From an uncultured Gemmatimonadaceae bacterium (GTDB lineage: Bacteria; Gemmatimonadota; Gemmatimonadetes; Gemmatimonadales; Gemmatimonadaceae): DNA of 64,000 nucleotides. Location: assembly GCA_963761305.1 (NCBI GenBank), contig CAVXGK010000001.1, forward strand, positions 1,088,001 to 1,152,000, written 5' to 3'. The notes beneath the pieces are model-generated. The model was given only the letters and a program-made list of their open reading frames with translations, made no database searches and was not told the DNA's origin. This document shows positions 1 through 64,000 of this stretch, piece by piece. Numbering within the stretch: position 1 is the first letter of the stretch; the number at the start of each line of letters is the position of its first letter. The translations under genes were made by a program, and so were the position numbers.

Positions 1-959
1 CGGGCGTGGAGGATGCGGCGTTGTCGACGATGCTGCCGCCTGACTGGACCAAGTACGATTCGCGAATCTTTCTCGAGGGGGAACCGCGCCCGACGCGGAG
101 CGATCCGGCGCGCACGCCGCGTTGGCAGATGGTGACGCCCGGCTATTTCGCGACCATGGGCATTCCGCTCCTCCGCGGCCGAGCACTCACCGACCACGAC
201 GATTCGACGTCCGCGAGCGCGATCGTGGTGAGCGAGTCGATGGCGCGCGCCTACTGGCCGGACCAAAGCCCGCTCGGCAAACGAATTGGCTGCGCGTGCG
301 ACGACACGACGATGATGACCGTCGTCGGAGTGGTCGGCGACGTGCGCTTCAACCCGAACGTCGGTCCCGCCGAGGCGCCGACGTACTACGTGACCGTCGC
401 TCAGGCGCACCCCTGGCGCACGATGTCGTTGATCGTCCGCACGAAGAACGATCCGGCGTCGATGACGCGCCGCGTCGAGCGCGCGATCGCGACCGTCGCG
501 CCGACCGTGGCGCCAGGCGGCGTGCTGACGCTCGACCACGTGCAGCGCAGCGCGCTCTCTCCGCAGCGAATCACCAGCGAGATGATGACGGCGTTCGCGA
601 TCGTCGCGCTGCTTTTGGCGGCCATCGGCATCCACGGCGTGATCTCGTACACGGTCGCGCAACGCACGCACGACATCGGCGTCCGCACGGCGCTCGGCGC
701 CCAACCCGCCGACATCGTGCGAGGCGTCCTCGGTCCGGCGACGCGCTTCATCGTGTTCGGCATCGCCGTCGGTATCGCCGGCGCGGCCTTGATGACACGG
801 GCGTTGGCGCACCTGCTGACGCAGCTCTCGCCGAACGACCCGCTGTCGTTCGGCGCGGCGGTCACGGTGCTGGCGTCGGCTGCCCTCGCCGGTGCGTATC
901 TCCCGGCGCGGCGAGCGATGCGAATCGATCCGGCGATCGCGCTGCGACGCGACGTGTAG
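1..959 (+). CDS. ABC transporter permease (MacB/FtsX, ADOP-type), 5'-truncated by the window
   Basis: VTPGYFATMGIPLLRGR and RTHDIGVRTALGA motifs; ends PARRAMRIDPAIALR, typical of a FtsX-domain C-terminus. Confidence 0.9.
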   Translation, partial: GVEDAALSTMLPPDWTKYDSRIFLEGEPRPTRSDPARTPRWQMVTPGYFATMGIPLLRGRALTDHDDSTSASAIVVSESMARAYWPDQSPLGKRIGCACDDTTMMTVVGVVGDVRFNPNVGPAEAPTYYVTVAQAHPWRTMSLIVRTKNDPASMTRRVERAIATVAPTVAPGGVLTLDHVQRSALSPQRITSEMMTAFAIVALLLAAIGIHGVISYTVAQRTHDIGVRTALGAQPADIVRGVLGPATRFIVFGIAVGIAGAALMTRALAHLLTQLSPNDPLSFGAAVTVLASAALAGAYLPARRAMRIDPAIALRRDV

Positions 960-1194
960 CGCCGGCAACAACCTCGGTGGCGCGTGACGGCGGCCTTGAC
1001 CGTGCCGAACCGCGCGGGCTGAGGCGCCTTCGTTACACAGATTCGCTATGCAAGAACTCTCGTAGCGACGTGCCGCCGCGGGGCACCGGCCCCGGACCGC
1101 GAATTGCCTTCCCTACAACTTCGGGTAGCCGCGTGGCCACCCGCCGCGCTCGGCCCGTCGCCGCGAGCGGCGTCAGCGCTTTGCAGGGAGATTC

Positions 1195-1863
1195 ATGATG
1201 TTCCGTCCGTCTCATGTCGTCGTCGTCGGCGCACTGGCGCTGACCGCTAGCGCCTGTAGCGACACCACCAACGCCGTCTTCCCCTTCAATTCCGCCGTCG
1301 TTCGCCTCGTCAACGCCACCGACACGCCGATCACGCTATCGGTCTCGGGCGTCCCCGACTCGGCGAACTCGAGGCTCGTGTTCGGTCAGTCATCCGCCTG
1401 CGTGTTGATCGATCTGTCAAACAGGGTGTCGGTCATCACCGTCACGAACAACGCGGCCGGCGGGTTGGTCCCCTTCAGCCCGATCCTGTCACCTGGCGAC
1501 AACCTGACAGTCGTCGCGTTCGGCGCCACAGCGGGCGTCATACAGTTGGCGACGCTGAACAATCGCTTCGTGCCGACCTTCAACAGCGCGGGACTGCGCT
1601 TCTTCAACGGCGTGGCGAGCACCGGCCCGCTGTTCATGCAGCGGCGTGGCGTCGCGCTCACACCCTTCGTTCAGTTCGGCACGGCGAGCGCGTTCGTGAG
1701 CGTGCCGACCGATTCAGCGTCGATCACGTTCGCCAATGGACTCTCCGTCGTCCTCGACGCCGGCCGGATGGCGTTCCCGCTCGGACAGAACTCGACCGTC
1801 GTGGTCGGGCCGCCGGCGGCTGGCACCGATCCGCTTCGCTTCTTCACGGTACAGGCATGTTGA
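1195..1863 (+). CDS. DUF4397-like lipoprotein
   Basis: Lipobox LTASAC; repeated VRLVNA / LRFFNG beta modules; GGGAGA RBS. Confidence 0.65.
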   Translation: MMFRPSHVVVVGALALTASACSDTTNAVFPFNSAVVRLVNATDTPITLSVSGVPDSANSRLVFGQSSACVLIDLSNRVSVITVTNNAAGGLVPFSPILSPGDNLTVVAFGATAGVIQLATLNNRFVPTFNSAGLRFFNGVASTGPLFMQRRGVALTPFVQFGTASAFVSVPTDSASITFANGLSVVLDAGRMAFPLGQNSTVVVGPPAAGTDPLRFFTVQAC

Positions 1864-1904
1864 GCTCAGGGGCGGCACCGCGCGCGCACCCCATGGACAG
1901 GCAC

Positions 1905-2336
1905 ATGCGCAGCATCGCGATTGCTCTTCTGCTGGGCACACTCGGGTTCGTGGCGTGTACGAGCAACGACAACAACGTGGTGGGCACGCCCAGTGCGCCG
2001 AACGCCCCGTTCGCCTTGCAAACTGTCAACGGCGCCGCATTGCCGGCGGTGGTGTTCGATTCCGCCAATCCTCCACTCAGACTCGACGCGCTCTCCGGTG
2101 CGATCACGATCGGGCCCGCCAATGTCTTCAGCGACGTCACCACGTTCCGTCAGACGCTTGGCGGTGTCGTCTCGACCCGAACCGTGACGTGCACCGGAAC
2201 GTTCAATGCCGTCGGAAACGTCTTCGAGTTCATGGAAGGGGCCGCACCGGACTGCGGCCTCACCTTCACTGGCGTGTTGAGCGGCGCCACGCTCACCGCG
2301 TCGGTCCTTGGCGCACCGGCGGTGTTCAGCCAGTAG
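1905..2336 (+). CDS. Hypothetical lipoprotein
   Basis: MRSIAIALLLGTLGFVAC signal with lipobox; F-x-LQTVNG-x-x-LP motif; start uncertain (1893 or 1905). Confidence 0.65.
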   Translation: MRSIAIALLLGTLGFVACTSNDNNVVGTPSAPNAPFALQTVNGAALPAVVFDSANPPLRLDALSGAITIGPANVFSDVTTFRQTLGGVVSTRTVTCTGTFNAVGNVFEFMEGAAPDCGLTFTGVLSGATLTASVLGAPAVFSQ

Positions 2337-2417
2337 TCGTACGGATATCGATTGTCGTCGACAGTCGTCTAAGGACAGCTACAGTTCGTGCAGCGAGTTG
2401 GACACCTCCTAGACGCC

Positions 2418-3377
2418 ATGGCTGATTCCGAACTGAACCCGCCGTACGACGTAACGTTTGGCGCGCAGCGCCGATGGCAACTGCGCCGACTTCGGGCCGC
2501 GAAGCGGCACGCGATGCGGCTGCTCGGAGAGATGAAGCGCCGGGCCCTGCGGCGGCCAGCGGGCGAAAAGCTTCTGTTGGACCGATTCGCGCGCGTGCAC
2601 AGGCGCCCGCTCGACTTGGCGCATCCGAGGACCTTTACGGAAAAGCTCTTCTGCCGGATGGTGCTGTGGAATCGCCGGATGGACCGGAAATTCTCGCGCC
2701 TTACCGACAAGTTGGCCGCCCGGGCGTATGTGAGCCGCAAGGTGGGCGATGAGGTTCTGGTAAAGATCCTCTGGCAAGGGAAGGACCCCAGCCGGATTCC
2801 GTTTGACAGCTTGCCCGCCACCTACGTGATCAAGCCAAACCACGGTAGTCGCGCCGTCATCGTAGTCACGGGAAAGCCTGACAAAACCGAGATCATCCAG
2901 CGTGCGAAGGAGTGGCTCGCCACCAACTACTACTGGTTGTGCCGGGAGTATCAGTACTATCGCATTCCACCGCGGCTTATGATCGAAGAGCACCTCGTGA
3001 ACGCAGATGGAAGCGAGGCGCTCGCCTACAAGTTCTGGTGCTTCAACGGCGTGCCGCGGGTGCTCTACGTCACGAACCTGGTGCATTCGTTCAGCGTGTT
3101 CTTCGACACGGCATGGAATGCTCTCGACTTCACGCACCACTCGAATCCGCACCCACTCTCGGTGGAGCGACCGCGGAGCCTCGATCGAATGGTCGCCCTC
3201 GCGGCGCGCCTGTCGGAAGACTTTGATTTCGTGCGCGTGGATCTGTACGCCGTGGATGAGAAGATCTACTTCAACGAGCTCACGTTTACGCCGTCGGCCG
3301 GCTATCTCGACTTCACGCCGGCCGAGTGGGATCTGACGCTGGGACGCTGGTGGGCGATGGACGAGTCGGCGTCATAG
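2418..3377 (+). CDS. TupA-like ATP-grasp amidoligase
   Basis: PRTFTEKL, DKLAARAYV, VIKPNHGS, YKFWCFNG, FVRVDLY, FNELTFTP motifs. Confidence 0.85.
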   Translation: MADSELNPPYDVTFGAQRRWQLRRLRAAKRHAMRLLGEMKRRALRRPAGEKLLLDRFARVHRRPLDLAHPRTFTEKLFCRMVLWNRRMDRKFSRLTDKLAARAYVSRKVGDEVLVKILWQGKDPSRIPFDSLPATYVIKPNHGSRAVIVVTGKPDKTEIIQRAKEWLATNYYWLCREYQYYRIPPRLMIEEHLVNADGSEALAYKFWCFNGVPRVLYVTNLVHSFSVFFDTAWNALDFTHHSNPHPLSVERPRSLDRMVALAARLSEDFDFVRVDLYAVDEKIYFNELTFTPSAGYLDFTPAEWDLTLGRWWAMDESAS

Positions 3378-3791
3378 GAGACGCGAAACTCGCTGTAGCG
3401 TCATTCGTGTCCGCTGGAGTTCCTTGCGGACGGCCTCGACCTGAGGCTGCAGCGCAGGATCCGCGTCGCGCCGGAGCACGAGGTAGCGGCGATACGAGCG
3501 GATCGCGAAGTCGCGGTCCCCCGCCAACGTGGCAATCCGCCCTTCCTCGAGAAGCTGCGCCGTGTAGTAGACGCCCGGGGCATTCACGCTCTCGGTACGA
3601 CGAATCGCCGCGGCCGCGCGTGGAACGTCGCCCACCGCTTCCCAACCGCGTGCGGCAATGAGATTCCCCAATCCGCCGAGCACACCTTGCGGATCGGTCT
3701 TGAGGACCGAGTCCAGGCGCGTCAGCAGCGCGCGCGCGTCCGTTAGAATCGAGAGCCGCGTCCCGCGAGCGGGCGAGAGGGGGAACGTCAT
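3372..3791 (-). pseudogene. Orphan C-terminal TPR-like fragment of a kinase/BTAD-TPR protein
   Basis: EGRIATLAGDRDFAIRSYRRYLVLRRDADPALQPQVEAVRKEL resembles the C-terminus of the 38555..40468 protein; no N-terminal domains. Confidence 0.5.
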
Positions 3792-3877
3792 TGACAGACT
3801 TGTCGGGCCTCTGAACGACTTCTCGTTAGTAATGTGGGTGTGCGAGAGTCGGGGTGGTTCTCTTACCTGGGGACGCG

Positions 3878-5320
3878 ATGATCCGAAACCGAGCCGTAGG
3901 AAGACCGTGGTCGTGGTTGGCGCTCGTCGCCGCACGCGCCCTAGTCGCATGCTCGGGCGACATAACGCCATCATCGGCGCCCGGTGAGTCGGCCATCGCC
4001 CGGCTGTCGACGCCAATGCCCACCGCCGGGCTGGTCGCGTACTACCCGTTCGACGGCAGCGCCGACGACGCTAGCGGCAAGGCGAGCAACGGTGTCGTTT
4101 CCGGTGCAACGCTCATCGCTGACCGATTCGGAGCAGCCAATCACGCGTACTACTTCGACGGTCAGTCCGCGAGCATCACCACGACGACGAAACACTTTGC
4201 CCAGTCGGGCCAATTGAGTGTCTCGGTGTGGGTGATGCTGTCGGACGCCAGCGGCGGCTCGTTCATGGGGGCCAGCGAGTTCGGTGTTTCAAGCGGTGGC
4301 GGTACAAGCGGTTCCATCGGGCTGTCGATCTACCATCCACTCACGAATACCGCGTACGGAATCGGCGCGGTCGGCACGTGGGTGCACTTCGTGGGGACGT
4401 TCGACGGGCACGACATTCGCGCCTATACCAACGGCCAATTGGTCGACTGGCTAACGTGGCCCGGAGCGCTCGGCGACGCCGATCGCCCGCTGGTGTTCGG
4501 CCAGTTTCTGACGCAGCACTGGCAGGGTGCGCTCGACGACGTTCGCATCTACGATCGGGCGCTCACACCGGACGAGATCCAGCAGCTCTATCACGAGGGC
4601 GGGTGGTCGCCTGCGTCGTCGCTCGCGTTGCCACCGGCGCCGTCGGTCGCGCGAGACGTCTCGGTCACCTACGTGATCACCGGCAGCGCAACGACCGACG
4701 ACGGTTCGCCCGTGGCAGGCGCGCAGATCGTCGCCCTTATCAGCCCCGCACAAGGACCGAGTCTCGATTCACTCGGCCAGCGCGTGTGCAACTGTCAGGT
4801 CTCCACCACGACCGGCTCGAACGGCCACTACACCATGACGATCGCGGTCGCCGACCCGGGGTCAATCGGCATGCAGCTGTTCGGGGGCGACGGATATGAA
4901 GAGGAGAATCAGGTGATGGCACCGGTTGGGTCGGGCTCCGCGCAAACGATGAATTTTCACGTCCACCAGATGCGCCAGATTGCGGCGGGGGACTCGATAG
5001 CGGTGACGGTCAGCCCGAACAATTCGGCGTGCTTCAACGACCTCCAAAAGGTCGGTGGGTGGGCCCTCGATCAGCCCCGCTGTCGCACGATACTCGTGAT
5101 GCCGGCTGCTGACGGCGTCCTGCGTGTGGACGCACTTTCGACGCAGGGCGGCGCGGCCAGCGGGCTGGAGATTGAAGACGCGGCCCTCCAGAATGAACAT
5201 CTTGGCAACCCCGGGTCCGTTCGAGTCACGGCGGGCAAGTACGTGCGAGTGAACGTCGAGATCCCCAACAACTCCCCGAGCCAGACGTTCGTGGTGCATA
5301 CGTCGCTCACACCCCCGTAG
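3878..5320 (+). CDS. LamG/concanavalin-A-like domain lipoprotein with carboxypeptidase-regulatory-like domain
   Basis: Lipobox LVAC; GLVAYYPFDG, DRFG, WVHFVGTFDG, GALDDVRIYDRALTPDEI. Confidence 0.8.
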   Translation: MIRNRAVGRPWSWLALVAARALVACSGDITPSSAPGESAIARLSTPMPTAGLVAYYPFDGSADDASGKASNGVVSGATLIADRFGAANHAYYFDGQSASITTTTKHFAQSGQLSVSVWVMLSDASGGSFMGASEFGVSSGGGTSGSIGLSIYHPLTNTAYGIGAVGTWVHFVGTFDGHDIRAYTNGQLVDWLTWPGALGDADRPLVFGQFLTQHWQGALDDVRIYDRALTPDEIQQLYHEGGWSPASSLALPPAPSVARDVSVTYVITGSATTDDGSPVAGAQIVALISPAQGPSLDSLGQRVCNCQVSTTTGSNGHYTMTIAVADPGSIGMQLFGGDGYEEENQVMAPVGSGSAQTMNFHVHQMRQIAAGDSIAVTVSPNNSACFNDLQKVGGWALDQPRCRTILVMPAADGVLRVDALSTQGGAASGLEIEDAALQNEHLGNPGSVRVTAGKYVRVNVEIPNNSPSQTFVVHTSLTPP

Positions 5321-5490
5321 ACTCGCCCACGCTCGGCGCGAGAGCCGAGAGTAGAGCGCTCGCGGATGGAACGCGGGGCGCGCGGCCGGACAACGCGGCC
5401 GCGCGCCCTTCCCTACTTCCGGGGCGGGGTGCGGAGAACTGGGACGGGCGCGGGGGGCGGGCACGGAGAATTGGAATGCGTCCCGACTTT

Positions 5491-5718
5491 CGCGACGCGA
5501 GCCCCTCTACTTGTTATATATCCGCCGACTGCGATATGGCTACTCGGCAAAATCTGCCTGGTTTATAAAGGTCCAATTGAAAGAGTTTATCAAAGGCGAG
5601 CATCATGCGAGCATCATGCATGACGCTTGCATGACGTTTATAACCAGCGACGATGGTTAGGGGATGTACCCAAAATGCGGTCCGCGGATAAGACCCAAGT
5701 AGAGGGGCGAGAGTCGCG
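5491..5718. repeat. 228-bp imperfect inverted repeat with AT-richer core
   Basis: 5491-5543 is colinear with the reverse complement of 5666-5718 (39/53 by eye, including perfect GCCCCTCTACTTG); inner pair CTGGTTTATAAA 5558-5569 / TTTATAACCAG 5637-5647. Confidence 0.8.
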
Positions 5719-5849
5719 GGTATTCCTGTCGATCGACCACGGGCGCGCGACGATCGAGGCATGGAGGCAGTTGACCGATGCTGCCGCCTGAAGCGGCCCA
5801 CTAGAGCCCCAGCCCAGCAGCGATCGCTATCAGGGCAAAGGGGCCGCAA

Positions 5850-5880
5850 ACGAAAGAGGCCGCCAGCTGCGGCGGCCTCT
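5850..5880 (-). terminator. Intrinsic terminator after tRNA-Gln
   Basis: Minus strand AGAGGCCGCC-GCAGCT-GGCGGCCTCT followed by TTCGTTT. Confidence 0.8.
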
Positions 5881-5883
5881 GAG

Positions 5884-5956
5884 TTGCCCCTCCTGGGATC
5901 GAACCAGGACTCTCCTGATCCAGAGTCAGGCGTGTTGCCAGTTACACCAAGGGGCA
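5884..5956 (-). tRNA. tRNA-Gln (anticodon CTG), CCA not encoded
   Basis: TGCCCCTTGGTGTAACTGGCAACACGCCTGACTCTGGATCAGGAGAGTCCTGGTTCGATCCCAGGAGGGGCAA cloverleaf. Confidence 0.95.
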
Positions 5957-5994
5957 AAAAATCGCCGTCTCCTCGCGGAGCGGCGAATGCCTTG

Positions 5995-6023
5995 AGTATA
6001 CTTTACATAGCGCACCCGTTCAA
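5995..6023 (-). promoter_or_regulatory. Sigma70 promoter of tRNA-Gln
   Basis: TTGAAC-N17-TATACT on the minus strand, about 40 nt upstream of the tRNA. Confidence 0.75.
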
Positions 6024-6107
6024 CCCTGATGGCGGCTCGACCACCCCTCCACCAGAGTCCGGATCAGCGCACGTCGCACGATCCGTAAACTCAACCTCGG
6101 CCGCCGT

Positions 6108-7505
6108 TTGCCTCATCGCAACCCACCCGTCGGCGTTCGTTGCCGACGACTGCCGGCGTCTCGCGTTTTCGCCGCGTCGTGGGTAGCAATCGGGGTCGTG
6201 ACCGGACTCGCGCTCGCGGCCTGCGCCGACACCTTCCGCGGACTCGGCCCCGCCCCCGCAGTTGCCGAGTCCCATGCCGCCGAGCTGTTCGACGCAATCG
6301 CGGCGCGCTTCACCCGTGTCGAGCTGGCGCCCAAGTACGAGTACGCCCGGCGCCGGCTCGCCGAGACGGCCCTCGTCCCGTCTCGCGTCTTCGACGACAC
6401 GGCGGTCTGGTCGCTCATGCCGTCCACGTCCACGCGTGTCCTGCTCGTCCACGGTGAGATGGACGACAAGACAAGTCGCTATCGACTCGAGACCCGGGCC
6501 GCGCTGACGCCTATCATCAGCGGCGGCGAGACGCGTCACACGATGGAGCTTCGCTCCCTCGAGCCGGACGTGTACCGCTGGGACACGAACGTCGACATGG
6601 CGGTCGGCCCGATCTCGGCCGCCGAAGTGAGCAACTTGGCGGTCGCCCTGTTTCGCGCGCCGGAGGCACGAACCGAAGCGCAGGTGCGTGAGGACTATCG
6701 CGCGGCGTTTCCCAAGACGTCGGCCGTGTTCGGGCGAGGGTTCGCGATCGACTCGCTCCGCGTCGCAGCCGCGGCGGGCGGCGGGACGAGTGTCACGATC
6801 ACCGCGGGCTTCCACGCCGAGACGATGCGGGCGTCGTATCCGGCCCTCGCCGATTACCTCGAGAAGTACTTCGGTCCGGCGAAGTACCACTTTGCGCTCG
6901 CCGACAAGGACGGAACGCCGTTTCTCGACGCGGCCGGGCGTGACCATATCCTCACGCTCCGCTATCGTATCGACGACGGGAAGCTGGTGTCGCTCACCGG
7001 TGCGCCGCGCCCGTGGCCCGATACCCTGCGGCTGACGTCCGACGTGCTGATGAAGGTGAAGGTGTTCAAGGCCGGGTTCCATTCGCTGGTGACCGACTTC
7101 GTGACCTCCAACGTCGGCCACGACCGTGCGTTCACGATCGTCGCCCAGCACGAGCCGCAATGGGACCTCCCGCTCGCCAGCCAGCGGCTGATCCGCACGC
7201 CGCTCCACCGGCCGTTCATTGGACAGGGCTCGCTGTTCCAGCTCTCGGTGCGCGACAGCGCGGGCGGCCAAACGATCTTCTCGCGACGCACGCGATTCGA
7301 CGTTCAGGAGAGCACGATCGCCCGATTCCTCGGCTCGCTCGCCGGGCGCATGATGAGCGACCTCGATGGGACGGTCGAGGCCGAGGAAGATCGGTTTCTG
7401 CGCGACGGGTTCCTGGCGATGCAGGCCGATCTGCGAACGGTCGCGCGCGGCTGGAAGGGGCGCGGCGACGAGGTGGTACAAAAGGGAAACGCCACCAAGC
7501 CCTGA
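6108..7505 (+). CDS. Hypothetical lipoprotein
   Basis: Long ORF with coding-like codon bias; lipobox LALAAC; true start probably downstream of 6108. Confidence 0.7.
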   Translation: MPHRNPPVGVRCRRLPASRVFAASWVAIGVVTGLALAACADTFRGLGPAPAVAESHAAELFDAIAARFTRVELAPKYEYARRRLAETALVPSRVFDDTAVWSLMPSTSTRVLLVHGEMDDKTSRYRLETRAALTPIISGGETRHTMELRSLEPDVYRWDTNVDMAVGPISAAEVSNLAVALFRAPEARTEAQVREDYRAAFPKTSAVFGRGFAIDSLRVAAAAGGGTSVTITAGFHAETMRASYPALADYLEKYFGPAKYHFALADKDGTPFLDAAGRDHILTLRYRIDDGKLVSLTGAPRPWPDTLRLTSDVLMKVKVFKAGFHSLVTDFVTSNVGHDRAFTIVAQHEPQWDLPLASQRLIRTPLHRPFIGQGSLFQLSVRDSAGGQTIFSRRTRFDVQESTIARFLGSLAGRMMSDLDGTVEAEEDRFLRDGFLAMQADLRTVARGWKGRGDEVVQKGNATKP

Positions 7506-7674
7506 GTTGGTGGCGCCGCGCCTGCTTGGCGGGGGCTCCTCGGAGTTGCCTCGCTCGCCGTCATTGGAACTCTGCGTCCTACCGATCGGCGGCGGGCATA
7601 TTATCCGAGGGCGAACTTCATGCCCGATTGTCTTACCCTACGTCCAACGTGCAGCGGCGGTTTCATCGCTGCCA

Positions 7675-7747
7675 TGGAGCTGACCGGGATCGAACCGGTG
7701 ACCTCTGCAGTGCGATTGCAGCGCTCTCCCAGCTGAGCTACAGCCCC
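7675..7747 (-). tRNA. tRNA-Ala (anticodon CGC), CCA not encoded
   Basis: GGGGCTGTAGCTCAGCTGGGAGAGCGCTGCAATCGCACTGCAGAGGTCACCGGTTCGATCCCGGTCAGCTCCA. Confidence 0.95.
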
Positions 7748-7809
7748 CTTCCGACCTAACCCCATGGAAAAGGCCCCGCAGGTCGCGGGGCCGCCTCCCA
7801 CAAGACCTA

Positions 7810-7838
7810 AAACTAGAAGGCGACTGCGCTTGCGTCAA
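7810..7838 (-). promoter_or_regulatory. Sigma70 promoter of tRNA-Ala
   Basis: TTGACG-N17-TAGTTT on the minus strand. Confidence 0.65.
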
Positions 7839-7953
7839 GTTGACTTGCCGGCGCCGCAGAGGTAACAAAACTGGTGTAAGGCGGTTCCGCTTCATTCGCT
7901 CACGTCTCCCGCTCCCGTTCCACGTCTCCGCACCCCGCCTCCGCTCCCGTCCC

Positions 7954-8916
7954 GTGTTTAATGATCTCCGAGCCGTAGACGTCCTCGCCGCGGCGGACCG
8001 CATCCGACCGCTCATCAAACGAACGCCGCTCGTGCGCAGCGACGCGCTCAGCGCGATCGCCGGCGGCGACGTGTACCTCAAGCTCGAGAACCGGCAGATC
8101 ACCGGCTCGTTCAAGCTGCGCGGCGCGCTCAACGTGCTGGCGACGCTCCCGCTCGACGCTCGCGCGCGCGGTGTGGTCGCGTCGTCGGCCGGCAATCACG
8201 GACTCGGCGTCGCCCACGCCGCCAAGCACTTCGGAACGCACGCGACGATTTTCGTGCCGACCAACGCCCCGCAGGTGAAGCGCGAGGGCATCACCGCGCT
8301 CGGCGCGGCGATCGACACGACGCAGCCGCACTACGACGCGGCGATGGACGCCGCCAAGGCATACGCCGCGCAGCGCGGCGCGACGTACATCAACCCCTGC
8401 CTGGGCGACATGCTGCTCGCCGGCCAGGGGACGGTGGCGCTCGAGATTCTCGGCGAGCTGCCCGATCTCGCGACGCTCGTCGTGAACGTGGGCGGCGGCG
8501 GTCTGCTGGGCGGGTGCGGGACGCTGTTGCGCGCGGTGGCGCCGCACGTACGCATCGCGGCGGCGCAGAGCGTGAACACGGCGGCGATGTCGCGATCGCT
8601 CGCCGCGGGCCGAGTCGTCGAGATCGAGAATCTGCCGACGCTCGCCGACGGCCTCGCGGGCCAGATCGACGAAACCGCGTTGGACATCGGCCAACACGCG
8701 ATCGACGAAATGGTCACGATCGAAGAGCAGGAGATCGGGAAGACGATCTCGTGGCTCTGGTCCACGCACGGCGAGCGTGTCGAAGGCGCCGGGGCATGCG
8801 CCACCGGAGCCGTCCTGCTGCAAAAGCTTCGATCAATCCGGACGCCCGCCGCGATCGTGGTCAGCGGCGGGAACATCGACGACTCCAAACTCGAAGCGGC
8901 ACGACGCCACGCGTAG
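7954..8916 (+). CDS. PLP-dependent threonine/serine dehydratase
   Basis: LKLENRQITGSFKLRGA, SSAGNHG, GQGTVALE, VGGGGL, VVSGGNID. Confidence 0.9.
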   Translation: MFNDLRAVDVLAAADRIRPLIKRTPLVRSDALSAIAGGDVYLKLENRQITGSFKLRGALNVLATLPLDARARGVVASSAGNHGLGVAHAAKHFGTHATIFVPTNAPQVKREGITALGAAIDTTQPHYDAAMDAAKAYAAQRGATYINPCLGDMLLAGQGTVALEILGELPDLATLVVNVGGGGLLGGCGTLLRAVAPHVRIAAAQSVNTAAMSRSLAAGRVVEIENLPTLADGLAGQIDETALDIGQHAIDEMVTIEEQEIGKTISWLWSTHGERVEGAGACATGAVLLQKLRSIRTPAAIVVSGGNIDDSKLEAARRHA

Positions 8917-8943
8917 GCGCGCCGTCACCGCTCTGCTGATCGA

Positions 8944-9426
8944 CTAGCGAAACTCGCGGGTCAGCACGCTCGACGCGCGGCGTTCGTTGCCGAGCGACGG
9001 GTTGTTGCGCGAGCCGTGCGTGTCGGCCGTGTTGTTGTCCGAGTGGCCACCGATCGCGACTTCGCGATCGCTTTCCAAACCGCCCGGATGATGCTGGAAG
9101 CGATCGATCGACGAGACGTGCGACGCGTTTCCGGTGTTGCTCCGGTTGCGCGACTGCCCGCGCGCTTCCCCACCACGACGGCCGATGGCCGCCATATGTT
9201 CGCGATTCCGACTCACCGCGACGCCGCCCTTGCGGCCCGCTTCGCGGGCTTCGCCCGAGTCGAATTCGTGGGCTGTGCCCTTGGCATGAGCGGCCTTTCC
9301 GCCCTTGCTCGCGATCTCGCGCTGCTTGCTGCGGTCCATCGATGCGAATCCGCGATTGCTGCGCGTGCGCGTTCCGGACGTGCCTCCGGCCGACGTGCGA
9401 TCGTCACTACCCGGCTTGTTCGGCAT
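8944..9426 (-). CDS. KGG-repeat general stress protein (YciG/GsiB-like)
   Basis: RGFASMD...REIASKGG, AHEF, AGRKGG repeats; AAGGAGGAG RBS. Confidence 0.9.
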   Translation of the reverse strand: MPNKPGSDDRTSAGGTSGTRTRSNRGFASMDRSKQREIASKGGKAAHAKGTAHEFDSGEAREAGRKGGVAVSRNREHMAAIGRRGGEARGQSRNRSNTGNASHVSSIDRFQHHPGGLESDREVAIGGHSDNNTADTHGSRNNPSLGNERRASSVLTREFR

Positions 9427-9491
9427 CCTGCTCCTCCTTAGAAGTGGCGTTCCTTGCAGTGCCCCTCTTGCGGCCACCGTCGGCCGTTCAG

Positions 9492-9507
9492 TGCAAATGC
9501 CTTGCCG
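9492..9507 (-). promoter_or_regulatory. Putative sigma54 (-24/-12) promoter of the KGG gene
   Basis: CGGCAAGGCATTTGCA fits GG-N10-GC with TTGCA, about 66 nt upstream of the ATG. Confidence 0.5.
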
Positions 9508-9590
9508 CTAGCGGCCCCGGCTTCGTCCTTTTGCGCAAAGGACTCGACGACAGCAAAAAGGGTTCCAGCCCGCGGCTATATTCACCGACC

Positions 9591-10511
9591 ATGTCGTTGA
9601 CCGTCCACCTGCTCGGGACCTCCGCGTCGCGACCCACCGTCGAACGCAACGTCGCCTCACTCGCCGTCCACCGCGAAGGCGAAACGTTGATGTTCGATTG
9701 CGGCGAAGGCACCCAACGTCAGATGATGCGGTACGGCATCTCGTTCGCCCTCCAAGACATCTTCTTTACTCACATGCACGCCGATCACCTGCTCGGCGTC
9801 ATCGGACTGATTCGCACGATGGCCCTTCAGGGTCGGACCGACCCACTCCGACTCTGGGGTCCAAAAGGCACCGCCAGAGTTCTCAAACGCGTGGAGGGAC
9901 TCGGGTTCGAGCGCGCCACGTTTCCCGTCGACATCAACGAACTTGCAGATGGTCAGCACATTGACCGCATGGGTTACGCCATCAGAGCCTTCGCGGTCGA
10001 TCATCGCGGTGCGATGTCCATCGGCTTCGCGATCGTCGAAGAAGAACGCAAAGGACGTTTCAATCCGGACAAAGCGCGCGAGCTAGGAATACCCGAAGGA
10101 CCGCTCTGGGGAAGATTGCATCGCGGCTTATCCATAACATTGGACGATGGTCGTACAGTCGAGTCGTCGGACCTCGTCGGAGCGAAACGGTCAGGCCGAA
10201 CCGTCGTGATCACCGGCGACACGCGACCCTGCGGCGCGACCATCGAAGCGTCGAAGGGCGCGGACCTCCTGGTTCACGAAGCGACGTTCGGTGACGAGGA
10301 GGCCGAGCGCGCGATCGAGACCGGCCACTCCACGGCGCGTGAAGCGGCGCAGATAGCCGGCGAGGCGGGGGTGCGGCGCCTCGTGCTCACACATTTCTCG
10401 GCACGATACTCGAGAGACGCGGCGGAGCTGGAGCAGCAGGCCCGATCGCTGTTTCCCGCGACGGTCATCGGGAAAGACGGAATGGAGATCGACGTCCCAT
10501 TCCGCGAGTGA
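9591..10511 (+). CDS. rnz: Ribonuclease Z
   Basis: LLGTSASRPT, FDCGEGTQRQ, THMHADH, GP-rich exosite arm, GDTRPC, LVHEATF, LTHFSARY. Confidence 0.95.
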   Translation: MSLTVHLLGTSASRPTVERNVASLAVHREGETLMFDCGEGTQRQMMRYGISFALQDIFFTHMHADHLLGVIGLIRTMALQGRTDPLRLWGPKGTARVLKRVEGLGFERATFPVDINELADGQHIDRMGYAIRAFAVDHRGAMSIGFAIVEEERKGRFNPDKARELGIPEGPLWGRLHRGLSITLDDGRTVESSDLVGAKRSGRTVVITGDTRPCGATIEASKGADLLVHEATFGDEEAERAIETGHSTAREAAQIAGEAGVRRLVLTHFSARYSRDAAELEQQARSLFPATVIGKDGMEIDVPFRE

Positions 10512-10514
10512 AGG

Positions 10515-10811
10515 TCAGCCGAGCAGCGTGCTTCGGCCCATGATCGGATCCGGTCGCGAGACCTTCATCGACCGCCGGTACAGCCGCGCCAGATCGTCAT
10601 CGGTCAGGGATTCGAGCACTTTCGCGCGCACCAGCCGCGACGTCACGCTCCGCGCTTCGGGCCCGTTGCTGATGTACCACGCGTAGCGATCCGTCTGCCC
10701 GCTCTTCCCGCCGGGGTGGTAGAACAGCACCATCGCGTTGCTCGATCCCGGGAGATCCACGTCGACGATCCAGAGGATGCCGTCGGGGGAGCGCCACGTC
10801 CTTGTGCGCAT
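10515..10811 (-). CDS. Hypothetical protein
   Basis: 98-aa ORF filling the gap between genes, with coding-like composition. Confidence 0.6.
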   Translation of the reverse strand: MRTRTWRSPDGILWIVDVDLPGSSNAMVLFYHPGGKSGQTDRYAWYISNGPEARSVTSRLVRAKVLESLTDDDLARLYRRSMKVSRPDPIMGRSTLLG

Positions 10812-10868
10812 TTCTGATATTGGTGTTTTTGGATTCTCGCCGCGCGGCGATCGCGCGGGTCGAACGGT

Positions 10869-11270
10869 TCAGACGGCGACGGCGGGTGCGAGCGGCTGAC
10901 GTCCGGCGTAGCCGGCATCGAGCTCGTGCCAGAATTGAACCTGGGGCTCGCCGAGGTGCCAACACAAGAGCACCACGCGTCCGTCGTAGTCGCTGGGAAA
11001 ATCCACCAGGCCGAGTCGCGGATCCTTGAGCTGAATGCCGAGCTCCTCGAGCTCGCGCTGATACCCATCGAGCTCACGGGCGTAGGCCTGGGCCTGACGC
11101 TCGAGCTGGTCGGCGCGATTGCGCGAATCCTCGGCGCGGTTGGTCGACGCGACGAGATCCAGCTCGAGGATCGTCTCACGCCATTTGCGGTGCTGCCGCA
11201 CGACGTCTTCGACGATCTTGCGAACCAATGGGAGGGTTCGATTAGCCTGGTCGACCGTGAACAGTTGCAT
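10869..11270 (-). CDS. DUF2203 family protein
   Basis: FTVDQANRTLP and GLVDFP...VLLCWHLGEP...FWHELDAGYAGRQP. Confidence 0.85.
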   Translation of the reverse strand: MQLFTVDQANRTLPLVRKIVEDVVRQHRKWRETILELDLVASTNRAEDSRNRADQLERQAQAYARELDGYQRELEELGIQLKDPRLGLVDFPSDYDGRVVLLCWHLGEPQVQFWHELDAGYAGRQPLAPAVAV

Positions 11271-11284
11271 GTCTTCCGTTCGTT

Positions 11285-11791
11285 CTACCCGTCCGAGACC
11301 GCGTGTTCGTTCGTGCGCGCTTCCTCTTCCCGTTCTTCCAACCGCCGTCGCCGCCGCTCCTTGGCGGCCGCCCAGCGCCGCTTTTCGTCCGCCGTTTCCG
11401 GGGCGAGGGCCGGCACTTCGATGGGACGACCGTTCCGGTCCACGGCAACGAACGTGAGGTAGCACGAGTTCGTGTGCCGTCGCCGACCCGTCAGCAGGTC
11501 CTCGGCTTCAACGCGGACGCCCACTTCCATCGAGGTTCGCCCAACCCAGTTGACGCTCGCTTTCATTACCAACAGGTCGCCGAGGTGAATTGGTTCGCGA
11601 AAGTCGACGCGGTCGATCGACGCCGTGACGACCGCCGCCCGGCTGTGTCTGAACGCGGCGATCGCCGCCGTCTTGTCCATCATCGAAAGAACCACGCCGC
11701 CGAACACGTGGCCCATGTTGTTCGCGTGCTGCGGCAACATGAGCTCGGAGGATTCGTGCCGGCTTTCGTGTACGGCTTTGGACTGGGTCAT
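11285..11791 (-). CDS. Acyl-CoA thioesterase (hotdog fold)
   Basis: PQHANNMGHVFGG, VVTASIDRVDFREPI, GRTSMEVGV, YLTFVAVD. Confidence 0.92.
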   Translation of the reverse strand: MTQSKAVHESRHESSELMLPQHANNMGHVFGGVVLSMMDKTAAIAAFRHSRAAVVTASIDRVDFREPIHLGDLLVMKASVNWVGRTSMEVGVRVEAEDLLTGRRRHTNSCYLTFVAVDRNGRPIEVPALAPETADEKRRWAAAKERRRRRLEEREEEARTNEHAVSDG

Positions 11792-12977
11792 GGCGAGCGA
11801 ACTGGAGGTTCCCACCGGCGAGCATGGCAACGTGGGGCGGTTCACCATACATCGACGCCGCGTTGAAGGCGCGCAGGAGAGCCCGGCGGTCGTCCACGCT
11901 GACCGGAGGACGATCGAGCCAGTCCACGCGATGCACCGGCGCTCCGATCGAGGCTAGCGGCCACTCCCGCTTCGTGCTGTCGGCGACCGACAGCTGAGCC
12001 AACCCGCCGCTCGTATCATACCGCGCGATAACGCGATAGCGATCGCCATCCCAGTGGTCGCCGCCGCTCGAATCCGTCGTCGCGCGTGCCGACACCGGAT
12101 CGGGAGACCAGTTGGCGGAATCCGCGGTCACCGGATCGAGCTCGAGACCGTTCCCCTCCGGCCCGTCACCCCGGCCGGTGATGTGGAACGCGATCGCCGG
12201 ACGCCCGCCGACCGACGTGATGGAGAAGCTGCGTTCGTCGAACCCCTCGCGCGCGATCGCCGCGGCGGCGCGACGTTCGTCCGGCCCCAGCGACGACGCC
12301 ACACTCGCCACCGAGTCACGCATCATCGCGTAGACGCGGCGGCCGGCCGCGATGACCCGCGTCGCCTCGGCGGCGCCGAACAGATCGCCGACCGCCGCCG
12401 GTTTGCCCGAACGCAGGTCGACCACACCGCGGCGCGTCGTGTGCCACGGGTTCATGCCGCGGGAGCTGACGTCGAGACGGTACTCATATGAGAGGAACGG
12501 GCCGTAGATGTCGACGATGTCCAACTCGGCCGTCGCCTGTTGGCTCGGATCGCTCTGGCCGTCCTCGTCGGGCGTGAGCGGCTTCTCGTCGGGATGGCCG
12601 CGCGCGTACGCCTCCGCCATGCGAGGCACCACCGTGTCGGCAAAGACGAGCGAACTGTCGCCCGTCAGGAGGTCGCGCCGATAAAGGAATTGCCCGACCA
12701 GCAGCGCATCGTTGAACGAGCGATCGTCGTCGGCGCTGTACACCTCGAACCATCGCCCACCGTAGCGGGCGAGCACCAGCGGCTCGCCGCGCACGCTCGG
12801 GCGTCCCCCCTCCATTGTCGAGACCCAGTACGTCGAGTCGTTGCCGATCACCAGAAACTCGGCGCGCGGCGGCGGATCGCGCAGGGCGTCGGGCTTGGCG
12901 TGCGAGCCGCAGCCGGCCGCTGAGACGAGCGCCGCCGTGACCCAGTGGCGAAGCGCGAGACGGGAGGGTCTGTGCAT
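11508..12977 (-). CDS. Hypothetical lipoprotein; 3' end overlaps the thioesterase gene
   Basis: Lipobox SAAGC; long coding-like ORF. Confidence 0.7.
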   Translation of the reverse strand: MHRPSRLALRHWVTAALVSAAGCGSHAKPDALRDPPPRAEFLVIGNDSTYWVSTMEGGRPSVRGEPLVLARYGGRWFEVYSADDDRSFNDALLVGQFLYRRDLLTGDSSLVFADTVVPRMAEAYARGHPDEKPLTPDEDGQSDPSQQATAELDIVDIYGPFLSYEYRLDVSSRGMNPWHTTRRGVVDLRSGKPAAVGDLFGAAEATRVIAAGRRVYAMMRDSVASVASSLGPDERRAAAAIAREGFDERSFSITSVGGRPAIAFHITGRGDGPEGNGLELDPVTADSANWSPDPVSARATTDSSGGDHWDGDRYRVIARYDTSGGLAQLSVADSTKREWPLASIGAPVHRVDWLDRPPVSVDDRRALLRAFNAASMYGEPPHVAMLAGGNLQFARHDPVQSRTRKPARILRAHVAAAREQHGPRVRRRGSFDDGQDGGDRRVQTQPGGGRHGVDRPRRLSRTNSPRRPVGNESERQLGWANLDGSGRPR

Positions 12978-13074
12978 CTTACAGGAGAATATACGGACGG
13001 AGTGCGGGTTCGATCGTCTCGTACGGACTACGGTCGCGCCGTACTCGTCACGATCGCCGGTCAGAGCAATGGAC

Positions 13075-13190
13075 ACGCAGATGCCGCGGATCTGAAAGGC
13101 AATGCCGCAGATGAAAGGCGAAATCTTTGTCGCGACGACCCCATTTTTTCATCTGCGGCAATTGTTTTTTGTGTCTGCGGCATCTGCGTT
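13075..13190. repeat. REPIN-like palindrome, ACGCAGATGCCGCRGAT family (solo copy)
   Basis: ACGCAGATGCCGCGGAT...GCCGCAGATGAAA / TTTCATCTGCGGC...TCTGCGGCATCTGCGT. Confidence 0.9.
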
Positions 13191-13238
13191 CCCTTTTTTC
13201 AAGCACTGGTAGTGACTCGAAGGCCAACTAGGCCAACC

Positions 13239-14327
13239 ATGAATCCGATTCGTTTCATTCCGGTCTGCGGCATTTTCGCGACGAGCTTCCTCGCGATGGA
13301 GATCCACGCGCAGCAGCCGTCGGGTCCGCCCGTCGTACGCGCGCTCTACGTGAACCGATGGGCCGCGCAGAGCAAGAAGAAGATGGCCAAGCTGATCGCC
13401 ATCGCCGACACGACGGAGATCAACGCGCTCGTCATCGACATGAAAGACGAGTTCGGGCTCAACTACGCGACGAAGAATCCCGACTTCGCCAAGAATGCCG
13501 GCTCGTCCAGCAAGGCGAACGTCGTCGCGCTGCTCGACACGCTCAAGGCGCACAAGATCTTTCCCATCGCGCGCATCGTCGTGTTCAAGGATTCCGTCAC
13601 GGCGCGCGTCCACCCCGAGTGGACCATCCGCAAGACCGACGGCTCGGTGTGGCGCGACAAGAAAGGCCTCGCGTGGGTGAATCCGTACCACCACGAGCTG
13701 TGGGACTACAACATCGGCGTGGCCGAAGAGCTGGTGAAGCTCGGCTTCGGCGAGATTCAGTTCGACTACATCCGATTCCCCGAGCCCTATCCGAGTCTGC
13801 CGAAGCAGGTCTTCCCCGACTCGAAGGACGTCCCGAAACCCGACGCGCTGGCGGCTTACCTCAAGGAGGCGCGGACGCGTCTCAACAAGCTCGGCGCGCG
13901 CTCGACGGCCGACATCTTCGGCCTGGTCACCACGGTGCAGGGACCACTCGAGGTCGGACAGGATTGGGAGAAGCTCGCGCCCAACACCGACGTGCTGCTG
14001 CCGATGGTGTATCCGTCGCACTATCCGCACGGCTCGTTCAACATCCCGTCGCCGAACGCCGAACCATACAAGGTGATCACGACGGCGATCAAGCGGGCGC
14101 GCGAGCGCGATGAGAAGCTCGGCATCAAAGAACAGGAACACGTCCGCCCGTGGCTGCAGGCGTTCACCTTGGGCAAGCCGCCGTACGGCGCCGAACAGCT
14201 GCGCGACGAGAAAAAAGCGGTGTACGACTCCGGGTACCAGGGATGGGTGATGTGGAACCCGGGCTCGAGCTACGACATCTACGTACCGGCGCTCGAGAAG
14301 AAGGCGATCGCGATTCGAAAGAAGTAG
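13239..14327 (+). CDS. Putative glycoside hydrolase (DUF4015 family)
   Basis: NALVIDMKD, IARIVVFKD, GFGEIQFDYIRFP, PMVYPSHY, RPWLQAF. Confidence 0.85.
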   Translation: MNPIRFIPVCGIFATSFLAMEIHAQQPSGPPVVRALYVNRWAAQSKKKMAKLIAIADTTEINALVIDMKDEFGLNYATKNPDFAKNAGSSSKANVVALLDTLKAHKIFPIARIVVFKDSVTARVHPEWTIRKTDGSVWRDKKGLAWVNPYHHELWDYNIGVAEELVKLGFGEIQFDYIRFPEPYPSLPKQVFPDSKDVPKPDALAAYLKEARTRLNKLGARSTADIFGLVTTVQGPLEVGQDWEKLAPNTDVLLPMVYPSHYPHGSFNIPSPNAEPYKVITTAIKRARERDEKLGIKEQEHVRPWLQAFTLGKPPYGAEQLRDEKKAVYDSGYQGWVMWNPGSSYDIYVPALEKKAIAIRKK

Positions 14328-14330
14328 CGG

Positions 14331-16067
14331 CTACGGCGCGCCGACTCTCAGGACGATCGGCACGACCATGATGTCGCTCGTCCAGCGAGCGATGCCGCCT
14401 TCGCCGCGTGCGCCGTGGTGCGACGCACGAAACATCATCGGTTGATCGAGCGCGGCGCCGCAGACGACAAAGCTCCCGTCGGCTCCCGTTTCGCCGGAGC
14501 GGCGCACGGAACGCGCCAGCGTGTCGCCGGCGACCACCTGCTGCAACGTCTCCAGCTCCACGTGCGCGCCCGTGACGTGGGCGCCTGTCGTGTCGACCAC
14601 CAAACCGATCGCCACACCCATACCGGCGATGTACTTCCCGCCAGGGCAAACGGCGCGAAGCGCGTCGGCGCGCGGGTACATCCTGACGACGTCGGCGTCG
14701 ATGTCGCTCGTTGGACTTCGGTCGTCGGACACGCGTACAGCCTTCGCTGGAGTCTGGTTGATGCCGCCGGCGGCGAGAATGCTGTCCGCGGCGAAGAGTG
14801 TGAACAAACCGCCGCCCATCGGACGCGGCAGCCGGAACACGCCCATGCTGTCCGTCACCACTGTGTCGGGTAGGCCGCTCAGCCACACGCGCGCGCCCTC
14901 GATCACCTGGCCGTGCAGATCGGCCACGACCCCTTGGATCGAGGAGAGTCGCGGAGCCCAAGTCGTGCCGTCGGACCAGCTGACCCCGCGCGCCTCGGCG
15001 CCGAGCAGCTGGTAACCGAGCACGCGGAAACGGCTGCGCTGCGGGCGGGGCGGCAGGCTGTGGCGCACGCCTTCCGGCGAAACGCCGCTTTCGTCCGTGG
15101 CGATGATCGGCGAATGAATCGTCCAACGCACGACCATCGGCACGCCGGTCGGCATCAATTGGAAGAAAACGTTTCCGCCGATGCCGTCCCGCACTCTCTC
15201 CACGTTCGTGTACTCGAAGTCGAGCGTGCGCAAGTCCAGCGTCTTGGCGTCGAGCCACAGCGTTCCGTGAATGTCGACGAGGCTGTCCCGCTCGGGATCC
15301 ACCGGCTCGAAGCCGATCCCCACCTGGCCGGCATGCGGAGGATCGGCGGCGACGACGCGCAAGCAGTGCGACCCCGCGAACGCCGGGTCGAGCAACACCG
15401 ACTCATCGGGCGCGAAATATTCGCGCTCGCCGTCGGCGTGCTCGATCAGATATCCGTCCGCGTCGAACGCCGACGCCGAGCGAGCGGCCATGAACGGTTG
15501 ATCGCCGGTGAGGTCCTTGATCCAGGAGGTGTCGTCGACGACGCGCCGGCGCACAGGGTCGCGCTCGACCCGGAAATAACGAAGCCTGAGATTCGGCGGT
15601 CTCGCATCGCGCGCGACGACGCTCGCGAAGAATCCCGTGCGGGCCTGCTCCCACAGGTCGAGCGCCTGGGTGTTTCCGGTCTCGCCGGGGCAAACGCGCT
15701 TTCCCGAGCTCGTCACGACGGACAACTGCGACGCGATCTGGCGCATCCGCAGGTCGAGCCCATCGTCGCGGGCCGGAACGACCGCGTCGATCGGACGATA
15801 CCCGATGCGAACGACGTGCACGAGCTTCGACCCGTCGAACCGCGGCACGTCGAAATGCCCATCGCTCCCGACGATGCCGCGCGCGAGAAATTTTCCGGCC
15901 GAGTCGGAGATCGAGACGACTGCTCCGGGGATCGGTTCGTGCGTCGAGCTGTCCGTGAGCGTCCCGCGCAGGCGCTGGGCGAGCGCGGGACTCGTCGTCG
16001 CCAACAGGGCGATCGCGGCGGCAACGACGACCTGGCTACCCACGGCCTGCCGCGATGGCGCGGACAC
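14331..16067 (-). CDS. Secreted protein with carboxypeptidase-regulatory-like domains
   Basis: Signal peptide; repeated G-x-V-x-D...P-I-x-G-A-x-V modules; RIGYRP. Confidence 0.75.
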   Translation of the reverse strand: MSAPSRQAVGSQVVVAAAIALLATTSPALAQRLRGTLTDSSTHEPIPGAVVSISDSAGKFLARGIVGSDGHFDVPRFDGSKLVHVVRIGYRPIDAVVPARDDGLDLRMRQIASQLSVVTSSGKRVCPGETGNTQALDLWEQARTGFFASVVARDARPPNLRLRYFRVERDPVRRRVVDDTSWIKDLTGDQPFMAARSASAFDADGYLIEHADGEREYFAPDESVLLDPAFAGSHCLRVVAADPPHAGQVGIGFEPVDPERDSLVDIHGTLWLDAKTLDLRTLDFEYTNVERVRDGIGGNVFFQLMPTGVPMVVRWTIHSPIIATDESGVSPEGVRHSLPPRPQRSRFRVLGYQLLGAEARGVSWSDGTTWAPRLSSIQGVVADLHGQVIEGARVWLSGLPDTVVTDSMGVFRLPRPMGGGLFTLFAADSILAAGGINQTPAKAVRVSDDRSPTSDIDADVVRMYPRADALRAVCPGGKYIAGMGVAIGLVVDTTGAHVTGAHVELETLQQVVAGDTLARSVRRSGETGADGSFVVCGAALDQPMMFRASHHGARGEGGIARWTSDIMVVPIVLRVGAP

Positions 16068-17301
16068 CGTCGATCAAGCGATCGATTTCTTCTTCCGTCG
16101 TGTAGCACGCGCAGCCCGCGCGAACGAAGCCGCCGGCGCCGACCCCGTATCGCTCGGCGATCGTGGCCGCGTAAAAGTCGCCGTTCGACACGAACACGGC
16201 GCGGCGCGCCAGTCGCTCGGCCACATAGTCGGTCGAACGGCCTTGGAGCGTGAACGACAACGTCGGCATGCGCAGATGGCTCGGTTCGGGACCGTACAAG
16301 CGGACGCCATCTATATCCTGGAGCGAGTACCAGAGTTTCTCGAACAGCTTGGTGTTGCGCGCCTCGAGCGCGCGCAACGACTGCACCACGCCGTCGCGCC
16401 GAGAGGCTGCATTCACGGCGAGCGACGCGATGAAGTCCACCGCCGCCGCCGCGCCGACGATCGCCTCGTGATTCTGCGTGCCCGTCTCGAGGCGCTCGGG
16501 CGATTCCTGCGGCGCCGGCTCGAGCCGCGGCGCATCGAGCGCTTCGATCGCCGCACGCTTGCCCCAGAGCACGCCGATGTGCGGACCGTAAAATTTGTAC
16601 GCCGACATAGCGACGAAGTCGCAGTCGAAGAGCTTCACGTCTACGGCGCGGTGCGGCGCGTAGTGAACCGCGTCGACGAACACGCGCACGTTCGGCGACG
16701 CGGCGCGAGCGAGCCTGGACGCCTGGTTGATGCCGTTCATGGTGCCGAGCGCGTTCGATGCGGCGAAGACGGCGACCACCTTCGTCCGCGGGCTGAGCAG
16801 GCTCCGGTAGTGATCCCAGTCCAGCGTGCCGTCCTCGAGATTCATCCGCGCCATGTGAACGGTGACACCGCGCTCTTTTTCGAGCGCGCGCCACGGCGCG
16901 ACGTTGCCGTGGTGATCCAGCTCGGTGAGGACGATTTCGTCGCCCTTGCCCAGCTCGCGCCCGATGGCGCGCGCGAGGTGGAAGGTGAGCGTCGTCATGT
17001 TCTGGCCGAACACGATCTCGTCGGGGCGGCCGACCACGAAATCGGCGAGCGCCTCGCGCGAGCGCGCGATCAGCTCGTCGGTCTCTTCGCTCGACGGGTA
17101 GCGCCAGTGCGTGTTGGCGTTGTGATGGAAGAGATAGTCGTCCATCGCGGCGACGACCGAGCGCGGGACCTGCGTGCCGCCCGGTCCGTCGAAGTACGCG
17201 ACAGGGTTTCCAGCGTGCGTCCGCTCCAACGCCGGAAAATGCGAACGAATCTCGTCGACGCCCACGGCGCTGGCCGGGTCCAATCCGGCGACGGTCGTCA
17301 T
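16036..17301 (-). CDS. Cysteine desulfurase-like aminotransferase class V
   Basis: YFDGPGGTQVP, LDHHGNVAPW, VDAVHYAPH, SAYKFYGPH, ETGT. Confidence 0.9.
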   Translation of the reverse strand: MTTVAGLDPASAVGVDEIRSHFPALERTHAGNPVAYFDGPGGTQVPRSVVAAMDDYLFHHNANTHWRYPSSEETDELIARSREALADFVVGRPDEIVFGQNMTTLTFHLARAIGRELGKGDEIVLTELDHHGNVAPWRALEKERGVTVHMARMNLEDGTLDWDHYRSLLSPRTKVVAVFAASNALGTMNGINQASRLARAASPNVRVFVDAVHYAPHRAVDVKLFDCDFVAMSAYKFYGPHIGVLWGKRAAIEALDAPRLEPAPQESPERLETGTQNHEAIVGAAAAVDFIASLAVNAASRRDGVVQSLRALEARNTKLFEKLWYSLQDIDGVRLYGPEPSHLRMPTLSFTLQGRSTDYVAERLARRAVFVSNGDFYAATIAERYGVGAGGFVRAGCACYTTEEEIDRLIDGVRAIAAGRG

Positions 17302-18185
17302 GCGATCTCCACGCCGGCCCACTGCTCTACCATCTTCACGGCCTCCACATGGTCGGCGACCTCGCCGAATTCGCTGCGCGCGATTCGGAAAAGATCGGCG
17401 GTCAATTGAAGAATCGGCGCCGGCGTGCGCGTGTCGCGCGCGACTTCCGCCGCGATGCCGACGTCCTTCTCGAGCAACGCGAGCCGAAACGTTCTCGGAA
17501 ACGCGCGCGTGATCACGCGCTCGGGAATCAGATTCATCGACGCGTTGGAGCGCCCGCTCGACGCGTTGATCACGTCCAGCGCGACCTTGGGATCGACGCC
17601 CATTTTCACCAGCGCCGCGAGCCCCTCGGCGGCGGCGAGAATGTGCGTCGCGAGAAACGCGTTGTTCACCGCCTTCACCGCGTCGCCGGCGCCGACGTCT
17701 CCGCAGTGGACGATCTTCTGGCCGAACGTCTCGAGCACGGGTCTCGCTCGCTCGAGAACGGCGGGGTCGCCGCCGACCATGATGGTGAGCGTCCCCTTCT
17801 CCGCCCCGCTCGTGCCGCCGCTCACCGGCGCGTCGATGTAGCCGACGTTCTTCTGCGCGAGCGAGTCGTGAATTCGTCGCGACGTCGCGGGGTCGCCGGA
17901 GGTGCAGTCTACGAGAGTGGCTCCCGTCGCGAGGCCGGCCAGCAGTCCATCCGGGCCGTCGAGGAGGCTCGCTACGTCCTGCGAGGTCGGCATGCAGGTG
18001 ACGACGACGTCGGCACCGCGCACCGCGTCAGCGGGTGTAGACGCGTGTCGCGCACCGTGCTGCTTCGCGAAATCGGCCGCCTTCGACGTCGTACGATTCC
18101 AGACGGTGAGCGGGAGCCCGGACGCCGCCACCCGCGCCGCCATCGGCCGCCCGATTGCGCCGAGCCCCAGAAAGGCGATGTTCAT
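17298..18185 (-). CDS. NAD(P)-dependent oxidoreductase, 3-hydroxyisobutyrate dehydrogenase family
   Basis: FLGLGAIG, WNRT, DAPVSGG, KAVNN. Confidence 0.9.
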   Translation of the reverse strand: MNIAFLGLGAIGRPMAARVAASGLPLTVWNRTTSKAADFAKQHGARHASTPADAVRGADVVVTCMPTSQDVASLLDGPDGLLAGLATGATLVDCTSGDPATSRRIHDSLAQKNVGYIDAPVSGGTSGAEKGTLTIMVGGDPAVLERARPVLETFGQKIVHCGDVGAGDAVKAVNNAFLATHILAAAEGLAALVKMGVDPKVALDVINASSGRSNASMNLIPERVITRAFPRTFRLALLEKDVGIAAEVARDTRTPAPILQLTADLFRIARSEFGEVADHVEAVKMVEQWAGVEIA

Positions 18186-18218
18186 CGCCAGAACTTATCA
18201 TGAGCGTATGTTTCTCGC

Positions 18219-18485
18219 ATGATCACGACCGTGAGCGTCGACGGGATGACGTGCCAACACTGCGTGCGGGCTGTGTTTACCTCCCTCGCCGCCGTGCCGG
18301 GGATCCACCGCGCGGACGTGTCCATCGGGGCGGCGTCGGTCGAGCACGACGGCACCGTCACCGTGGAACAGCTCAGGGAGGCGATCGCCGTGGCGGGGTA
18401 CGCCGTGAGGGGGGGACGGCCAGCAGGCGGGCGCTGCCGATCGCGTGAGCGGCTGACGGCTGACGGCGACGGCGGCGCGCACTGA
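18219..18485 (+). CDS. Heavy-metal-associated (CopZ-like) chaperone; possible 3' frameshift in a G7 tract
   Basis: GMTCQHC motif and AGY loop. Confidence 0.85.
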   Translation: MITTVSVDGMTCQHCVRAVFTSLAAVPGIHRADVSIGAASVEHDGTVTVEQLREAIAVAGYAVRGGRPAGGRCRSRERLTADGDGGAH

Positions 18486-18690
18486 TAGTGATCGCTGCCG
18501 GGTTGAGACTCCAGGCGGCAGCAACAGCGACAGCAATCAGAAACGGCGAACGCGCCCTGATGGCGATCGGGGTTTGGGCGAGACTCCGGGCGGCAGCTTC
18601 AGCGACAGCAGCAGGAAACGGCGAGCGCGGACTGATGGCGATCGCTTTCTGGTGAGACTCCAGGCGGTAGCGTCGGCGACAGGGTCAGGA
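18466..18690 (+). repeat. Three tandem copies of a 75-bp unit (left array)
   Basis: CTGAT at 18482/18557/18632; GAGACTCC at 18505/18580/18654. Confidence 0.9.
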
Positions 18691-19068
18691 ATTGCGGTCG
18701 GAGTCGATGCGGGTCATGTAGCCGTGGAGTAAGCGGCCGACCTCGTCGCCATCGCGTAGAAGGGCGAGCACGGTCTCGGTCTTGAGCTTACCGCGCCGGC
18801 CGAGAATCTCGATCTGCGTTGCCGCCTCCCAGAGCGATCCGCGGGAGTGGCGCAGAAAGACGAGTTGCTCGGACGCCGGCCTGCGGTGGCCTTCCGCGAT
18901 GTTTGACGGCACTGACACCGCGCATCGCCGAAGCTGGGAGACGATTCCGGCGCCCGCGCGCGCCGACAGCGAATCGCACGCGTCGAGCACGTGAACCGCA
19001 AAGTCCATGGCTCGTTGCCACACGATCAACGAGCGATATCCGCGCCCATCAAACTCGCCGAGGTCCAT
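18685..19068 (-). CDS. Four-helix-bundle protein (23S rRNA intervening-sequence protein / Avd-like family)
   Basis: YRSLIVWQRAMDF, SQLRRCAVSVPSNIAEG, FLRHSRGSLWE. Confidence 0.92.
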   Translation of the reverse strand: MDLGEFDGRGYRSLIVWQRAMDFAVHVLDACDSLSARAGAGIVSQLRRCAVSVPSNIAEGHRRPASEQLVFLRHSRGSLWEAATQIEILGRRGKLKTETVLALLRDGDEVGRLLHGYMTRIDSDRNS

Positions 19069-19132
19069 GGCCCGAGGCTAACGCGGCGCGCGGCCGCCTG
19101 CGCAACCATTTCCTTGCAGGCGGTAGGATTTT

Positions 19133-19290
19133 GTCGCCGTCTCCCTGATTGCTGTCGCTGCTGCTGCCGCCCCGAGTCTCGCCCCGCGGTGATCACTATC
19201 AGCCCACGCTCGCCGTGCACTGATTGCTGTCGCTTACGCTGACGCCTAGAGTCTCAGCCCCAAAGCGATCCCAATCAGTGCGCGCCCCGC
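19133..19290 (-). repeat. Two tandem copies of the same 75-bp unit, inverted (right array)
   Basis: CTGATTGCTGTCGCT at 19145/19220; GAGTCTC at 19174/19249; 19145-19160 is the perfect reverse complement of 18525-18540. Confidence 0.9.
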
Positions 19291-19431
19291 GCCGGTGCGT
19301 CAGTGCGGACCCCACGCCGTTACCAAACGGTGATCCTCGAGCGAATCCCTCTCGGGAGGGTTGTCCCACCGCATCAACATCATCTATGTTGCCCGCGCCG
19401 ACCCGGTGAGGACCTACAGCGGAGAGTGGCC

Positions 19432-20874
19432 ATGACGCCACCGCAGAGAAGCCCGGAGGAGCGCCCGGTCGCGGCGCTCCTCGCGCCCGACATCATGGCG
19501 ATGCTCGCCGAGTCGCCCAGCGATATCGCCGCGGAGACCGAGGAGATTCACCCCGCCGACCTCGCGGACGTCGCCGACGCGCTCGATCGCGACCAGCTGC
19601 AGGCGTTCCTCGCTGCACTCGGCGGCGCGCGCGCCGCCGACGTGCTCGAGTACATGGACGAGGAGGCGAGGACCGAATTCCTCGAGGGCATCACGCCGCG
19701 ACAGGCCGCCGAGCTCGTCACGCAGATGAAGCCCGACGACCGCGCCGACGCGCTCGAGGAGATCAACGAAGAGCACGCCGAGGAAATCCTCTCGGAGATT
19801 CCGAGGGAAGCGCGGCGGGAAACGGAGCAGCTCCTCTCGTACGAGGCGGACAGCGCCGGCGGCTTGATGACCACCGAGTTCGTCTCGGTGTCGGCCGAGA
19901 TGACGGTGGAGATGGCGCTCGACCTCGTGCGCGCCGTCGCGCGATCCGGCAGAAAGGAGGCGGTCTACGCGATCTACACGACCGACGACAAGGGACGCCT
20001 CGTCGGTGTGATCTCGCTGCGCGAGCTGCTCGCCGCGCCAACCGGGGCGAAGATCGGCGACATAGCGTGGACGGAGGTGCAGAGCGTGCGGTCGGGCTCC
20101 GACCGCGAAGAGGTCGCGACGATGATTGCGAACTACGACCTCGTCGCCGTCCCCGTCGTGAGCGAGTCGGGCCACATGCTCGGCGTGATCACCGTCGACG
20201 ACGTGATCGACGCGATCCAGGAAGAGCAGACCGAAGACGTGCAGAAGTTCGGCGGTTTGGAGGCGCTCGACGAGCCGTACATGCAGATCGGGCTGTTCGC
20301 GATGATCAAGAAGCGCGCGGGTTGGCTCAGCGTCCTGCTCATCAGCGAGATGCTGACGACGACCGCGATGCAGCACTTCGACATCGAGCTGCAGAAAGTC
20401 GCGATGCTCGCGCTGTTCGTGCCGCTCGTCATGAGCTCAGGAGGCAACTCGGGGTCGCAGGCGACGTCGCTCGTCACGCGCGCGATGGCGCTGCGCGAGA
20501 TCGAGCTCAGAGACTGGTGGCGGGTCGCCTTCCGCGAACTGCCCGCGGGACTCAGCCTCGGCGCGATCCTCGGCGTGATTGGCGTCATCCGCATCTCGTT
20601 GTGGCAGTACCTGAGGACGAGCTATCCCTCATTCCCCGTCGGCTACAACTACGGACCGCATTGGCCGCTCATCGCGACGACGGTCGGTCTGTCGCTCATC
20701 GGCATCGTGACGTTCGGTTCGCTCGCCGGCTCGATGCTGCCGTTCGTTCTGCGACGCCTCGGGTTCGACCCCGCCAGCGCGTCGGCGCCATTCGTCGCGA
20801 CGCTCGTCGACGTCACGGGGCTCAGCATCTACTTCATGGTGGCGCTGATCGTCCTGCACGGGACGCTCTTGTAG
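19432..20874 (+). CDS. mgtE: Magnesium transporter MgtE
   Basis: HPADLAD, SAGGLMTTEF, CBS pair, GGNSGSQA, DPASASAPFVATLVDV. Confidence 0.95.
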   Translation: MTPPQRSPEERPVAALLAPDIMAMLAESPSDIAAETEEIHPADLADVADALDRDQLQAFLAALGGARAADVLEYMDEEARTEFLEGITPRQAAELVTQMKPDDRADALEEINEEHAEEILSEIPREARRETEQLLSYEADSAGGLMTTEFVSVSAEMTVEMALDLVRAVARSGRKEAVYAIYTTDDKGRLVGVISLRELLAAPTGAKIGDIAWTEVQSVRSGSDREEVATMIANYDLVAVPVVSESGHMLGVITVDDVIDAIQEEQTEDVQKFGGLEALDEPYMQIGLFAMIKKRAGWLSVLLISEMLTTTAMQHFDIELQKVAMLALFVPLVMSSGGNSGSQATSLVTRAMALREIELRDWWRVAFRELPAGLSLGAILGVIGVIRISLWQYLRTSYPSFPVGYNYGPHWPLIATTVGLSLIGIVTFGSLAGSMLPFVLRRLGFDPASASAPFVATLVDVTGLSIYFMVALIVLHGTLL

Positions 20875-20946
20875 CTGGACGTTGCACCGGGCGGACCGGG
20901 CTGTCGCGCCGGGCCGCGGTTCGACGTGACCCATTTCGCTGCGCGG

Positions 20947-21081
20947 TCAGTTTACCGACGACGCGACGGTGTCCGGCGTCGCGAGGGTGAAGTACGTCAG
21001 CGCGTTCGGTGATGGCACCCCATGCTGGTCGACGGGGACCACGACGTGGACGGCATCGCGAAACTGGTAAACTTTTTCCAT
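20947..21081 (-). CDS. Putative 44-aa small protein (not in the ORF track)
   Basis: MEKVYQFRDAVHVVVPVDQHGVPSPNALTYFTLATPDTVASSVN; GGGGAGGGAG RBS 9 nt upstream; mostly G/C third positions. Confidence 0.5.
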   Translation of the reverse strand: MEKVYQFRDAVHVVVPVDQHGVPSPNALTYFTLATPDTVASSVN

Positions 21082-21201
21082 CTGGACACGCTCCCTCCCC
21101 TGCCATATGGTCATGGGGCGCCTCATCTCCGAATTCGGGTGCCTGGTGTTCGGGACAGATCTCGATTCAGATGGTCACCCCATGCCCTCGTGGAGGTCCA
21201 G

Positions 21202-21591
21202 ATGGTCAAGCGTGTCGCGATGATCTTCGGAGTCGTCTTCATTCTCGTCGGCCTGCTCGGATTCGCGTATCCAGGCGGAATGAGTATGGGGGCGGCGAAT
21301 CCTGGCAGAATCCTCGGCTTGTTCCCGGTGAACTTGCTTCACAATCTCGTTCACATTCTGTTCGGCATCTGGGGTCTCATGGCCGCTCGCGCGTATTCGT
21401 CGGCGCAGGCCTTCTGCAAGCTCGGCGGATTCATTTACCTGTGCCTCGCACTGCTCGGTCTCGTCGAGCCGACCACGTTCGGCTTGATCCCGATCGGCGA
21501 GAACGATGTCTTCCTCCACACCGCGCTCGGCGTGCTGCTCGTGTGGGTCGGCTACGCGTCGAAGGACGAACCGGCTCCAGCGGCGGTGTGA
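21202..21591 (+). CDS. DUF4383 family membrane protein
   Basis: ILGLFPVNLLHNLVHILFG, NDVFLH; GGAGG RBS. Confidence 0.85.
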   Translation: MVKRVAMIFGVVFILVGLLGFAYPGGMSMGAANPGRILGLFPVNLLHNLVHILFGIWGLMAARAYSSAQAFCKLGGFIYLCLALLGLVEPTTFGLIPIGENDVFLHTALGVLLVWVGYASKDEPAPAAV

Positions 21592-21596
21592 GTCCG

Positions 21597-21764
21597 GGTG
21601 GACAGGTGGACAGGTGGACGGGTGGACAGGTGGACAGGTGGACAGGCACGGGAGATGTCCACCTGTTTGTTTTCGAGCTATCGGCTGTCAGCTATCGGCT
21701 GTCAGCTGTCATTAGCCGTCCACCCGTCCACCCGTCCACCCGTCCACCCGTCCACCCGTCCACC
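21597..21764. repeat. Hairpin of (GGTGGACR)x6 and (CGTCCACC)x6 enclosing (GCTRTCR)x5
   Basis: Octamers at 21597-21644 and 21717-21764; heptamers at 21677-21711. Confidence 0.95.
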
Positions 21765-21768
21765 CCAT

Positions 21769-21978
21769 ATGGCCCACCTCAACCTCACCATCGAAGGAAT
21801 GTCCTGCGCTCACTGTCTACACGCGGTGCGCGGACGGCTCGAGCGGACGCCCGGCGTGGACGTGAAGTCCGTGCAAATCGGTTCGGCGGTTGTGGACTAC
21901 GACCCCGCCAAGACCAGCGTCGACGAGATCGAGGAAGCGATCGCCGACGAGGGCTACACGGCCTTCGTCGCTGGATAA
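21769..21978 (+). CDS. Heavy-metal-associated (CopZ-like) chaperone
   Basis: GMSCAHC motif and DEGY loop. Confidence 0.9.
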   Translation: MAHLNLTIEGMSCAHCLHAVRGRLERTPGVDVKSVQIGSAVVDYDPAKTSVDEIEEAIADEGYTAFVAG

Positions 21979-22011
21979 GAGATTTCTGATCTCTGCGCTG
22001 CAATCGTCGCG

Positions 22012-22800
22012 TCAAACGGGACGCCGCAGCCGCACCTGTAGAAAGTCCGCCACCACACGCGCCCGCTCGAGGCGCGGCCGAGCCCGGATCGCCTCGTCGC
22101 TCGCGTAGGGTTCGCAGAGCCGCTCGATCGTGAATCCCGTGTCGAGCGCGAGATTGAGCCACCCGGACAACGTGCGCGTGAAGCGCGGCACCTTGAAGGG
22201 TTCGAGCGTCGCTTTCATCTCCGGCGGCGCCGAGCTGAAGAGCCACTGCTCGATGCGACCATCGACCTTGCCCCAGTAGTCGCCGACCTCGACGCCGATC
22301 TTCGTTCCGTGTTCGTCGCGCACCGTGCGACGAAAGGGCGTGTCGAAGCACGGGTGTGTGATCGAGAACTGAAAGAACCCGCCCGGCCGGATTACACGAA
22401 ACGACTCGGCCATCACGCGATCGAGCTCCGGGATGTCCATGAGCGACATGAATGCCGTCCCTCCGTCGAAGCTGGCGTCGTCGAACGGCAGCTCGACCGC
22501 GCTCGCGATCCGGTATTCGATCCCACGCGGCTCTCTCCGCTCCTCGGCGATCGCGTACTCGATGAATCGTTCCGCGATGTCGATCGCCACGACACGAGCG
22601 CCCCGCTCGGCGAGGAGACGCGTGTTGTACCCCTCGCCGCATCCGACGTCGAGTACGCGCCGCCCCGCGACGTCAGGCAGCAGCTCGAAGAACGCCGGCG
22701 TGTTCACGAAGTCGCGATAGATGTCGTACCCCGCCCGCGCGAGCCGCGTCCAAGCGTCGGCGTTGCCGTTCCAGTACTCGCCTACTTCGCGATGGTCCAT
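22012..22800 (-). CDS. Class I SAM-dependent methyltransferase
   Basis: VLDVGCGEG, LPFDDASFD, RVIRPGG, SITHPCF. Confidence 0.9.
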   Translation of the reverse strand: MDHREVGEYWNGNADAWTRLARAGYDIYRDFVNTPAFFELLPDVAGRRVLDVGCGEGYNTRLLAERGARVVAIDIAERFIEYAIAEERREPRGIEYRIASAVELPFDDASFDGGTAFMSLMDIPELDRVMAESFRVIRPGGFFQFSITHPCFDTPFRRTVRDEHGTKIGVEVGDYWGKVDGRIEQWLFSSAPPEMKATLEPFKVPRFTRTLSGWLNLALDTGFTIERLCEPYASDEAIRARPRLERARVVADFLQVRLRRPV

Positions 22801-22910
22801 CGTCTCAGCCAGTTGGGATGGTGACCACTCCAACCCGATGTCGCCCGAAATCCGTCACTCGGTTGCCGGGATCTCCCGGAGAACAGCGCGATCGCGGACT
22901 CTCGCGAACG

Positions 22911-23213
22911 CTCGAGTCGGTATACGCCGCCGCGATGGCCGAGGAGCTGACCGGTCGAGGCCACCACGTCGAGCGCGAGGTGTTCGTCATTGTGTACTAC
23001 AAGGAGAAGCCCATCGGCCGACAACGCGTGGACATAGTCGTCGACAAGACCGTCGTCCTCGAAATCAAAGCCACCGAGGTTCTATCCCGTTTTTCGTTCC
23101 GGCAAATGCTCAGCTACCTCACGGTCACGCGGCTTCCGATCGGACTGATTCTGCACTTTGGCCCACGGGCGCGTTTCTTTCGCATGGTCTCGTCGAGACG
23201 GCGCCCGAGTTGA
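22911..23213 (+). pseudogene. GxxExxY protein, N-terminally truncated
   Basis: LESVY, QRVDIVVD...VVLEIKA, QMLSYL, GLILHFG; similarity to the 32057 paralogue starts only at LESVY. Confidence 0.8.
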
Positions 23214-23226
23214 ACCCACAAGAAAC

Positions 23227-23265
23227 ATCCGCGTTCCTCCGCGTATATCCGCGCCCATCCGCGAT
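23227..23265 (+). repeat. Short TCCGCG periodic repeat after the GxxExxY gene
   Basis: ATCCGCGTTC CTCCGCGTAT ATCCGCGCCC ATCCGCG; four copies at 10-nt period. Confidence 0.7.
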
Positions 23266-23312
23266 CGTGCGGTGCCTTTGCCCAGCCCTTGCCTCGCCAT
23301 AGGGCGGGCAGC

Positions 23313-24020
23313 CTAACGCCCCGTCTCGAGCGCCTGCTCGATCGCCGGTGCCGTCAGCTTGGCCATCAACGCGTACCCGGCCGCATTCGGATGCACACCG
23401 TCGCCAGTCAGCTCGGGCCTCATTCCTCCGCGTCCGTCGGACATCGGCGTGTGCAGGTCCAGGTACAGAACTCCCGCGGTCGCCGCGTACTGCTTGATCC
23501 ATGCGTTGAGCGCAACGATCTTCGGCGCGGGATCGAGTCCTTTCCTCCACGGATAGTCCGCCGCGGGCAGCACCGAAACGAGCACGACGCGAATGCCGTG
23601 CGCCTTCGCCAGATCCGTCATCGACGCCAGGTTGTCCTCGATCATCTCGAGCGTCGACGGCCCCGTGTTGCCGGCGATGTCGTTCGTCCCGCCGAGTATG
23701 ACGACGGCCTTTGGCGCGAGCGCGATCACGTCCTGGCGGAATCGCACGAGCATCTGCGGTGTCGTCTGCCCGCTGATGCCGCGTCCGACATACGGCTTGC
23801 CGGGAAACAGTGAATCGAAACGCAGCGCCCAGCCCTCGGTGATCGAGTTGCCCATGAACACGACGCGCTGTTCGCCCGATTTCGCCGGACCGAGATCGGC
23901 GTTCGCCTTTTGATACTTCGCGAGCGCCGGCCAATCGGTTTGCGGCGATTGCGCGTGCGACGCCGACGCTACGCTCACCGTGAGCGCGAAGGCCGCGCCC
24001 GCTCTCCACAGGTCAGGCAT
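23313..24020 (-). CDS. SGNH/GDSL hydrolase
   Basis: FMGNSITEGW, RGISGQTT, GTNDIAGN, DGVHPN. Confidence 0.92.
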   Translation of the reverse strand: MPDLWRAGAAFALTVSVASASHAQSPQTDWPALAKYQKANADLGPAKSGEQRVVFMGNSITEGWALRFDSLFPGKPYVGRGISGQTTPQMLVRFRQDVIALAPKAVVILGGTNDIAGNTGPSTLEMIEDNLASMTDLAKAHGIRVVLVSVLPAADYPWRKGLDPAPKIVALNAWIKQYAATAGVLYLDLHTPMSDGRGGMRPELTGDGVHPNAAGYALMAKLTAPAIEQALETGR

Positions 24021-24183
24021 TGTTCACCTCGCGTTGGCGATGACCGCAAACCGTCGCGAATTACGGAAACGATCTGTAGGATACCGTCGGCGCCGCTCGA
24101 CCTCAAAGCTCGAGCCTGCTTCGACCCGTGCCTCTTGGACCCCCTCGTCAAATTTTGTCTCCCTTCAAGCGCAGGGTTTTTCG

Positions 24184-25251
24184 ATGACGCGATTCGCGAA
24201 CATTCTCGAGACGGTCGGCAACACGCCGGTCGTGAGAATCAACCGGCTGGCTCCGGCTGGAATCGATCTCTACGTCAAGGTCGAAGCGTTCAATCCGCTT
24301 GGCTCCGTCAAGGATCGCCTTGCGCTCGGCGTCATCGAAGACGCGGAGAAGAGCGGCGCGCTCAAGCCCGGTCAGACTGTCATCGAAGCGACGAGCGGCA
24401 ACACGGGTATCGGGCTCGCCATGGTTTGCGCCGCGAAGGGATATCCGCTCGTCGTCACGATGGCCGAGTCGTTCAGCGTCGAACGTCGGAAGCTGATGCG
24501 GTTCCTGGGCGCCAAGGTGATCATCACGCCGGCGCCGGCCGGCGGCACGGGCATGGTGCGGAAAGCCGTCGAGCTGGCGAACGAGCACGGCTGGTTCCTC
24601 ACGCGCCAATTCGAGAACGAAGCGAACGCCGACATACACTCGCGCACGACGGCGAAAGAGATCATCGCCGATTTCGCCGGCAAGCGTCTCGACTATTGGG
24701 TGACCGGCTTCGGCACCGGCGGCACGCTCAAGGGCGTCGCGCGCGTGCTGGCGAAGGAGAGTCCCGAGACGAAGATCGTGCTGTCGGAACCGGCCGATGC
24801 GCCGATGGTGTCCAGCCACGCGCCGCAGGCGCGCAACGCCGACGGTTCACCCGCGGCGCGCCATCCGTCGTGGAAGCCGCACCCGATTCAAGGCTGGAGC
24901 CCGGATTTCATTCCGAAGCTCGCCGCCGACGCGCTCGATGCCGGCAACGTGGATCGCATCATCACCGTCTCCGGAGCCGACGCGATGAAGGCGAGCCGAG
25001 AGCTCGCGCAAAAGGAAGGCATCTTCGTCGGCACGTCGTCGGGCGCCACGTTCACCGCGGCGCTCCAAGTGGCTCGCGAAGCGGAGAAGGGTTCGACCGT
25101 GCTGTGCATGCTGCCCGACACCGGAGAGCGCTATCTCAGCACGCCGCTCTTCGGCGACGTGCCCGCCGACATGACGGCCGACGAGCGCGCGATCTTGCAG
25201 TCGACGCCGACATTCGCCGAATCGCCGTTGGCGGCGCCTGTGGCGGTGTAG
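24184..25251 (+). CDS. cysK: Cysteine synthase A
   Basis: VGNTPVV, KVEAFNPLGSVKDR, EATSGNTG, GTGGT, PDTGERYLST. Confidence 0.93.
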   Translation: MTRFANILETVGNTPVVRINRLAPAGIDLYVKVEAFNPLGSVKDRLALGVIEDAEKSGALKPGQTVIEATSGNTGIGLAMVCAAKGYPLVVTMAESFSVERRKLMRFLGAKVIITPAPAGGTGMVRKAVELANEHGWFLTRQFENEANADIHSRTTAKEIIADFAGKRLDYWVTGFGTGGTLKGVARVLAKESPETKIVLSEPADAPMVSSHAPQARNADGSPAARHPSWKPHPIQGWSPDFIPKLAADALDAGNVDRIITVSGADAMKASRELAQKEGIFVGTSSGATFTAALQVAREAEKGSTVLCMLPDTGERYLSTPLFGDVPADMTADERAILQSTPTFAESPLAAPVAV

Positions 25252-25300
25252 GTGTAGTCCATTTCGCGGGGCCGGCTACGATTGCGGGCCGGGAAGCTTG

Positions 25301-25343
25301 AACGCAGATGCCGCGGATCTGCGGCATCTGCGGCATCTGCGTT
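25301..25343. repeat. Minimal REP-like palindrome, ACGCAGATGCCGCRGAT family (solo copy)
   Basis: AACGCAGATGCCGCGGATCTGCGGCATCTGCGGCATCTGCGTT between convergent genes. Confidence 0.9.
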
Positions 25344-25371
25344 TTCTTTTCTTGCCTTAGCCCGTGTCCCG

Positions 25372-28011
25372 TCAATGCGCGATCGGCGGCTTCACCGCGA
25401 TCAGCTTCTCGAACCGCGGATTGCCTTTGAGTGGAGCGAAGCTGGGATCGATTTTCAGGTAGGCGGCCGTCACGTCAGTCGCGGGCATCGTGATGAGCCG
25501 TTCGATCAGGTCGAGCGCGCGTTCGTTCTCACCTGACTGGATGAACACGCGCGCCGCTTGAAAGAGCACGTACGGCTTAATCGTCGCGTCGTTCGTCGTC
25601 TCGCGCAGCTTGAGCGCGCTGTCGGCCTGGATAGCTGCTTCCTGTTTGCGGCCGGCGAGCGCCAGCGCTCGAGCGAGGAGCTCACGGAGCTGCGCGCGAT
25701 CCGGGAAGTCGTGCAATTGCTTCGCGAAGGCCACGACCGCGGTGTCGCCGAACATGCGGGCGTGCATCGTGTCGCCCATCAGACGATACGTGTGCCCGAG
25801 CTTGAGACCCCAGTGTCCGCGGTCGTTGTCGAAGTCCTTGGGCGTGAGCTTCACGATCTTGGGCCAGAGCTCCGACGGCAGCGCCCACATCGTTTCCTGG
25901 TACAACGAGAAGCGGACGAGCAGGGCCGTCGTGTCGACCGTCTTCAGCTTCTGCGCCACGAGAGCGTGCACGCTGTCCAATTCGCCGAGCGAGAGATACG
26001 CGAACGCCTTGCCCTGAATCATCGAGAGATTTTCGGGGGCGAGGGTCAGAGCGCGATCCCATGCGGCCAGCTCCTCCGGATAGCGTCTGAGACTGTGGAG
26101 CAGCCCCGGAACACGGCGTACCGACGCGACAGACCGCGGGTCGAGCTTCACGACGCGCTGCGCGCTGGCCAACGCCTCGTCAAAGCGCCCAAGGATCGCG
26201 TCGACACCGGCGTCCCCGAGAAGGAGGTCGACGTTGTTTGGATCGAGCTTCAGCCCCGCGTCGTACTGCGTCCGTGCGCCCTCGTAGTCGAGCTTCACGT
26301 CGCGCAGATACGCCGCCATCGCCAGATGGCCCTCGGCGCGATTCGGACCGAGCATCATGGCCCGCTCGGCCGCTACCCTGTTTCGCTCGACCGCTTCGAC
26401 CGTTGGCCCGGCATTGTTGTTGTAGGCCAGCGCGCGCGAAAGCTGCGCCCACGCCTCGAGGAAATTCGAATCGAGTTGGACGGCGCGCTCATAGTGCGGA
26501 ATGCCGGCGTTCAGCACCTTCGAGTCGCCCGTGCCGACGTTCGACGTGATCTGCTCACCTTTCAGGAACTCGTCGTACGCTTCGAGGTTCTGCGTCGGGC
26601 GCGACGCGATGCGTTGCTTCGTTGGCGGGGCCAGCGCGATGTCCAGGTTCTGCGCGACGTGCGAGGCGATCGCGGACTGTACGGCGAACACGTCCGACAT
26701 CACGGTGTCGAACGCCACCGACCACTTGCTCTGGTTGTTCGAGACTTGCACCAGTTCCGGCGTCACACGCACGCGATCGGGGCCGTTGCCTTTGCTCCAC
26801 CGCACCGTGCCCGTGAGCAGGTAGTCGACGGACAACTCGCGTCCAATGTCGTGCGGGTCCTTCGTCGTCTTCTTGTACTGGCGCGTGCTCGTCCTCGCGG
26901 TCACCTGGAGTCCAGGCACGGCCGAGAGGCGGCTCCGCACTTCGTCCGTCATGCCGTCGGCGAAGTAATCGTCAGCCGCCGTGCCCTCGTTCTCAAACGG
27001 CAGCACCGCGATGCGATAGCCGCCTTGTGGCACGGCGCGCGCGCGACGCCACGCGAACGCGCCGACGCCCACGGCGAGCACGAGCGCAGCCGCGAGGCCG
27101 ATCCAGAGCGTGCGCCGCGAGCCGGCGGCGGTGCGCCCCGCGCCCGCAGCGACCGCTCCGGTCGCTCCGGTCGCTCCGCTCGCCGTGATTTCCTCGAGCG
27201 ACGTCGCGACGTTCTTGGCCGACTCGGGTCGGTCTGCGGCGGACCGGGCCACCATCGTGTCGACCAGCTGCGACAACGCGGGCGGAACGGTGTTGCGCAC
27301 CGTGGCCAGCGAGCGCGGCGTCTCTGTCATCTTGCGCGCGATGATCGATTGCGCGTTGGGACCCGTGATCGGCGGCTCGCCGGCGATCATCTCGTAGAGC
27401 ACGCAACCGAGCGCATAGATGTCGGTGCGCGCGTCGATCGTGCGTTCTCCCGTTGCCTGCTCGGGACTCATGTAGCCCGGCGTTCCTACCGCCATCCCGG
27501 TCTGCGTGAGACCGTGGTCGTCGGCGACGGCGCGAGCGATGCCAAAGTCGGCGACGATCGCCTGACCGTCGCTCAGCAGAATGTTCTCGGGCTTGATGTC
27601 CCGGTGGACGACGCCGTTGCGATGCGCGTAGTCGAGCGCGAGGGCCGACTCGCGAGCGATCCGCATCGCGTCGCGAATCGGCAGCTGTCCCTCGCGCGAC
27701 AACCGGTCCCGCAGCGACTCCCCCTGGACGAACGGCATCGTGTACCAGAGCTGTCCGCCGGCGTCGCCCGAGTCGTAGACGCTCAGGATGTGCGGATGCT
27801 GGAGCTTGGACGCGAGCTTGACCTCGCGCTGGAAGCGCTCGGAGCCGAGCGTCGCGGCGAGATCAGGGTGTAGAATCTTGAGCGCAACCGAACGATCGCG
27901 CTGTTCGTCGACTGCGAGGTAAACGGTCGCCATGCCGCCGCGCCCGAGCTCTCGTTCGATGCGGTATTTGCCGGCGAGACTTTCGCGAAGTCGGTCGAGC
28001 GAATCGGTCAT
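25372..28011 (-). CDS. Ser/Thr protein kinase with TM segment, TolB-like and TPR domains
   Basis: LGRGGMATVY, HRDIKPEN, DFGIA, GTPGYMSPEQ, IAVLPFEN, DPSFAPLKGNPRF. Confidence 0.95.
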   Translation of the reverse strand: MTDSLDRLRESLAGKYRIERELGRGGMATVYLAVDEQRDRSVALKILHPDLAATLGSERFQREVKLASKLQHPHILSVYDSGDAGGQLWYTMPFVQGESLRDRLSREGQLPIRDAMRIARESALALDYAHRNGVVHRDIKPENILLSDGQAIVADFGIARAVADDHGLTQTGMAVGTPGYMSPEQATGERTIDARTDIYALGCVLYEMIAGEPPITGPNAQSIIARKMTETPRSLATVRNTVPPALSQLVDTMVARSAADRPESAKNVATSLEEITASGATGATGAVAAGAGRTAAGSRRTLWIGLAAALVLAVGVGAFAWRRARAVPQGGYRIAVLPFENEGTAADDYFADGMTDEVRSRLSAVPGLQVTARTSTRQYKKTTKDPHDIGRELSVDYLLTGTVRWSKGNGPDRVRVTPELVQVSNNQSKWSVAFDTVMSDVFAVQSAIASHVAQNLDIALAPPTKQRIASRPTQNLEAYDEFLKGEQITSNVGTGDSKVLNAGIPHYERAVQLDSNFLEAWAQLSRALAYNNNAGPTVEAVERNRVAAERAMMLGPNRAEGHLAMAAYLRDVKLDYEGARTQYDAGLKLDPNNVDLLLGDAGVDAILGRFDEALASAQRVVKLDPRSVASVRRVPGLLHSLRRYPEELAAWDRALTLAPENLSMIQGKAFAYLSLGELDSVHALVAQKLKTVDTTALLVRFSLYQETMWALPSELWPKIVKLTPKDFDNDRGHWGLKLGHTYRLMGDTMHARMFGDTAVVAFAKQLHDFPDRAQLRELLARALALAGRKQEAAIQADSALKLRETTNDATIKPYVLFQAARVFIQSGENERALDLIERLITMPATDVTAAYLKIDPSFAPLKGNPRFEKLIAVKPPIAH

Positions 28012-28101
28012 TGGTGCCCGGCGTCGGGGATGAGGCGGACTCAGAGCGGGCTACCGCGCCGAAGATAGGGATTGGCCGTGCGGTAGCAAGACCGAAACGC
28101 C

Positions 28102-28139
28102 AGTGGACCGGTAGACCGGTGGACCGGTGGACGGTTGAC
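28102..28139. repeat. GGTGGAC octamer run (4-5 degenerate copies)
   Basis: AGTGGACC GGTAGACC GGTGGACC GGTGGACG GTTGAC, abutting the permease stop codon. Confidence 0.75.
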
Positions 28140-30778
28140 TACTGAAGGGCCGTTCTCGGGTCGACCGTCGTCGCCCGCCTCGCCGGCAGGTACGCGGCGA
28201 GCGCCGCCACCAGCGCCAGGCAAGCCGCCGATGCGGCGAGAATCGTGGGGTCGGCGGGCCGGACGTGGAACAGCATCGACGCCATCACGCGCGACGCGGC
28301 CAGTGCCCCGGCCAACCCGATCGCCATCCCGACGGCCGTCATCGACATCCCCTGACGCAGCACCATCCGCCGGATGGCGCCCCGTTGCGCACCGAGCGCG
28401 ACACGAATGCCGATCTCGCGCGTGCGCAGTTTCACACCGTACGACAGCACGCCGAACAGTCCGAGCGCCGCTAAGCCGAGCGACATGAGGGCGAAGCTCG
28501 CCAGCAGGCGCAGCGTGAACACGCGCTGCGCTTCACCGCGGCCGATCGCCTCATCGAGCGGCGCCGGATGGTGCATGACGAGCTGCGGATCGATCGACGC
28601 GAGCACACGGCGCACGTCGGCCTCCATCGACTCCGGGGCCTTCGTCGTCGCCACCACCTGCGCCAATGCCCAATTGCGATCGCCGGCGAACTGCACGTGC
28701 GCGTGATACACGTAGTCGTCGACGTTGCCTTCGGCGTCGAGCGACACGTCGTTCACGACGCCGATGATCTCGCACGGACGTCCGCGGTCCGGGGCGATCA
28801 ACTGGCCGATCGGGTCGACGCCTGGAAACAGCTTCGTCGCTAGCGACTTGCTCACGAGCACGCGACGCGGCGCGGGCGGTAGATCGCGCGCGTCGAACGC
28901 GCGTCCCTCCAGCACGCTAATACCGACGGCCTTGAGGTAGTCGCCCGAGATCACTCGCTGCTGCGCCGCGCCGTTCGACCGCGTCGTGCCGGCGAGCGGT
29001 CCGCTGAGGACCTCCACGCCCCACTGATTGTACGCGCCCGTGGCGGGGAGCTTGGACACGCCGCCCGCCGCGACGACACCGGGAATCGCTTCCAGCCGAC
29101 GCGCCACATCCTCGTAGACCCGAGCTCGCGCCAGTGAGTCGTACCGCGCGTCGGGAAGGTGCAGCTCGAATGTGAGCACGTTGTCCGCGCGTACGCCCAG
29201 GTCGAGCTCGCGCAGCCGGCGAACGCTCGCCAGAAGAAGTCCGGCCGCAGTCACGAGCACGAACGCGAGCGCGACCTGCGATACGACGAGCAGCGACCGC
29301 AGGCGGGCGTGCGATCGTCCGCCCGTCGACGAGCGAGTCTCGCCGCGCAGCGTGTCGTTCGGATCAGAGCCGCCGGCCCGCAGCGCCGGCGCGAGTCCGC
29401 ACAAAACGGCGCAGACCGACGAGATCGCGATCGAGAATCCAAGCATACGCGGATCGAGCGACAGTCCGGCGAGCCGCGGGATCGAGCCGCCACCCAGCGC
29501 GACGATGCCGTGCATTGCCACGCGCGCCACGGCGAGGCCCGCCAGGTCTCCGGCCAGCGCGAGCACCAGACTCTCCATGAGCAGTTGACGGACGATGCGC
29601 GACCCGCCCGCGCCAAGCGCGCCGCGCAGCGCGAACTCGCGCTCGCGCTCCGATCCGCGCACGAGAAGCAGGTTGGCGACGTTCACGCATACGAGCAGCA
29701 GCACTGCCACCGCCGCCGCGAACATCAACTCCAACGCTCGGCTCGACTCGCCGACGACGTCTTCCTTGAGCGGAGAGAGACTCGCGCCGATGTACTTCGT
29801 GCCCGGATACTCGTTTGACAGTCGCACGCCGAGCGCGTCGAGCTCGGATTGCGCGCGGGCGATCGTCACGCCGGGGCGCAATCGGCCGATGACCGTGACG
29901 TAGTGATTGTCCACGTTGCTCGGATCTCGGCCCGGCGCCATGTCCATCGGAATCCACGCGTCCACGGCGCCTACAATGGGATCGGCGAAACCGGCCGGCA
30001 TCACACCGGCGATCGTGTACGGCTCTCCGTTCATCGTCAGCGGGCGTCCGATGGCGGACCGGTCGCCGTGGAACCGCTCCATCCAGACGGCGTGGCTCAG
30101 GACGATGGTGCGTCCATGCGTCTCGTCTTGCGCGTCGAGCGGCCGGCCCGCTTCGACTGGCTCGCGAAGAACGTCGAAGTAGTCGTGGCTTACTGTGAGA
30201 ACGTGGATCCGACGTGCCCCTTCGTCGGTCGTGATGTCGCCGCCTCCTTCGCCATATGTGTTGAGCGCCGCGAGGTGCGAGAACGACGTCGCGCGGTCGT
30301 GATACGCGAGATAGTGAACCGGGGTGACGAAGCCCTGATCGATCTTTCGCCGCGTGTCGACGTAGTAGAGCCGCACCAGTTGTCCCGGCTGGTCATACGG
30401 CAGCGGCTTGATGAGGACGGCGTCGACGGCGCTGAACACCGCCGTCGTGCCGCCGATCCCCACGGCGAGCGTGAGCACCGCGACGATCGTGAACGTGGGT
30501 CGCTGCTTCAGGACGCGGAGCGCAAAGAGGGCGTCATCCCACGCGTCGCGGAGCCATCGCACGCCGCTCGCATCGCGAACCTCCTCCTTCGTGCGATCGA
30601 GACCGCCGAGCGCGAGCACGCTTCGCCGCCGAACGTCGCGGGCGTCGGTGCCGGCACGTCGCAGATGCTCGGCTTCCATCTCGAGATGAAAACGCAGCTC
30701 CTCGTCGAGTTCGCGGTCGTCGCGATTGCGCGAGACGAGCAATCGAACGCGTTCGATCACGTCCGACAGCAGACTCAT
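28139..30778 (-). CDS. ADOP-type duplicated ABC permease (MacB/FtsX)
   Basis: ELDEELRFHLE, LTLAVGIGGTTAVFS, CVNVANLLL, REFALRGALGA, PARRATTVDP. Confidence 0.93.
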   Translation of the reverse strand: MSLLSDVIERVRLLVSRNRDDRELDEELRFHLEMEAEHLRRAGTDARDVRRRSVLALGGLDRTKEEVRDASGVRWLRDAWDDALFALRVLKQRPTFTIVAVLTLAVGIGGTTAVFSAVDAVLIKPLPYDQPGQLVRLYYVDTRRKIDQGFVTPVHYLAYHDRATSFSHLAALNTYGEGGGDITTDEGARRIHVLTVSHDYFDVLREPVEAGRPLDAQDETHGRTIVLSHAVWMERFHGDRSAIGRPLTMNGEPYTIAGVMPAGFADPIVGAVDAWIPMDMAPGRDPSNVDNHYVTVIGRLRPGVTIARAQSELDALGVRLSNEYPGTKYIGASLSPLKEDVVGESSRALELMFAAAVAVLLLVCVNVANLLLVRGSEREREFALRGALGAGGSRIVRQLLMESLVLALAGDLAGLAVARVAMHGIVALGGGSIPRLAGLSLDPRMLGFSIAISSVCAVLCGLAPALRAGGSDPNDTLRGETRSSTGGRSHARLRSLLVVSQVALAFVLVTAAGLLLASVRRLRELDLGVRADNVLTFELHLPDARYDSLARARVYEDVARRLEAIPGVVAAGGVSKLPATGAYNQWGVEVLSGPLAGTTRSNGAAQQRVISGDYLKAVGISVLEGRAFDARDLPPAPRRVLVSKSLATKLFPGVDPIGQLIAPDRGRPCEIIGVVNDVSLDAEGNVDDYVYHAHVQFAGDRNWALAQVVATTKAPESMEADVRRVLASIDPQLVMHHPAPLDEAIGRGEAQRVFTLRLLASFALMSLGLAALGLFGVLSYGVKLRTREIGIRVALGAQRGAIRRMVLRQGMSMTAVGMAIGLAGALAASRVMASMLFHVRPADPTILAASAACLALVAALAAYLPARRATTVDPRTALQ

Positions 30779-31128
30779 GCGCCCACCGGCACGGCGCGTG
30801 CGCCCAGCACCGCGTTGACCGCCGACGCCGCGCGCTGCCATGCGGCGCGTTCCGTGGTGAGCTGTCGCTCGCCGGCGGGCGTGAGCGCGTAGTATCGCGC
30901 GCGGCGATTGTTCGCCGTCGTCTGCCATGACGACGAGATCCAGCCGCGGCGCTTCATGCGGACGAGCGCGGGATAGAGCGAGCCTTGGGTGACGAGAAAC
31001 ACCTCTCCCGACATCGCCCCGATCCGATGCGCGATGCCCCAGCCGTGCATTGGCTCGAGGGCAAGCGTCTTGAGGACCAGCATCTCGAGCGTGCCCTGGA
31101 CGAGCTCTCCGCCGCGATCGTCGTTCAC
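30775..31128 (-). CDS. PadR family transcriptional regulator
   Basis: LVQGTLEMLVL, MHGWGIA, QGSLYPAL, NRRARYY. Confidence 0.93.
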   Translation of the reverse strand: MNDDRGGELVQGTLEMLVLKTLALEPMHGWGIAHRIGAMSGEVFLVTQGSLYPALVRMKRRGWISSSWQTTANNRRARYYALTPAGERQLTTERAAWQRAASAVNAVLGARAVPVGA

Positions 31129-31132
31129 CGGA

Positions 31133-31189
31133 TCTCCTTCAGATGGACTGGAGAACCATACGCGACGTACTTCAGACGGTCAACAGGAG
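31133..31189 (-). promoter_or_regulatory. Putative PadR autoregulatory operators (two related sites)
   Basis: Minus strand CTCCTGTTGACCGTCTGAAGTA and TCTCCAGTCCATCTGAAGGAGA; the second overlaps the RBS. Confidence 0.45.
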
Positions 31190-31268
31190 CGGGTCGATAC
31201 GGCTCGGTCCGGTGGCCGCCGGGCCGGACGGCACCCGCTTTGCCTTGGCAATCCATAGGGAGGAACGC

Positions 31269-31829
31269 GTGAAGATCGGTTCTGCCGTACTTGCCCTCGT
31301 CGTCGCGTGCGCGGCGCGAGACAGCGCGCAATTGTTGCCCGTGGGTCCCGCGCACATCGTCCTGATTCGCCACGCCGAGGAGCCGAGCGATGGGGACGAT
31401 CCGCATCTGTCCGCGGAAGGTCGCGCGAGGGCCGACCAGTTCGTGGAGTTCATGACCCACGATCCGGCCATGATTCGCCTCGGCACGCCCGCCGCCATCT
31501 TCGCGACGGAGACGACCAAGGACGACAACGGCCAGCGGACACAAGAGACCGTCGCGCCGTTGGCGAGCGTGCTCCGCCTTTCGGTGCTTGCGCCGTATCA
31601 CTCGAAGGACTACGACAAGCTCGCGAGGCGTGTGCTCTCGGATCCGTCGCTCGCCGGCAAGACGGTGGTCATCTGTTGGAATCACGAATGGCTTCCACAG
31701 CTCGCCGCCTCATTCGGCGTGAATCCGGAGCCGCCGAAGTGGAAGGGCAAAGTCTACGACCAGGTGTACGTGATCACGTACAAGGACCGCCACGCGGTGT
31801 TGACCACTACGCGGTACGGTGGTTCTTAG
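31269..31829 (+). CDS. Histidine phosphatase (phosphoglycerate mutase-like) family lipoprotein
   Basis: IVLIRHAE, LSAEGRARA, RTQETVAPLA, VICWNH. Confidence 0.8.
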   Translation: MKIGSAVLALVVACAARDSAQLLPVGPAHIVLIRHAEEPSDGDDPHLSAEGRARADQFVEFMTHDPAMIRLGTPAAIFATETTKDDNGQRTQETVAPLASVLRLSVLAPYHSKDYDKLARRVLSDPSLAGKTVVICWNHEWLPQLAASFGVNPEPPKWKGKVYDQVYVITYKDRHAVLTTTRYGGS

Positions 31830-31874
31830 GGCTTTGCGCGCCCAAGTCCGGCTTCGATTGGCGTTGGAGCAAAT

Positions 31875-31974
31875 TCAACGCAGATGCCGCAGATCGTAAC
31901 AGCAACGCCGCAGATGAAAACCGTTGGTGTCATCTGCGGGTAATTGTCGTCTTGATCTGCGGCATCTGCGTTGA
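31875..31974. repeat. REPIN-like palindrome, upstream flank of the GxxExxY gene
   Basis: TCAACGCAGATGCCGCAGATC...GATCTGCGGCATCTGCGTTGA perfect outer arms. Confidence 0.92.
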
Positions 31975-32056
31975 GTCTTCTCACGTGGCAATCGTAGGAC
32001 ACGTGGGGCGATGAAATGATTGCAGGCCCGCGGGCGGCAGATCCCATCGTCCGCAG

Positions 32057-32443
32057 GTGGCGAGCAAACGACTTCCCTCCGGGCACGAGCTGACGCACTC
32101 GATCATCGGCGGCTTTTACGAGGTCTATAACCACCTTGGCTACGGGCTGCTCGAGTCGGTCTACCTCGCGGCAATCCGTCGAGAGCTCGAATCGCGCGGT
32201 CTCTTCGTCGAGCGTGAGGTCTGGATCAACGTGTTCTAGGGAGAAACGATCGCGAAGCAGCGGATGGATGTGATCGTCGACCATAGCGTCGTCGTCGAGA
32301 TCAAAGCCACAGAAAGGGTTCCACAGTTCGCGCGTCGCCAACTGCTGAACTACTTGCGCGCGACTCGCCTCGAGCTGGGCCTGCTCCTGCATTTTGGTCC
32401 CGAGCCCAGAGTCTACCGACTCATCGATACCAAGAAAACTTGA
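32057..32443 (+). pseudogene. GxxExxY protein (PD-(D/E)XK-like) with in-frame TAG at 32237-32239
   Basis: LGYGLLESVY; after the TAG the same frame continues GETIAKQRMDVIVDHSVVVEIKA...QLLNYL...GLLLHFGP to TGA at 32441-32443. Confidence 0.9.
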
Positions 32444-32532
32444 ACGCAGATGCCGCAGATTTGAACAGCAATGTCGCAGATCTTTCGCTGTCTATCTGCG
32501 GCATCGCATTTCAGATCCGCGGCATCTGTGTT
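32443..32532. repeat. REPIN-like palindrome, downstream flank of the GxxExxY gene
   Basis: AACGCAGATGCCGCAGATTTGAA...TTCAGATCCGCGGCATCTGTGTT, overlapping the stop codon. Confidence 0.92.
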
Positions 32533-32617
32533 GACATCTCTTGCCGAGCGGAGTGGCCCGAGGTGGACGCCGAAGCCTGATGCGCGCAGCTTCCAGTACC
32601 TCACCAGAACTGGGATC

Positions 32618-34330
32618 ATGCGCACGGTCACACGAATCATTTCCATCCTCGCCATCGCCAGCCCGGCCGCCGCCCAGACGAAGGGGGCGGCGCCGAAATC
32701 CGCGGCGTCGTTCACCGTCGTCGAAGCCACGATCGCCGACATGCGGACGGCGCTCGAGCAGCATCGCACGACGTCGCACGACATCGTCGTGCAGTATCTC
32801 GCGCGCATCGCGACGTACGAGGACAAGCTGCACGCGGTGATCACGGTGAATCCGCGCGCCATCGCGATCGCCGATTCGCTCGACCGCTTGCGGGCACAGG
32901 GACGCATTCTCGGGCCGATGCACGGCATCCCCGTCGCGCTCAAGGACAACGTTCACACGACCGACATGCCGACGACCGGCGGCGCCTTGGCATTCGCCGA
33001 CCTCGTCCCTCCGTATGAGGCGACTCTCACCAAGAACCTCGAAGCCGCCGGCGCGATCATCCTCGCCAAGACGCAGCTCACCGAGCTCGCGAATTGGGTC
33101 GCCGCGGCGATGCCGGGCAACTACAACGGGCTCAATGGCCAAGGCATGAACCCGTGGGATCCGCGCCGCGACCCGCGCGATGCGTTCTTCGACGGACGTC
33201 CAGTGTTGACGACCGGGGGGTCGAGCAGCGGCGCCGGCACGAACGTGAGCTTCTGGATGGCGAACGTCGGCACGGAGACGTCGGGGTCGATCCTCAGTCC
33301 ATCCAATCAGAACATGCTCGTCGGCATCAAGCCGACCGTCGGGCGCGTGAGCCGATACGGCGTCATCCCCATCACCGCCGATCAGGACACGCCCGGGCCC
33401 ATGGCGCGCACCGTCTCGGACGCCGCGATCTTCCTCGGCGCGCTGGAGGGCGCGGCGCCCGACCCCAACGATCCGGCGACGCGCAAGTGTCCGCCGCCGG
33501 CGGGACGGGACTATACGAAATTTCTAAATCCAAACGGGCTCAAAGGGGCGCGCATCGGGATCCCGCGCGCGTTCTTCTACGATCGCACGTCCGCCGGCGC
33601 CACCGCGCCACGCGGCGGCCTGAGCGACCCACAGCGCAAAGCCATGGACGACGCCATCGCGGCGCTCAAGGCGCAGGGCGCGACAATCGTCGACCCGGCC
33701 GACATTCCGAGCATCACCGACACGGTCGCGGCCAACAATTTCACCAACTGGAATCCGTGCAGCGGTGACCAGTCCAAGGGTCGCGATGCCGACTGCTCGA
33801 TCGCGTTCAAGTACGGCATGAAGCGGGATTTCAACGCCTGGCTTCAATCACTCGGCGCCAAGGCTCCGGTGAAATCGCTCACCGAACTGCGTGAATGGAA
33901 CATCACGCACCAACGCGCCGGGTCGATCAAGTACGGGCAGGCGCAGCTTGACATCTCCGACGAGATGGACGTCAACGCGGACCGCGCGCGCTACGAAGCC
34001 GACCGTCGCAAGGACATTCTTCTCTCGGCGACGAACGGCTTGGACGCGGCGCTCAAGGCGCACCAACTCGATGCGCTGCTCTTCCCCGGCGTGAGCAGCG
34101 CGAACATCGGCGCGCGGCCGGGCTACCCGACGGTGACGGTTCCGTTCGCGTTCATCGCCGTGCCGCAGGGTCAGGGCGCGACCGCGTTTCCGCCCGGATT
34201 CGAGCCGAAGCCGGCGCCGTTCAACGTGAGCTTCACCGGAACGGCGTGCAGTGAACCAAAGTTGATCGAGATCGCCTACGCGTTCGAGCAGGCGACGAAG
34301 AAGCGAATTCCGCCCCCGCTCTTTCCGTAG
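32618..34330 (+). CDS. Secreted amidase (amidase signature family)
   Basis: HGIPVALKDN, GGSSSG, GTETSGSILSP, GIKPTVG; signal peptide. Confidence 0.92.
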   Translation: MRTVTRIISILAIASPAAAQTKGAAPKSAASFTVVEATIADMRTALEQHRTTSHDIVVQYLARIATYEDKLHAVITVNPRAIAIADSLDRLRAQGRILGPMHGIPVALKDNVHTTDMPTTGGALAFADLVPPYEATLTKNLEAAGAIILAKTQLTELANWVAAAMPGNYNGLNGQGMNPWDPRRDPRDAFFDGRPVLTTGGSSSGAGTNVSFWMANVGTETSGSILSPSNQNMLVGIKPTVGRVSRYGVIPITADQDTPGPMARTVSDAAIFLGALEGAAPDPNDPATRKCPPPAGRDYTKFLNPNGLKGARIGIPRAFFYDRTSAGATAPRGGLSDPQRKAMDDAIAALKAQGATIVDPADIPSITDTVAANNFTNWNPCSGDQSKGRDADCSIAFKYGMKRDFNAWLQSLGAKAPVKSLTELREWNITHQRAGSIKYGQAQLDISDEMDVNADRARYEADRRKDILLSATNGLDAALKAHQLDALLFPGVSSANIGARPGYPTVTVPFAFIAVPQGQGATAFPPGFEPKPAPFNVSFTGTACSEPKLIEIAYAFEQATKKRIPPPLFP

Positions 34331-34345
34331 TGCGGCCGCACGTCG

Positions 34346-34843
34346 CTAGAACTTTGCGCTGAACGTTCCGCTCTGTACCGACAAGGTGTTCGATCCGTCG
34401 CCCGGGGAGGTCAGAACCATCACGAAGTTGAACGTTCCTGAGACGCCGTCGGCGCTGTAGTTCGTAATCGTGACCGATCCGCTGACTCCGTTGTCCAGAC
34501 AGTCGGCCCCCCAGGCATTGGGCACCCTCACCACGGACCCGTGGACCGGCGTGGGACAGGTGAAAGACAAGGTGAACGTGCCGGTCGACGTCGCGTTGAC
34601 CATGAATCCGACGTTGTACGTCGAGTTGTCCGTTCCCGAAATGCCGAAACTCTTGCCATCCTGGCTCCGCACCAGGCTGACCACGGTCGCGTGCCACGAC
34701 GATCCGGCGATCGTCGCCGCCATCGCCGCCGCCCCGGTCACGCTCGCATCTACGCCGGGAGCCGTGCTGCCGCCGCACGCCGACCCGAGCCAGATGCACA
34801 GACTCGCGGCCGCGACGCCCCTCGTGATGCGCTCGATCACCAT
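34346..34843 (-). CDS. Hypothetical lipoprotein
   Basis: GGAGG RBS; lipobox LGSAC; SGSVTIT...VSGTFNF...GTFSAKF. Confidence 0.7.
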   Translation of the reverse strand: MVIERITRGVAAASLCIWLGSACGGSTAPGVDASVTGAAAMAATIAGSSWHATVVSLVRSQDGKSFGISGTDNSTYNVGFMVNATSTGTFTLSFTCPTPVHGSVVRVPNAWGADCLDNGVSGSVTITNYSADGVSGTFNFVMVLTSPGDGSNTLSVQSGTFSAKF

Positions 34844-34866
34844 GTGATGCCTCCACCTGTCCATGG

Positions 34867-35529
34867 TTAGAAGAGAATCCCAAAGCTCACCGGGATCGCC
34901 GTGATGGTCTTTCGATCGATCACGCCCTGATCCGTGTAGATGTTCTGGACGCGCCCCTCGGCGAACGCCTCGAGGCGTCCGAACTTGATGCGCACGCCGG
35001 CGCCGCCATCGATGCCGAACTTGAACGGCGGCGTCGACGGCGCCGGGGTCGACCCGCTCGCCGAGCCGGTAGTCGACCCGGTGGTCGCCGCGTTCTGGAG
35101 ATCGTCGGACACGTGGAACGCGCCCACGCCGGCGGTCACGTACGGACGGATCGGTCCGAATGGAATCACGGTGATCGAAAGCCCGCCGCCCCCGCTCAGG
35201 ATGCTCGTTTGACCGGCAGGCTGGCCGCCGAGCAGTTGCTTGTAGTCGAACCGTTGATATCCCAGGTTGAGTCGGATCGGAGGGAGGAGGCCAAGATCGA
35301 TGAGCACGTAGCCTTCGCCATTCACGCCGTTCTTGAGGGCGTCCGCGGCATGGTTGGTCGGCACACTCATTCCGCCGCCGAAGCCGATCCGGAGGAAATG
35401 GTGGTCCGACCCGCCGCCGCCCTGGCCACTGGGCATCTGGCTTGGCAGCTGGGCGCCGGACGACGCGACCATCGAGCCGACAAGCGCGAGCGCCATTGCG
35501 GCGATCGTTCGAGTGCGATTGCTCTTCAT
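34867..35529 (-). CDS. Outer-membrane beta-barrel protein
   Basis: Signal peptide; RPYVTAGVG, KFGIDGGAG; C-terminal Phe (IPVSFGILF). Confidence 0.85.
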   Translation of the reverse strand: MKSNRTRTIAAMALALVGSMVASSGAQLPSQMPSGQGGGGSDHHFLRIGFGGGMSVPTNHAADALKNGVNGEGYVLIDLGLLPPIRLNLGYQRFDYKQLLGGQPAGQTSILSGGGGLSITVIPFGPIRPYVTAGVGAFHVSDDLQNAATTGSTTGSASGSTPAPSTPPFKFGIDGGAGVRIKFGRLEAFAEGRVQNIYTDQGVIDRKTITAIPVSFGILF

Positions 35530-35566
35530 TGATTCCTCCCTCCCCCGTTGACGCAGTTGTGACCAC

Positions 35567-35589
35567 GCAAGCGTCGCCTGAACGCTTGC
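35567..35589. promoter_or_regulatory. Perfect 8-7-8 palindrome in a divergent promoter region
   Basis: GCAAGCGT-CGCCTGA-ACGCTTGC. Confidence 0.5.
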
Positions 35590-35687
35590 TGGCACTCTGA
35601 TCGACCACTAGAATCGGCGGACAAGGTCGACGCGGACCATCATCCGGTCATCACGCGCCACTCATTCGGGCGTCATCGAGGTCCAAG

Positions 35688-38558
35688 TTGCTGCGGCTGA
35701 GGACGTTCGGCGGCCTGTGGATCGAGAATTCGGAGGCACCCCTCGAACCGGGGAGCGGGCCGCGCCCGCGATCGCTCGCGCTGCTGGCCATCTGCGCGGC
35801 GGCGGGCGCCAAGGGAGTGAGCCGCGAGCGCGTGCTCGGCATTCTCTGGCCCGATTCGCACCCCGAGCGCGCGCGGCACGCACTCTCGCAGACGCTCTAC
35901 AATCTTCGGAAGGAAATCGGAAGCGACGTCGTCGTCTCGTCATCCGACCTCCGGCTGGACCCGCAACGGATATCGAGCGACGTCGACGAGTTTCGCGCGG
36001 CGATCGCGGCGAAGAGCTGGGCGGACGCGGCGGCTCTCTACACCGGTCCGTTTCTCGACGCTTTCTACATTGGCGATGCCGCCGAGTTCGAGCGCTGGGT
36101 CGATTCAGAACGAGAGTCGCTTGCCGCCGATGCCGGCCGCGCGATCGAGACTGCCGCGAAGGCGTTCACCGAGTCCGGCAAGCACGACGAAGCGGCCGAC
36201 GCGCTGCGCCGACTCACCCGACTCGATCCGACGAACTCGCGGTTTGCCGCCAAGTATATGGAAGCGCTGGCTCGGCGCGGTGATCGAGCGGCCGCGATCG
36301 CGCACGGACGCGCGCACGCGGAGCTGTTGCAACGAGAGTTCGAGGTCGACCCGGATGCCGAGCTCGAACAACTCATCGGGCGGCTTCGCGAAGCTGCTCC
36401 ACCGGCGATCACGCCGGCGCCGGCTCGCGTCAAGACGCGGACGTCGGGATCGATACCAATCGCGTCGCCGGAGCGCGTCGACGTTCGAGCCTCCGGCGCC
36501 GTTCCCCTCGCCGCATCGCGCCGGCGCGGCGCTCGACCCGGCGCGCTCGCCGCCGCGGCGCTGGTCGTCGCCGTCATCGCGGCGGCCGCGATCGTTCGGC
36601 ATCCTACGGCCGCGGACGACACGCGTCGGCCCATCCTGGCCGTCGGGCACATTCGAGATCTCGATGTGTCCGACTCGGCCGCGCGGAACGGCGTGTCGAG
36701 CGAAATGCTCGCGACGAGCCTCGCTCGCTTGAGCCAGGTGCAGGTCGTTGCGAGCTCGCGAATGCTCGAGCTCACGCCGCGCAACGCTGACACGTCGCGG
36801 GCGACGTGGACCGGCGCGGCCCGACGCGCTGGAGCGACCGAGGTGCTCGAAGGCGAGTTCGTTCCCCTTCCCAACCAGACTTTGCAGCTCGACGTGCGGC
36901 GCGTCGACGTCGCGAACGGATTGGTGCGCGCCGCGTATCGAGCGTCGGGTCGCGACCGCGTCGCGTTGCTCGACAGCGTGACGTCGCTCATCGCGGCGGA
37001 CCTTGGCGTCCGGGCGCCGGTCGGTTCGTTCACCCAGGTGTCCACGCGCTCGGCGGTCGCGTTTCGTCTCTACGAAGAAGGGCTGCGGTCCTTCTATCAA
37101 TTCGACCCGCTCGCCGCGGGAAGACTCTTTCGCGCGTCGCTCCGTGAGGATTCGACGTTCGCGTTGGCGGCCTATTACGCGTGGCGATCCGCGGCCGCCG
37201 TCGGCGATTCTGAGCAGAGCTCGTTCGCCGACCGCGCGATGAAGCTCGCGCCGGCTGCGTCGGCGAGAGATCGATTGCTGATCGTCACCCACGTTGGGTT
37301 GGACCGCGACGATCCGCGGGCGTTGGCGTCGGCCGAGACGTTGGCGGTGATGTATCCGCGCGATCCGGAGGCGCTCATTCGCGCCGGCGAGGTCGTGCCA
37401 GACTTGTCGCAGTCGGTACAGCTGCTCAACCGATCCATCGCACTCGACTCGGCGGCCGGCGTCGGCGAAACTGCGATCTGCCGGCTCTGCGACGCGTTAA
37501 GCCTTCTCACCAAGCGCTACGAGTGGGCGGACTCCGACGCCGCCGTGCAGCGCACGCTCGCGCGGTGGCATTCGCTGCGGCCAAGCGATGCCGCACCATG
37601 GGGATTTCAGGCGGACTGGGAGACGGGGTTTGGTCGTCGCTCCGAAGCTGATTCGGCGATGCGTCGCTTCGTCGCGCTCGGCGGCGCGCACGGCGATGCC
37701 GGGCTCGATGGACTCATCCGCGGCCTTCGGCTCGACGACTTCAAGGCGGTTGACGCCGCGTGCGACGAGGGACTCGCGACGGAGGATTCGGCGCAGTTCG
37801 CCCAGTACCGTTGGTACTGCACGATCGGTCTTCGCATGGAAGGACGCTATCGGGATGCACTCTCGCTGGTTCACGACGGCCGCCTGCCCGCGGGACTGGC
37901 GCGGCGACGCGTCGGCCCCGAGCCGTATCTCGGCGCGATCGTCGACTTCGAGATGGGCCGGCCCCGAACTGCGGCGGACCAGTTCCTCGCGCTGAGCGGG
38001 CGGGCGAGCGACACGACTGGAATCAGCGCACGGCAGAAGTATTCACGCACCGAGGCGTGGTTCCTCACGCTCGCGGCGACGGCGTGGGTCGCCGGCAACG
38101 ACACGTTGTCGGCGCGGCGCATGGTGGACACCATCGAGATGGTGGGAAGCCGAAGTCTCTTCGCGCGAAATCCGCTGCTGCATCACTTCGTGCGCGGTCT
38201 GCTGTACTCGTCGGCGCGTCAGGACGACGCCGCCGTTCGCGAATTTCGAGCGGCGATGAATTCGCCGACGTTCGGATACACGCGCATCAACTACGAGCTG
38301 GGAAAAACGCTGCTGGCCGAACACAGACCGCGCGACGGCATTCCCGTCGTGCAGGCCGCGCTGCACGGTGGCATCGAAGGGTCGGGGCTTTATCTCACAC
38401 GGACCGAGCTGCACGAGCTGCTCGCTCGGTTGTTCGACGCCGCCGGGCAACGCGACAGCGCGAGAGCGCACTATCGTATCGTCGCCAGGGCGTGGGGATC
38501 CGCCGATTCGTTTCTCTGGGCGAGACGCGACAGCGCGCAGGCGATGGTGACGCGGTGA
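35688..38558 (+). CDS. SARP/BTAD-domain transcriptional regulator with TPR region
   Basis: LRLRTFGGL, ILWPDSHPERARHALSQTLYNLRK, YTGPFLD, EFERW. Confidence 0.9.
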   Translation: MLRLRTFGGLWIENSEAPLEPGSGPRPRSLALLAICAAAGAKGVSRERVLGILWPDSHPERARHALSQTLYNLRKEIGSDVVVSSSDLRLDPQRISSDVDEFRAAIAAKSWADAAALYTGPFLDAFYIGDAAEFERWVDSERESLAADAGRAIETAAKAFTESGKHDEAADALRRLTRLDPTNSRFAAKYMEALARRGDRAAAIAHGRAHAELLQREFEVDPDAELEQLIGRLREAAPPAITPAPARVKTRTSGSIPIASPERVDVRASGAVPLAASRRRGARPGALAAAALVVAVIAAAAIVRHPTAADDTRRPILAVGHIRDLDVSDSAARNGVSSEMLATSLARLSQVQVVASSRMLELTPRNADTSRATWTGAARRAGATEVLEGEFVPLPNQTLQLDVRRVDVANGLVRAAYRASGRDRVALLDSVTSLIAADLGVRAPVGSFTQVSTRSAVAFRLYEEGLRSFYQFDPLAAGRLFRASLREDSTFALAAYYAWRSAAAVGDSEQSSFADRAMKLAPAASARDRLLIVTHVGLDRDDPRALASAETLAVMYPRDPEALIRAGEVVPDLSQSVQLLNRSIALDSAAGVGETAICRLCDALSLLTKRYEWADSDAAVQRTLARWHSLRPSDAAPWGFQADWETGFGRRSEADSAMRRFVALGGAHGDAGLDGLIRGLRLDDFKAVDAACDEGLATEDSAQFAQYRWYCTIGLRMEGRYRDALSLVHDGRLPAGLARRRVGPEPYLGAIVDFEMGRPRTAADQFLALSGRASDTTGISARQKYSRTEAWFLTLAATAWVAGNDTLSARRMVDTIEMVGSRSLFARNPLLHHFVRGLLYSSARQDDAAVREFRAAMNSPTFGYTRINYELGKTLLAEHRPRDGIPVVQAALHGGIEGSGLYLTRTELHELLARLFDAAGQRDSARAHYRIVARAWGSADSFLWARRDSAQAMVTR

Positions 38559-40468
38559 TTCGTCGAGCGAGCGTCATCGTCATCGCTGCCGCGTTGGCGT
38601 GCAACCGCGGTGGGACGCCGCGCAATGACGGCATCGAGCTGATTCTGTCCGACGTCGTCAACGCGACGGGCGACACGGTCTTCGATCGGTCGGTTCAGAC
38701 GGCGGCGTTGATTGCGCTGCGGCAATCGACATACGTGCACATCTATCCCCAATCGCGACTGCTCGCGATGTACGCGCTGATGCGCATCGGCAGACCCGAT
38801 ACGGCGCTGACGTTCGATCTGGCGCAGGAAGTGGCCGAGCGCGCCGGCGTGCGCTGGGTTCTCGGGTTGAATCTCTCGCGGCGCGACGATCTGTACGTCG
38901 TGGAAGCCCGCTTGACCGACGTCGGCACCAAGGGACGCGCGGTCGTGCGGATCGCCAACACGCCGGTCCCGCGCACGGCTGTCCTCGCGGTCGTAGATGA
39001 AACGTTGCGTGAGGTCCGACGCACGATCGGCGAATCTCGGCGCGAGCTCTCGGCGCGAAGCGGGCGGCTCCCGTTCGTCACGACGGAGTCGCTCGAGGCC
39101 CTGCATTCGTACGCAGACGGCTCCGCTGCGTGGGCGCAAGGCGACTATGAGCGCGCGCGCGAGCTCTGGGAGCGCGCCGTCGATCTCGACACGGGCTTCG
39201 CGATGGCCCTCGGCGCGCTCGGTTCCTGGCACTACTACACGCACAACCGCGATCTCGGCGAGCATTACTTTCAGGCTGCATTCGCGCACGAGAATCGGCT
39301 GACCGAGCGCGAGCTGCTCGATCTCCGAATCCGGAGAGCGGGACATCGCGGAAACCTCGATTCGGCGATCGCGCTCCAGCGGCGGATGGCGGATGAGTTT
39401 CCCGCCACCGACAGCTGGTACGACCTCGGCACGGATCTCATGCGCGCCGGACGCGAGAACGAAGCCATCGCGGCGTTCGAGCGAACGCTGGCCATCGACT
39501 CACTCTACACGCGCGCGTGGATCAACCTGGCCACCGCCAACAACATCGTTGGACGCCAGAACCAAGCGATCGAGAGTTATCGCCGAGCCGAGCGCGTCGA
39601 CGCGACGGCCCTGTACCACGGAAACATCAACCACGAGTTTGGCATCGCGCTGGTTTTGGCCGGGCGACTCGCCGACGCGGACTCGGCGTACCGGCGTATG
39701 GCGGCCGCGCCGACGATCGAAGATCGAGCGTTGGGATTCCGATCGTTGGGTTATCTCGCGCTGTGGCGCGGCAACCTCGTGGCGGCAGCGGACTACTTTC
39801 GGCTGGCAGGCGACGCGACGGTGCAAATGCATTCGGCGTTGAGCGAGGCGCGCAATCGTCTGCTGCTGGCCAATGTGTATCGCGCGGAAAACCGGACCGC
39901 CGAGGCGAACCACGAAGTCGATCGCGTGTTGGCGCTGGCCACTGCGCCCACGATCGAGCCGGCGTTTCTCGGTGTCCTCGCCTATCAGTGCGCGCAGCTC
40001 GATCGGCGCCGCGACGCGGATTCGGCGGCACATCTCGCCCGGCGAAAGGCGCGGGCCGACAATCCCGTCGACCAAGCGTCGGTCGCGTTCGCGGACGCGG
40101 CCACGTTCCTCGCGCGTCACCGTCCCGACAGCGCATTGGATGCGGCGCGCCGCTCGGCGAGGCTCCCGTGGCCGATTCTTCGTTCGATGGTGACGGCCGA
40201 GGCGTTCCGCGGAACGAATCAGCTCGATTCAGCTCGCGCCGCGTTGCGAGAGATGCTTTCGACGAGCGGATTTGGCAGCGAGGGCGAGACGGATTGGCTC
40301 CATGCCCCACTCGTCCTCGGCGACCTGCTCGTCGCCGCCGGCGACACGGCCGGCGCGATTCAGCGGTACCGTGGGCTGATCGACCAGTGGCGTGACGCGC
40401 CCGCCGAATCGCCGGATCTGGTGGCGGCGCGGGCGCGGCTCAAAGCGTTGGCGGCGGCCGGGCGCTAG
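38555..40468 (+). CDS. TPR-repeat lipoprotein, translationally coupled (GTGA)
   Basis: Lipobox ALAC; NATGDTVFD, VTTESLEAL, AVDLDTGFAMA. Confidence 0.8.
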   Translation: MIRRASVIVIAAALACNRGGTPRNDGIELILSDVVNATGDTVFDRSVQTAALIALRQSTYVHIYPQSRLLAMYALMRIGRPDTALTFDLAQEVAERAGVRWVLGLNLSRRDDLYVVEARLTDVGTKGRAVVRIANTPVPRTAVLAVVDETLREVRRTIGESRRELSARSGRLPFVTTESLEALHSYADGSAAWAQGDYERARELWERAVDLDTGFAMALGALGSWHYYTHNRDLGEHYFQAAFAHENRLTERELLDLRIRRAGHRGNLDSAIALQRRMADEFPATDSWYDLGTDLMRAGRENEAIAAFERTLAIDSLYTRAWINLATANNIVGRQNQAIESYRRAERVDATALYHGNINHEFGIALVLAGRLADADSAYRRMAAAPTIEDRALGFRSLGYLALWRGNLVAAADYFRLAGDATVQMHSALSEARNRLLLANVYRAENRTAEANHEVDRVLALATAPTIEPAFLGVLAYQCAQLDRRRDADSAAHLARRKARADNPVDQASVAFADAATFLARHRPDSALDAARRSARLPWPILRSMVTAEAFRGTNQLDSARAALREMLSTSGFGSEGETDWLHAPLVLGDLLVAAGDTAGAIQRYRGLIDQWRDAPAESPDLVAARARLKALAAAGR

Positions 40469-40483
40469 TCCGCCGCTTTGAGG

Positions 40484-40726
40484 TCAGGGCTTCACTTTGA
40501 GCTCGGACTTGTGAGCGGCGATGAATTCGCGAAGCTCGTCCGACATGTCGAGCAGCTTGAGCCACTGCTCCTGGTAGAGCGTGATGGGAAATCGCCCGAG
40601 GCCGTAGACGGACACGCCGCCCTTCTCACTCACTTTGAGGGAGACACCTTTGGCGGCCCCCTTCTTGAGCGACTCGTTTTCCCGACGCAGCCGCTCGAGT
40701 TCCGCCTTGAGATCTTCGTCCGCCAT
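40484..40726 (-). CDS. Small conserved-looking hypothetical protein
   Basis: Coiled-coil N-terminus plus LKVSEKGGVSVYGLGRFPITLYQEQW; strong codon bias. Confidence 0.75.
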   Translation of the reverse strand: MADEDLKAELERLRRENESLKKGAAKGVSLKVSEKGGVSVYGLGRFPITLYQEQWLKLLDMSDELREFIAAHKSELKVKP

Positions 40727-40810
40727 ATCGACCCGGATTGGGAATCGGGGAACGGAGACGTCACCGATTCGGTAGACCAGAAGTATATCATGGGCCGATG
40801 TCCCGACGAC

Positions 40811-42133
40811 CTACTCGACCCGAACCGGCCTCGAGCCCGGAGAGTCCAAAGCGGAGAGGGCGCGGCTGACGGCGGCGGCGACGACGAGGAGTTGTTCGGT
40901 TCTGTCGCGACGTCCCACGAGTTGCAGGCCAACGGGAAGGCCTGGCGTCGGAATCGGCAGCGAGATCGCCGGGTGCCCGGTGACGTTGAACAGTTGTGTG
41001 AGCCGCAACATCGCTGCACGCACCGGCAGTGTCTGACCATTGTCCATCGTCGCGTCGGTCGCGCCAAGCTTCGGGGCGACGATCGGGAGCGTGGGGAGCA
41101 CGAGCACATCGCACCGATCGAGCGCCGCGTCGACGGCGCGATGCAGCGTGTCACGCGTGTCGCGCGCGGCGAGGTAGTCGACAGCCGAGATCGTGCGGCC
41201 CTTTAGAAGACGCTCACGCACTGCCGGTTGATAGTCGTCGGCGCGCGAATCGAGCGTCGGCGCGTGCCAGTGTGCAGCTTCGGGCAACGAGATGTTGATG
41301 TACGTGTCGGTGATACGATCGGTCCCCTGCACCGTCCGCGATTCGGTCGCGATACCTGACGCCCGAAGTCGGTCGAGCGCCGATTCGAACGCGGCGCGCA
41401 CGTCGTGATCGAGCAGCGCCGTGAAATAGCCGCCGAGCACACCGAGCGTGATCTTGGGCGGCGCCGGTGCGTCGAGCCGCGGGAACGGGCGCGACGCGAG
41501 CACGGACCAGATGGCGGCCGCGTCTTCGACCGAGCGCGTGATCGGCCCGACGTGGTCGAACGTCGGGCACAACGGCACGACGCCGTCCGTCGGCACCTCG
41601 CCGAGCGACGGCTTGAGGCCGACGACACCGCACGCCGCCGCCGGAATCCGAATCGAGCCGCCGGTGTCGGTGCCGATCGACGCCTGCCCCATGCCGCTCG
41701 CGACAGCCGCCGCCGAGCCGCCGCTCGATCCGCCCGCCGATCGTGTCGGGTCGTGCGGGTTTCGTACGGGACCGAAGGCCGACTCTTCGCTGGTCGTCCC
41801 CAGCGCGAACTCGTGGAGGTTGGTCTTGCCGATGATGACGGCGCCGGCTTCGCGCAGGCGCTGCACGACGGTCGCGTCGCGCGCGGCCAGATGTGTTTTG
41901 CGAACGTTCGACGCGGCGGTGGTCAATTGGCCGGCAATGTCGATCAGGTCTTTGACCGAGATCGGCATCCCGTGCAACGGTCCGCGACTGACGCCGTGAC
42001 TACTCTCCGCGTCGGCGGCTCGCGCCGCCGCCCGCGCCGCTTGTGCGTCGGCGTAGATGAAGGCGTTGGTGAGGGACCGGTGCTCAGCGAGGGCGGCGAG
42101 GCTCGCCTCCAGACGTTCGGCAGCGGACGTCAT
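40811..42133 (-). CDS. Amidase (GatA-like amidase signature)
   Basis: LHGMPISVKD, GKTNLHEF, GGSSGGS, GTDTGGSIRIPA. Confidence 0.92.
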   Translation of the reverse strand: MTSAAERLEASLAALAEHRSLTNAFIYADAQAARAAARAADAESSHGVSRGPLHGMPISVKDLIDIAGQLTTAASNVRKTHLAARDATVVQRLREAGAVIIGKTNLHEFALGTTSEESAFGPVRNPHDPTRSAGGSSGGSAAAVASGMGQASIGTDTGGSIRIPAAACGVVGLKPSLGEVPTDGVVPLCPTFDHVGPITRSVEDAAAIWSVLASRPFPRLDAPAPPKITLGVLGGYFTALLDHDVRAAFESALDRLRASGIATESRTVQGTDRITDTYINISLPEAAHWHAPTLDSRADDYQPAVRERLLKGRTISAVDYLAARDTRDTLHRAVDAALDRCDVLVLPTLPIVAPKLGATDATMDNGQTLPVRAAMLRLTQLFNVTGHPAISLPIPTPGLPVGLQLVGRRDRTEQLLVVAAAVSRALSALDSPGSRPVRVE

Positions 42134-42232
42134 CGGATGGCCTTGGGCATGTCGGGAAGATCAGGAGCGTGTCAAGCGCGGACCGCGACCGCCAGGGAAG
42201 CCGCGCCTCCGCCCCGTCAGCCGGGCGCGGTC

Positions 42233-43027
42233 TCAGAGATCCCGGCGTCGATATGCCAGAAACGCGGCCAGCAGAAAGGCCACGACGTACGCCGACCCGG
42301 CAAACGTCAGGGTCGCCACGTCGATCGGCGCCCCGCCGGGGAATACGCGAGCGGCAGAGTAACTCTGCGGCTGCCATAGCGCCTTGAACACCGCCACCGG
42401 CAAGTAGCGCGACACCATCGCCGCAGTCGGGCCGATATGTGCAATGAGCTGCCCGACAATCTGCTCCACCAGGAAGTACAGAAAGAAGACGCCGATCGCG
42501 GGGCCCGAGCTCCGCATGGTGATGGCGAGGAAAAAGGCGAACGCGCCCCATCCGAAAAGTCCAATCAGCGCGCCGCCCATGTATTTCAGGTCCGCGCCTC
42601 GCACGAGCGCTTCGGCCGCGTCGTGGGTACCGCTCAGCGCGATTCCGCCGCCGATGAGCAGTAGTGCGGCGAAGAACGCGATGCCGATGACCGGAAGGAG
42701 GAGAAGTTTGGCGGCGAAGAACTCTTCCTTCGACAATCCGTCGATCACATTCTGGCGAGCCGTTCGCCAGGTGAACTCACTGGCGACGAGAAGCACGACG
42801 GCCATCGACGCGAAGAACGCCGACATCGTGCCCGGTCCGCCGAGGATCTCGCTCCACGCGCCCGGCAGCGCGAAAGGACGGGGGTGGTCGGGCCGCAGGA
42901 GGCCTTGGTAGTGCAGCGTACCAAAGCCGATCACCATGAGCGCCGAGAAGCTGCCGAACGCGACCCAAAACGCCACTCGGCGACGCGCCTTGATGAATTC
43001 GTTGCGCGCGAGGACGAGAGTTCTCAT
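42233..43027 (-). CDS. ABC-2 type transporter permease
   Basis: Six hydrophobic segments; SEFTWRTARQNVIDGLS; ends RRRDL. Confidence 0.85.
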   Translation of the reverse strand: MRTLVLARNEFIKARRRVAFWVAFGSFSALMVIGFGTLHYQGLLRPDHPRPFALPGAWSEILGGPGTMSAFFASMAVVLLVASEFTWRTARQNVIDGLSKEEFFAAKLLLLPVIGIAFFAALLLIGGGIALSGTHDAAEALVRGADLKYMGGALIGLFGWGAFAFFLAITMRSSGPAIGVFFLYFLVEQIVGQLIAHIGPTAAMVSRYLPVAVFKALWQPQSYSAARVFPGGAPIDVATLTFAGSAYVVAFLLAAFLAYRRRDL

Positions 43028-43947
43028 GCGACACCGGTCCGTTGGTTCGCCGGCGCGTCGCTGGTCAATCCGATGAATGCCTCTTCGAGCGAGAGTCCGC
43101 GCCGCGCAAGGTGGCTCACGTAGATCTGGTGGTCGGACAGATAGCGGTTGAACGCCGCGGCATCGTCGTCCGCCAGATGCACGACCAGCGCGTCGTCCGC
43201 CACCTCGGCGCTCGTCGTCTTTGGATAGGCGAGTGCGGCGACGCGAAGTCGTTCTCGATCGTCGGCGCGAACCTCCAGCGACGTCGCTCCGGCGAGCAAG
43301 TCGTGGACGCTCGATTGCCGAACGAGGCGGCCTTTGCTCAGGATCGCGACGTGCGTGCAACAGCGCTCGACCTCGTGCAGCAGATGGCTCGACACGAAGA
43401 CCGTCTTGCCGCTCGCCCCGAGCTCGACGATCAGGTCGCGAATCTCGCGGATGCCCTCGGGATCGAGACCGTTGGCCGGTTCGTCGAGGATCACGAGCTC
43501 GGGATCGCCGAGCAGCGTGGCGGCAATCGCGAGGCGCTGTTTCATGCCCAGCGAGTAGCCCTGGAACTTGTGCTTGCCGCGCGGGAGAAGGCCGACGAGA
43601 TCGAGCGTGCTGTCGATGCGAATACGATCGACGCCCTTCAGGTTCGCGACGATGCGGAGGTTGTCACGCCCACTCAAATGCGGATAGAAGTTCGGCGTCT
43701 CGAGCGTGGCGCCGATGCGCTGGCGGGCCTGATGAAGACCGATTCGACCGCTGAGTCCGAGGAGCCGCACGTCTCCCGCGGTCGGCGTGATGATGCCGAG
43801 CAGCATGCCGATGGTCGTCGTCTTGCCGCTGCCGTTGGGGCCAAGGAAGCCGAAGACTTGGCCTCGCTCGACGGAGAACGACATGGCGTCTACGGCGAGC
43901 ACGTCGCGATAGCGCTTGGTGAGGGCGGACGTCTCGATGACGGGCAT
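43024..43947 (-). CDS. ABC transporter ATP-binding protein
   Basis: GPNGSGKTT, YSLGMKQR, ILDEP, SSH. Confidence 0.95.
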   Translation of the reverse strand: MPVIETSALTKRYRDVLAVDAMSFSVERGQVFGFLGPNGSGKTTTIGMLLGIITPTAGDVRLLGLSGRIGLHQARQRIGATLETPNFYPHLSGRDNLRIVANLKGVDRIRIDSTLDLVGLLPRGKHKFQGYSLGMKQRLAIAATLLGDPELVILDEPANGLDPEGIREIRDLIVELGASGKTVFVSSHLLHEVERCCTHVAILSKGRLVRQSSVHDLLAGATSLEVRADDRERLRVAALAYPKTTSAEVADDALVVHLADDDAAAFNRYLSDHQIYVSHLARRGLSLEEAFIGLTSDAPANQRTGVA

Positions 43948-44140
43948 GTCAGGATGAACGGTGGAGCGGACGCGGGAGTTTCACGTCGGCGACACCGAGC
44001 GCAACGGAGGGTGAAAGGATATCGCGCACCACCCGGCGGCGATTGGTCGAAAGGGCAACGGCGTGTGTAGTCCTTGGACTCTACGATTGCTTGGGCCAAC
44101 GCGGACCAAGATCCCATCGTCCAGGACAAGGAGTACACAG

Positions 44141-45727
44141 ATGGCAGCGAAGCAGCCGAATATACTGATTCTCTGGGGTGACGACATCGGCATCTGGAAC
44201 ATCAGCCACTTCAGCCGTGGCATGATGGGCTATCGCACGCCGAACATCGATCGCATTGCCGAAGAAGGCGTGACTTTCACCGACTACTACGGGCAGCAGA
44301 GCTGTACGGCCGGCCGCGCCTGTTTCATCACCGGACAGAACCCGATTCGTACCGGCCTCACCAAGGTCGGAATGCCCGGCGCGACGGTCGGTCTCCAAGC
44401 CGAAGACGCGACGATCGCCGAGATGCTCAAGCCGCTCGGCTACGCCGCCGGCCAGTTCGGCAAGAACCATCTCGGCGATCGCGACGAATTCCTGCCGACG
44501 GTGCACGGGTTCGACGAGTTCTTCGGCAATCTGTATCACTTGAATGCTGAGGAAGAGCCGGAGCTGCCCGACTATCCGAAGGATCCTGCGTTCAAGAAGG
44601 AGTTCGGCCCTCGCGGCGTTCTCCACTGCTGGGCTGACGGTAAGGGCGGACAGAAGATCGAGGATACGGGTCCGCTGACCAAGAAGCGCATGGAAACGAT
44701 CGACGAGGAGATCACGGCGGGCGCCATCGGCTGGATGGAGAAACAGGTCGCGGCCGACAAGCCGTTCTTCCTCTGGTACAACTCGACGGCCATGCACTTC
44801 CGCACGCACCTCGCCGAGAAAAACCTCGGCAAGAGCGGACAGGATCCATACAGCGACCGCATGGTCGTCCACGATGAGCAGATCGGGGAGATCCTGGCCA
44901 AGCTCGACGAGCTGGGCATTGCCGACAACACCGTCGTCATGTACTCCACCGACAACGGTCCCGAGAACGACACGTGGCCGGATGGAGCCAACACGCCGTT
45001 CCGCGGTCAGAAGGACAGCAACTGGGAAGGCGCGTGGCGTGTGCCCTGCTTCATTCGCTGGCCGAGCAAGATCAAGGCGGGGTCGGTGCTGAACGGCATC
45101 GTCTCTCACATCGACATGTTCCCGACGCTCTTGGCCATCGCCGGCGATGCGGACGTCACCACGAAGCTCCTCAACGGCACCACCGTCGGTGAGAAGACGT
45201 TCAAGGTGCATCTCGACGGCTACAACATGGTGCCGTACCTCACCGGCGAGGTGAAGGAGAGCCCGCGGCAGGCGATCTTCTATTTCAGCGACGATGGCGA
45301 CGTCATGGCGCTGCGCGTGGGGGACTACAAGTTCCACCTCGCCGAGCAGCGCGCGAACACGATGCGGCAATGGCAGGAGCCGTTCGTGAAGCTGCGCTTG
45401 CCGACCATCATGAATCTGCGGCGCGATCCGTTCGAGCGAGCCGACTTCAACTCGAACACGTACTACGACTGGATGGTCGATCACGTGCCGCAGATGTATC
45501 TCATGCAGAAGGTCGTGGCGGATCAGCTCAAGGAGTTCGAGGAGTTCCCGCCGCGACAGAAGCCCGCGTCGTTCAACCTCGACGCGGTGTTGGCCCAGGT
45601 CAGCGCGGTGCCGCGTCCGTCCCAGCCCGACGCACACGGCGCCGGGGACGGTGGTAGCCCGAAGCTCCCACCATCGACCAATCGCCCGGCGAGAGATCGC
45701 ACGCGGAACAAGACGGGCCAGCCGTGA
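44141..45727 (+). CDS. Arylsulfatase (formylglycine-dependent)
   Basis: PNILILWGDDIG, SCTAGR (CxxxR), GKNHLG, STDNG. Confidence 0.93.
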   Translation: MAAKQPNILILWGDDIGIWNISHFSRGMMGYRTPNIDRIAEEGVTFTDYYGQQSCTAGRACFITGQNPIRTGLTKVGMPGATVGLQAEDATIAEMLKPLGYAAGQFGKNHLGDRDEFLPTVHGFDEFFGNLYHLNAEEEPELPDYPKDPAFKKEFGPRGVLHCWADGKGGQKIEDTGPLTKKRMETIDEEITAGAIGWMEKQVAADKPFFLWYNSTAMHFRTHLAEKNLGKSGQDPYSDRMVVHDEQIGEILAKLDELGIADNTVVMYSTDNGPENDTWPDGANTPFRGQKDSNWEGAWRVPCFIRWPSKIKAGSVLNGIVSHIDMFPTLLAIAGDADVTTKLLNGTTVGEKTFKVHLDGYNMVPYLTGEVKESPRQAIFYFSDDGDVMALRVGDYKFHLAEQRANTMRQWQEPFVKLRLPTIMNLRRDPFERADFNSNTYYDWMVDHVPQMYLMQKVVADQLKEFEEFPPRQKPASFNLDAVLAQVSAVPRPSQPDAHGAGDGGSPKLPPSTNRPARDRTRNKTGQP

Positions 45728-45754
45728 CAACGTAGTCGAGCGCGAATCATCACG

Positions 45755-46993
45755 ATGCTCGCCGACGCGGCGGCGAACGTTCAGGACTTCTACGAGCGGT
45801 ATCCGTATCCGCCGCCAGTGGAGAGCCTCGACCGATACCGATCGCTCTGGGAGGATGGGCGGCTGCGGCGCCAGGACCACCATCTGTTCTGGCCCGCACG
45901 CCCATACCGGGACGACCACTCCATTCTCGTCGCCGGTTGCGGGACGTCGCAAGCCGCGAAGTACGCGATGCGCTGGCCCGCCGCGCGCGTCACCGGCATC
46001 GACTTCAGCGCGACGAGCGTCCGCTGCACGGAAGAGCTCAAGCGGAGGTACAACCTCGAGAATCTCCAGGTCCGCGTGCTGCCGATCGAGCGCACGGCCG
46101 AGTTGGCGACGCGCTTCGACCAGATCGTCTGCACCGGGGTGCTGCACCATCTCGCGGACCCTGCGGCGGGACTCCGTGCGCTCCGCGACGCTCTCGAGCC
46201 GGACGGCGCCCTGCTTCTCATGGTGTACGCGCCGTACGGACGTGCCGGCGTGTACATGCTGCAGGAATTCTGTCGGCGAGTCGGCATCCGTGCCGACGAA
46301 GACGGCATTCGAGACCTGGTCGCCACACTCGGCGCGCTGCCGCCGGAACACCCGCTCCGGCGTCTGCGAGAGGCGCCGGACTTCCACCACGCCGCGGGGA
46401 TCGCCGATGCATTGCTGCACCCGCACGACCACGCCTACTCGGTCCCGCAATTGTTCGAGTTCCTTGAATCGGGCGGATTGGCATTTGACCGGTGGGTACG
46501 CCAGGCGCCGTACTCACCGCGCTGTGGTCTCATGGCTCGCGTCGCCGCGAGCGGTCGGCTCCCGCAACTTGCCCCGGCGGAGCAATACGCGGCTGTCGAG
46601 CTGCTGCGGGGAACGATGGTCCGCCACAGCCTGATCGCTTGCCGAGACGACAGCCCGGATCGCGAAGCATCGCTCACCTTCGACGGTGACGCGTACCTGG
46701 ACTACGTGCCCATCCGCGCGTCGGACACCATCAGCGTGCAGGAGCGGCTGCCGGCCGGCACGGCGGCCGTGCTGATCAACCGCAAGCACGCCTGCACCGA
46801 CATCAGTTTGGCGCTCGACGAGCAGGAGAAGCGATGGTTCGACGCCATCGACGCGCGGCGCACCATCGGTGAGATCGCGCCCGTCGACGGGCATCACACG
46901 ACGAGGCGCGCGTTCGTCGAGCGGCTTTGGTGGTACGATCAGGTCGTGTTCGACGCGTCCCGCAACGCGTCCCTCACCGACTCGCCGGCGTAA
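45755..46993 (+). CDS. Class I SAM-dependent methyltransferase
   Basis: FYERYPYP, ILVAGCGT, CTGVLHHLADP, MVYAPYGR. Confidence 0.88.
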   Translation: MLADAAANVQDFYERYPYPPPVESLDRYRSLWEDGRLRRQDHHLFWPARPYRDDHSILVAGCGTSQAAKYAMRWPAARVTGIDFSATSVRCTEELKRRYNLENLQVRVLPIERTAELATRFDQIVCTGVLHHLADPAAGLRALRDALEPDGALLLMVYAPYGRAGVYMLQEFCRRVGIRADEDGIRDLVATLGALPPEHPLRRLREAPDFHHAAGIADALLHPHDHAYSVPQLFEFLESGGLAFDRWVRQAPYSPRCGLMARVAASGRLPQLAPAEQYAAVELLRGTMVRHSLIACRDDSPDREASLTFDGDAYLDYVPIRASDTISVQERLPAGTAAVLINRKHACTDISLALDEQEKRWFDAIDARRTIGEIAPVDGHHTTRRAFVERLWWYDQVVFDASRNASLTDSPA

Positions 46994-47165
46994 CGATTCC
47001 GTTCGCCCTGAGATACTCTACCATCTGTCCGTAGTGGTCTGACGAGTGCGCGAACGAATCGACGATCATGCCGAGCCGCGTGCGTTCCCACGTCCCCGTG
47101 AGCCCCGAGAACGGCGCCATCAGGTTCCCATCGTCGACGGTCGCGATGGGATAGCCTCGCGGAGA

Positions 47166-47383
47166 TCACGGCGTTCCGCGGACGAGGCTCCCGTTCCGCA
47201 TCACCGCCTCGATCCGTCGCGTGTTCCGAATGTCGGCGACCGGGTCCGCCGACAGCAGCACGAGATCGGAGCGTTGCTGGGAGCGATCGTGCCGAGCGAG
47301 TCGAGCAGCCCGAGCGCCTCGGCGCCGGTGTGCGTCGCCAGCTTGAGAACTTGGAGAGGCGGAATTCCCGCGGTCACGAGCAG
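47166..47383 (-). pseudogene. Amidohydrolase C-terminal remnant with frameshift
   Basis: LVTAGIPPLQVLKLAT...GTIAP, frameshift, then RSDLVLLSADPVADIRNTRRIEAVMRNG. Confidence 0.75.
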
Positions 47384-47432
47384 CGAACCTCGGGTGGTGG
47401 TACCAGAGGCTGTCGCGGCATGCGGGCGAATC

Positions 47433-47987
47433 TTACGCCGAAGCGTCGTCCAGCTCGAAGCGATCCAGCCGGCGCAGCTCGCGTCGTGCGGTGCGCCATG
47501 TGTACGCAGCCCAAACACTCCACAGTACGGAACAGACTACGGCGAGCGGCGCGAGTCCGCCGTTCAGCGCGAACGCCACGAACCATTGCGCCACGAGCAG
47601 GCCCAACGCGAGCCAAACCGTCGCAATGCGTTGACGCGCGCGGAGCCGCGCCACGGCGATGTAGTCCGTTGTGGTAGCGCTCGCCGGACGTTCGCGGGCA
47701 CGACGACCGAGCCAGACAAACGCCCAGGTGATGGCGAGAATGACGACGATGTCGCCGGAAATCACACGGTCCGGCCAGTCCGGCCTTAGCTCGACGGCAA
47801 ACCATGCTACGTAGATCGCGGTGACGGCCAGCTCCAGCAGTCGCCACGTGCGAGCGCGTTTCGTCTGCGCATCGACGCGAGCGCGAAGGGCTGCCGCGTC
47901 GAGCGGGGCGGACGGTGCGATGCCGCGCCACGCCATCGCCAATGCGTCCCAGTCGAACCCGCTGTCGCCGTGAGAAAGTCGAGTCAT
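47433..47987 (-). CDS. Membrane protein, probable anti-sigma factor
   Basis: Four hydrophobic segments; start overlaps the ECF sigma stop (ATGA). Confidence 0.65.
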   Translation of the reverse strand: MTRLSHGDSGFDWDALAMAWRGIAPSAPLDAAALRARVDAQTKRARTWRLLELAVTAIYVAWFAVELRPDWPDRVISGDIVVILAITWAFVWLGRRARERPASATTTDYIAVARLRARQRIATVWLALGLLVAQWFVAFALNGGLAPLAVVCSVLWSVWAAYTWRTARRELRRLDRFELDDASA

Positions 47988-48493
47988 AAATAGATGCGTA
48001 AGTGAACGGCCAGTGCCTCACGCGCGCGATTCAGTCGCACGGCTACCGTGCCGGCCGTGGTTCCCAGGACGTCGGCGATTTCCCCGTGCGACAGCCCTTC
48101 CAGACTCAACATCATCGTCTGGCGCAGAGCCGGCGAGAGCTGCTGCAACGCGGTAAGTACTTGCGCCTGCAGCGCAGCGACGGCCGACTGCTGATCCGGA
48201 TCGGGTCGAGGATCGGTGCTGTCCGCCTCCAGGTCGATCGTGACAGCCCTCCGCCGTGTCGCGGCCCGCCGCCCGTGGGTGATAGCGGTGTTGTGCGCGA
48301 TGCGGAACACGAACGTGCGTTCGCTGCAGGCCTCGCGAAAGGACGGCAGCGCGCGCCAGATCCCGAAGGCGATCTCCTGCAACAGGTCGTCGCGTTCGTC
48401 GGGATCGAGCTCATATGCCGCCACGAGCCGCCGCACGGCGCGGCCGTGCTCCGTGATCAGCCGCCCGAATCGCGCCTCGGTTGATTCTGGCAT
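47984..48493 (-). CDS. ECF RNA polymerase sigma factor
   Basis: DDLLQEI, TFVFRIAHN, EGLSHGEIADVLG...VAVRLNRAR. Confidence 0.92.
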   Translation of the reverse strand: MPESTEARFGRLITEHGRAVRRLVAAYELDPDERDDLLQEIAFGIWRALPSFREACSERTFVFRIAHNTAITHGRRAATRRRAVTIDLEADSTDPRPDPDQQSAVAALQAQVLTALQQLSPALRQTMMLSLEGLSHGEIADVLGTTAGTVAVRLNRAREALAVHLRIYL

Positions 48494-48630
48494 TCATTCC
48501 GGTTGGAGTGCGACGGAGGCTCGGCGAAGGCCACTTCCGAGGTAGTCGCGTCACCACGCCGGATCTTACGGGGCGGGTGAAGACACCGCCCGTCGTTCCA
48601 CCATCGCCGCTCCGGGGCTAGAATCTCCGG

Positions 48631-49554
48631 ATGCCGCGGGCCCCGGTCCAGGAGCTGTTCAGCAAGGCGCTCGACAAGCTGGTCGCACAGATCCAACAGG
48701 ACCGCACCGTTCTCGCCGCGATCCTGTGCGGCAGCCTGTCGCACGACACCGTGTGGGACAAATCCGACATCGACCTCGCGCTCGTCACCGTCGACGACCG
48801 CAAGACCGATGGGCGCGGCATCAGTCTGTACGCCGACGGGCTCAATACGCACGCGTTCGTCATGTCGCGGACCGAGTTTCGAAAGACCGTCGAGGGCTCG
48901 GTCGCCAATTCGTTCATGCACTCACTGCTGGCCAAGGGGCGCCTGCTCTACACGCACGACGAGAGCATTTCGCCGTTGTGGGAGCGGCTGCAGCTGATGG
49001 GCAAAAGGGATCGGCAGATCCAACTGCTACGAGCTGGCGCCGGGGTGCTGCCGCTCTTGTACAAAGCACGCAAGTGGTTCGTCACCCGACAGGATCTCGA
49101 CTACTCCGCTCTCTGGATCCTCCATTCGGCCACCGCGCTGGCGAGGGTCGAGGTGATCGGAGCCGGCCTGCTCGCCGACCGCGAGGTGCTTCCACAAGCG
49201 ATGAAGCTCAATCCGTCGTTCTTCACGACGGTCTATCACGACCTCCTCAATCAGCGAAAGACCCCGCAGTCCGTCTCGGCGGCGCTCGACGCGATTGATG
49301 GATATCTCGCGGAGCGCACGGAAGCTCTCTTTGGGCTCGTCCTCGAACACCTGCGCCAGGTCGGCGAAGCACGGTCGGCGACGGAGATCGACGATCACTT
49401 CGCGCGCAACTTCGGCCTGGGCGACGTGACCGGCGTCTGTGAGTACCTGGCGGATCGCGGGCTGCTCACGAAGGCGTCGGTGCCCGTCAAGCTCACGCAG
49501 CGCAGCAACGTCGAGGTGCAGGAGATGGCGTTTTTTCACGCGGTGAACGGCTAG
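48631..49554 (+). CDS. Nucleotidyltransferase-fold hypothetical protein
   Basis: [16 protein letters not shown] fits the GS...DxD Pol-beta superfamily motif; possible winged helix at the C-terminus. Confidence 0.7.
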
Positions 49555-52469
49555 TGCCGCGAAAGACGGCGAAACGCCTGGCCGAGCCCAAGCCTGCCGC
49601 GCGGACGACGATCGCCGTGCAGGGCGCGCGCGTCCACAACCTCAAGGACATCTCGCTCGAGATTCCGCGCGACAAGCTCGTCGTCGTCACCGGACTCTCG
49701 GGATCCGGAAAGTCGAGCCTCGCCTTCGACACGATCTACGGCGAAGGGCAGCGCCGCTACATGGAGTCGCTGTCGAGCTACGCCAAGCGGTTCGTGGCAC
49801 AGGTGCCGAAGCCGGACGTCGATTTCGTCTTCGGGCTGTCGCCGGTGATCTCGATCGAGCAGAAGACGATCGCGAGCAACCCGCGCAGCACCGTCGGTAC
49901 GATGACGGACATCGCGAGCTATTTGAATTTGCTCTACGCGACGATCGCGGAAGCGCACTGCCCGCGCTGCGGCGAAGTCGCGCCGACCAAGACCTCGACG
50001 CAGATCGTCGAGGCGATTCTCGGCCTGCCCGACGGCGCCGAGGTCGAGCTCCGCGCGCCCGTGTTCAAGGTCTACGGCGAGGAGCTCGACTTCGTGTTCA
50101 CCGAGCTGCGCAAACAGGGCGTGCGCCGCCTCGTCGTCGACGGCAGACACGTGGACCTGTCGGAGAACCTCGAGCTGGACAGTTCGAAAGTGAAGGAGCT
50201 GGACGCGATCGTCGACCGATTCGTCGTGCGACGGCGCAACGAGAAGGTGATCAAAGCCGGCGTGCTCTCCACGCTCATCGTCGGCGACGGGTTGATGCGC
50301 ATCGAGATCGTGAAGGGCGCGTCGAAAGCGGAGGCGGAGCGATTTCACAAGGCGACGACGAGCGCGAAGCATCACGTGCTGTTCGGCGACGTCGGTCCGG
50401 CGTACTTCGTCTTCAACCTTCCCGAGAGCGCGTGCCGCACGTGCGGCGGACTCGGCGTGCACAAGCTCACGCATCCCGAGCTGCTCATCCCCGATCCGAC
50501 GCGGAGCATCGTCGGCGGCTGTTTCGTGCGCGACGCGTTCCGCTACAACGCGGACAATTGGGACGGTCGGCTCATCTACAGTTTGTCGCGCGCGATGGGC
50601 TTCTCGATCGAGACGCCGTGGGAGGAGCTGCCCGAAGCGGCGCGCGACGCGATGCTCAATGGTCGGGAGGAGAAGTTCCCTCTCCTGTTCCCTCCCGGTG
50701 CGAAGGACAAGCGTCCCGAGTGGGTGGGCAAGGACGTCGGCTTCCAGGGCATCGCCCGACGCATCGAGCGGCACTATCGCCGGTATCGCCAGCGCGGCGA
50801 GGCCAGCTCCGGAATGGAAGCGTGGCTCGACCGCGTGATGGTAGAGCACGTGTGCCCGGACTGTCACGGTTCTCGGCTCCGCACGTCGCGGATGTCGTTC
50901 ACCGTCGGCGGCAAGACGTTGTTCGAGGTGGGCCAGCTTCACTTTGATGAGTTGCGAGATTTCCTGCGATCTCTGAAGCCCACCGGCCGCGGCGCCGACG
51001 CCGGGCGCCAGGTGATCCGCGAGATCGTCAACCGGCTCGAGCTGTTGCTCGGCATCGGCCTCGACTATCTCAACTTCAATCGACGGTCGTCGACGCTCTC
51101 CGGCGGGGAATCGCAACGCATCCGACTTTCCACCCAGATCGGCTCCGGCCTGATGGGCATGCTCTACGTGCTCGACGAGCCGAGCATCGGACTGCACCCC
51201 AAGGACAACGTGAAGATGATCGCGACGCTCGAGCGGCTGCGCGACATCGGCAACACGGTGATCGTCGTCGAGCACGACGAGGACACGATTCGCGCGGCGG
51301 ATCATCTCGTCGAGATGGGTCCTGGACCCGGCGTGCACGGCGGCGAAGTCGTCGTGCAAGGCTCGCTCGACGACCTCTTGAAATGCAAGGCGTCGCCGAC
51401 GGGCCAGTTTCTCTCCGGCAAACGCGCGATCGCCACTCCGGAGAAGCGACGCCGCGGAAATGGCATACAACTGGTCGTCCGCGGCGCGAGAGAGAACAAC
51501 CTCAAGTCGATCGACGTCGAGATTCCGCTCGGCGTGCTCGTCGCGATCACCGGCGCCTCGGGGTCGGGCAAGAGCACGCTGATCAATGAAGTACTGTACA
51601 AGGCGCTCTGGAAAAAACTCGTCGACTCGCGCACGCTCCCCGGCGCGCACGACGCGATCGAGGGAACGGAGCGCGTTCACAAGGTCGTGAACATCGACCA
51701 GACACCCATCGGACGAAACAGCCGCTCGAACCCGGCGACGTACGTCGGCTTCTACGACGCGATCCGCGACCTCTTCACGCGCGCGCCGCTGTCGGTCGAG
51801 CGCGGGTACAAGGCCGGGCGATTCAGCTTCAACGTCAAGGGCGGACGGTGCGAAGAGTGCCAGGGCGAAGGCACGATCACGACGCAGATGTATTTCATGC
51901 CCGACGTCGAGGTGACGTGCGGCGCGTGCAAAGGCGCGCGCTTCAATGCGGAGACATTGGAAGTGACGCTGCGCGGCAGGACGATCGACGACATCCTGAA
52001 CATGTCCGTGGAGGAAGGCGTCGAGTTCTTCGCGACCGAGCCGGCGATCGGAAAGAAGATCGAGGTTCTACGCGATCTTGGGCTCGGCTACCTCACGCTC
52101 GGCCAGTCGGCGACGACGCTTTCAGGCGGCGAAGCGCAGCGCATCAAGATCGCGACGGAACTGAGCCGACTGCAGCGAGCGAAGCACACCGTCTACATCC
52201 TCGACGAGCCGACGACCGGACTGCATCTGGCGGATGTGGTCAAGTTGTTGGAGTCGCTTGGCCGGTTGGTGAACGCGGGTCACACCGTGATCGTCATCGA
52301 GCATCATCTCGACGTGATCAAGACGGCGGACTACGTGGTCGACCTGGGTCCACTCGGCGGACACGCCGGCGGAGAGATCGTCGTGACGGGGACACCTGAG
52401 GACGTGGTTCGATGCCGCGAGTCGTGGACCGGACGGTTCTTGAGGAGGAGAATGGAGCAACCCCGCTGA
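49554..52469 (+). CDS. uvrA: UvrA family ABC ATPase
   Basis: [33 protein letters not shown], second GASGSGKST, Zn fingers, LDEPTTGLH. Confidence 0.93.
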
Positions 52470-52577
52470 CGGCTGACTGCTCAGGCCGCGGCAAACGCAT
52501 CGGTCGGCTGACTGCTCGGCGATCTCGGTCGACTGGCATGTTCGCTGCTGCGACTTGGAACCCAACCGGGAGGGATC

Positions 52578-52781
52578 ATGGCGGGGTCGGAGCGCAGGAA
52601 GGAGCAGGCGAAGCCAAGGCCGAAGGGCACCGAGACAGGTCCAGATCGCGACCGCGAGCAGCGAGAGCCAAGCGAGCAGCGAGAGCCAAGCGAGCCGCTC
52701 GATGAGTTTGTGACGGACGCCGAAATCGAGGCGCGAGAGTTTGAACAGCGGAAAAGGAAGGGCCGCTCCAAATCGGGGTGA
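52578..52781 (+). CDS. Small charged hypothetical protein with 18-nt tandem repeat
   Basis: GGGAGGG RBS; GCGAGCAGCGAGAGCCAA x2.3 at 52654-52695. Confidence 0.4.
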   Translation: MAGSERRKEQAKPRPKGTETGPDRDREQREPSEQREPSEPLDEFVTDAEIEAREFEQRKRKGRSKSG

Positions 52782-52845
52782 CAGTCTTGCCCCCGACCCT
52801 TCCTTCCTCGATCATTCGGGCATCCTCCCGGGAGAGCCTGCTCGA

Positions 52846-54645
52846 GTGTCCGCTACCGCCCCTCCTTCGAACCCTTCTCGTCCCCCCACGGACGTCAGCA
52901 ATCCTCAGTACTACCATAAGGTTGTCGATTGCCAATACGCCTGTCCGGCGCACACCAACGTGCCGGAATACATCAGGCTGATCGCCCAAGGCAAATACAC
53001 CGAGTCGTACCTCCTCAACCGCGAATCCAACGTCTTCCCCGGCATCCTTGGCCGGACCTGCGACCGCCCCTGCGAGCCGGCGTGCAGGCGTGGCCGGGTC
53101 GACGGAAAGCCGGTTGCCATTTGTCGGTTGAAACGGGTCGCCGCGGATCATCGCGACGACGTCACCGAATTCCTGCCTAAAGCGCCGGCTCAGAAGAACG
53201 GCAAGCGCGTCGCGCTCATCGGCGCCGGGCCGGCATCGCTCACCGTCGCCAACGACCTCATGCCGCTCGGCTATGACGTCGTGATCCTGGAGAAGATCGC
53301 CGAGCCGGGTGGACTGATGCGGATCAACATCCCGTCATTCCGCTTGCCGGCGAGCGTGCTCGACGAAGAGGTCGGCTACATCCTCGACATGGGCGTCGAC
53401 ATCCGGTACAACTCGCCCGTCACGAGCATGCGCGATTTGTTGGCAGAGGGATTCGACGCGGTATTCGTCGGGAGCGGTGCGCCACACGGAAAGAATCTCG
53501 ACCTTCCCGGGAGAACCGAGGCCGCGGGGAACATTCATATAGGTATCGAGTGGCTCGCGTCGGCCCACTTCGGCCATATCGAGAAGATCGGCAGGCGGGT
53601 GCTCATCATCGGCGTCGGCAACACGGCGATGGACTGCTGCCGGACGTCGCGGCGGCTCGGCGGCACCGACGTCAAAGTCATCGCCCGGCGCGGACGCAAA
53701 TACTTCAAGGCGTCGCCGTGGGAGCTCGAGGACGCCGAGGAAGAGGGCGTGCACATCGTCGAGAACCATGCGCCCAAGCGCTTCATCCTCGAGAACGGCA
53801 AGCTCGTCGGGATGGAGATGGAAGTTCTGCGCTGGACCGAGGAGAACGGAAAGCAGAAGAGCGAAGTGATCGAGACGGTGGTGCTGCCGTGCGACGACGT
53901 CATCCTCGCCATCGGCCAGGAGAACGCGTTCGAGTGGATCGAGCGCGACATCGGGCTCGACTTTGACAAGCACGGGATGCCCGTGGTGGATCGCACGACG
54001 ATGATGTCGACCAAGCCCGGCGTCTTTTTCGGCGGCGACGCGGCGTGGGGGCCGGAGAACATCATCTGGGCCGTCGAGCACGGACATCAGGCCGCGATCT
54101 CGATCAACAATCATTGCCAAGGCGCGTCGCTCAGCGAGCGGCCGGCCTACGGCATGAACCTCGTCAGCTCGAAGGTCGGCATGCACTCGTGGAGCTACAG
54201 CAACGACTACAGCTCCGCGCAGCGTATGAAGATGAAGCACGAGGATCTGACCAAGCGCTTCAAGAGTCTGGGAGTGGAGGTCGAGCTCGGATTCAACGCC
54301 GAGCAGACCGCCGCCGAAGTGCAGCGCTGTCTCAACTGCGACGTGCAGACGGACTTCACGGCGAATCTGTGCATCGAGTGCGACGCCTGCATCGACGTCT
54401 GCCCGGAGAACTGCCTCACGATCATACCCGAGGCCGAGGCGGGCGCCGACATTCGGCAGCACCTCTCGGCGCCGGCGACGAACATGTCGCAGGAGATTTA
54501 CTCCTCGGCTCCGCTCCCGCAGACGAAGCGGATCATGGTGAAGGACGAGGACGTCTGCCTCCACTGCGGCCTCTGCGCCGAACGCTGCCCCACGGCCGCG
54601 TGGGACATGAGCCAGTTCGAACTGTTGATTCCATATGCCCATTAA
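52846..54645 (+). CDS. GltD-like FAD/NAD(P) oxidoreductase with C-terminal 4Fe-4S ferredoxin domain
   Basis: CQYACPAH, GRTCDRPCEPAC, IGAGPA, GVGNTAMDC, CIECDACIDVCP, CLHCGLCAERCP; start uncertain. Confidence 0.9.
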   Translation: MSATAPPSNPSRPPTDVSNPQYYHKVVDCQYACPAHTNVPEYIRLIAQGKYTESYLLNRESNVFPGILGRTCDRPCEPACRRGRVDGKPVAICRLKRVAADHRDDVTEFLPKAPAQKNGKRVALIGAGPASLTVANDLMPLGYDVVILEKIAEPGGLMRINIPSFRLPASVLDEEVGYILDMGVDIRYNSPVTSMRDLLAEGFDAVFVGSGAPHGKNLDLPGRTEAAGNIHIGIEWLASAHFGHIEKIGRRVLIIGVGNTAMDCCRTSRRLGGTDVKVIARRGRKYFKASPWELEDAEEEGVHIVENHAPKRFILENGKLVGMEMEVLRWTEENGKQKSEVIETVVLPCDDVILAIGQENAFEWIERDIGLDFDKHGMPVVDRTTMMSTKPGVFFGGDAAWGPENIIWAVEHGHQAAISINNHCQGASLSERPAYGMNLVSSKVGMHSWSYSNDYSSAQRMKMKHEDLTKRFKSLGVEVELGFNAEQTAAEVQRCLNCDVQTDFTANLCIECDACIDVCPENCLTIIPEAEAGADIRQHLSAPATNMSQEIYSSAPLPQTKRIMVKDEDVCLHCGLCAERCPTAAWDMSQFELLIPYAH

Positions 54646-56497
54646 CGATTTCGCGTTCAAGATCGGAACGGTCAACGGGACGGGGTCGGCCAGCGCGAAC
54701 GGCCTGCTCATGCAGGCGATCTTTCGCATGGGCATTCCGGTCACCGGCAAGAACGTGTTCCCCTCGAACATCCAGGGTCTGCCGACGTGGTACGAGATCC
54801 GGGTCAGCAAGGACGGCTACACGGCGCGTCCCGAGCACGTCGACCTCGTCGTCGCGCTCAACCCGGAGACCTACGCCAGGGATGTCGCCGCGGTGCGCGA
54901 GGGCGGCTACCTGCTGTACGACTCGTCATGGCCGCTCGACGACAAGTTGATTCGCGAAGGCATCACGATCCTCGGCATTCCGTTCGGCAAATTGTGCGTC
55001 GAGAACTTCGAGGGCGACCGCAATCGCACGCTGCTGCGCAACATCGTGTACGTCGGCGCGTTGGCGGCGCTGCTCGAGTTCGACATGGACGTGGTGAACG
55101 AGATGCTGCGCGAGAAGTTCGCCAAGAAGCGCGCGCTCCTCGACGCCAACTTCCGTGCGATCCGGCTCGGCTTCGACTACGCCAAGGCCAACTACGACTG
55201 TCCGCTGCCATTTCACCTCGAGCGAATGGGCGGCGACAAGACGAAAGACAGCATCCTGATCGACGGCAACGCCGCCGGCGCACTCGGCGCGGTGTTCGCC
55301 GGCGCCACGGTCGGCGCGTGGTACCCGATCACGCCCTCGACGTCGCTGATGGAAGCGTTCAAGGAATACTGCGAACGTTTCCGCGTCGACCCGACGACGG
55401 GCGAGCGCAAGTACGCGCTGATTCAAGCTGAAGACGAACTCGCGGCCGCCGGCATGGTGATCGGCGCGGGATGGGCCGGCGCACGCGCGTTCACATCGAC
55501 GGCCGGCCCGGGCATCTCGCTGATGAGCGAGTTCATCGGACTTGCGTACTACACCGAAATCCCCGGCGTCTTCTTCGACATTCAGCGCACCGGCCCGTCG
55601 ACCGGCATGCCGACGCGCACGCAGCAAGGCGACCTGCTCTCGATCGCGTATCTGTCGCATGGCGACACGAAGCACATCGCGCTCTTTCCGGCGAATCCGG
55701 GCGAGTGCTTCACGCTCGCCGTCGAAGCATTCGATCTGGCCGAGCGTTTCCAGACGCCGGTGTTCGTGGTGTCGGATCTGGACATCGGCATGAACGACTG
55801 GATGTGCCCGCGTTTCACCTGGGACGACAACTACCGTCCCGACCGAGGCAAGGTGCTCGGTCCCGCCGAACTCGAACGCGTCGAGAAATTTTCGCGTTAC
55901 CTCGACGTGGACGGCGACGGCATCGCGGCGAGAACGATCCCCGGTGCCTCACCGCGCGGCGGCTATTTCACGCGCGGCTCGGGGCACACGAAGTTCGGTA
56001 CCTACACCGAAGACGCGGCCGAATATCTGGAAGTCGTCGATCGGTTGGTGAAGAAGATGGAAACCGCCGCGAAGGCGGTGCCCGGTCCGGAGATCCGCTC
56101 CGCCGGCAAGACCACCGAGGTGGGGATCATCTCACTCGGCGGATGCCATGCGGCGGTAATGGAAGCAGTCGACAGATTGAGTGGTGGACAGGTGGACGGG
56201 TGGACAGGTGGACCGCTGGCGGTCGACTACATGCGCATTCGCGCGTTTCCGTTTGGGCCTGGCGTGCGAGAGTTCATCGAAGCGCACCCGAGGTGCTACG
56301 TGGTCGAGCAGAATCGCGACGGGCAACTGCGTTCGCTGCTCGCGCTCGAGACCGGGATTGCGCGCGACCGAATGATCTCGGTGCTGGACTACGGCGGCCT
56401 TCCGCTCACCGCCGATCGCGTCGTCGCCGGCATCGTCGGCAAGAAGGCACAGCCAGTCGGACCCGAACCGACGCGCCGCGAAGCCGCGCGCGTCTGA
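54635..56497 (+). CDS. korA: 2-oxoacid:ferredoxin oxidoreductase alpha subunit
   Basis: FPSNIQGLPT, WYPITPSTS, QAEDELAA, QRTGPSTGMPTRTQQGD, VVEQNRDGQL. Confidence 0.92.
   Translation: MPINDFAFKIGTVNGTGSASANGLLMQAIFRMGIPVTGKNVFPSNIQGLPTWYEIRVSKDGYTARPEHVDLVVALNPETYARDVAAVREGGYLLYDSSWPLDDKLIREGITILGIPFGKLCVENFEGDRNRTLLRNIVYVGALAALLEFDMDVVNEMLREKFAKKRALLDANFRAIRLGFDYAKANYDCPLPFHLERMGGDKTKDSILIDGNAAGALGAVFAGATVGAWYPITPSTSLMEAFKEYCERFRVDPTTGERKYALIQAEDELAAAGMVIGAGWAGARAFTSTAGPGISLMSEFIGLAYYTEIPGVFFDIQRTGPSTGMPTRTQQGDLLSIAYLSHGDTKHIALFPANPGECFTLAVEAFDLAERFQTPVFVVSDLDIGMNDWMCPRFTWDDNYRPDRGKVLGPAELERVEKFSRYLDVDGDGIAARTIPGASPRGGYFTRGSGHTKFGTYTEDAAEYLEVVDRLVKKMETAAKAVPGPEIRSAGKTTEVGIISLGGCHAAVMEAVDRLSGGQVDGWTGGPLAVDYMRIRAFPFGPGVREFIEAHPRCYVVEQNRDGQLRSLLALETGIARDRMISVLDYGGLPLTADRVVAGIVGKKAQPVGPEPTRREAARV
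56183..56214 (+). repeat. GGTGGACN x4 inside korA
   Basis: GGTGGACA GGTGGACG GGTGGACA GGTGGACC, encoding GGQVDGWTGGP. Confidence 0.9.
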
Positions 56498-56509
56498 GAC
56501 CGCTTCTAC

Positions 56510-57568
56510 ATGACATCAATTCCGAAACCGGCAGTTCGCCACCCTTCTCTCCCGAAAAATTCGCTCGGGCTGACGAAGCGCGACTACGAAGGCGCGATGT
56601 CGACCCTCTGCGCCGGCTGCGGGCATGACTCGATCACCGCCGCGCTCGTCCAGGCGCTCTGGGAGCTGGAGCTTCCGCCGCACCGCGCCGCGAAGATGAG
56701 CGGCATCGGCTGCTCGTCGAAGACGACGGCCTACTTCCTCCGGCAGTCGCACGGCTTCAACGGCGTGCACGGTCGCATGCCGGCGCTCGCCACCGGCGCG
56801 AACGCGGCGAATCGCGACCTCGCCTACATCGGCATCTCGGGAGACGGCGACTCGTTGTCTATCGGACTGGGACAACTGTGCCATGCCATCAGGCGAAACG
56901 TGAACATGATGTACGTCCTCGAGAACAACGGCGTCTACGGACTCACCAAGGGTCAGTTCTCGGCGTCGTCGGACGTGGGTTCGAAGTCGAAGAAGGGCGA
57001 AGCCAACCTTCAACAACCCATCGACCCTGTTCTGCTCGCGCTCACGCTCGGCGCGACGTTCGTGGCGCGTAGCTTTTCCGGCGACAAGACACAGCTGACG
57101 CCGATCCTCAAAGCGGCGATGAAGCACAACGGCTTCGCGCTGATCGACGTCATCTCGCCGTGCGTGAGCTTCAACGACCACGACTCGTCGACGAAGAGCT
57201 ACCGCTACACGCGCGAGCACTACAACGAGCTTGCGCCGGTGGACTTCGTGCCGCTGCGCCGAGAGATCACCGCGGATTCGGGTGCGTCGAACGGCGCCGT
57301 GAGCGTGACGATGCACGACGGAAGCGTCGTGCGGTTCCGTCACGTCGCCTCCAATTACGATCCGCGCGACCGCGATGCGGCGTACGCGCACGTGCGAGAG
57401 CACATGTCGCGCGGAGAAGTCGTGACGGGCCTTCTCTACATCGACGAGAAGGGCTCGGACATGCACGCCCTCGCCAAGACGGCGAAGACGCCGCTCGTCG
57501 ACCTGCCGTTCGACGACCTCTGCCCGGGAAGCGCCAGGCTGGCCGAGCTGATGGAAGAGTACCACTAG
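56510..57568 (+). CDS. korB: 2-oxoacid:ferredoxin oxidoreductase beta subunit
   Basis: LCAGCGHD, SGIGCSSK, HGRMP, GDGDSLSIG, NNGVYGLTKGQFS. Confidence 0.93.
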   Translation: MTSIPKPAVRHPSLPKNSLGLTKRDYEGAMSTLCAGCGHDSITAALVQALWELELPPHRAAKMSGIGCSSKTTAYFLRQSHGFNGVHGRMPALATGANAANRDLAYIGISGDGDSLSIGLGQLCHAIRRNVNMMYVLENNGVYGLTKGQFSASSDVGSKSKKGEANLQQPIDPVLLALTLGATFVARSFSGDKTQLTPILKAAMKHNGFALIDVISPCVSFNDHDSSTKSYRYTREHYNELAPVDFVPLRREITADSGASNGAVSVTMHDGSVVRFRHVASNYDPRDRDAAYAHVREHMSRGEVVTGLLYIDEKGSDMHALAKTAKTPLVDLPFDDLCPGSARLAELMEEYH

Positions 57569-57598
57569 CGCCCTTGCGGACGCTGCATCGCCGAGCCT

Positions 57599-58176
57599 AT
57601 GCTCGGCGACATGCTCGAGTATGAACTCCCCGAGGTGACGGCCGTGCGGCACGTGAGAGAACACATGCTGTGGCTTCGCTTTTCCGACGGCATCGAGGGC
57701 GAGGTCGACCTGAGCGACGGGCTGCGCGGGCCGATCTTCGAGCCGCTGCGTGATCCCGCCAGGTTCGGCGAAGTCGCCGTCGAACACGGGACGATCGCCT
57801 GGTCGAACGGAGCCGATTGGGCGCCCGAAACGCTCTACGACCGACTGCGCGCGGCCATTGGGTTGGATACGCGTTCTTTCGGTGATGCTCGCCGCGACGA
57901 GTCGACGTACATCGCCGGAATGCCGGAAGTCAGCCGATTCTACGGCATCGTCATTCGCATGCTCGCCAACGAACACGCCTCGCCGCAGTTCCATGCGACG
58001 TACGGCGAGTACCACGTCAGCTTGACCATCGAGGACGGCGTCGTCACGGGTCGCTTTCCGACACGAGCACTCGACTCGTCGTCGAGTGGGGCAAACTTCA
58101 CCGAGACGAGTTGTTGGAGAACTGGTCGCGACTCCGGAACGGAGAGACGCCGAAGGCGATTGCGCCGTTGGCTTGA
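57599..58176 (+). pseudogene. DUF2442-DUF4160 fusion, frameshifted near 58072
   Basis: LWLRFSDG...GPIFEPL...TIAWSNGADWAPETLY, then MPEVSRFYGIVIRM; shifted frame gives RLVVEWGKLHRDELLENW...IAPLA*. Confidence 0.8.
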
Positions 58177-58182
58177 CCGCGG

Positions 58183-59124
58183 TCACACCGGCGTCGACGT
58201 CCTCACTCGTCCGACCACGATGGTGGTGTTGTCCGATCCGCCTCGCTCGAGTGCGAGCTCGAGCAGCGCCCGGCAGAGCTGTTCGGACGATTCGAGGCCG
58301 AGTACGTGCTGCTCGATCTCGCGATCGGTGACGTGTTTCGTGAGACCGTCGCTGCACAAGAGCACGACCGGCCGTTCGCCGCGGACGTCGATGCGCGTCA
58401 CCACCGGCACGGCGGCGGATCCGCCGATCGCGCTCGAGAGCACGTGCGTGTACGGCGACTTGGCCGCCCGTTCGGGCGTCAGCACGCCTTGATCGACCAG
58501 ATCCTGCGCAACGGTTTGATCGCGAGTGATCTGGCGCATCACCCCGTTGCAGCAGAAGTACGCCCGGCTGTCGCCGACTTGCAGGACATAAAGCCAGGGC
58601 CAGACGACGATCCCGAACGTCAACGTCGTCGCCATGCCCGCGTTGCCGCGCATCGCCGATTCGACCGACACGGTCTCATGAGCGTTCAGCGCCGCCGCGC
58701 GCAGTCCGTCGAGAAAGAGCTTGTCGTCCGTCGCGCCGGCTGCGTGATAACAGCGCAGACTCGAGGAGACGTATGCCGTGACCGCCTCGGCCGCCAACCG
58801 GCTGGCGTCGCCTCCACCGAACTGACCGCCGACGCCGTCGGCGACGAGGAAGACAGTTGCCAGGCGCTGGCCACGAAGCGGCAACTGCTCGGCGTGGGAC
58901 AGACTCGTACCGTGCACGTGGACTTCGGGGTGAACGGTGCCGACGAAGAAATGATCCTGATTCTCCGTGCGAACCTTCCCGACGTGCGTGATCCCAAAGA
59001 GGTCCAGCGCACTGTCCGTCGGTCTCACGCCATGTTCGTCCGTCGACGCGACGGTTTCGACCGTCTGCGCTGCGAGAGTGGATCGCGGCGTCCGTGCGGA
59101 CGAGAAGAGCTGGGAAAGCTTCAT
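58183..59124 (-). CDS. PP2C-family Ser/Thr protein phosphatase
   Basis: THVGKVRTENQD, VADGVGG, VGDSRAY, TRDQT, LCSDGLT, GGSDN. Confidence 0.93.
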   Translation of the reverse strand: MKLSQLFSSARTPRSTLAAQTVETVASTDEHGVRPTDSALDLFGITHVGKVRTENQDHFFVGTVHPEVHVHGTSLSHAEQLPLRGQRLATVFLVADGVGGQFGGGDASRLAAEAVTAYVSSSLRCYHAAGATDDKLFLDGLRAAALNAHETVSVESAMRGNAGMATTLTFGIVVWPWLYVLQVGDSRAYFCCNGVMRQITRDQTVAQDLVDQGVLTPERAAKSPYTHVLSSAIGGSAAVPVVTRIDVRGERPVVLLCSDGLTKHVTDREIEQHVLGLESSEQLCRALLELALERGGSDNTTIVVGRVRTSTPV

Positions 59125-59268
59125 GACGACCCTCCTCACATCGTGGCTGGTCAGCCAACGCAAGCCTCGAGAAACGATGGCTCGACTTCCGGCAAAGGGC
59201 AAATCCCAGCAGCCTGGCGTCCGACCCGATCAAGCGACACCGTCATGCAGTCCCCGCCGAGAGCTAGC

Positions 59269-60594
59269 ATGCACCGACGACTCACAACCGCCCTTCTCGC
59301 GATTCTTGCCGCGGCTCAGGCCGCCGCCCAACAAGCCGACCCGGCGCTGCTGGCGGAGATTCGCGCGATCCGCGCCATCGACAATCACTCGCATCCACCG
59401 GCCCTCACCGCGCCGGGCCAGAAGGACGACGACTTCGACGCACTGCCGTGCGACCCGCTCGAACCGACCGATCCGGCGCTGAGCAGCCGTCCGGACAACC
59501 CGCGCTTTCTCGCAGCGTGGAAGGCGCTCTACGGCTATCGGTACAACGACGCCGACTCGGCGCACCTGCGTGAGTTGGTCGCCGCCAAGCAGCGGGTGAA
59601 GAGCGCTCAGGGCGACAAGTACGCGGTGTGGGTCCTCGACAAGCTCGGCATCGAGACGGAGCTGGCGAACCGCGTCGCGATCGGACGCGGCCTCGTGGCG
59701 CCGAGGTTTCGCTGGGTGCCGTTCGTCGACGCACTGCTCTTTCCGCTCGACAACAGCGGCGTCGCCAAATACACGCCGGACCGCAGTTTCTTTTTCGCGC
59801 GCGAGGACGCGATCCTGCGGCGCTACATGGCCGCCGTCAACGTGAGCCGCCGGCCGGCGACGCTCGACGCGTATCTCTCAGAGATCGTGACGCCGACGCT
59901 CGAGCGGCTCCAGCGCGAAGGCGCGGTGGCCATCAAATACGAAGCCGCTTATTTACGTCCGCTCAACTTCACCCGCGGCGACAGGGGGGCGGCCGATCGC
60001 GCGTTCGCCAGATACACGAACGCCGGCGTTCCATCGGACGCCGACTACGCGGCCGTGCAGGATTTCGTCTTTCACTTTGTCGCGGTCGAAGCCGGTCGAC
60101 TCGGGCTGCCGGTCCACATTCATACGGGCTACGGCTGCGGCGGCTATTTCGAGATCGCGGGGTCGAATCCACTGCTGCTCGAGCCGGTCCTCGACGACGC
60201 GTCGCTTCGCAAGACGAAGTTCGTGCTCCTGCACGGCGGCGCCGGTCCGTTTTCGAAGGAGGTCGCGGCGCTTCTCATGAAGCCGAACGTCTACACCGAT
60301 TTCTCCGAGCAGACGTGGCTCCTCCCTACGCGCGAGCTGGCGACGAGCATCCGCTACTGGCTCGAGTGGTATCCCGAGAAGGTGTTGTTCGGGACCGACC
60401 TCTCGCCGGGAACGCCTTCCATAGATTGGGAAGAGATCGGCTGGCAGACGACGACGTCGGGGCGAGAGGCGCTGGCGATCGCGCTGACCGGTATGATGAA
60501 CGACGGCGAGATCGCGAGACCGCGCGCGTCGGAGATCGCGCGGATGGTGATGCGCGGAAACGCGCTCCGGCTTTACGGCTGGCCCGACAAATAG
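59269..60594 (+). CDS. Amidohydrolase family protein (secreted)
   Basis: [33 protein letters not shown]. Confidence 0.85.
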
Positions 60595-60596
60595 AC

Positions 60597-61741
60597 TCAC
60601 TTCGTCAGCGGCTTCACACGAAGGAGCAGGCCTTTCGGATTGTCGGTGATCAGATAGATGTAGCCGTCGGGACCCTGGCGCACGTCGCGAATTCGTTCGT
60701 GCAGCTCGTGCAGATAGCGCTCCTCGGTCGCGACAACTCCATTTCGCAGCGTGAGGCGTACCAGCGCCTGCGACGCCAGCCCGCCGACGAAGATGCTTCC
60801 GCGCCACTCGGGAAACTTGTCGCCCGTGTAGAACAACATCCCCGACGGTGCGATCACCGGGTCCCAGTAATACACGGGCTGTTCCATGCCTTGCTTCACC
60901 GCGCCTTCGCCGATCGGTGTCAGGTCGTAGTTGCGCCCGTAGCTGATGACGGGCCATCCGTAGTTCTTGCCTGCCGGGATGATTCAGCTCGTCGCCGCCG
61001 CGCGCGCCATGCTCCACGGTCCAGAGTTGCCCCGTCGCCGGGTCGACCGCCGCCGCCTCCACGTTGCGATGCCCATAGGACCAGATCTCCGGGCGCGCGT
61101 TGGTGCGAGAGACAAACGGGTTGTCGCGCGGGATCGAGCCGTCGCGATTGATGCGCACGATCTTTCCCAGGTCGCTCGACAAGTCCTGGGCCTGTTCACG
61201 AAAGGCGAATCGCTCGCCTTACGTGATCCACATGGTGCTATCCCGACCGAAGGCGATGCGCGAGCCAAAATGGTTGTCACTTTTGACCTTCGGCTGCTGC
61301 CGATAGATCACGCGAACATCATCCAGCGCCGAGTCGGAGAGATGCGCTCGCGCGACCGCGGTGCCGGCGGTGCCGTCTGGACCAGGCTCGGCGAACGACA
61401 GATAGATGATGTGATTCGTCTCGAACGCCGGGTCGAGCGCGACGTCGAGCAGTCCACCTTGTCCCTGCGCGTAGACCGTCGGCACGCCGGCCAACGGCGC
61501 GGACACGTGGCCGTCGGAATCGACGAGGCGGAGGCGACCAGGTCGCTCGGTCACGATCATTCGACCGTCGGGAAGGAACTCGAGCCCCCACGGCGAAGTG
61601 AGCCGCTTGGCGACCGTGTCGACGCGGACCGCGCCGACGATCGGCTTGGCGTTCGGCGAGCGCGGCGCCGGCCCGTGTGGATCGCACGCGCATCGTCGTG
61701 AGAAGCAATGCCATGCCTTTCATCCCGGTGCGCCGCGCCAT
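60597..61741 (-). pseudogene. PQQ-dependent sugar dehydrogenase (Sdh/YliI-like), disrupted
   Basis: [46 protein letters not shown]; frameshifts near 61690 and 60975; in-frame TAA at 61219-61221. Confidence 0.88.
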
Positions 61742-61744
61742 TTA

Positions 61745-63064
61745 CTAGCGCGCCTGAATCGGTGCTGACTGTCCGTGCAACAGGGCCGTGAGCCACGCGG
61801 TCGAGCGCGTCGTCCACGCCATCTGCTGCTCGGCGGTTGCCTGGTGATTGTGAGGAGCGTTGGTCAGCGGCACGGCCTCCTTCGGTCCTGTGATCTGGTT
61901 GAACACCGTCCAGATGCCGATCGACGGAGCGACTTTGTCGAGGAAGCCCATCGCCACCATCGTCGGCACACGAATGCGCGACGCGAAGTTCACAACGTCG
62001 AAGTACGGCGCGGTCTCCATGACGCGCGGGTTCTTCGAGTCCCAGAACGGGTAGCCGGCATCGCGTCCGTGTAGCGCGGCGGTCGCGTCCGCGCCTGCGG
62101 GCACGTGCACCACGACCGCCGAAACGCTCGAGTTGAGCGCCGCGGTGACGAGACTCTGCTGGCCGCCCATGCTGATGCCGGTGGCGACGAGCGTCCGTCC
62201 GTCCCACTCCGGGCGCGCCGTGAGGAACTCCACGGCCCGGTAGTCGCCGAGGTACATCTGAAGGAAGTAGTTGTGATCGCGGTCGGAGTCGTTGATGCGC
62301 TGATACTCCTTGAACATCTGCGGCAGCGCGTCGTAGAACGCCTGCGGCAGGTCGCTCGGCACGTCGTGCGGTTCGACGTTGACGGCGAACCAGCCCTCCG
62401 CGGCTCGGTCGGTGACCCACGACTTCGCGAGCGGATATGGTGGGCTCGCCCACTGAAAGATGATCAGCGCCGGGAATTTTCCGTCGCGCTTGGGAGCCGC
62501 CATCTGCCCGTAGACGTGCGCGCCGCCGACGTTGTCGAGCCGGAAGGTGGCATAGTCGACGCCCTCGACGCCGCTCTCCTTCGGCGTGACGACGGCGTTC
62601 ATCGGGACGCTGGCGAGGAGATCGAGCTTGGATTTCCAAAACGCATCGAAATCCGGTGGACGCGGTGCGTCCGGCTGGATTTTCGTCGGGTCGACCGCCG
62701 CCGCGAGCGCGACGAGCCCGGGGCCGCCAGTGTGCACGTCGCCGAAGTCAGTCGTTCCGGCCGGAGGCTTGATCTCGACGCGCACCATGCCGGGTTCGGC
62801 GAGCGAGGTCTCGATTCTTGCCGGGCCGCGGGAGAGATCGAGCGTCCCCGACTTGATCGTGCGCTGACCGTTCTCGGTGATCGTGTAGGTGTACGCGCCG
62901 CTCACAACGTGCTGGCCCGCGGCAACCGCGATCGTCCAGCCGACAGTCTCGTTCACGCGGTAGATGTCGGACTTCGCGAAGGGCGTCGCGACGATCTGCG
63001 CGCGAACAGGGACAATGGCGATCGACAGCGCGACGACGCAGAGCCGAGTCGAAGACAATGTCAT
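61745..63064 (-). CDS. Acetylxylan esterase / cephalosporin-C deacetylase (alpha/beta hydrolase)
   Basis: PPDFDAFW, GISMGG nucleophile elbow, YFDVVNFASRI; signal peptide. Confidence 0.88.
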   Translation of the reverse strand: MTLSSTRLCVVALSIAIVPVRAQIVATPFAKSDIYRVNETVGWTIAVAAGQHVVSGAYTYTITENGQRTIKSGTLDLSRGPARIETSLAEPGMVRVEIKPPAGTTDFGDVHTGGPGLVALAAAVDPTKIQPDAPRPPDFDAFWKSKLDLLASVPMNAVVTPKESGVEGVDYATFRLDNVGGAHVYGQMAAPKRDGKFPALIIFQWASPPYPLAKSWVTDRAAEGWFAVNVEPHDVPSDLPQAFYDALPQMFKEYQRINDSDRDHNYFLQMYLGDYRAVEFLTARPEWDGRTLVATGISMGGQQSLVTAALNSSVSAVVVHVPAGADATAALHGRDAGYPFWDSKNPRVMETAPYFDVVNFASRIRVPTMVAMGFLDKVAPSIGIWTVFNQITGPKEAVPLTNAPHNHQATAEQQMAWTTRSTAWLTALLHGQSAPIQAR

Positions 63065-63139
63065 TAGACGAGAGGGTGAGTTTGATTCGCGCGGGCGGGT
63101 CTCGCCCGTCGGCGTTCGTCTTGGCGAGAAGGAAAACTC

Positions 63140-63256
63140 AACGCAGATGCCGCAGATGATAACGACAATCCCGCAGATGAAACGCGAAGGCGTCGTCGAA
63201 GTCAACCCACGCGTTCAATCTGCGGCATTGCTGTTCAGATCTGCGTCATCTGCGTT
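63140..63256. repeat. REPIN-like palindrome, ACGCAGATGCCGCRGAT family (solo copy)
   Basis: AACGCAGATGCCGCAGAT...CCGCAGAT / ATCTGCGG...ATCTGCGTCATCTGCGTT. Confidence 0.9.
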
Positions 63257-63287
63257 TCAGTTTTGTCGGTCCCGATCGTAGCCCGGG

Positions 63288-64000
63288 TTAGGCAGCGCCC
63301 ACGGTTTCCCCGGCGCGCGCCGGGCGCGGCGCGGCGCGCGCGCCCTCCTCTTCGACCAGACTCACGATCCCCGTTTCGAGCCAGGAGTGCTCGCCACGCA
63401 TCACCTGCTGCGCGACTTTGTACATCTGCGCGTCGTACTCGCCGTAGAAGTTCGCGAACAGGTGCTTCACTCGCATCTGCGCCGCTCGGCAGAAGAGATC
63501 CGCCAGCGTGATCGCCTCGCGATTCCCCTGCTTGGCGAGCATCTGTGCCCGCACGCACGTCGCCGCCATCGCGAACAGCTCGGCACCGATGTCGACGGCT
63601 CTGAACAACACGAGCTGCCGCCGCTCGAGCTTCGGCCCGAGCCGGACCATGGCGTGGAAAATCGCCCGCCCGAGCTTCCGCGTGTGGCGTTCGGCGAAGC
63701 GCATGTGCTTGGCGAGCGATCCGAAGCTCCGGAACGATCCCGGGACCTGGCCGGCGCCGATCCACCGCGCCGGATACCACGCCGGATAGAACTTCATCAC
63801 GCGCCCGAACGCGGCCGCCTTCTCGGCGCCCGACGAGTTCTTGTCCACGAGGGCGAATGCGGTCTTGAAATGATGGTCCACCGCCTCGCGGGCGATGAAC
63901 AAGCGCATGATCTCCGACGAGCCCTCGAAGATCAGGTTGATCCGCGCGTCGCGCATCGCGCGCTCGAGCGGGATCGGACGCTCGCCGCGCGCGCGCAGCG
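63288..64000 (-). CDS. Acyl-CoA dehydrogenase, C-terminal part (5' end outside the window)
   Basis: ERAMRDARINLIFEGSSEIMRLFIAREA. Confidence 0.88.
   Translation of the reverse strand, partial: LRARGERPIPLERAMRDARINLIFEGSSEIMRLFIAREAVDHHFKTAFALVDKNSSGAEKAAAFGRVMKFYPAWYPARWIGAGQVPGSFRSFGSLAKHMRFAERHTRKLGRAIFHAMVRLGPKLERRQLVLFRAVDIGAELFAMAATCVRAQMLAKQGNREAITLADLFCRAAQMRVKHLFANFYGEYDAQMYKVAQQVMRGEHSWLETGIVSLVEEEGARAAPRPARAGETVGAA

Follow-up and report, generated by a model that had tools for sequence, protein, structure and literature searches.

A gene encoding a small four-helix-bundle (FHB) protein lies, caged between inverted arrays of a 75-bp repeat, in the 64,000-nt stretch of DNA analysed here (the window, to which all unprefixed coordinates refer). 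This arrangement raises the question of what the gene and its repeats constitute. The original prediction, made from this sequence alone, proposed an undescribed and self-contained gene-plus-repeat element, either mobile or RNA-based. In what follows, G000 designates the genome of this DNA, G001, G002 and so forth designate those of its relatives, and a shell is a gene-less inverted pair of units.

Organization of the locus

The five occurrences of CTGAT that mark the units (18482, 18557, 18632, 19145 and 19220) fall exactly where the original prediction had placed them, with three units to the left of the gene and two, 75 bp apart and inverted with respect to the left array, to its right. The left array (18469-18691) was identified by TRF with a period of 75, 3.0 copies, 76% matches and a score of 251, and the best arm pair spans 67 nt with 84% complementarity. 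A degenerate sixth unit (19069-19146), which holds the predicted promoter of the FHB gene, corrects this layout to 3+3 units (Table 1). Unit L1 displays the order of elements seen in the unit at large: a CTGAT..GATC head, a variable linker, an ACTC block and successive 6/7-mers centred on CAG. As anticipated, the third left unit supplies the stop codon of the gene, the TGA at 18685-18687 being its terminal TCA on the opposite strand. The predicted promoter encompasses an upstream box (19112-19103) and a -10 hexamer (19080-19075) located six bases before the ATG. The lead-in repeat forms the outer left edge of the insert and represents a 21-nt insertion relative to four relatives.

The cassette is located between copZ and mgtE and hence, as originally proposed, outside rRNA; Rfam searches returned only two tRNAs within the window and no match over the cassette. 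The base composition of the host is 66% GC. Since soil contigs from three runs carry one extra base after 18611 and another near 18408-18412, small indel errors in this assembly are likely; copZ is intact in the relatives. A 1531-nt soil contig from run X2, which may be the source sample of this DNA, covers copZ, the cassette and the mgtE leader with 20 differences, and one contig from run X4, a separate study, shows a fourth left unit at a depth of 3.5. Positions 19291-19349 were considered as a remnant of an older shell arm (p 0.13), and this is not claimed.

Table 1. Features of the FHB cassette and its surroundings (positions in the window).
Feature	Position	Strand	Evidence or remark
Solo unit copy	5773..5839 (C1:1093839-1093773)	-	E 1.1e-8; 45 bp downstream of tRNA gene 5884-5956
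Host gene, copZ-like HMA protein	18219..18448	+	one-base frameshift near 18408 in this assembly
Lead-in repeat, 7-bp	18451..18472	+	between copZ stop and unit L1; TRF period 7, 3.6 copies
Unit L1, outer left arm	18473..18542	+	profile match E 9e-15
Unit L2	18548..18617	+	TRF and profile match; soil contigs with one extra base after 18611
Unit L3	18622..18691	+	terminal TCA is the stop codon of the FHB gene on the opposite strand
FHB gene, TIGR02436/PF05635, 127 aa, Xcc0516/Avd fold	18685..19068	-	profiles and predicted structure
Degenerate sixth unit, predicted leaderless promoter	19069..19146	-	collinear match to the upstream arm in G017
Unit R1, inner right arm	19144..19211	-	arm comparison and profile match
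Unit R2, outer right arm	19219..19288	-	arm comparison and profile match
Host gene mgtE	19432..20874	+	TIGR00400

The FHB protein and its family

In agreement with the family proposed at the outset, the FHB protein scores above the cut-offs of TIGR02436 (87.9 bits, cut-off 24) and PF05635 (86.4 bits, cut-off 33.8, E 1.9e-24); it presents no match to PF22296 and no known catalytic domain. Its AlphaFold model (pLDDT 93) consists of four long helices and matches the structure of Xcc0516 (2GSC) with a TM of 0.85, an rmsd of 1.2 A and 34% identity. Further structural matches were obtained with BT_0352 (2RLD, TM 0.77) and with Avd from diversity-generating retroelements (DGRs; 8UB7, TM 0.76; 4DWL, TM 0.71), the Avd structures being 14-16% identical to the FHB protein (4DWL 16%). 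A resemblance between PF05635 and Avd is also noted in the accessible text of PMC10053308. Avd is described, in the available portions of 10.1101/2023.10.23.563531 and PMC10053308, as a pentamer, barrel-shaped and positively charged, with binding to a specific RNA element, and Xcc0516 as a homopentameric ring in those of PMC4990558. By analogy with both proteins, the FHB protein would form a pentameric ring. The papers that were searched give neither a function nor a DNA context for Xcc0516 and BT_0352.

An estimated 21,000 or so stretches in the genome collection correspond to TIGR02436. Within this family, the FHB clade comprises about 26 database proteins at 60-91% identity and constitutes a distinct group, with support of 100/100 among the 24 rows of the tree; one homologue at 65% identity carries the NCBI label Gemmatimonadaceae, so that the host likely belongs to Gemmatimonadota. 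Among 400 family genomes searched, only G005 and G017 exceed 200 bits. When the collection was scanned twice with the alignment of this clade, all genes obtained were distant FHB genes (30-50%), with the unit found in none, and a pattern search of viral contigs yielded 0 matches.

The unit defines a genome-wide repeat family

An iterated profile of the unit identified 52 copies in G000 and 0 in the reversed genome, indicating that the array is not a product of chance. These copies map to 34 sites: the cassette, 12 gene-less head-to-head pairs (shells) and 21 single hits, some of them with a weak partner arm, so that the solo copies envisaged by the original prediction do exist. Apart from this FHB gene, no gene of G000 was seen to be flanked by the unit. 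The unit linker varies in sequence and has a near-fixed length (offset 26-27 in 19 of 25 measurable copies). Motif columns remain about 70-74% identical, as opposed to values down to 44% in linkers. The suggested selection on blocks of the unit was supported. The 75-bp period reflects local triplication of one compound arm, which relatives carry once per side. The five cassette units show a mutual identity of 0.756, versus 0.640 to the remaining units, as expected under local duplication. In G002 the short-repeat run consists simply of a heptamer array with about 14 copies, which ties the unit to the ordinary arms of the FHB family.

On our own rough gene calls (4214 genes), which also underlie the promoter ranks given below, a gene 3' end is found no more than 60 bp from 22 of the 33 non-cassette sites, and convergent gaps contain 12 of these 33 sites (expected 12%, p 0.0004). 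A promoter function for the unit was rejected, given that 0/52 units reach a score of 12 with the FHB promoter matrix (maximum 11.4), as was a reading of the ACTC block as an outward -10 box, for which conservation falls at the wrong positions. Solo units also adjoin three of four pattern-matched copies of an AT-rich element (window 5773-5839, C2:402336 and C2:3386161).

Folding and co-evolution of the arms

The original prediction held that the flanks could pair into a stem looping out the gene, and this was borne out as far as folding is concerned: the cassette region is predicted to fold as a long stem (-477 kcal/mol, z -10.2, 0/20 shuffles as good), because it contains inverted copies of one motif. 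Selection for pairing was absent in the 11 arm pairs analysed, one pair with a truncated arm being left out. Arm identity was 0.605 within pairs and 0.613 between pairs (p 0.66), revealing no arm-arm co-evolution, and real and chimeric pairs folded equally well (-75.4 vs -75.0 kcal/mol). For the unit itself, RNAalifold gave a consensus with 0 pairs from 49 copies. Units taken singly give folds comparable to those of shuffles (mean z -0.2; 3/50 below -2), and the unit is not palindromic.

These results bear on the RNA-based reading of the locus, under which the arms would pair in the transcript, RNase III would excise the looped ORF as in 23S rRNA intervening sequences (IVSs) and an Avd-like protein would bind unit RNA and aid re-insertion by a reverse transcriptase (RT). 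In favour of this reading are the long stem, which makes such pairing possible, the fold match to Avd (TM 0.71 to 4DWL), the presence of one RT gene in G000 and the Coxiella IVS, for which the accessible text of PMC4990558 reports terminal inverted repeats, heptamers and RNase III excision. Yet the unit lacks a consensus structure, its arms show no sign of co-evolution, and the predicted leaderless mRNA would start within the right arm array, past the upstream arms. Moreover, the gene is antisense to the host genes at copZ-mgtE and sense at the alternative location described below (rng-rplU), and the one RT gene of G000 (RVT_1 match at C1:821086) lies about 285 kb from the cassette. No RT or transposase is found beside the gene, as had been stated, and no Y1 transposase (PF01797) was detected in G000 (93% complete). 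An RNA-based element therefore appears very improbable.

Occupied and empty sites in relatives

The unit model matched 8 of 60 relatives, all of the same genus, with at least 8-30 matches in seven of them and at least 2 weak matches in the other. Cognate FHB genes or fragments were present in five of the seven many-copy relatives. Upstream of mgtE, an FHB gene was found in 0/29 relatives, with copZ adjacent in 8. The copZ-mgtE junction holds a gene-less pair in G024, G005, G017 and G015, and also in G019, in line with the empty site postulated for this locus; in G004, G001, G011 and G036 it carries no unit. The cognate FHB gene lies between rng and rplU, with one arm per side, in G017 and G005 (74-76% aa identity), and broken versions with the same arms occupy this site in G002 (67%, frameshifted) and G024 (69% nt, frameshifted). 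Conversely, rng-rplU in G000 contains an empty shell. Occupancy is hence reciprocal, with copZ-mgtE filled and rng-rplU empty in G000 and the opposite in G005, G017 and, with a broken gene, G024, which shows directly that this is a cassette armed with repeats, with cognate shells and an occupancy that changes.

At rng-rplU, the arm upstream of the gene doubles as its promoter in G017 and G005. The sixth unit of G000 aligns end to end with the G017 upstream arm (0/2000 shuffles as good) and is thus homologous to the upstream arm of the rng site, for which reason the FHB gene and its promoter arm most likely moved jointly into a pre-existing shell. The alternative of two old copies, with ancestral presence at both sites and differential loss, is retained because the G000 FHB protein and its closest homologues share just 74-76% identity, as compared to 89-90% for mgtE, and because the promoter arm also resembles the copZ-mgtE shell arm (G024, p 0.006; G017, p 0.15).

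Among 27 genus relatives (two partial loci being left out), rng-rplU contains an FHB gene or fragment in 14, an empty 83-100-bp spacer in 7 and other inserts in 6, and its FHB genes carry various heptamers; this junction is an insertion hotspot. G019 is the sister of G005/G017 (99/95) in the host tree, in which 11 forks are open and one long row is badly placed; its FHB protein, by contrast, groups with that of G015, outside the cognate clade. FHB types have evidently been exchanged at rng-rplU against the host tree, as this comparison of trees shows. G015 (98% complete) and G019 present 25-28 unit matches and no detected cognate FHB gene, indicating that shells persist without it. The cognate gene is fragmentary or frameshifted in G002, G024 and G022, in some cases perhaps through assembly errors.

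Several additional arrangements were observed at this junction. In G022 (L361, C11:392400-393800), one FHB type is followed by the cognate type, unrelated DNA and a return, a mixture that is possibly an assembly artefact or a mixed population (73% complete assembly). Other gene-less inverted repeats of 298-745 bp, with different units, occupy the site in L442 (G028), L441 (G023), L444 (G016) and L449 (G030). Four soil runs gave no coverage of the shell at rng-rplU, and only a loose end after the rng stop in X4 hints at other content.

Site inheritance and concerted motif change

Mappable sites in common with G000 amount to 13/16 in G005, 9/12 in G019, 8/15 in G015 and 3/14 in G002. Most shells are thus inherited in place, as illustrated by G005, and new insertion appears to be slow. 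The motif CATCAG is present in 35 of the 52 G000 units, and in 21 of 26 at sites common with relatives, versus 5/112 in the relatives themselves (G005 0/30, G019 2/26, G015 1/26 and G002 2/30). The unit models were built mostly from G000 copies, a bias that runs against this contrast. At common sites the motif hence tracks the genome and not the site, and the linkers retain site ancestry (0.44 vs 0.36 over 35 pairs, a few of them probably mis-paired). Selection to follow a drifted protein specificity, or short-patch conversion, would explain this concerted change. Restriction or methylation avoidance was discarded as its cause, since the alternative words are not depleted genome-wide.

Inverted arms are widespread at FHB loci

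The element, originally regarded as self-contained, is neither that nor unique. A search for FHB genes in G000 returned 10 matches at 9 loci, and inverted tandem arms were found at 8 of these 9, with seven different units and periods of 13, 75, 8, 7, 32, 16, 16 and 7, the two 7-bp loci being near duplicates; one locus has no arms. In a survey of 160 distant FHB loci, of which 134 were kept after dropping one and a further 25 without flanks or usable hit, inverted flanks (score 36) were detected in 79/134, as opposed to 13/666 swapped pairs and to 7/134 in direct orientation. Hence inverted arms are common among homologous genes, just as the unit occurs elsewhere in the genome and empty sites exist in relatives. 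Among small genes of G000, 6/489 present inverted flanks, three of these being FHB genes and one GxxExxY-like. The arm period is 7 in 61 of the 79 inverted loci and 21 or more in 3, which makes the 75-bp compound arm exceptional.

A shared heptamer was found in 89 of 133 loci, with its AG junction in gene orientation in 72 and on the other strand in 23. In the 61 single-junction loci, residues 61, 64, 113 and 115 associate with particular bases at particular heptamer positions: Q61 occurs with T in 31/32 (others 7/29), N115 with C in 24/28 (others 4/32) and Y/F64 with C in 14/16 (others 4/45). H61 occurs mostly with G at position 1 (12/19), as in the heptamer of this clade. Cross-controls were weaker (20/32 vs 8/29; 20/28 vs 17/32), and an independent-pair test of the residue-base link yielded 1-2 supported pairs, so that the association is not separable from shared descent.

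Promoter likeness to competence genes

A three-box promoter matrix was trained on 19 of 27 FHB leaders, all from other genomes. Among the 4214 genes of G000, this matrix ranked the FHB gene 3 and the gene encoding YifB, which we take to be ComM, 11; comEC, recJ and dprA ranked 171, 201 and 886, and comEA, which is outside the 4214 calls, obtained the best score seen (21.0). Mean scores were 11.6 for comEA (n 7) and 6.9 for comM (n 29), compared to 4.0 for the mgtE control (n 30) and 2.0 for background, and the -10 box of comEA lies 6-8 bases before the ATG in 7/7 extractable leaders. The matrix is weak, with shuffled leaders reaching 18.4 in 1500 draws and 23 of the 29 comM leaders scoring under 12. 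A link between the FHB promoter and competence is plausible on these sequence data, if not firm.

The same matrix ranked a Uma2 gene 2 and a GxxExxY gene 14 of 4214. Two Uma2 nuclease-fold genes of G000 (C2:3375995 and C2:3378991) display the FHB/comEA promoter pattern. GxxExxY proteins (PD-(D/E)XK) have six matches in G000; two of the genes are located in the window, at 22818-23213 and at about 32057-32401, the latter with an internal stop and an FHB-type promoter. The last third of YifB/ComM is duplicated downstream of the gene in G015 (C44), G019 (C20), G000 (C1:193921), G007 and G018, with three partial duplicates in G015 and two in G019; these are likely scars of comM-integrating islands.

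Proposed mechanism and alternatives

The reading that we favour tentatively, with a confidence somewhat short of even, is that of a repeat-armed DNA cassette whose gene likely moved from rng-rplU into the copZ-mgtE shell by means of a repeat-binding protein and host recombination in competence. The FHB protein would presumably bind its own repeat, its ring recognising the 6/7-mers of the arms by their AG junction on DNA, most probably on incoming single strands, and this binding would bias recombination toward gain or retention of the cassette. The gene could then move between shells through recombination by the host during periods of competence for DNA uptake. Shells would arise by deletion and act as landing pads, and selection or short-patch conversion would keep them matched to the current protein; unequal recombination would have tripled the whole 75-bp arm at the occupied site. 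The mechanism leaves out the arrival of shells at new, non-homologous sites, and assigns no partner to the conserved ACTC block and GATC head.

Alternatively, the arms might be cut or joined by an enzyme acting in trans, such as the promoter-sharing GxxExxY or Uma2 nuclease-fold proteins, with the FHB ring as adaptor or passenger in the manner of Avd for its RT. The conserved ACTC and GATC blocks outside the short-repeat run, the number of GxxExxY matches in G000, the promoter ranks of both gene types, the persistence of shells in G015 and G019 without a cognate FHB gene and the fold, which is that of an accessory subunit, are all compatible with such an enzyme. We nonetheless deem it rather unlikely, in view of the absence of a Y1 transposase from the G000 searches, of the unit surrounding only this FHB gene in that genome and of the fact that each FHB type is accompanied by its own repeat, an indication that it is the FHB protein that does the reading. 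Another possibility is that the units serve the host as regulatory elements of DNA or RNA (REP-like terminators, stabilisers or nucleoid sites) and are maintained by selection on the host, with the FHB protein as a domesticated binder or bystander and with old duplication and differential loss accounting for the occupancy pattern. The preference of the units for gene 3' ends and convergent gaps, the retention of many sites across species and the conservation of motif columns over linkers are in keeping with this view; it is at odds with the restriction of the unit to one genus subclade, with a rng-rplU junction that is empty in 7/27 relatives and holds unrelated arms in others, with the broken cognate genes of G002, G024 and G022, and with arms that show neither a U-tract nor selection for pairing, and we hence consider it unlikely.

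A wider version of the repeat-armed cassette is possible, if doubtful. In it, the cassette would belong to a kind of enzyme-less selfish DNA, in which competence-induced Avd-fold pentamers would recognise their short repeats through a residue-to-base code, have the cassette copied by natural transformation into a genome-wide set of cognate shells and keep these shells in concert, with the 23S IVS as one landing site and DGR Avd as a recruit.

Relationship to known systems

MITEs are non-autonomous shells with terminal inverted repeats, and homing-endonuclease cassettes occur as occupied and empty alleles at one site. The FHB cassette resembles them in its gene-less shells with inverted repeats and in its filled and empty alleles, and differs from them in a cargo without transposase or nuclease domain; no target-site duplication was seen, filled and empty sites being too diverged for their boundaries to be read.

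Likenesses to REPIN/RAYT, REPtron and TIRtron systems, as these are described in the accessible portions of PMC3116915 and PMC3733652, include a gene that is present once and is flanked by a repeat of its own, the scattering of this repeat outside genes as inverted doublets and singlets (here, 12 gene-less pairs among 34 sites), tandem arrays beside the gene and a lineage-restricted, largely vertical distribution. In contrast to what those portions report, the FHB protein does not belong to the Y1/HUH transposases, of which G000 (93% complete) yielded none, the units are not palindromic and show none of the compensatory arm changes that are common in REPIN arms (PMC3116915), and the cassette gene itself shifts between doublets. 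The cassette works like a REPtron with its REPINs, yet it falls outside that class, having neither a tyrosine transposase nor hairpin selection.

The 23S rRNA IVS of Coxiella and Leptospira (S23p), according to the available text of PMC4990558, likewise presents a PF05635 ORF between terminal inverted repeats and, in Coxiella, variable-number tandem heptamers before the ORF, together with a 28-bp stem, RNase III processing and a protein without an assigned function. Unlike the IVS, the FHB cassette is located outside rRNA, has its own predicted promoter and tandem 75-bp compound arms, is accompanied by genome-wide gene-less pairs, and carries a gene found at different protein-gene junctions. 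According to the available part of 10.1101/2024.02.27.582315, IVP ORFs are spread among rRNA insertion sites that also hold inserts without an ORF. The 23S IVS would appear to be one of the landing sites of such cassettes. With respect to DGR Avd, the four-helix fold is shared; in the cassette there is no adjacent RT, the neighbours are copZ and mgtE, and the likely ligand is a repeated DNA motif. The cassette hence shares its protein with rRNA IVSs and its fold with Avd, but the context of neither. In the literature searched, which comprised main texts and few subscription papers, no paper was found on FHB genes in inverted repeat arms outside rRNA or on gene-less shells.

The very large TIGR02436 family is an orphan, for which two structures and no function are available; this locus ties it to a defined, testable ligand. 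It also provides a natural experiment, in which the gene has been swapped with an empty shell and some 30 dispersed sites have shifted motif together. Should the protein read the repeat, one source of the short repeats found between genes in many phyla would be explained, rRNA intervening sequences and the emergence of Avd would be seen in a new light, and selfish DNA would prove able to spread enzyme-less through the use of competence. The protein would also represent a small, programmable ring for the binding of repeats.

Further inverted arrays in the genome

The window contains a second gene-less inverted array at 21597-21765, with six copies of an 8-bp unit per side around a short 14-bp repeat. 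The FHB gene at G000 C1:1510611 has arms of an 8-mer near-identical to this unit, and the array looks like a shell of another FHB family. Further short-repeat runs are present in the window at 28103-28132 and 56183-56213. Finally, a small cupin-like gene (L360, G000 C1:1727483-1727845) presents inverted flanks with a score of 108 and an FHB-type promoter of rank 9, and is perhaps another type of cargo.
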